Shown here: piece by piece, positions 1 to 64,000 of the stretch
Numbering within the stretch: position 1 is the first letter of the stretch
Layout: the number at the start of each line of letters is the position of its first letter
DNA from: the human T2T-CHM13v2.0 reference genome, Homo sapiens
Length of the DNA: 64,000 nucleotides
Assembly: GCF_009914755.1 (NCBI RefSeq)
Contig: NC_060937.1
Reading direction: 5' to 3' (one strand)
Position numbers and translations under genes: made by a program
The notes under the pieces: model-generated
Told to the model about the DNA's origin: nothing
What the model saw: only the letters and a program-made list of their open reading frames with translations
The model's database searches: none

Positions 1-1664
1 TTTATTTCTTGATCTGGATACTGGTTATACTGGTGTGTTTACTTGGTAACTGAGCTGTATATTTACAATTTGTGCACTTTTCTATACACATAATTTAGCG
101 AAGTTTGCTAAATATATGCTTAATTCCATGAATGCATGATGATAATAAAAGCCAACAACAAACTGGCCATTTGGCGGATACAGAGAAATCATGGTAGACA
201 CTGAGGTGCTACCCAGTTCCTCCTTCAAAAAAGGACTTGCTGTAAGTGCTGAAAGTGCTGTCAATCAGCCCCTTCAGGGATTGCCTCACCTACAGGGAAC
301 AACCCTGTTCAAGGTCATACCTTTCCCACGGTAACCCACATCCAATGACTAACTGATATGGCAATATAAAGGCCTGGACACCTCAACTGCAATTCTGGGC
401 AACCCAGAAGAGCCGTTCTTGCCCCAGGCTCCCATTCTCACTCCAGGCTCCCCATGGAGGTTGGCCAAAGCTGGTGCTGGGCCTGCACCGTATTTGCCTA
501 GTGCTCCTCACTCCCATATGTTGATTTGAAAGAAAAAAAAGAAAACAACAACAAAAAAAAAAGCTGATTAACTTCCAATTGAAAATTAAGTTTGAAAGCT
601 AGAGAACCTCTCTGAAAACACAGAGAGACTCTCCTCTCCTGCAGCAGGAGGGTAGAGAAACCTAAGGACCAGAACCAGCACTTAATTGTCACTCATTCAT
701 TTATACTTATGTATCTCATAGCTATATAGATTGGATGGATGGACGGACGAACAGATTAGATATCTAAATCTGTACGTGTTGGGCTTCAAAGGTTGAACTC
801 CCAAAGGCAGCAGGTCTGCCACGCCCAGATCAGGGGCCTGGCTGGGAAAGAACAAGACTCTGACACATGGAATGGCAACTTCTGGGTTGGTGTTCCCAAA
901 AGTCTTGTCTCCTCAGATTCCTGAACCTTCTGCCAACAACTAGTGAGCCTGGAAGAGAACCCCAAGCCTCAGGTAAGATTGAGGCCCTAACCAAAACCTT
1001 GATTTCAGCCTGATGAGAACCTGGGCAGAGAACCCAGCTAAGCAATGCCCTGACTCCTGACCCACAGAAACTGTAAGATAGTCATTCTGTGTGTTTTAGG
1101 CCACTGTTTGTGGTAGTCTGTTACACAGCAGTAGAAAACTAAAACTACCACCAAACCTGCATCTGTAATGTAAACTTCCCTCCTGAGCTTCAGATGTGTT
1201 ATGCAAATGTCCATCTGGTTTCTCCACGTGGATAACTTGTAGACACTTCAAACTCAACATTTCCAAAGCTTAATCCATAATCTTCCTCCCATGTTTCCTA
1301 TCATAGTAGGTAGTACCACCATCTACCCAGTTGCCCATGTGGGACATCTGAGAATCTTCACCATACTTCCTTTGTTCCCTTTGCTTCATCTCCCTTTAGT
1401 GAGGGGAATTTTAAAAATATATTTTGGCCTCCACCTTTACTCATTTCTCAACTTGCTCAGAAGCCAGGCAGGGAAGGAAGAAAAGTGGTACTCAGGTCCC
1501 CCAGACTCCTACTAACAGCACCGAATTCTATGAAAAAGGAAAAAAAAATCAAGATTAAGGAGTTCCAAGTAATCAAGAATTTATCAGACAAGATGGTCAG
1601 GGGAAGGTCTCTGAAGATGTGACATTTGAGCAGAGACCTAAATGAACTAAAAGAATGGGAAGAC

Positions 1665-8255
<6,591 letters not shown>

Positions 8256-9067
8256 ATTAAAATTGAGAGCATAAGAACAGAAAAGAACATTCAGAATGCT
8301 AAATATACAGTACAGTATGTTGGAAATCCCCAAGATCATCCACAGGTTAAGTGTTCTCTAGAAGGACTCACAGGACTCAGCAGAGTTATATTCATAGCTA
8401 TGATTTATTACAGCAAAATAATACAAAGCAAAATGTAGCCCTGAAGAAAAAAAAAATGCATACTTGTATCTTTACAGGCACATACATATATACATATATG
8501 TATATGCATATTGTTTTTCTTCAGGGCTACACAAACCTGATCATGGCTTCCTTGTGTTTTTTTACATATTGTTGCTAGGGAGCTCAAACAAAATTCAGAA
8601 TCCAAATATAAAAATACCATCAGATTTATAACCTAAACCTGTGATGCCCTGCCTCCCTGATTCTAACCCCTATTTCACATTTACTTTTCCCATATGCTTA
8701 AAGTGTAAAATTGTGTGTGTGTGCATGTATGTGTGTATTTATGTATACATGTATGTGGGTGTATATACATATATATATAAATGCCTGTATGTATATAAAT
8801 ATATGCGTGTGTGTGGGCATGTGTGTGTGTAGTGTTAATTTATTTTTTTTCTATTTTTTTTATTATACTTTAAGTTTTAGGGTACATGTGCACATTGTGC
8901 AGGTTAGTTACATATGCATACATGTGCCATGCTGGTGCGCTGCACCCACTAACTCATCATCTAGCATTAGGTATATCTCCCAATGCTATCCCTCCCCCCA
9001 TCCCCCCACCCCACCACAGTCCCCAGAGTGTGATATTCCCCTTCCTGTGTCCATGTGATCTCATTGT

Positions 9068-12876
<3,809 letters not shown>

Positions 12877-12939
12877 TATGATGTTAGCTGGTTATTTTGC
12901 TCGTTAGTTGATGCAGTTTCTTCCTAGTCTCGATGGTCT

Positions 12940-13954
12940 TTACATTTTGGCATGACTTTGCAGCGGCTGGTACTGGTTGTTCCTTTCCATGTTTAGCGCT
13001 TCCTTCAGGAGCTCTTTTAGGGCAGGCCTGGTGGTGACAAAATCTCTCAGCATTTGCTTGTCTGTGAAGTATTTTATTTCTCCTTCACTTATGAAGCTTA
13101 GTTTGGCTGGATATGAAATTCTGGGTTGAAAATTCTTTTCTTTAAGAATGCTGAATATTGGCCCCCACTCTCTTCTGGCTTGTAGGGTTTCTGCCGAGAG
13201 ATCCGCTGTTAGTCTGACGGGCTTTCCTTTGAGGGTAACCTGACCTTTCTGTCTGGCTGCCCTTAACATTTTTTCCTTCATTTCAACTTTGGTGAATCTG
13301 ACAATTATGTCTTGGAGTTGCTCTTCTCAAGGAGTATCTTTGTGGCGTTCTCTGTATTTCCTGAATCTGAACGTTGGCCTGCCTTGCTAGATTGGGGAAG
13401 TTCTCCTGGATAATATCCTGCAGAGTGTTTTCCAACTTGGTTCCATTCTCCCCATCACTTTCAGGTACACCAATCAGACGTAGATTTGGTCTTTTCACAT
13501 AGTCCCATATTTCTTGGAGGCTTTGCTCATTTCTTTTTATTCTTTTTTCTCTAAACTTCCCTTCTCGCTTCATTTCATTCATTTCATCTCCCATTGCTGA
13601 TACCCTTTCTTCCAGTTGATCGCATCGGCTCCTGAGGCTTCTGCATTCTTCACGTAGTTCTCGAGCCTTGGTTTTCAGCTCCGTCAGCTCCTTTAAGCAC
13701 TTCTCTGTATTGGTTATTCTAGTTATACCTTCTTCTAAATTTTTTTCAAAGTTTTCAACTTCTTTGCCTTTGGTTTGAATGTCCTCCCGTAGCTCAGAGT
13801 AATTTGATCGTCTGAAGCCTTCTTCTCTCAGCTCGTCAAAGTCATTCTCCGTCCAGCTTTGTTCCATTGCTGGTGAGGAACTGCGTTCCTTTGGAGGAGG
13901 AGAGATGGTCTGCGTTTTAGAGTTTCCAGTTTTTCTGTTCTGTTTTTTCCCCAT
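12940..13954 (-). pseudogene. L1 ORF1p (RNA-binding chaperone), frameshifted near 13300
   Basis: MGKKQNRKTGNSKTQ...YVKRPNLRLIGVPE in ORF 13283-13954. The C-terminal half (MKEKMLRAAR...REWGPIF...YPAKLS) lies in a separate ORF, 12940-13281. Confidence 0.95.
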
Positions 13955-14409
13955 CTTTGTGGTTTTATCTACTTTTGGTCTTTGATGATAGTGATGTACA
14001 GATGGGTTTTCGGTGTGGATGTCCTTTCTGTTTGTTAGTTTTCCTTCTAACAGACAGGACCCTCAGCTGCAAGTCTGTTGGAATACCCTGCCCTGTGAGG
14101 TGTCAGTGTGCCCCTGCTAGGGGGTGCCTCCCATTTAGGCTGCTCGGGGGTCAGCGGTCAGGGACCCACTTGAGGAGGCAGTCTGCCCGTTCTCAGATCT
14201 CCAGCTGCGTGCTGGGAGAACCACTGCTCTCTTCAAAGCTGTCAGACAGGGACACTTAAGTCTGCAGAGGTTACTGCTGTCTTTTTGTCTGTCTGTGCCC
14301 TGCCCCCAGAGGTGGAGCCTACAGAGGCAGGCAGGCCTCCTTGAGCTGTGGTGGGCTCCACCCAGTTCGAGCTTCCTGGCTGCTTTGTTTACCTAATCAA
14401 GCCTGGGCA

Positions 14410-14625
14410 ATGGCCGGCGCCCCTCCCCCAGCCTCGCTGCCGCCTTGCTGTTTGATCTCAGACTGCTGTGCTAGCAGTCAGCGAGATTCCGTGAGCGTAG
14501 TACCCTCCGAGCCAGGTGTGGGATATAATCTCGTGGTTCGCCGTTTTTTAAGCCGGTCTGAAAAGCGCAATATTCGCGTGGGAGTGACCCGATTTTCCAG
14601 GTGCGTCCGTCACCCCTTTCTTTGA
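14410..14625 (+). CDS. LINE-1 ORF0 (antisense 5'UTR ORF, 71 aa), intact
   Basis: ATG at 14410 gives MAGAPPPASLPPCCLISDCCASSQRDSVSVVPSEPGVGYNLVVRRFLSRSEKRNIRVGVTRFSRCVRHPFL*, matching primate L1 ORF0. Donor-like sites CAG|GTGTGG (14516) and CAG|GTGCGT (14601) are retained. Expression is not shown. Confidence 0.8.
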   Translation: MAGAPPPASLPPCCLISDCCASSQRDSVSVVPSEPGVGYNLVVRRFLSRSEKRNIRVGVTRFSRCVRHPFL

Positions 14626-16009
14626 CTCGGAAAGGGAACTCCCTGACCCCTTGAGCTTCCCAAGTGAGGCAATGCCTCGCCCTGTTTCGGCTTGCGCACG
14701 GTGCGCGCACCCACTGGCCTGCGCCCACTGTCTGGCACTCCCTAGTGAGATAAACCCGGTACACCTCAGATGGAAATGCAGAAATCACCCGTCTTCTGCG
14801 TTGCTCACGCTGGGAGCTGTAGACCGGAGCTGTTCCTATTCGGCCATCTTGGCTTCTCCCCACTGTAGTGTTAATTTAAGTGGCTTCGAATTCTTAAAAT
14901 TGGGTCCCCCATACATAAATAATGGTTCAACAATCAAGCACAAATAAAAGCTCTCTTGTTCCAGTTAAGTGCCAATTTTACCAACAGTAAGAGTGTAAAT
15001 CAACAAGGTAAGTATTATGGAATATAGACGGTTAGATTATCCTTTCTGCAGTGACTCTTAACTCCTATTGTCAATAATTTCTAAAATAAATTAACCATAA
15101 GTACTTATATACCAATAATTTATATTGTTTTAATTGAAAAAATTCCTGGCATGCCTGTCTTTGATAAAAACATAAATTATTCTTCTTTTTTAATATCATT
15201 GAGCAGCTTTAGAAAATAAGTAAAAAAATAAAACTTATAACTAGGTTTTTCACCTATGCCTCCTTTCTGACTTCTTGCTTCTAAGCACTTCCTTTTGCTG
15301 TCAAATGTGTTGTGCTTTATATAATAAATTGCAAGATCATTTTATATTAAGCATCATTTATTTTATACTGCAAATATGTTCCCCTCCGATTTTCCTTGTT
15401 AACACGTCCAGATTTGGTAGGAAATAAGTAGAAAAACAAGGCAAGGTTCTGCTTTCAGGACTCCTTTCTCTTAAAGACATATTTATACCTAAAACCAATC
15501 ATTGAAATTTTTCTTATAGGAATATATATCTGTGTCCACAATTCAGAGATTCTGGGGTTAGACGGTAGCCATTGATAGCTCTGGCTTTTAATGGGCCTCG
15601 GGTGGCATTTCTTGTTATTATCAAAAAATTATGTTATAATTTTAACTACAAGTGTTTAAAACATTTATATAGGGTCCAAATTTAGATCCAATAGTATGAC
15701 AATTTTATCATGCTTAAACTTAACTTTCTTTGGTCACAGAAAAAGCATCACAGTTTTGCTATTTTTTTTTTTAGTTTAGAAGAGGGTAGAGAAAAAAATT
15801 AACAAATCAAAGACTATCAATTACCCCAAGTTAATAAATGTTGACTTTTTTAAACATCATTTATATAGGTATTATTATATACAAAATGTAAATAACTGTT
15901 TTTCTCCACCTTCTCTGACAACCGCCACCATCAGACACTTTGTAGATGTCCTGCAAGATCCTTTTTGTATATTTAATATGGGAAGTTATACACATAAAAA
16001 ATAGCTTTG

Positions 16010-18545
16010 AAACAAAGGCAGTAACAGTCCTTTCCTTACTGTCTGTGAACTAGACTGCCAAAAGCCACAGGATTAGAAGTGCTAGTCATCTTCACCACGC
16101 AGCTATTTTCATTAAGCCCTATCAATGTCTTACTTATTAAAAATTACTCAAGTAAAGATCATTCTGTTTTGGGCTGGGTTTATAGTTTTGAAGACCCAAT
16201 GCCAAATTTCAACACCTTATAGTATTTGGCAGGAATATGTATAAAATTACTTGATTACTAAATGTAAAAGAAAATGTATGCTGTCAATTCTTACGACATT
16301 TCTAATATTACTTTACCAATAATTTTAAAGCTAGTTTATTTATTAAAGATTTTACTTTAGTTACATAAACTTGAAAAAGCATTTGACTAGTCTTTTTTAG
16401 TATCAAACTTAAGCACTTTTATTTTTCTTTAAGCCAATTAATTAGAGGTATTTTAAATATTTTTAGTAGTGGAACATTCTATACACCACACACAAATACA
16501 TATGAAAATCTATCACGCATGCCGATGAAGTACTGAAACCGCCTTTGCAGCATTATAACTGAGGAAATTATGACAGTGAAAGACCTAACCGACCCTATCT
16601 TGCTTCTAACCCTTAAGCTGTCCTTCCTCATTCCTGGGCATAAGCTGAACTAACTTTGGGAAGGAATTTAGTTCACTGTTTGACTCTGAAAGCAAATTGA
16701 TAACAGCCCTTTCCCGAAAAAAAAAAAAAAAAAAAAACCCTTCTTGCCTGGGGAGCAGTCTGCCTTTGCAGGACTAACATATTAGCTACAAGATTAGAAA
16801 TTACAGTTTAGGGGTTACGCAGTCTCCGGCTTCAAAATTCTGAACCTCCCCAAACTGCTCCTGCGGGTGACATCACTACTGTAAAGCCTAACATCAGTGC
16901 TTGATACATGTTGCAGACCCTGCCCAGGCCAATAATCTGGCCCAACCAGATGTGCCATCACTCCCATAAATGGAAGACAGCAAAAAAACCTAACTTCAAC
17001 CCCCTATGATTCCATCTCCAACCTGACCAATCAGCACTCCTTACTTTCCAAGTCCCTATCCACCAAATATCTTTAAAAACTCTGATCCCTGGCCACATGC
17101 GGTGGCTCATGCCTGTAATTACCGCACTTTGTGAGGCTGAGGCGGGCAGATCACGAGGTCAGGAGTTCAATACCATCCTGGCCAACATGATGAAACCTCA
17201 TCTCTACTAAAAATACAAAAAATTAGCCAGACATGGTGGTGGGTGCCTGTAATCCCAGCTACTCAGGAGGCTGAGGCAGGAGAATGGCATGAATCCGGGA
17301 GGTAGAGGTTGCCATGAGCAGAGATTTCACCACTGCACTCCAGCCTGGGTGACACAGTGAGGCTCCATCTCAAAAAACAAACAAACAAAAACAAAACAAA
17401 CAAAAACCCTCTATCCCCGAATGCTCAAGGAGACTGATTTGAGTAATAAACTTTGGTTTGCCACACAGCCGGCTCTACGTGAATTACTCTTTCTCCACTG
17501 CAATTCCTCTATCTTGATAAATTGGTTCTCTCTAGACAGTGCGCAAGGTGAACCCAATGAGCTGTTACCGTACGTTTTACAGCTTTAAAGATCCCCCTTT
17601 ATTTCCCATCTTAGACTTTCAGATTCTTGATAACCTGGTTCACGACCCTAGACAGCTGTCAGCTAAATAGCCTTAAATTTGAACATTAAAGGAAACAACT
17701 CAGTTGAAAATCAAATACCAAAACTTACATCATAAACTACAGGAAAAAAAAAGTCTGGTGGTGCAAGAGGGAGACACTAATATTTTTCTTTAAGCCAAAT
17801 TACACATAATTAAACTGCACTCTTCCTTAAAAACCCAAGTGTAGCCTCTGTTGCAATAACTATTTTAGTCAAAAAAAAAAAATCAAGTGAACACAGAACT
17901 CAGCCAACTGAGTAGAAGAAAAAAAAAGAAAGAAAAAAACACAAGGTCTTAGGAGAGTAAAACAAAAAAAACAAAAACACGAAGGCCTTTCAAATAGAAA
18001 CATGCATACATACACACACACACACAATCTTGGATGTTACCTTTTAAGCTGATTTTTACACAATTGTGCTCCTTTAAACAAAACTCTTTTAATCTTACTA
18101 CCATATTTCAGCTAGAACAAAATTCTGCTAAATTAACAATGGTCACACAAATTATATGATTTCTGAGCACTCTAAGTGTAAGCGGAAATTAACACCAGCT
18201 GGTTATTAAACGTCGACTTTATTCTTTAAAAGGAATTTGCAAGACAGAATCCAAACCCAGTTTCTTACCTTGTGATGGGTCTCAGGCTGTAGACTGCTCT
18301 CTACCATCCTAGAAGCAGAAAAAAAAAATGGATTTGCCTGCTGGAAGAAGTGAGCTCTAACTCCATAAAAAAAGACATCCCTGATCTCGAAAAATTTGGT
18401 CAAGATCTGAAGTTTATTTTGCTGTATGTCTCCCTCTTTTTTTTGGAGTTTTACTTGCTTCCAACAAGAAGACAAGTTTTCGTACCTCCATGATGATGGA
18501 AGGCAGGTAACTCCTTTATGAAGTTTGAGCTCACTTCTTCCAACA
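16010..18545 (-). mobile_element. ERV1 (MER4-group-like) internal sequence fragment
   Basis: AT-rich sequence resembling MER4-group internal/leader regions, by recall. Interrupted by LTR8, and its end is flipped at about 18370-18545. Confidence 0.6.
16534..17569 (+). mobile_element. Solo LTR8-family LTR containing an inserted AluS (about 17091-17407)
   Basis: Starts TGAAACCGCCTTTGCA (LTR8 5' end) and ends GTTACC. Flanked by a 4-bp TSD GTAC (16530-16533 and 17570-17573), the length typical of ERV1. AATAAA near 17445. Confidence 0.85.
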
Positions 18546-19069
18546 TGCAAACTGGGGCCTGGCCCCAACACCCCACCTGCACTGGGCTTCCTCTTCCTCC
18601 CACAGCCAGAGCCGCCTTCTCTCTCCATCTTCTCGGGGAGTTTCCCTCAGAAACAGCCCTAAAGCCTCCTATGCTTTTCAAAAGCCCTCAGGGAGTGAGT
18701 ACTACTATAAAATTAATGGTAAGATAGCAAGACAAAAAAAGAAAAGGAGTGAGAATCTAGCAGAAATACACAGAACACTCCAGAAAATGAAAGCTTCTGT
18801 ACTCACCATGAAAGAAAAAGGCCTCAAAGAAGCTGGCCGCAGAAAAGCCACACCGAAGCTGTCCTCAGTAGTCAGCGCCATGGACAAGAGGTGTCTCTTC
18901 CCCAGGATGCATCCTCAAGTTATCCCGAAGCTGCTGCAGCACCTGGTGTCTCCTGGTAATCCTAAAATTCATATAGAACCAAAAAAGAGCCCACATAGCC
19001 AAAGCAAGACTAAGCAGAAAGAACGAATCTGGAGGCATTACATTACCTGACTTCAATCTATACTACACC

Positions 19070-20758
<1,689 letters not shown>

Positions 20759-20914
20759 TCACTTAATAATCTCATAAATTAGAACATATTACCCCCGTGA
20801 CTCTTGCATAGCTCCAGACAAATACGTGGAACAGATGAAATGGCTGTTTGCTACCAATATTCTATGTGATGCTTCATTTTTTGATTCCTTGAATAACTAC
20901 GTAAAACACATTAA

Positions 20915-21054
20915 CCCATTTATGCCAGAGGCTGCAATTTTTTGAATTTTTGCATGAGTGAAAAATCAGACCTTGTCGATGACCCTGAGTAGTAGGATAC
21001 AAGTAACTCTCTCATGCTTAGCGTTCCAATAATGGAACGCTAAGCATAAGTGGG
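20915..21054 (-). mobile_element. MER85 piggyBac (PGBD3-derived) MITE, complete
   Basis: Exactly 140 bp with CCCATTTATGC...GCATAAGTGGG terminal inverted repeats, TTAA on both sides (20911-20914, 21055-21058) and the internal GTTCCAATAATGGAAC palindrome. Confidence 0.93.
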
Positions 21055-21847
21055 TTAACACGATCATGAAAGCATAGCTATTCAAGTAACTACACGACCG
21101 ATTTTTTTCCTCATCTCTAAAACATAGTAAGGGACCTGTTGTTTTAAAAATACAACACAGTGAAAGTAGTTTCTTTTTAACTCAGTTTTGATTTGTTGTC
21201 TGGGCATAAAGAAAACAAAAAGAGGAGAAACAAGAATAGAAACATGAAATAAAGGCGGCATCAAAAAAAAATTGATGAACAAGATGATGAAAAGAAGAAA
21301 ACACAAACTGGAAGAAAGAGAAAAGAACAGGCATGGGAATTAGAAGGCCTATTATGATACCTTTTATCCCCTCCCCAATTCATGAAATTTGAAAAAGTCC
21401 AAGACTATCACGACAAAACAGAAGCAAAAAAGTTACACTGTCAACCCCCTAATTTTGTTAAGAATGAGACAATGCTGCCACTCACACCACAGTCACCAGC
21501 AGGAGGAGAGCACCCTCCAGAGATTGCTGAAGAAGTGGGAGGACTCCTACTTTCCCTAGGTGTGCCTCCACCACTGTTACTGAGGCCCACAGTACAGCAC
21601 CCGCAGGTTCCTCCCCACCCCAGGTTGGCTGGGCCCTGCAGCACTCCTACTCTCCCTTCCCGGCCCCCAGACTTGCTGCTGCTACCACGACTAGCACTGA
21701 TGCCAATACAACCACTGTCACCTTCGATACAGCAGCCCACCCTACAAGGTTCCTACCACCTTGCCCCTGTGGGCACCCTCCTAGCACTCTGGTCGAGCTG
21801 CAGTCTCCAACACTGTCAACAATAGCATGAGATAAACTGCAGAGCCA

Positions 21848-21940
21848 CTACATACGCAGGCTCCAGTGTACCACAGGTGACTCCTCCTTCTCCTCCTCCA
21901 GCCTGGCTTGGAGCAGCTAAGCAGGCAAAGCCAGAATAGC
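21848..21940 (-). pseudogene. BAGE-like coding remnant (B melanoma antigen exon-1 peptide), disrupted
   Basis: The minus strand translates to AILALPA*LLQARLEEEKEESPVVHWSLRM*, versus recalled BAGE [33 protein letters not shown]. An in-frame TAG sits at the Q position (21917-21919) and there is no ATG. Confidence 0.75.
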
Positions 21941-22479
21941 TTAGAAGGGGATGCAGGGAGTGGTAGCGTTAGTGTCTCACCTTGTCACGCTGGCCACTGG
22001 GTGGCAGGGACCAGTTTTAGTGAAGGCACTCACACCCACCCGCCAAAGTCCAGCCTCTCCTTCTGGCAAAAGCTGGCCAGAAACTGGGACTTGGGGTGAG
22101 TGTAAGTGCCTTCGCTGAAACCACCCCCAGCCAAGTGCAGCTGGCCACAAATTGCTGGGCCCACCAGGGCTGACAGAGCAGGAGTAGGAGAAACTCAGAC
22201 CCAGCCAGCCATCCCCACACAAGTGCTGGTTCCCATTCCTGACACCTCCACCCTCAGTGCCCTGTCCCCACTGTCCCCCGTGATGCCCACTACTCCCTGC
22301 CCAGTAGTCCCAGGTGGTCTCTGCAACACAGAGCATGGGGGCATGGGCCAGGGAACCGCTGTTGGTGTGGGGGCCCTGCCATGTTCGAGAGTGCACGAAC
22401 AGGAGGAGGTTATCCACTAGAGTCTGGAGTTGGGAAGAGGAGAATGGTCACCAGAAGGAGACCACTGCTGTCACTGTCA

Positions 22480-23150
22480 CTGCCACCTCTGCAGCCCACC
22501 AACGCCGCTGACAGTGTACCCCCGACAGCACCCCTAACCTGCCCCCTGCTGCTGGAGGTGTATCTCCTGGATAGCACACCCAACACACCCCGTACCAGTT
22601 TGCAGGCAGTGTAACCCCAGTATTCCCCCAAAGCACCTCCACCCAGGCAGTGTAGCACTGGATAGTGCCCACGACCTGACCCAGCCATGGGTGTTGTTGC
22701 ACTAGATAGTGCCCCAAACCAGTCCCTCACACGTGCCCCACCAAGGTCAGCGCAGCTCCTGATAGCACGCCCCAAGGGCAGTGCAACACCCAACAACGCC
22801 CCTAAACCACCCCCACTACCAGCATTGGAGCTCCGGATAACCACCCCACCCACCCCCTGCCGCAGCCAGTGCAGCAGAAAATAGCGCCCCTAACCCGTCC
22901 CCCGCCACCGACAGTACACATTAGTGCACACAACTTGCCTCCCCCAAACACCCCCACCACCGCGGGCAATGTAGCCCCCTGGTTAGGCAGCCAACCCTCC
23001 CCACCGCCAGCAATGCAACCCTGGAGAGTGCCCCCAACCAGCCCCCTACCACAGGCAGAGCAGCCTCGGGCAGTGAGCCACAATTGGACACCCAACCCCT
23101 GCCCCCAGAGACAGACAGTGCAGCCCCGGATAACTCACCTATGCAACAAC
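22480..23150. repeat. Degenerate C-rich tandem repeat (about 40-50 bp period)
   Basis: Recurrent motif GCAGTG(C/T)AGCCCC(T/G)GATAGCGCCCC(C/T)AACC in many diverged copies. Confidence 0.65.
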
Positions 23151-23455
23151 ATTTCTACCACTCTGGCCAAGCTGTAGTGTCCAACGTCACCTCCAACTGC
23201 AGTGAGGCGAGCTGCGGCGGTGCAAGCTCCAGCCTCCAGCATGTGGTGGTGCCTCTCCCTTCTACTCGTCCTCCTGCCCGGCAGGAGAAGCTCCCGCTGC
23301 TGGCCGCCCTCCTACCGTTCCATCGCCACCACCACCTGCAGCCACCCAGTGCCCCGGATGGCGGCTGCTAGCAGCCCCTTCTCGTAGTTCTCTAAGGCAG
23401 ATACTGAGCACTGACACTGAAGAGCCTGAAACGAGGGGACTCCGCCTCAGCATGC

Positions 23456-23699
23456 TTTATAGCCGAGGTTAAGGCACACGCAGTTCCTGGACTACATGTT
23501 CTGATTGGATGAGAGAAAAACCTTTAGGCCTACTCTGATTGGACTTTATTTTCATGCTGTGATTGGTTGTCTTAAGGCTTGCTCTTATCCAATCAGAACA
23601 TGATAATAAAGTCCAATCCGAGTAACCCCGGAGGTTCCTTCTCATCCAATCAGAGCGTGCAGTCCAGGAATCCTCCTGTATATAACCTCAGTATATGAA
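23456..23699. promoter_or_regulatory. Palindromic bidirectional promoter candidate: TATA-(CCAAT)3 | (CCAAT)3-TATA
   Basis: ATTGG at 23504, 23538 and 23562; CCAAT at 23589, 23613 and 23646, mirror-symmetric about 23577. Minus-strand TATAAA at 23456-23461; plus-strand TATATAA at 23679-23685 and TATATGAA at 23692-23699. Arms 23484-23566 and 23589-23670 are imperfect reverse complements. Confidence 0.7.
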
Positions 23700-23747
23700 T
23701 GCTGCTGAAGGGAAGTCAGGCCCTTGCAAGTTCACGTGTCTTCATGT

Positions 23748-23897
23748 AGAGCTGCTTACTGCCCGGCTTAGAGAACCAGGAATGGGTTATCAGCGGCTGT
23801 GCACTGGATGGTGGGGCCACGACAACGTGGCTCGCCTGGCTGCGGTTGGTGGTGGCGGCAACGGAGACGGCAGCGTGGCTGGAGTGATAGGAGAAGG
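23748..23897 (+). other. BAGE exon-1 5'UTR-like segment
   Basis: GAGCTGCTTACTGCCCGGCTTAGAGAACCAGGA...CGTGGCTCGCCTGGCTGCGGTTGGTGGTGGCGGCAACGGAGACGGCAGCGTGGCTGGAGTGATAGGAG closely resembles the recalled BAGE mRNA leader (GAGCTGCTCTGTTCCCGGCTTAGAGGACCAGGAG...GGTGGTGGCAACAGAGATGGCAGCGCAGCTGGAGTGTTAGGAG). Confidence 0.7.
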
Positions 23898-23899
23898 AA

Positions 23900-25140
23900 A
23901 ATAGTTTTGGGATAGATGGAGGGGGTTAAAGCGGGTGGTTAGGAGTAAAGTGGGTGGTTAGTGCCAAAGGGAAAAGAGGATAGCAAGCAGGAGAAGGCGT
24001 TGCAAAAAGACGATAGGAAAAAGATGGTGGGAAAAAAAAATTTTGGGTAGATGGAGGGGGAAAAACAGGGTGGGGAGCGGGAGGGAGGGAAGGTTTTGCA
24101 GAAAGACGGCGGTTAAAAAGTTTATGGGTAGATGGAGGGGGAAAAGAGGGTGGCAAGTGGGAGGAGGAAAGAGGGTGATAAGGGGGGGAAGTGGGGGTGA
24201 GCAGTAGGGAGAGAAGGTTTTGTGAAAAAAATGGGGAGAAAGGTTTTGGTTAGACGGGAGAAAAGAGGGTAACAAGTTGGGGAAGGAAAAAGAGGGTAGC
24301 TAGGAGGAAGACAAGGTTTTGCGAAAAGATAGCGGCCAGAAAAGAAAGACGGTGGAGAAAGAAAAGACGGTGGGTAAAAAGTGGGTAGATGGAGTGGGGA
24401 AAGAGGGTTGGGAAAAAAGGGAACTTAGTTTGGAGTAGATGGAGGGCAAAAAAGAGAGTGGCAAGCAGGACAGGTCAAAGAAGAGAACGAGTGGGAAGAG
24501 GGGATGACTTTGTGAAACGGCGGTGGGGAAAATTTGGGAGGATAGATGGAGGGGGAAAAGAGCGAGGTGAGCAGGAGCCGGGGAGAAGGCTTTACGAAAA
24601 TACGGTGGGGAAAATTTTGGGGGATAGATGGAGGGGGAAAAGAGGGAGGTAAGCAGGAGTGGGGAGAAGGCTTTGCGAAAAGACGGTGGGGAAATGTTTT
24701 TGGGTAGATTAGAGAAGGGAAAGAGGGTGGCAAGGAGGAGCGGAGGGAAAGACGGTGAGGAGAACAGTTTTGGGTAGATGAAGGGGTAAAAGAGGGTGGT
24801 GAGCAGCAAGAGTGGGGATAAGGCTTTGGGAAAAGACGGGGAAATGTTTTTACTTAGATGAAGGAGCAAAAGAGGGTGATGAGAGTGGGACGGGGAAAAA
24901 GAAGGTGGCCAGAGAGAAGGGGAAAAGACTGGGAAAAATCAGTGGGGAAAGTGTTTAGGTAGACGGTTGGGGAAAGGGTGGTGAGCGGGAGAGTAGAGAA
25001 GGGTTTGCGAAATGACGGTGGGGAAAAAGTTTTGGGCTAGATGGAGGAAGAAAATGGGTGGTGAGGGGGGAGGGGCCAAAGGCGGTTGGGAAAAGAAGGT
25101 GGGGAAATAAAGGTGGGAGACAAAGGTTTTGGGTAGATTT
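23900..25140 (+). repeat. GA-rich degenerate tandem repeat (about 70-85 bp unit)
   Basis: More than 10 copies of TTTGGGTAGATGGAGGGGGAAAAGAGGGTGG...GAGAAGG(C/T)TTTGCGAAAAGACGGTGGGGAAAA, with strong purine skew. Confidence 0.85.
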
Positions 25141-25144
25141 TTTA

Positions 25145-28100
25145 AAAATCAGATTGTTTATATTTTTGCTTTTGAGTAGTTTGAGTTCTTTATATATTTT
25201 GTGTCTTAACCCCTTGGCTGATGCATAGTTTGCAAATGCTTTCTTCCATTCTCTGGGTTGCTTCCTCATTCTACTGATTGCTTCCTCTGCTTTGCAGAAG
25301 CTTTTAAGTTTAATGTAATTACATCTTTGGTTTTGTTGCTTGTGCTTTGACAAGTTTAATGTAATTAAACTTTTGCTTTTGTTGCTTGTGCTTTTGATAT
25401 CTATTTGAAAATCCCTTGTCCTAACCAATTTCATGAAGCGTTTATCCTGTCTTCGTCTCTAGTACTTTCATGGTTTCTGGTCCTACTTTTAAATTTTTAT
25501 TTTGAGTAGATTTTTGTATATGGTAAGATAACGGCCTAGATGGATTCTTGTACATGTGGCTGTTGGGTTTTCCTAGCACAGTTTATTGAAGAGATTGTCC
25601 TTCCTGAATGTGTGTTCTTGGTGCCTTTGTTAAAAATGAGTTGACTGTAAATGCGTGAATTTATTTCTGATTTCTCATTCTGTTTCATTAGTCTATGTCT
25701 CTGTCATTCCTTCATTTCTCGGTCTCTCCCCCGCCCATTTTTTGATAGTCTTATGCTGTTTTGATAGTACCTGGCTTACTATAGGTTTGTAGTATATTTT
25801 GAAATCAGGTAGTGTGATGAATCCAGCTTTTCTTTTTATTCCAGATTATTTTGTCTATGTGAGGTATTTTGCATTTCCATGTGAATTTCAGGATTTTTTT
25901 TCTAGTTCTATGAAGAATGTCTTTTGTAATTTAACACGGATTGCATTGATTCTGTAGATCACATTGGGTGATATAGATATTTTAACAATATTCTTCGGGT
26001 GCGTGGACATGGAATATTTTTCCATTTACTTGTGTCTGCTTTAATATCTTTCATCTATGCTTTATAGTTTTCATTGTGGGATCTTTTGTCTTTTTGGTGA
26101 AGTTTATCCCTAGATATCATTTTTTTGGTAATGAAATAGATTTCTTGATTTTTTTCTTAGGTATTTCACTATTGGTGCATGGGTGTGTGCCAGTTTTTAT
26201 ATATTGATATTGTATCTTGCAACTTAACTAAATTTATAATTTCTAGTCGGTTTTTTTGTGGAATCTTTAGGGTTCTCTATATATATATGTGTATATATGT
26301 ATATATGTATGTATGTATATATACATGTGTGTATGTATATATGTGTATATATGTATGTGCGTATGTGTATATGTGTATGTATATATATGATCATGTCCCC
26401 TGCAAACAAAGACAGTCTGACTTCCGTTATTCTAATTTGGATGTCTTTTATTGCATTCTCCTAATTGCCCTACCTAGGACTTCCAGTACTGTGATGAATA
26501 AAAGTGGTGTAAAAGTAGCCACACTTGTTCCAGGTCTTAGAGGAAGAGCTTTTAACTTTTCCCCATTGATTATGATGTTAGCTGTGGGTTTGTCCCATAT
26601 GGCCTTTATTGCGCTGAGATACGTTGTTTTGTACTCATGTTGTTCAGTTTTTATCATGAAGGAATGTTGATTTTTATTTTTTTCAGCATCTACTGAAAAG
26701 ATTATATGGTTTTATTCTTGATTTGCTGAATGTGATGTCGCACATCTATTTATTTGTGTTTATTGAATCCTCCTCACATTCCTGGGATGAATCTCACTTG
26801 ATCATGGCAGATCATCTTTTTATTGTGTTGTCAAATGCAATTTTCAAGTATTTTATTGAGGATTTTTTTGCGTCTGTATTCATCAAGGATATTTGCCTGT
26901 GGTTTTCTTTTTGTGTTGTGTCCTGGTCTGGTTTTTGAACCAGGGTCATGCTTCCCTCATAGAACAAGTTTCAAAGCCTTCCTTCCTCTTCATTTTTTGG
27001 GGAATATTTTGAGTAAAATTGATATTAGCTCTTTTAAAAATTTTTGATAGAATTCAGCAGTAAAAAAAATGATTCTTGTGTTTTTCTTTGACAGAAGACT
27101 TTTTATTCCTGCTTTAATTACATTACTCATTATTGGTCTGTTCAGGTTTTTTATTTCTTCATCATTCTATCTTGTGAATTTGTTGTATGTCCAGAAATTT
27201 GTTCATTTCTCCTAGATTTTTCTATTTGTTTTTATATAGGTGTTTTCAATAATCTCTTACAATCCTTCATATATCTGTGTTATCAGTTGTAATGTCTCCT
27301 TTTTCATCTATGATCTTATTTTCTTTTTCTTTCCAATTAAAGCTTATCAATTTTGATTTAAAAAAAAAAAAATCCTAGCTCTTTATGCCATTGGTTTTTG
27401 GTATTTTTTTGTTTCTATTTTTAAAATTTGTTTTCTAATCTTTATGATATTTTTTCTACTAATTTTAGCATTTTATTTTTCTTGTTTTTCTCATTGCTTG
27501 AGGTGTACTGTCAGGTTGACTGAGATCTTTCTACTTTTCTGATGTAGGCACTTATAGCTATGCACTTTTCCTCTTACGTCTGCCTTTGCTGCATCCCACG
27601 GGATTTGTTATGTTGTGTTTCTGTTCTTATTTGTTTCAATAAATTTTTAATTTCCTTTTTATCTTTTTCATTTATTTATTGGTTGTTCATGAGCATGTAT
27701 TTTAATTTCCATATATTTGTATAGTTTTTAAAGTTCCTCCTGTTACTGATTTCTAGTACTATTCCACTGTGGTCAGAAAAGATGCTTAATATGATTTCGG
27801 TTTTTAAAAATGTTCTATGACTTGTTTTTTGGCCTAACACATAGTCTTTCCTGGAGAATAATCCATGTGCTACTCAGTGGAATGTGCATTGTGCAGTTGC
27901 AGAGTGGAAAGCTGTGTAAATGTTAGGTCCATTCGGTGTAGATTACAGTTTAACTGATGATGTCTTGTTGCCTGGATGATCTATCCATTGATGATAGTGA
28001 AGTGTTGATTATAGTGGAGCGTTGAGGTACTCTATTACTGTATTGCAGTCTATCTGTCCTTTAAGGTCTGTTAATATTTGCTTCTGTGTTCAGTTGCTTG

Positions 28101-28699
28101 AGTGCTGGTTGCATATGCGCTTATAATTGTTATGCTGCTGTTTACTTCTTTCTCATGATGTAATTATCTTCATTTTTTTCCTTTTTTGACTGACAGCGTA
28201 TTTTATCTAAGTATAGCTATTCCTGCTTTTTTGTTTCCATCCCTTCACTTTCAGTCTATGTATGTCTTTGTAGGTGAACTGAGTTTCTTATAGGCAGTAT
28301 ATAATTGGGTCTTGTTTTTTAATCCATTCAGCCACTCAGTCTTAATTGGAGAATTTAATTCATTTATATTCAAGGTTATTGCTAACAGGTAAAAACATAC
28401 TACTGCCATTTTTTGCTTGTTTTCGGGTTGTTTTGCTACTCTTTTTGCTTTTCTTTCTCGCTTCCTTCCTCTTTCTCTTCTCTCTGATCTTTCTTTTTTC
28501 CTTCCTTTCTCTTCTTTCCTCCTTCCCTTCCTTCCTGTATTTATTTGTAGTGAGGTAATTTTTTCAGGTAGTATGTTTTAATTCCTTGCTTTTAATTTTT
28601 AGGGTGTCTATTATTGATTTTTGTTTTCTGGTTACCATGAGGCTAAACAACATAATTATAATCAGTTATTTTAAACTGAAGAAAACTTAACTTTGATTG

Positions 28700-28700
<1 letters not shown>
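25145..28700 (-). mobile_element. Old degenerate LINE-1 (L1M/L1PB-like) ORF2 fragment with an internal (TA/TG)n microsatellite at about 26277-26388
   Basis: Fragmentary ORF2-like peptides ([40 protein letters not shown]). Confidence 0.85.
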
Positions 28701-31105
<2,405 letters not shown>

Positions 31106-32229
31106 CCTAAAAGCTGATACTGGGTGAGGTAAGAAAATGGATGCGTTTTACCATCACAAGGAAAAGATATTATCCGTACAGTCTTGCCAAGGAGGCATGG
31201 ACTACTTAAATTGGCTTCTGGATTTCAGTTTGGGTATGATAGCCTTAAGTTGCATTTTTTGGTTACTGCGTAATATTTATTTTAGTAACTGACTGTGTGT
31301 GTTTAGTAATTGATTGTGTTAATGAACCCTCCTGTCCTAAAAGCAAAAATGAAGAGGTTCAAGGGAGCATGAATTGTTAACATCTCCTTTAAACAAATAG
31401 GCTAGGTTAAAATTTTTTTACAGAGCTTTACAGTATTACATGTCAGTTTATTACAGTATTACATGTCAACAAAAATGGCAGAAGCTCTCTCAACTGACTT
31501 GCCAGATGGATTAGATCTCTCCATTCACTCAATAAAATGTCCAAGATTTCATACTATATTTTCAATTAAAGAGGAGTTTCAGACTTTATGTTGCTCCAAT
31601 TTATGGATATCTACTCTCTTGTACTTTATATCCAAATTTGTAGATCTATTTGAAGAATTCAGAGAATCTATGGAAGATGGCTCAGCTTGCTGTGAAGCAA
31701 AGAAACCAGGGACCTTCTCCAGAACCTCTGAAGTTGATGTTAGGTCCAGCTAGTGTTTGTCCTCTAAAAAAAGTAAGTATCTAAAGCCCAAACAACTTGC
31801 ATGGCTTTCTTTTGTTAAATCCAATTAATAACCATTCAGATCTTAGAGGAGATTATAGATATTTAAATACATGTCAGTTACCCAGGATTCTATGTAAACC
31901 ATATTCAGATCCCTTTAATTGAAACATCTTAATAGCTGCTTTTATATTTATGGTGTGTAAGTCTGTTTAGTCCATCAATAGATTGTTTTATTATCATTTT
32001 TTTAGAAGTGGAATTCTCTCTCAGTTATACTAGTGCTTGATTGCAGTAGCTACACTAAAGAATGTGGAATAAAAGAGATGAGTCTTTCTGATTGAATAGA
32101 AGTGGATCATTTCCACTAGAACAGCTTCAAAGCTTCCCCCAACTTTTACAGAACATCCATTGCTTAGAGGTATGTGACTGGACCATGTGCTTCTTTGCAT
32201 TTTCTATTTGAACTTCCTTCATGGCCTTT

Positions 32230-44657
<12,428 letters not shown>

Positions 44658-45593
44658 TGAAATTTTCATGTCACTTTTATGTGAACTTTTCCCCCCTTAA
44701 CTTTTAATGGAATACCTATTTTTCTAGTGGTTTTTATATCTCTCACTCGAGAATTTTCATATCTGCTTGGAGCTTAATACTTTATTTATCTGGTATTTAC
44801 TAGTAGAGTCTGGTTGGTTAGAATGTTCCATGAATTCATTTTAATGGTTCCCTGGAAGGATAAATGTAGTTTTATGATTAATCACTGTGATTTTTTAAAA
44901 AGTGAATTATACATTGGAGCACTGATAGTTTTATAACCTTCACCAACTTTTTCCTTTATATTCAGCTTTAGCTTGGAAATTGTGAACACTTTTGCTACTC
45001 TGTATCTGAATGTTATGGTTTCTTATTGAAGAGAGACAGCCTTGGGTGGATCCATGAACTCTGTCTAAACTGCTCCACTGTGTAGGGTGGCTATCCACTA
45101 CTGCAGTGTGCTTGGAGAGCAACAGTACTTTCTTGATGCACTGTATGTTGGATTTCTATGAGAAGCTCATACACATTACATTTTCCCCATTTGGATTTTT
45201 GTGAAAGCTGTCCACCTTATTGGCTTACTATTTAAATTCTCTGTGCAAACATTAAGGTGGGCTATGACCTTATTAGCATCATTAAAATAACCTCACATTT
45301 TCAAGTTTGTGATTATTTTCTCAATACAGAGTAACTAACTTTTGTAAACCAAATGAACAAACAAATCCTTTTTTTCAGGTCCAGGTACCACTGTACTGAC
45401 TTGTGTTAATACTGGCGCTAGGCAGAAGTCTGTTGTTAGCATTATTTTTTGTTCTTCCCATTCCCAACCCCTGGCAGCCACCAAAAATACCTTGTTGTTT
45501 CTTCAGGTCTCCATTTCTACCCTTCAACTGCCTTACTTCTCTTGGTACCTAGTACCCTTTTATTGTTTTATAGTATATCACCTAGACAGAACT

Positions 45594-45673
45594 ACAGATT
45601 GGTGCAAAAGTAATTGTGTTTTTTGCTATTGTGTTCAATGGCAAAAACTGCAATTACTTTTGCACGAAGTTAA
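45594..45673. mobile_element. MADE1 (Hsmar1-derived mariner MITE)
   Basis: An 80-bp palindrome: TTGGTGCAAAAGTAATTG...CAATTACTTTTGCAC. Confidence 0.9.
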
Positions 45674-46150
45674 TATTATCCACGAAGTGTCCATTATAGT
45701 CTTGCTTTTCCCAACTTCCTCTCTCTACTAATACCTAGTTGTCTTGTGTTATGCATTTGTTTAGAGGCAAATAGGTTAAAAAAATATTGATAATCATAAG
45801 CCAGGGGGTCGGATTTTTTTTTTATTGATGTGACTGTTTGCTTGTATGTGCAAAGAATATTAGACTTTTCCAGCTGGAAAACTGATGGTCACTTCAAGCT
45901 AAATATGCCCCCAACCAAACTCCTGAGGTTATCTCTGATTTGCTCCTTCCAAAATCTTTCCCATTTCAGATAATGGCATCTATGTCTTTCCAGTGCTGTC
46001 TAGAGGCTTTTGGCGTCACTTTGGACTCTGCCTTCTCCCCCTACCCCTGCCTGCTGAATTCCATATTTAGTCAGCAAATGCTGTCTGCTCTATCTTCCAA
46101 ATGTATCCCATGTCCCATTACTTCTGTAAAGGTGCTGAATGATTGGGTCC

Positions 46151-46660
46151 CCACTGCACCTACACCCTCTGTGCCTACACCCTCTGCACCTACACCCTTT
46201 GTACCTGCACCCTCTGCACTACTTACATCCACTGCACCTACACCCTCTGCACTACTTACATCCACTGCACCTACACCCTCTGCACCTACACCCTTTACAC
46301 CTGCACCCTCTGCACTACTTACATCCACTGCACCTACACCCTCTGCACCTGCACCCTCTGCACTACTTACATCCACTGCACCTACACCCTCTGCACCTAC
46401 ACCCTCTGTACCTGCACCCTCTGCACTACTTACATCCACTGCATCTACACCCCCTGCACCTATACTTTCTGCATCTACATCCGCTGCACCTACACCGTCT
46501 GCACCTACACTATCTGCGCCTACTATCTGCTGCACCTACATCATCTGCACCTACACCCTCTGCACCTACATCCTCCGCATCTACACCCTCTGAACCTACA
46601 TCCACTGCACCTACATCATCTGCACCTACTACCTGCTGCACCTACACCCTCTGCACCTAC
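46151..46660. repeat. C-rich minisatellite built on CTGCACCTACACCCT (15 bp) with 9- and 21-bp variants, inside an L2-like fragment
   Basis: Visible tandem repeat; it encodes the PSAPT/PSALLTSTAPT and LHLHP low-complexity frames. Confidence 0.92.
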
Positions 46661-46826
46661 CACACCTTCTTGTTCATGCCACTTAGCCACAGCTGGCTTC
46701 CTCCATGTTACACACACCAAGCATGTTCCCCCTTAGTCCCTTAGGCTGGAGTATATTGGACTGTAGATAACCACATGGCTGTCTCTCTCACTTTTTAAAT
46801 ATCTCTGCTCAAATATCACCTTATCA

Positions 46827-51545
<4,719 letters not shown>

Positions 51546-51659
51546 CATTAAGTTATATTTTATAGCCTGACAGCTTTCTAAGTGAACCACTCTGATTTTC
51601 TGTTGACATCATCAGTTCTCACTAGGCTTGTATATGGAAAATCCATAAACTGCATGTTA

Positions 51660-55320
<3,661 letters not shown>

Positions 55321-55459
55321 CCAACCTATTACATACATATTTTTAATGGAACCGGTAAAAGTGATGGATGACAGGTCTGTCCTTCCTTGATGGCCAGGTC
55401 AGGACAGCATGATTTCCGTGAGTAGGGGGCACTGCTGAGGCTGCCCAGTTCCTGATTAA

Positions 55460-56240
55460 CAGAATCCCACACTTGTACAGAACTGGGACAGAAGCAGCGG
55501 AACAGGCTGTCTGGGGGGCATTGGCCATCTTCTTAGAGAAGGCCCTCCCTGTGACTTCTTCCAGGAATCCAGATCCTTGGGCTGCTCTTGCTGCAGCCTA
55601 TCCATGGTCCCAGTCCATCTCAGCTGCGTGAGGGTGCACTCGGGGGTGTTAGAGTGTCGTGTGTGTGCTCGACACACCCCTACTCATTTCTATAGGAGAA
55701 CACAGAGGATAGGAAACCCTTAAAACACATGTGATTCTCTAGTCACAGTTTTGGGTTCAAGCTGAGCTGCTTTGGGCAAGTGGGGCACCCCCCAGGGAAG
55801 CCCCAGTCTAGGACACAGGCTGCGTCGGAGGGAGGGCTGGCTTGTGGGCGCTGCCGGTTTCCCACCACCAGCTGGGCCTCAGCCCTCGCAGCATTCCTGC
55901 TGAGCACTGTGGGGCACCCAGGGCACAGGAGCATCAAGGATCCTGCTGCAGGCACACCTGTACTGCTCGCATGAGGACCATGTTCTCACTGTGAAGGATG
56001 AAGAGCAAGGCCCTCAGGACCTGCATCCTCAGAATACCATGCACGGCACCACCCATTGAGAGGGGACCTGAGGGCTGGCGGGGCCATGCAGTGAGCGCCT
56101 CCCTATGCTGCCTGCCACTCTTGGGCAATGGCCTGCAGCCCTCTGGTGATAAGAGGTCCCGCCCTTTTTATGTGCACTACCCCATCATTTGTGATTGTTA
56201 TCATAAATTCATTATTCCTGTGTTCATCAGGAGTTGTCAC
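55460..56240 (+). pseudogene. MED15 3'UTR-like paralogous fragment
   Basis: Resembles the recalled MED15 3'UTR (GGAAACCCTTAAAACACA, CACTGTGAAGGATGAAGAGCAAGGCCCTCAGGAC, TTTTTATGTGCACTACCCCA). The poly(A) signal position reads CATAAA. Consistent with the known MED15-CCDC74-SMPD4 duplicon order. Confidence 0.6.
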
Positions 56241-56814
56241 TGTGTACCCTTCTCCATGAACCTGGGCCTGCCGTCCTGTCAGGATGCTATCAGTCTTGGG
56301 GCCAGCACTGTGCAGTCTGGCCCTGGTCAGCCCTGACCTCAGCTCTCCTTTTCTGACATAATGTCCCATTCCTTGGCCTGGTTCCTTCTCCAGCTTCCTG
56401 GCAAACTTCCTGCTCCCTGAAGCAGGAAGAGGCTGAGATTAATGCCAAGGAAGTGGGGCTGTGGGCCTGGGAGGACTGTGCTGCCGGGTGAGGGTGGCGC
56501 TGAGCTGGCCAGTTCCAAACAATGGACACAGCTGTGCTGCGGTGGGAGGGGTGGTGCAGGTGTGGCCATGGCACTCTGGAGATGGCCTTCTGAGGCCTGT
56601 CAGCGGTATTGTGTCAGGGCGGGAGAGGACAGCATCTTGCCGCCAGGAGCATGCAGTCTGAGCAGGAGACCCAGGGTGATCGTGTGTTTGGACGGCAGCT
56701 CCAGCCCAGCTAGGGGACCAGGAAAGCCCTCCCCTGTCCCTGAAGGCAGCAGGGGCTGGGCTAGGGGCCAGGGGCTGGGAAGAAACGCCTGATAGCCAGT
56801 GAGGAACAAGGCAC

Positions 56815-57858
<1,044 letters not shown>

Positions 57859-57931
57859 CACCTCCCAAGCCCAAGGGTGGGGCTGTATGGCAGATCCCCC
57901 CAGCCTTCTCTGAAGACAGTGGCCAACACCA

Positions 57932-60900
57932 TCAGGGCTGCTGCAGCTTCTCCACTCAGCAGCCTCACAGCTGAAGCTTAGAGGACATAGACCAGGGCAA
58001 GCAGCAGTGTCAGGGAGGGCCCAACTCAGAACAGAGAGACCTCAAAGAAGGCCAGCAGCAGCCAAAGCGGAATCTGGTAGCTACCCAGGAGGCACAGGCT
58101 GAGCCTGGGGCCATGGGCATGGCCGGCTGCCTGCATCTGCCCATGAGGCTTAGCAGGTGCCTGCTGGCCAGCACAGGCTCATGAAATGATAAGAGACAGA
58201 AGCTGCCAAGGAAGTCGTCCCAGGAACACAGAGCTGACTGCCATCTGGCCTGCAAAATGATGCACAGACAGAGGTAGGGGGGCGTGGGGTGGTGGCACCA
58301 CAGGCCTCAGGACAGCAGCGCCCCACCCCCACAGGCCACCTTGGGCAGGAGCATGGAGAACCCTCTCTGAAGAGGCCAGGTTGGCCCTCCTTTGACCCTC
58401 CTGCCCACTCACTCTGTGGTTGATGGCAGACGACCACTGGAAGAGCACACAGATCAAGCTGGCAATCTCGTAGCTCCAGATGGACTGCAGCTCTGGGTCC
58501 CCTGGTACTCAATGTCAAACCTTCACAGTGCATTGATGATCTAGAAACCCAGGCCACAGGGACAGGTCAGAAAACCGCCTGTACACAACTCAGAGGAGCG
58601 GAGCTGCATATGCTCATGGGGGAGGAAGGAGCTGGGGACAGGTCGGGACCCAGCCCACGCACCTCTGGGACAGGGGCCTCTCACCTGGTACTGACCCAGC
58701 GGCATGAGGATGAGTCCATCCTCACCCACGGTGCAGTCGAGGAGCTGCTGCTTTTCATTCTCATCCTGGGTGGTGCCCAAGGCAAGTGTGAATTGTGTGA
58801 GCTGTGCTTCACTGAGTTGCCAGAAAGAAGCGCCTCTGCCCTCTGCATCAAGGAGAAGGGTGGGGACTGGTCTTCACCCCGCCAGCCTCTTAACAGTGGC
58901 AACAAGGGGACACAGACTTGACACTCAGTCTGGGCCTGCCTCCCACAACACTGGCTCCATCTCAGTGGGGCCTGGAACTGGTACTTGGGCTGACCACAGG
59001 CTGAGTGAGGGGGAGTGGATCCTTTGAAGAAGGGGACGCTGATGGCTGTGGGGCAGGCCCCATAGTTTGTACCGGGAATATCTGGTGCAGGTACTCCAGG
59101 GCCGCCTCCAGGTACTTGTCTGTCTTCTGGACACTGTCCCGCCCCATCTTGTCCAGGTCGTTGGCTGAGTAGGAGCCGTTGGTATTCATGGGGGCCAAAG
59201 CCCAGCCACAACAGGAAGGAGCAGCCAGGGGGCTCTCCACACACTGGTCTGAGATGGACATAAGGATCAAGCAGGGGATGAGGGGAAGACAGCCACTGCT
59301 CTACTCTGTGCTGGTGAGGCTCAAGGGATAGTTTGGGCGTCACTGAACATATGTCTGGGCCAGAAGGGAGAGGGGACAGGGCAGGATGGGTCACCCACTG
59401 CTTCCATAAGATACCAATTCTAGGGCCTGGCAAAGTTGAGCCTAGGAAGGGCTGGTCTGTGCTCCACAAAGCAGGGCCTGGGAGAGGAACCCAGGAGGCC
59501 ACCGGGGCCAGGGCCAGGGCCAGGCTGACTCCAGCACAGGCCACTGGCTTGACCTCCAACCACTGGAGCAACATCCATTTTGGGGAGCCAGTGGCATGGC
59601 TGTGAGGAGAGGGGCCGAGGCTCACCATTTCTCCAATGCACACCGGGACTGGGAGTCGCTGCCTGGAGCCTGCTTGTCAGGCACATACCGCCATGGCTGC
59701 AGGTAGCTCAGCCACATTTCCAGGACCTGTGGGAGGAGACGTGAGCTGAGGGCCCAGTGGCTGGGGGCCAAATCCTCCATTAGTCTGGAGTCCAGGTCCC
59801 AGGCAGCAGCTGGGTGGGACTGGCTCTTCCCACGTCCCCCAGAGGGCGCAAGAGAGACTCACACAGCCCTGTGAGGTTTGGCTCTCTTGCAGGCCCTTCA
59901 GAAGCCAGGGCCATGGGTGGGCTTTTCCCAGCCCAGGGGGCCCAGTGCTCCCTGGTCTGGTAAGGGTAGGAACCTGCCTGGCACCACACAGGTGGGACAG
60001 GGCAGGGCTTTCCTGTACCTGAGGGTTGGCTTTGGAAACTGAAACAGAACCATGTGGCCCTCCAAGGGTCCCCTCCTTTCCACGAGCTCCCTCCTCTCCA
60101 AGGCCTCACGACAACACTTGTTCTCCTCCTCATCCACCCCAGTGGACCTCCCTCATTAGGGTACACAAGACACAGGCACACGTGTTACGGAGCCAGTACA
60201 GCTCTGAACGATGCGGCCAGTGGGCAGTGGCCAAAGTAACGCTGCAGGAAGAGGTAGAGTTTCTGCTGGACGAATCTTGGGACAGTGGCCCTGCAGGGAA
60301 TAGGATGGGTCACCTGCTGCTTACCCGGTAAGGAGGCCCTGCTCATAGATGAGTCCAGAGCTCATCAACAAGGGTTGGATCTGCTGGGGGAGAGCACCAT
60401 GCACCTCCGAGAGGTAAGAGCTGGCCTTAGCCCCATTCCTCAGAGGAAGAAACCAAGGTTCAGAGAGGTCAGGGAACATCCCAAGAACACACAGCACGCA
60501 GGCCGGCGAGCCAGTGCATCTCCTGCACACACCTCACCTCAGTCCCACGCAAATAGCCCACTCTGCTGGCCCTGGTGGGCCTGGGAGTCAGGGTCATCCC
60601 AGCCCTTCTCCAGACAGGGGTGGGGGGAAGCAAGAGATGGCAGCACGGTGGGGCCTCTCTGGCCAGTCTGGAGACAGGCTCTGGGAGCCAGAGATCAGCT
60701 GGCAGCCCCGCTGGGCCACCTAGACAGGGTGTAAAAGCACCTGTCTAGCCCTCCAGAGGCCTCACATGCTCTGTGAGCAGGAAGGGACTCCCCTAACCCT
60801 GCCCCCCACCATGCCCTGGGGTGAGGTCCCTGTGGGCGACACCTGAGGAGGGGTAAGAGAAGGAGACAGCAGCTGCGGAAGCTGCAAGGGCCACCCACCA

Positions 60901-61041
60901 TTTCAACTCCTCCAGGCGGCTGGTGGAGTGGGAGTGGGAGGAGAGCGAGGCCTGCTCAGGCTTCAGGCTGTTGGCAAATGCCTGCAGGTGCTTCAGCAGC
61001 AGGCACACCACCAGCACGTGCTCCCCAGTGGGCCTGAACCA
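57932..61041 (-). pseudogene. SMPD4P2: SMPD4 (neutral sphingomyelinase-3) unprocessed pseudogene, 3' part
   Basis: Exons: 60899-61041 ([25 protein letters not shown]); 60200-60290 ([14 protein letters not shown]); 59626-59726 ([14 protein letters not shown]); 59073-59259 (SISDQC...[10 protein letters not shown]...LEYL); 58685-58816 ([18 protein letters not shown]); 58413-58540 (IINAL*RFDIEYQ); 57932-58256 (FAGQM...DDFLGSFC). Carries stops, frameshifts and mutated acceptors (CAA, CAT). The family call is strong; the P2 label is inferred. Confidence 0.9.
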
Positions 61042-61529
61042 CTGCTAGGTGGAGGAGGAGGGGTCAGGGATGGGAAGGGCTGTGGCAACCACAGCACTTG
61101 GCCTCCAGGTCTGACCACATCCTGCCCTGGGCCATTTGCTTTACTTCCCCACCAGAAGCACGAGCCAGGCCTGGAGTGGGGCCACTGGGTCCTGGAACAC
61201 CACTGTGCCTGGCACCCAGCACATCTACCTTGCACTGCTTGGTCTAAACTGCAACCAGCTTGTGGTAGGGAAGCACTTGGCCCAACACCCACACAGCCCA
61301 CCTTGGGCAGGGCTCTCTAGGACAGACACATCTGCAGGGGGACTCCCAGCCCTGACCCCTCCCCTGCCTACTGCTGCGCACCCACAGTGGGTGGCGCAGG
61401 ATAGGGCTTACCAGACTGTGCCCTTGGGCACTGCTTGATCCTCAGGGCAGGAGAAGGCCGGTGTCACCCTCAAACTCTGGATCTAGGGTCTCCCACTGGC
61501 CTCCCAAGTGTGTGCAGAAAGCACATGGA

Positions 61530-63055
<1,526 letters not shown>

Positions 63056-64000
63056 GAAAGGAGAAAAGTATGAGATATAATACCTGTACCTATACTGCCC
63101 GACTAGAAGGGCACCAGCGGGGGGGGTCCAGGGTCCTTCTCCTCCAGTCTCAGCCCCAGCCCTCCCTCTGATCCTGACCTGGGATCCTGAGTCATGACAT
63201 CCTCCTTACGGCTCAGGGGAGCAGATGACCTCCACATGGGAACTGGAAACCCACCTTCCCCCACTGGTGCACTCACCCCATCTCACCTGGCCCTTCCAAA
63301 GAGTCTGGAGGGCTCACTGCCCTTGCCCCCAGCAGTCACATGGAACCCTCTCGCTATTTTCCAACAGGTTTGCTGAGCCAAACTTCTCCCCCAGCTTTGC
63401 AGCCCTTCTGGGCCCATGTTCCCACATGGAGTCCCTGGTGACAGTTGCACCTGCTTGCTTCTTAAGGATGTGTCCTCAAAGCCACATGTTTCCCACTGGG
63501 CCCAGCCTTATAGTACCTCAGCTCACTCCATGTGGGCCTCACTAGTTTCCCCTCCCATCATAGGGTTTGCCAGATGGTTCCTGGACACTGCCCTCCCCAC
63601 CTGGCCCAACCCCTCTAGTCCCTGCTCTGCAGTGGCTCCTGAAGAATGGGGCACCCCCATGTGCTGTGACTGCCATCCCAGCCCACCAGCACTCGGGGCC
63701 CAACACGTTTTCTCATCTTGTGCTCAAATTCCCATTCACTCATGTGCTCCTTTCCAGGTGAACGGGACAGACCCCTGGCTGCGAGCACAGCTCATCTCCC
63801 CCAACTGTCACAGATTCATTAACTCTGCCATCCTTGAAGTCCCCTACAGGTCTGAACTCCACTGACCCCAAATCCATCCACACACTTGTCATTTCTGTCT
63901 AGACAGCCACAACCTCTATGAGGTCACCGCTTACACTCATCCATCTCTGGAGGTTGTATGAGTGGCCAGAGCTCCCCAGGTGAAGGCCGGGCCATGGCTG

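What the first reader, a model, noticed from the sequence alone, without database searches (positions are those of the whole stretch)
23456..23699. Mirror-symmetric palindromic promoter with three CCAAT boxes and a TATA box on each arm
Seen: 23484-23566 and 23589-23670 are imperfect reverse complements (left TTCCTGGACTACATGTTCTGATTGGATGAG...GATTGGACTTTATTTTCATG; right arm reverse-complemented TTCCTGGACTGCACGCTCTGATTGGATGAG...GATTGGACTTTATTATCATG). The six CCAAT boxes sit at mirror positions with spacings 34/24 and 24/33, and the symmetry extends to TATA-like boxes at both ends. Known: multiple CCAAT boxes about 30 bp apart bind NF-Y and are common in bidirectional promoters. Inference: an inverted duplication of one promoter created a head-to-head bidirectional promoter that could also extrude a cruciform. 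No ordinary repeat family I recognise explains it.
Basis: partly seen in the sequence, partly recalled or inferred. Interest (0 to 1): 0.8.

Follow-up and report, generated by a model that had tools for sequence, protein, structure and literature searches.

The report
Palindromic core of REP522/BAGE-type promoter
The mirror-image stretch with six CCAAT boxes is real, but it is one copy of a known human repeat (REP522) whose palindromic centre is also the promoter region of the cancer/testis BAGE genes, so it is interesting biology that is largely already described.

Summary
Positions 23484-23566 and 23589-23670 are imperfect reverse complements (83 nt, 82%; z = 30.8 against 1000 shuffles). They carry six CCAAT/ATTGG boxes spaced 34/24/27/24/33 nt, with TATA-like boxes outside them.

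It is not a unique element. At least 45 places in the same genome carry it (pericentromeric, acrocentric short-arm and segmental-duplication regions), and 41 of 42 fetched copies keep the central palindrome.

Three lines identify it as the core of REP522:
- The annotated miR-5701 hairpin loci on chr15 are copies of the centre, and a preprint places miR-5701 in "Rep522".
- A meeting abstract describes REP522 as about 1.8 kb, largely palindromic and enriched among cancer-activated CAGE promoters.
- Published BAGE methylation-assay primers (+32, +99) hit 12 loci, mostly with the six boxes at the offsets seen in the window.

The RefSeq lncRNA LOC107984132 starts at the left arm and is a paralogue of the BAGE 5' end.

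Best reading: an anciently inverted-duplicated TATA plus 3xCCAAT (NF-Y-type) promoter, silenced by methylation and active in testis or cancer. Rightward transcription, NF-Y binding and cruciform formation are untested. CCAAT boxes show only modest extra conservation.

Verdict: already known; low to moderate interest.

The parts
23484..23566 (.). Left arm of the core palindrome, with three ATTGG (inverted CCAAT) boxes starting at 23504, 23538 and 23562
   Evidence: The boxes are intact in 39, 41 and 31 of 42 family copies.
23567..23588 (.). 22-nt spacer at the axis of symmetry
23589..23670 (.). Right arm of the core palindrome, with three CCAAT boxes starting at 23589, 23613 and 23646
   Evidence: The boxes are intact in 37, 40 and 39 of 42 copies.
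23455..23462 (-). Left TATA box (CTATAAAG read on the minus strand). Its first T lies 18 nt upstream of the RefSeq 5' end and 34 nt upstream of the BAGE-equivalent +1 (23427).
   Evidence: A TATA-like motif is present at this place in 22 of 42 copies.
23680..23699 (+). Right TATA region. The ancestral box (family consensus CAGTATATAAAT) is weakened here to TATATGAA at 23692-23699. A second TATATAA at 23680-23686 is shared only with the closest paralogues.
   Evidence: A TATA-like motif is present on this side in 28 of 42 copies.
23139..23443 (-). Exon 1 of lncRNA LOC107984132, which starts at the outer edge of the left arm. It is homologous to the BAGE 5' region; the counterpart of BAGE primer +32f lies at 23396-23371 and matches 21 of 26 by eye.
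   Evidence: Gene table supplied with the finding.
23382..23410 (.). Outer left part of the palindrome, mirrored at 23753-23781 (72%)
   Evidence: I4; for the consensus.
23753..23781 (.). Outer right part of the palindrome, mirror of 23382-23410
   Evidence: I4.
23535..23620 (.). Central hairpin homologous to the miR-5701 precursor loci on chr15. The mature-miRNA counterparts are 23546-23564 (+, 4 of 19 mismatches) and 23609-23591 (-, 2 of 19 mismatches).
23900..25140 (+). G+A-rich array of about 81-82-nt units downstream of the right arm (GC skew about +0.8). It is part of the same duplicated unit.
21400..25150 (.). GC-rich island that holds the palindrome and is shared with the paralogues. 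GC skew changes sign at the palindrome, so the non-template strand is G-rich in both outward directions.

Best explanation
The finding is the palindromic core of one copy of REP522, a catalogued, little-studied human repeat spread through pericentromeric, acrocentric and segmental-duplication regions.

The core is an ancient inverted duplication of a small promoter together with the first ~90 nt of its transcribed region. Each arm has, from the centre outwards, three CCAAT boxes of the NF-Y type, a TATA box about 45 nt beyond the outermost box, and a CpG-rich flank whose non-template strand is G-rich.

In this copy the left arm drives the lncRNA LOC107984132. In a sister subfamily the same arm lies upstream of the cancer/testis BAGE genes.

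Inferred mechanism: the ubiquitous CCAAT factor NF-Y occupies the boxes when the CpG-rich flanks are unmethylated (germ line, early embryo, hypomethylated tumours). Transcription then starts outward from one or both TATA boxes. In somatic tissue the copies are methylated and silent.

Shown here: the structure, the family, the homology to miR-5701 and BAGE loci, and the position of the annotated 5' end. Inferred: NF-Y binding, methylation control of this particular copy, and any rightward transcription.
For: (1) Family. A 401-nt query around the palindrome matches 40 places in the genome, the window included, at 72-100% identity, and each place also matches on the opposite strand. Of 42 fetched loci, 41 keep a self-complementary match centred on the axis.

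(2) REP522 identity.
- The mature miR-5701 sequence, read from primers printed in a preprint, occurs exactly at only two places, both on chr15. Those loci carry the same palindrome (77% over 253 nt to window 23491-23742).
- A preprint states that hsa-miR-5701 overlaps the 'Rep522 repeat'.
- A paper places a large REP522 region at the BAGE locus.

(3) BAGE link.
- Primer BAGE.BS+32f from PMC3757347 matches 12 places, and 9 of them adjoin copies found.
- Primer BS99f lies 68 nt downstream of the first at 11 of the 12.
- At 7 of the 12, CCAAT boxes lie at -254, -221, -197, -170, -146 and -113 from the first primer. The window's minus strand has them at -254, -221, -197, -170, -146 and -112.

(4) Promoter geometry. 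Relative to the RefSeq 5' end at 23443 the left TATA is at -18; relative to the BAGE-equivalent +1 it is at -34. The proximal CCAAT box is centred at -63 and -79 on the same two scales. Four of the six boxes are the 8-mer CCAATCAG/CTGATTGG, and only four other copies of that 8-mer occur in the rest of the window.

(5) Box conservation. The CCAAT pentamers are intact in 31-41 of 42 copies. They took 0.77 substitution events per site on the family tree, against 1.23 for other non-CpG core sites; 420 of 20000 random sets of six core pentamers did as well.

(6) Expression and methylation in print.
- BAGE loci are hypermethylated in normal tissue and hypomethylated in cancers (abstract in the listing).
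- BAGE genes are expressed only in testis and cancer.
- REP522 RNA rises at the human 8-cell stage.
Against: - No RepeatMasker or Dfam comparison could be run. The REP522 label rests on a chain of homology plus statements in papers.
- The hub's list of NCBI-masked stretches names none of 300 nt or more between 21400 and 25150.
- The core as a whole is not clearly more conserved than neutral-looking sequence. Its divergence from 12 paralogues is 0.116, against 0.120-0.125 for AT-rich far flanks shared by 4 of them. Only transversions (0.031 vs 0.055-0.059) and gaps are fewer. The contrast with the immediate flanks (about 3.0 events per site) may reflect fast decay of those CpG-rich flanks.
- The box-specific signal is modest, at 420 of 20000. 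The far stronger figure from simple copy counts (1 of 20000) is inflated by shared ancestry.
- TATA boxes are kept on both sides in only 17 of 42 copies, and the BAGE-type copies lack the TATA on the BAGE side.
- In this copy the ancestral right TATA is mutated, and no rightward transcript is annotated.
- The RefSeq 5' end is 18 nt from the TATA, not the usual ~30.
- BAGE was not expressed in hypomethylated ICF cells, so demethylation alone is not sufficient.
- The two papers that analyse REP522 promoters (Kaczkowski 2016, Horie 2017) are not held. I could not see what they say about motifs or direction.
Confidence: 0.8

Rival explanations
1. The palindrome is a microRNA gene: transcription through the centre gives a hairpin that is processed into a miR-5701-like small RNA.
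For: - The chr15 copies hold the exact mature miR-5701 sequence in the left arm of the same hairpin.
- A preprint reports effects of miR-5701 mimics and inhibitors on RPL36A.
- The centre folds far better than shuffles (ssDNA -58.7 kcal/mol, z -11.5).
- It gives weak, sub-threshold hits to unrelated miRNA models in Rfam.
Against: - The window copy differs from the mature sequence at 4 of 19 (plus strand) and 2 of 19 (minus strand) positions. Only 2 places in the genome match exactly.
- No Rfam family reaches its gathering score.
- The hairpin lies upstream of both outward start sites.
- Arms evolve without compensation: 5 of 52 pairs show any double change, and the covariation term is -0.98 of -36.4 kcal/mol.
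Confidence: 0.05
2. This copy is an inert relic: a decayed member of a duplicated repeat, kept only by descent. Its promoter-like motifs have no function here, and the lncRNA model reflects mis-assigned reads from paralogues.
For: - Whole-core divergence is about that of neutral-looking far flanks.
- The right TATA is mutated and the box at 23613 has lost the family's CCAATCAG flank.
- The region is pericentromeric and surrounded by pseudogenes (gene table).
- Paralogues at 83-88% identity make mapping ambiguous.
Against: - All six CCAAT pentamers and the left TATA are intact in this copy.
- A BestRefSeq transcript starts exactly at the arm's outer edge and has a canonical GT donor at the end of exon 1 (gene table).
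- The boxes show fewer substitution events than the rest of the core.
Confidence: 0.12
3. The inverted repeat acts structurally: it extrudes a cruciform or stalls replication, promoting the rearrangements and duplications that spread the family, rather than acting as a promoter.
For: - The strand folds into a long hairpin as single-stranded DNA (-58.7 kcal/mol, 0 of 200 shuffles as good).
- Copies sit in duplication-rich pericentromeric and acrocentric regions.
- Several copies lie as inverted pairs, for example on chr9 and chr15.
Against: - Arms are only 82% alike with a 22-nt spacer. From general knowledge this disfavours extrusion.
- One-sided transitions accumulate without compensation at several pairs, in 9-14 of 39 copies each.
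- Homology between copies runs for 4.5 to more than 8 kb on both sides. The palindrome is therefore in the middle of the duplicated unit, not at its breakpoints.
Confidence: 0.03

Closest known systems
REP522 (RepeatMasker class 'Satellite/telo'; described as an unclassified interspersed repeat)
   Same: - Largely palindromic.
- Found in telomere-near and pericentromeric DNA and at the BAGE locus.
- Overlaps the miR-5701 hairpin.
- Carries promoters that are switched on in cancers and RNA that rises at the 8-cell stage.
- The window element is homologous to the miR-5701 and BAGE copies.
   Different: - In this copy the strong palindrome is only 187 nt, with faint traces beyond.
- Copies share homology over 4.5 to more than 8 kb, more than the ~1.8 kb quoted for the consensus.
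- The match to the REP522 consensus itself could not be run.
BAGE (B melanoma antigen) gene family 5' regions
   Same: - Same six CCAAT boxes at the same offsets from the homologue of primer +32f.
- Same transcription direction as LOC107984132.
- Homologous first ~130 transcribed nt.
- BAGE loci are methylated in normal tissue, hypomethylated in cancer, and expressed in testis and cancer.
   Different: - The window copy does not match the BAGE primers exactly (21 of 26 for +32f, by eye). It belongs to another subfamily, about 70% identical to a BAGE-type copy over the island (L046).
- It keeps the TATA box that BAGE-type copies lack on that side.
Multi-CCAAT NF-Y promoters, including LTR12/HERV-9 LTRs and CCAAT-rich bidirectional promoters (recalled from general knowledge, no call)
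   Same: - Several CCAAT boxes of the CCAATCAG type, 24-34 nt apart.
- The proximal box lies 60-100 nt upstream of the start.
- Germ-line or tumour-restricted activity.
   Different: - The boxes here are arranged as a true mirror image, produced by inverted duplication.
- NF-Y binding has not been tested.
- No held paper joins REP522 with CCAAT or NF-Y.
hsa-mir-5701 precursor
   Same: The central hairpin 23535-23620 is homologous to the chr15 loci that hold the exact mature sequence.
   Different: There are 2 and 4 mismatches in 19 nt to the mature sequence, so this is not an annotated miRNA locus.

Membership tests
REP522 repeat | Significant match to the REP522 consensus (Repbase/Dfam) by RepeatMasker or nhmmer | not testable with these tools
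   No repeat library is on hand. The hub's mask list shows no masked stretch of 300 nt or more here.
REP522 repeat | Largely palindromic unit of about 1.8 kb (wording) | tested here: met
   - Central palindrome present in 41 of 42 copies, up to ~600 nt long. Mirrored patches reach about +-1 kb in the chr15 copies.
- The consensus is self-complementary over 409 of 420 nt.
- In the window copy itself only 187 nt are strong.
REP522 repeat | Contains the miR-5701 hairpin (one search says miR-5701 overlaps Rep522) | tested here: met
   The two exact miR-5701 loci align to window 23491-23742 at 77% and have the same box layout.
REP522 repeat | Present at the BAGE locus and in telomere-near or pericentromeric DNA | tested here: met
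   9 of the 12 BAGE-primer sites adjoin family copies. Copies lie on acrocentric short arms and near centromeres.
BAGE locus (as defined by the COBRA assay) | Exact sites for primers BAGE.BS+32f and BS99f about 68 nt apart | tested here: not met
   The window is not among the 12 places matching with up to 1 mismatch. Its counterpart differs at 5 of 26 positions. It is a paralogue, not a BAGE locus.
NF-Y-dependent CCAAT promoter | CCAAT pentamers with NF-Y-type flanks, 60-100 nt upstream of the start site | tested here: met
   Four of six boxes are CCAATCAG/CTGATTGG. The proximal box is centred at -63 from the RefSeq 5' end and -79 from the BAGE-equivalent +1. The consensus flanks themselves are recalled knowledge.
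NF-Y-dependent CCAAT promoter | NF-Y occupancy, and loss of activity on CCAAT mutation | not testable with these tools
   Needs ChIP and reporter assays.
Bidirectional promoter | Two divergent transcription start sites less than 1 kb apart | tested here: inconclusive
   Only the minus-strand start (23443) is annotated. The plus-strand side has a mutated ancestral TATA and no gene model (gene table).
miRNA gene mir-5701 | Exact mature sequence in a hairpin arm | tested here: not met
   2 and 4 mismatches of 19.
Cruciform-forming inverted repeat | Near-perfect arms with a short spacer, with arms kept complementary over time | tested here: not met
   82% arms and a 22-nt spacer. 5 of 52 pairs show any compensatory change.

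The most novel reading that the evidence does not exclude
The REP522 core is a self-contained, NF-Y-driven divergent promoter cassette that segmental duplication has carried to 45 or more places in the genome. There it has seeded lineage-specific transcripts: the BAGE genes, LOC107984132 and other lncRNAs. Its CCAAT boxes are kept by selection across copies. This would explain the burst of REP522 RNA at embryonic genome activation and in hypomethylated tumours. No paper in the searchable library links REP522 with CCAAT or NF-Y. The two key subscription papers could not be read.
Probability: 0.4. Interest if true: 0.5.

Novelty: already known. Interest (0 to 1): 0.25.

Why it matters
If the reading is right, a single duplicated promoter cassette accounts for three things: the cancer/testis expression of BAGE, a set of pericentromeric lncRNAs, and the 'REP522' signal seen in tumour and early-embryo RNA data. 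That gives a concrete, testable cis-element (six CCAAT boxes) for how heterochromatic repeats become transcribed when methylation is lost. For this window the practical value is annotation: 23380-23780 should be labelled as the REP522 core and a BAGE-type promoter paralogue, not as a new class of element.

Tried and rejected
- A paper search for the lncRNA name found nothing. A search for 'HSREP522' found nothing.
- Kaczkowski 2016 and Horie 2017 are not held. What they say about REP522 start sites, direction or motifs is unseen. One paper listed for REP522 had no mention in its main text.
- The Rfam scan of 20500-26500 gave no family at its gathering score, only weak miRNA-like hits on the hairpin.
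- The window file carries no soft-masking, so NCBI's mask could not be read at base level.
- A 13-nt piece of the miR-5701 primer gave no exact match in the first 20 loci. With 3 mismatches it was not enriched in the window: 23 matches against 16.6 expected.
- A scan of translated flanks for a three-residue motif recalled from the BAGE protein found it near the palindrome only in the window copy. This was dropped as uninformative, and the BAGE link was made through published primers instead.
- The idea that the whole core is under strong purifying selection was weakened. The contrast with the immediate flanks is not seen against AT-rich far flanks.
- A transposon-with-terminal-inverted-repeats reading was set aside, because copies share 4.5 to more than 8 kb on both sides of the palindrome.
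- Selection on hairpin pairing was not supported.

Full report

Yes.

- The repeat finder reports arms 23484-23514/23640-23670 (31 nt, 90%) and 23519-23566/23589-23636 (48 nt, 81%).
- A BLAST of the reverse-complemented left half against the right half merges them into one 83-nt match at 82% around a 22-nt spacer.
- The self-reverse-complement score of the 244-nt stretch is 154. In 1000 dinucleotide-preserving shuffles the mean was 20.4, sd 4.3 and maximum 44.
- The six boxes start at 23504, 23538, 23562 (ATTGG) and 23589, 23613, 23646 (CCAAT), spaced 34/24/27/24/33 nt.
- That is six boxes in 187 nt against 0.31 expected from the window-wide density, and it is the densest cluster in the window.
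- Four of the six are the 8-mer CCAATCAG/CTGATTGG, which occurs only four more times in the other 63.8 kb.
- TATA-like boxes sit outside both arms.

**2. It is a multi-copy element, and the palindrome is ancestral.**

- A 401-nt query (23380-23780) matches 40 places in the same genome, itself included, at 72-100% identity. The places are on chr2, 5, 7, 9, 10, 13, 14, 15, 17, 18, 20, 21 and 22. Every place also matches on the opposite strand. The tool says such counts are lower bounds.
- Five more places came from later pattern searches.
- Of 42 fetched loci, 41 have a self-complementary match centred on the axis; L027 is truncated. In one subfamily the palindrome is about 600 nt long. In the chr15 copies mirrored patches reach about 1 kb from the axis.
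- The majority consensus of the 42 copies is self-complementary over 409 of 420 nt at 82%. This includes CAGTATATAAA on each side and about 90 nt beyond it.
- The inverted duplication therefore took in a TATA box and the start of a transcribed region, and it happened before the family spread.
- Homology between copies is not limited to the palindrome. Several copies align to the window continuously over 20720-25270 (75-79%). Some also align over 19487-20058 and 25352-28240 (80-86%), interrupted by Alu-sized insertions.

**3. What family is it?**

Two independent bridges lead to named entities.

*(a) miR-5701.*
- Primers printed in a 2026 preprint give the mature miR-5701 sequence.
- It occurs exactly at only two places in the genome, both on chr15.
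- Those loci have the same palindrome, box for box (77% over 253 nt).
- A 2021 preprint states that hsa-miR-5701 overlaps the 'Rep522 repeat'.
- RepeatMasker files it as Satellite/telo.

*(b) BAGE.*
- The nested bisulphite primers BAGE.BS+32f and BS99f are printed in PMC3757347.
- With converted positions written as Y, the first primer matches 12 places (11 exact, 1 with one mismatch), and 9 of them adjoin copies already found.
- The second primer lies 68 nt downstream at 11 of the 12.
- At 7 of the 12 there are CCAAT boxes at -254, -221, -197, -170, -146 and -113 from the first primer; one of these 7 has a seventh box.
- On the window's minus strand the boxes lie at -254, -221, -197, -170, -146 and -112 from the homologous CTTAGAG at 23396.
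- PMC3084872 speaks of twelve BAGE loci on chr9, 13, 18 and 21, expressed only in testis and cancer and methylated in normal cells.
- The abstract of PMC3757347 says BAGE loci are hypomethylated in 98% of cancers (listing).

The window copy is not itself a BAGE locus, because its primer counterpart differs at 5 of 26 positions. It is a paralogue from a different subfamily.

I could not run the direct test, a Dfam or RepeatMasker match. The hub's mask list shows no long masked stretch here, which I cannot explain.

**4. Promoter anatomy in this copy.**

- The RefSeq lncRNA LOC107984132 begins at 23443 on the minus strand (gene table), at the outer edge of the left arm. Its exon 1 ends at a GTGAGT donor.
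- The left TATA (CTATAAAG, 23462-23455) is 18 nt upstream of that 5' end and 34 nt upstream of the BAGE-equivalent +1 at 23427.
- The three same-side boxes are centred at -63/-97/-121 relative to 23443, or -79/-113/-137 relative to 23427.
- On the right, the ancestral TATATAAAT is TATATGAAT here. A nearby TATATAA is shared only with the closest paralogues.
- No plus-strand gene is annotated.
- Across copies a TATA-like motif is present on the left in 22, on the right in 28 and on both sides in 17 of 42. BAGE-type copies lack it on the BAGE side.
- The palindrome sits in a GC-rich island (about 21400-25150). Its GC skew is negative to the left and strongly positive to the right, so the non-template strand is G-rich in both outward directions.
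- The right side is an array of 81-82-nt G+A-rich units.

**5. Is there evidence of constraint?**

The evidence is mixed.

- The CCAAT pentamers are intact in 39, 41, 31, 37, 40 and 39 of 42 copies.
- By simple copy counts, the six boxes are far better kept than random core pentamers: 0.896 against 0.640, with 1 of 20000 random sets as good. That test ignores shared ancestry.
- Counting substitution events on a FastTree tree of 40 distinct rows gives 0.77 events per site in the boxes. Other non-CpG core sites have 1.23, and the immediate flanks about 3.0. In this test 420 of 20000 random sets of six core pentamers had as few events.
- Against a better neutral yardstick, the core as a whole is not special. 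It shows 0.116 mismatches per site over 12 paralogues. AT-rich far flanks shared by 4 of them show 0.120-0.125. The core does have about half the transversions and far fewer gaps.
- I read this as modest, box-specific constraint on top of a slowly decaying CpG-poor core, flanked by fast-decaying CpG-rich sequence.

**6. Hairpin and cruciform readings.**

- As single-stranded DNA the stretch folds at -58.7 kcal/mol, with z = -11.5 and 0 of 200 shuffles as good.
- RNAalifold on 39 copies finds only 5 of 52 pairs with any double change, and a covariation term of -0.98 out of -36.4 kcal/mol. Several pairs carry one-sided transitions in 9-14 copies.
- The window copy differs from mature miR-5701 at 4 of 19 and 2 of 19 positions.
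- No Rfam family reaches threshold.
- The pairing looks like a by-product of the inverted duplication, not a selected structure.

**7. Mechanism proposed.**

- Shown: the mirror-image TATA/3xCCAAT architecture, its antiquity, its spread, the annotated start at one arm, and the homology to BAGE promoters.
- From print: REP522 promoters are activated in cancers. REP522-linked lncRNAs are reported as cancer-specific (citing Horie 2017, which I did not see). REP522 RNA rises at the 8-cell stage. BAGE loci are methylated in normal tissue and hypomethylated in cancer.
- Inferred: NF-Y binds the boxes. From recalled knowledge, CCAATCAG is its preferred site and -60 to -100 its usual position. The CpG-rich flanks mediate methylation silencing, and loss of methylation permits outward initiation.
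- Hypomethylation alone did not activate BAGE in ICF cells, so other factors are needed.

**8. Comparison, novelty and verdict.**

- The element is a member of a catalogued repeat family, and the promoter behaviour of that family is in print.
- I did not find any held paper that joins REP522 with CCAAT or NF-Y. I also did not find a statement that the BAGE upstream region is one arm of the REP522 palindrome. The key papers are outside the library, so I do not claim either point is new.
- Novelty: already known. Interest: 0.25.

Noticed in passing
window 22002-22133: A second, smaller inverted repeat lies about 1.5 kb left of the main one (arms 22002-22041 and 22094-22133, 40 nt, 78%). It is also kept in other copies: self-matches of 108-134 nt at the homologous place in L009, L011, L014, L018, L019, L020, L023 and L033. 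Its function is unknown.
   Followed up: partly
window 23900-25140: A G+A-rich array of about 81-82-nt units (TRF rows 24514-24907; GC skew about +0.8) lies directly downstream of the right arm. It is shared with paralogues but variable in length. With the C-rich left side, both outward transcripts would have a G-rich non-template strand, which from general knowledge is prone to R-loops.
   Followed up: partly
L021 and L022 (G000 chr15:18855324-18858342 and 19726407-19729425): These are the only two exact genomic matches to mature miR-5701. They are an inverted pair of REP522 cores about 0.87 Mb apart. The miRNA lies inside the CCAAT-box region and overlaps the innermost box of one arm.
   Followed up: partly
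L066 (G000 chr13:18098122-18101147), about 190 kb before the window start: A further, partly deleted copy of the element (4 boxes) carries a one-mismatch site for the BAGE +32 primer. chr13 therefore holds several subfamilies close together.
   Followed up: no
L015, L016, L017 (chr21:9.10 Mb, chr14:7.27 Mb, chr13:12.02 Mb): Three copies on different acrocentric chromosomes are identical over the aligned ~420 nt. This fits recent exchange between acrocentric short arms.
   Followed up: no
window 23696-23905 (+): An ATG overlapping the mutated right TATA opens a 69-codon frame, read by eye. It was not examined further and is probably chance in GC-rich sequence.
   Followed up: no
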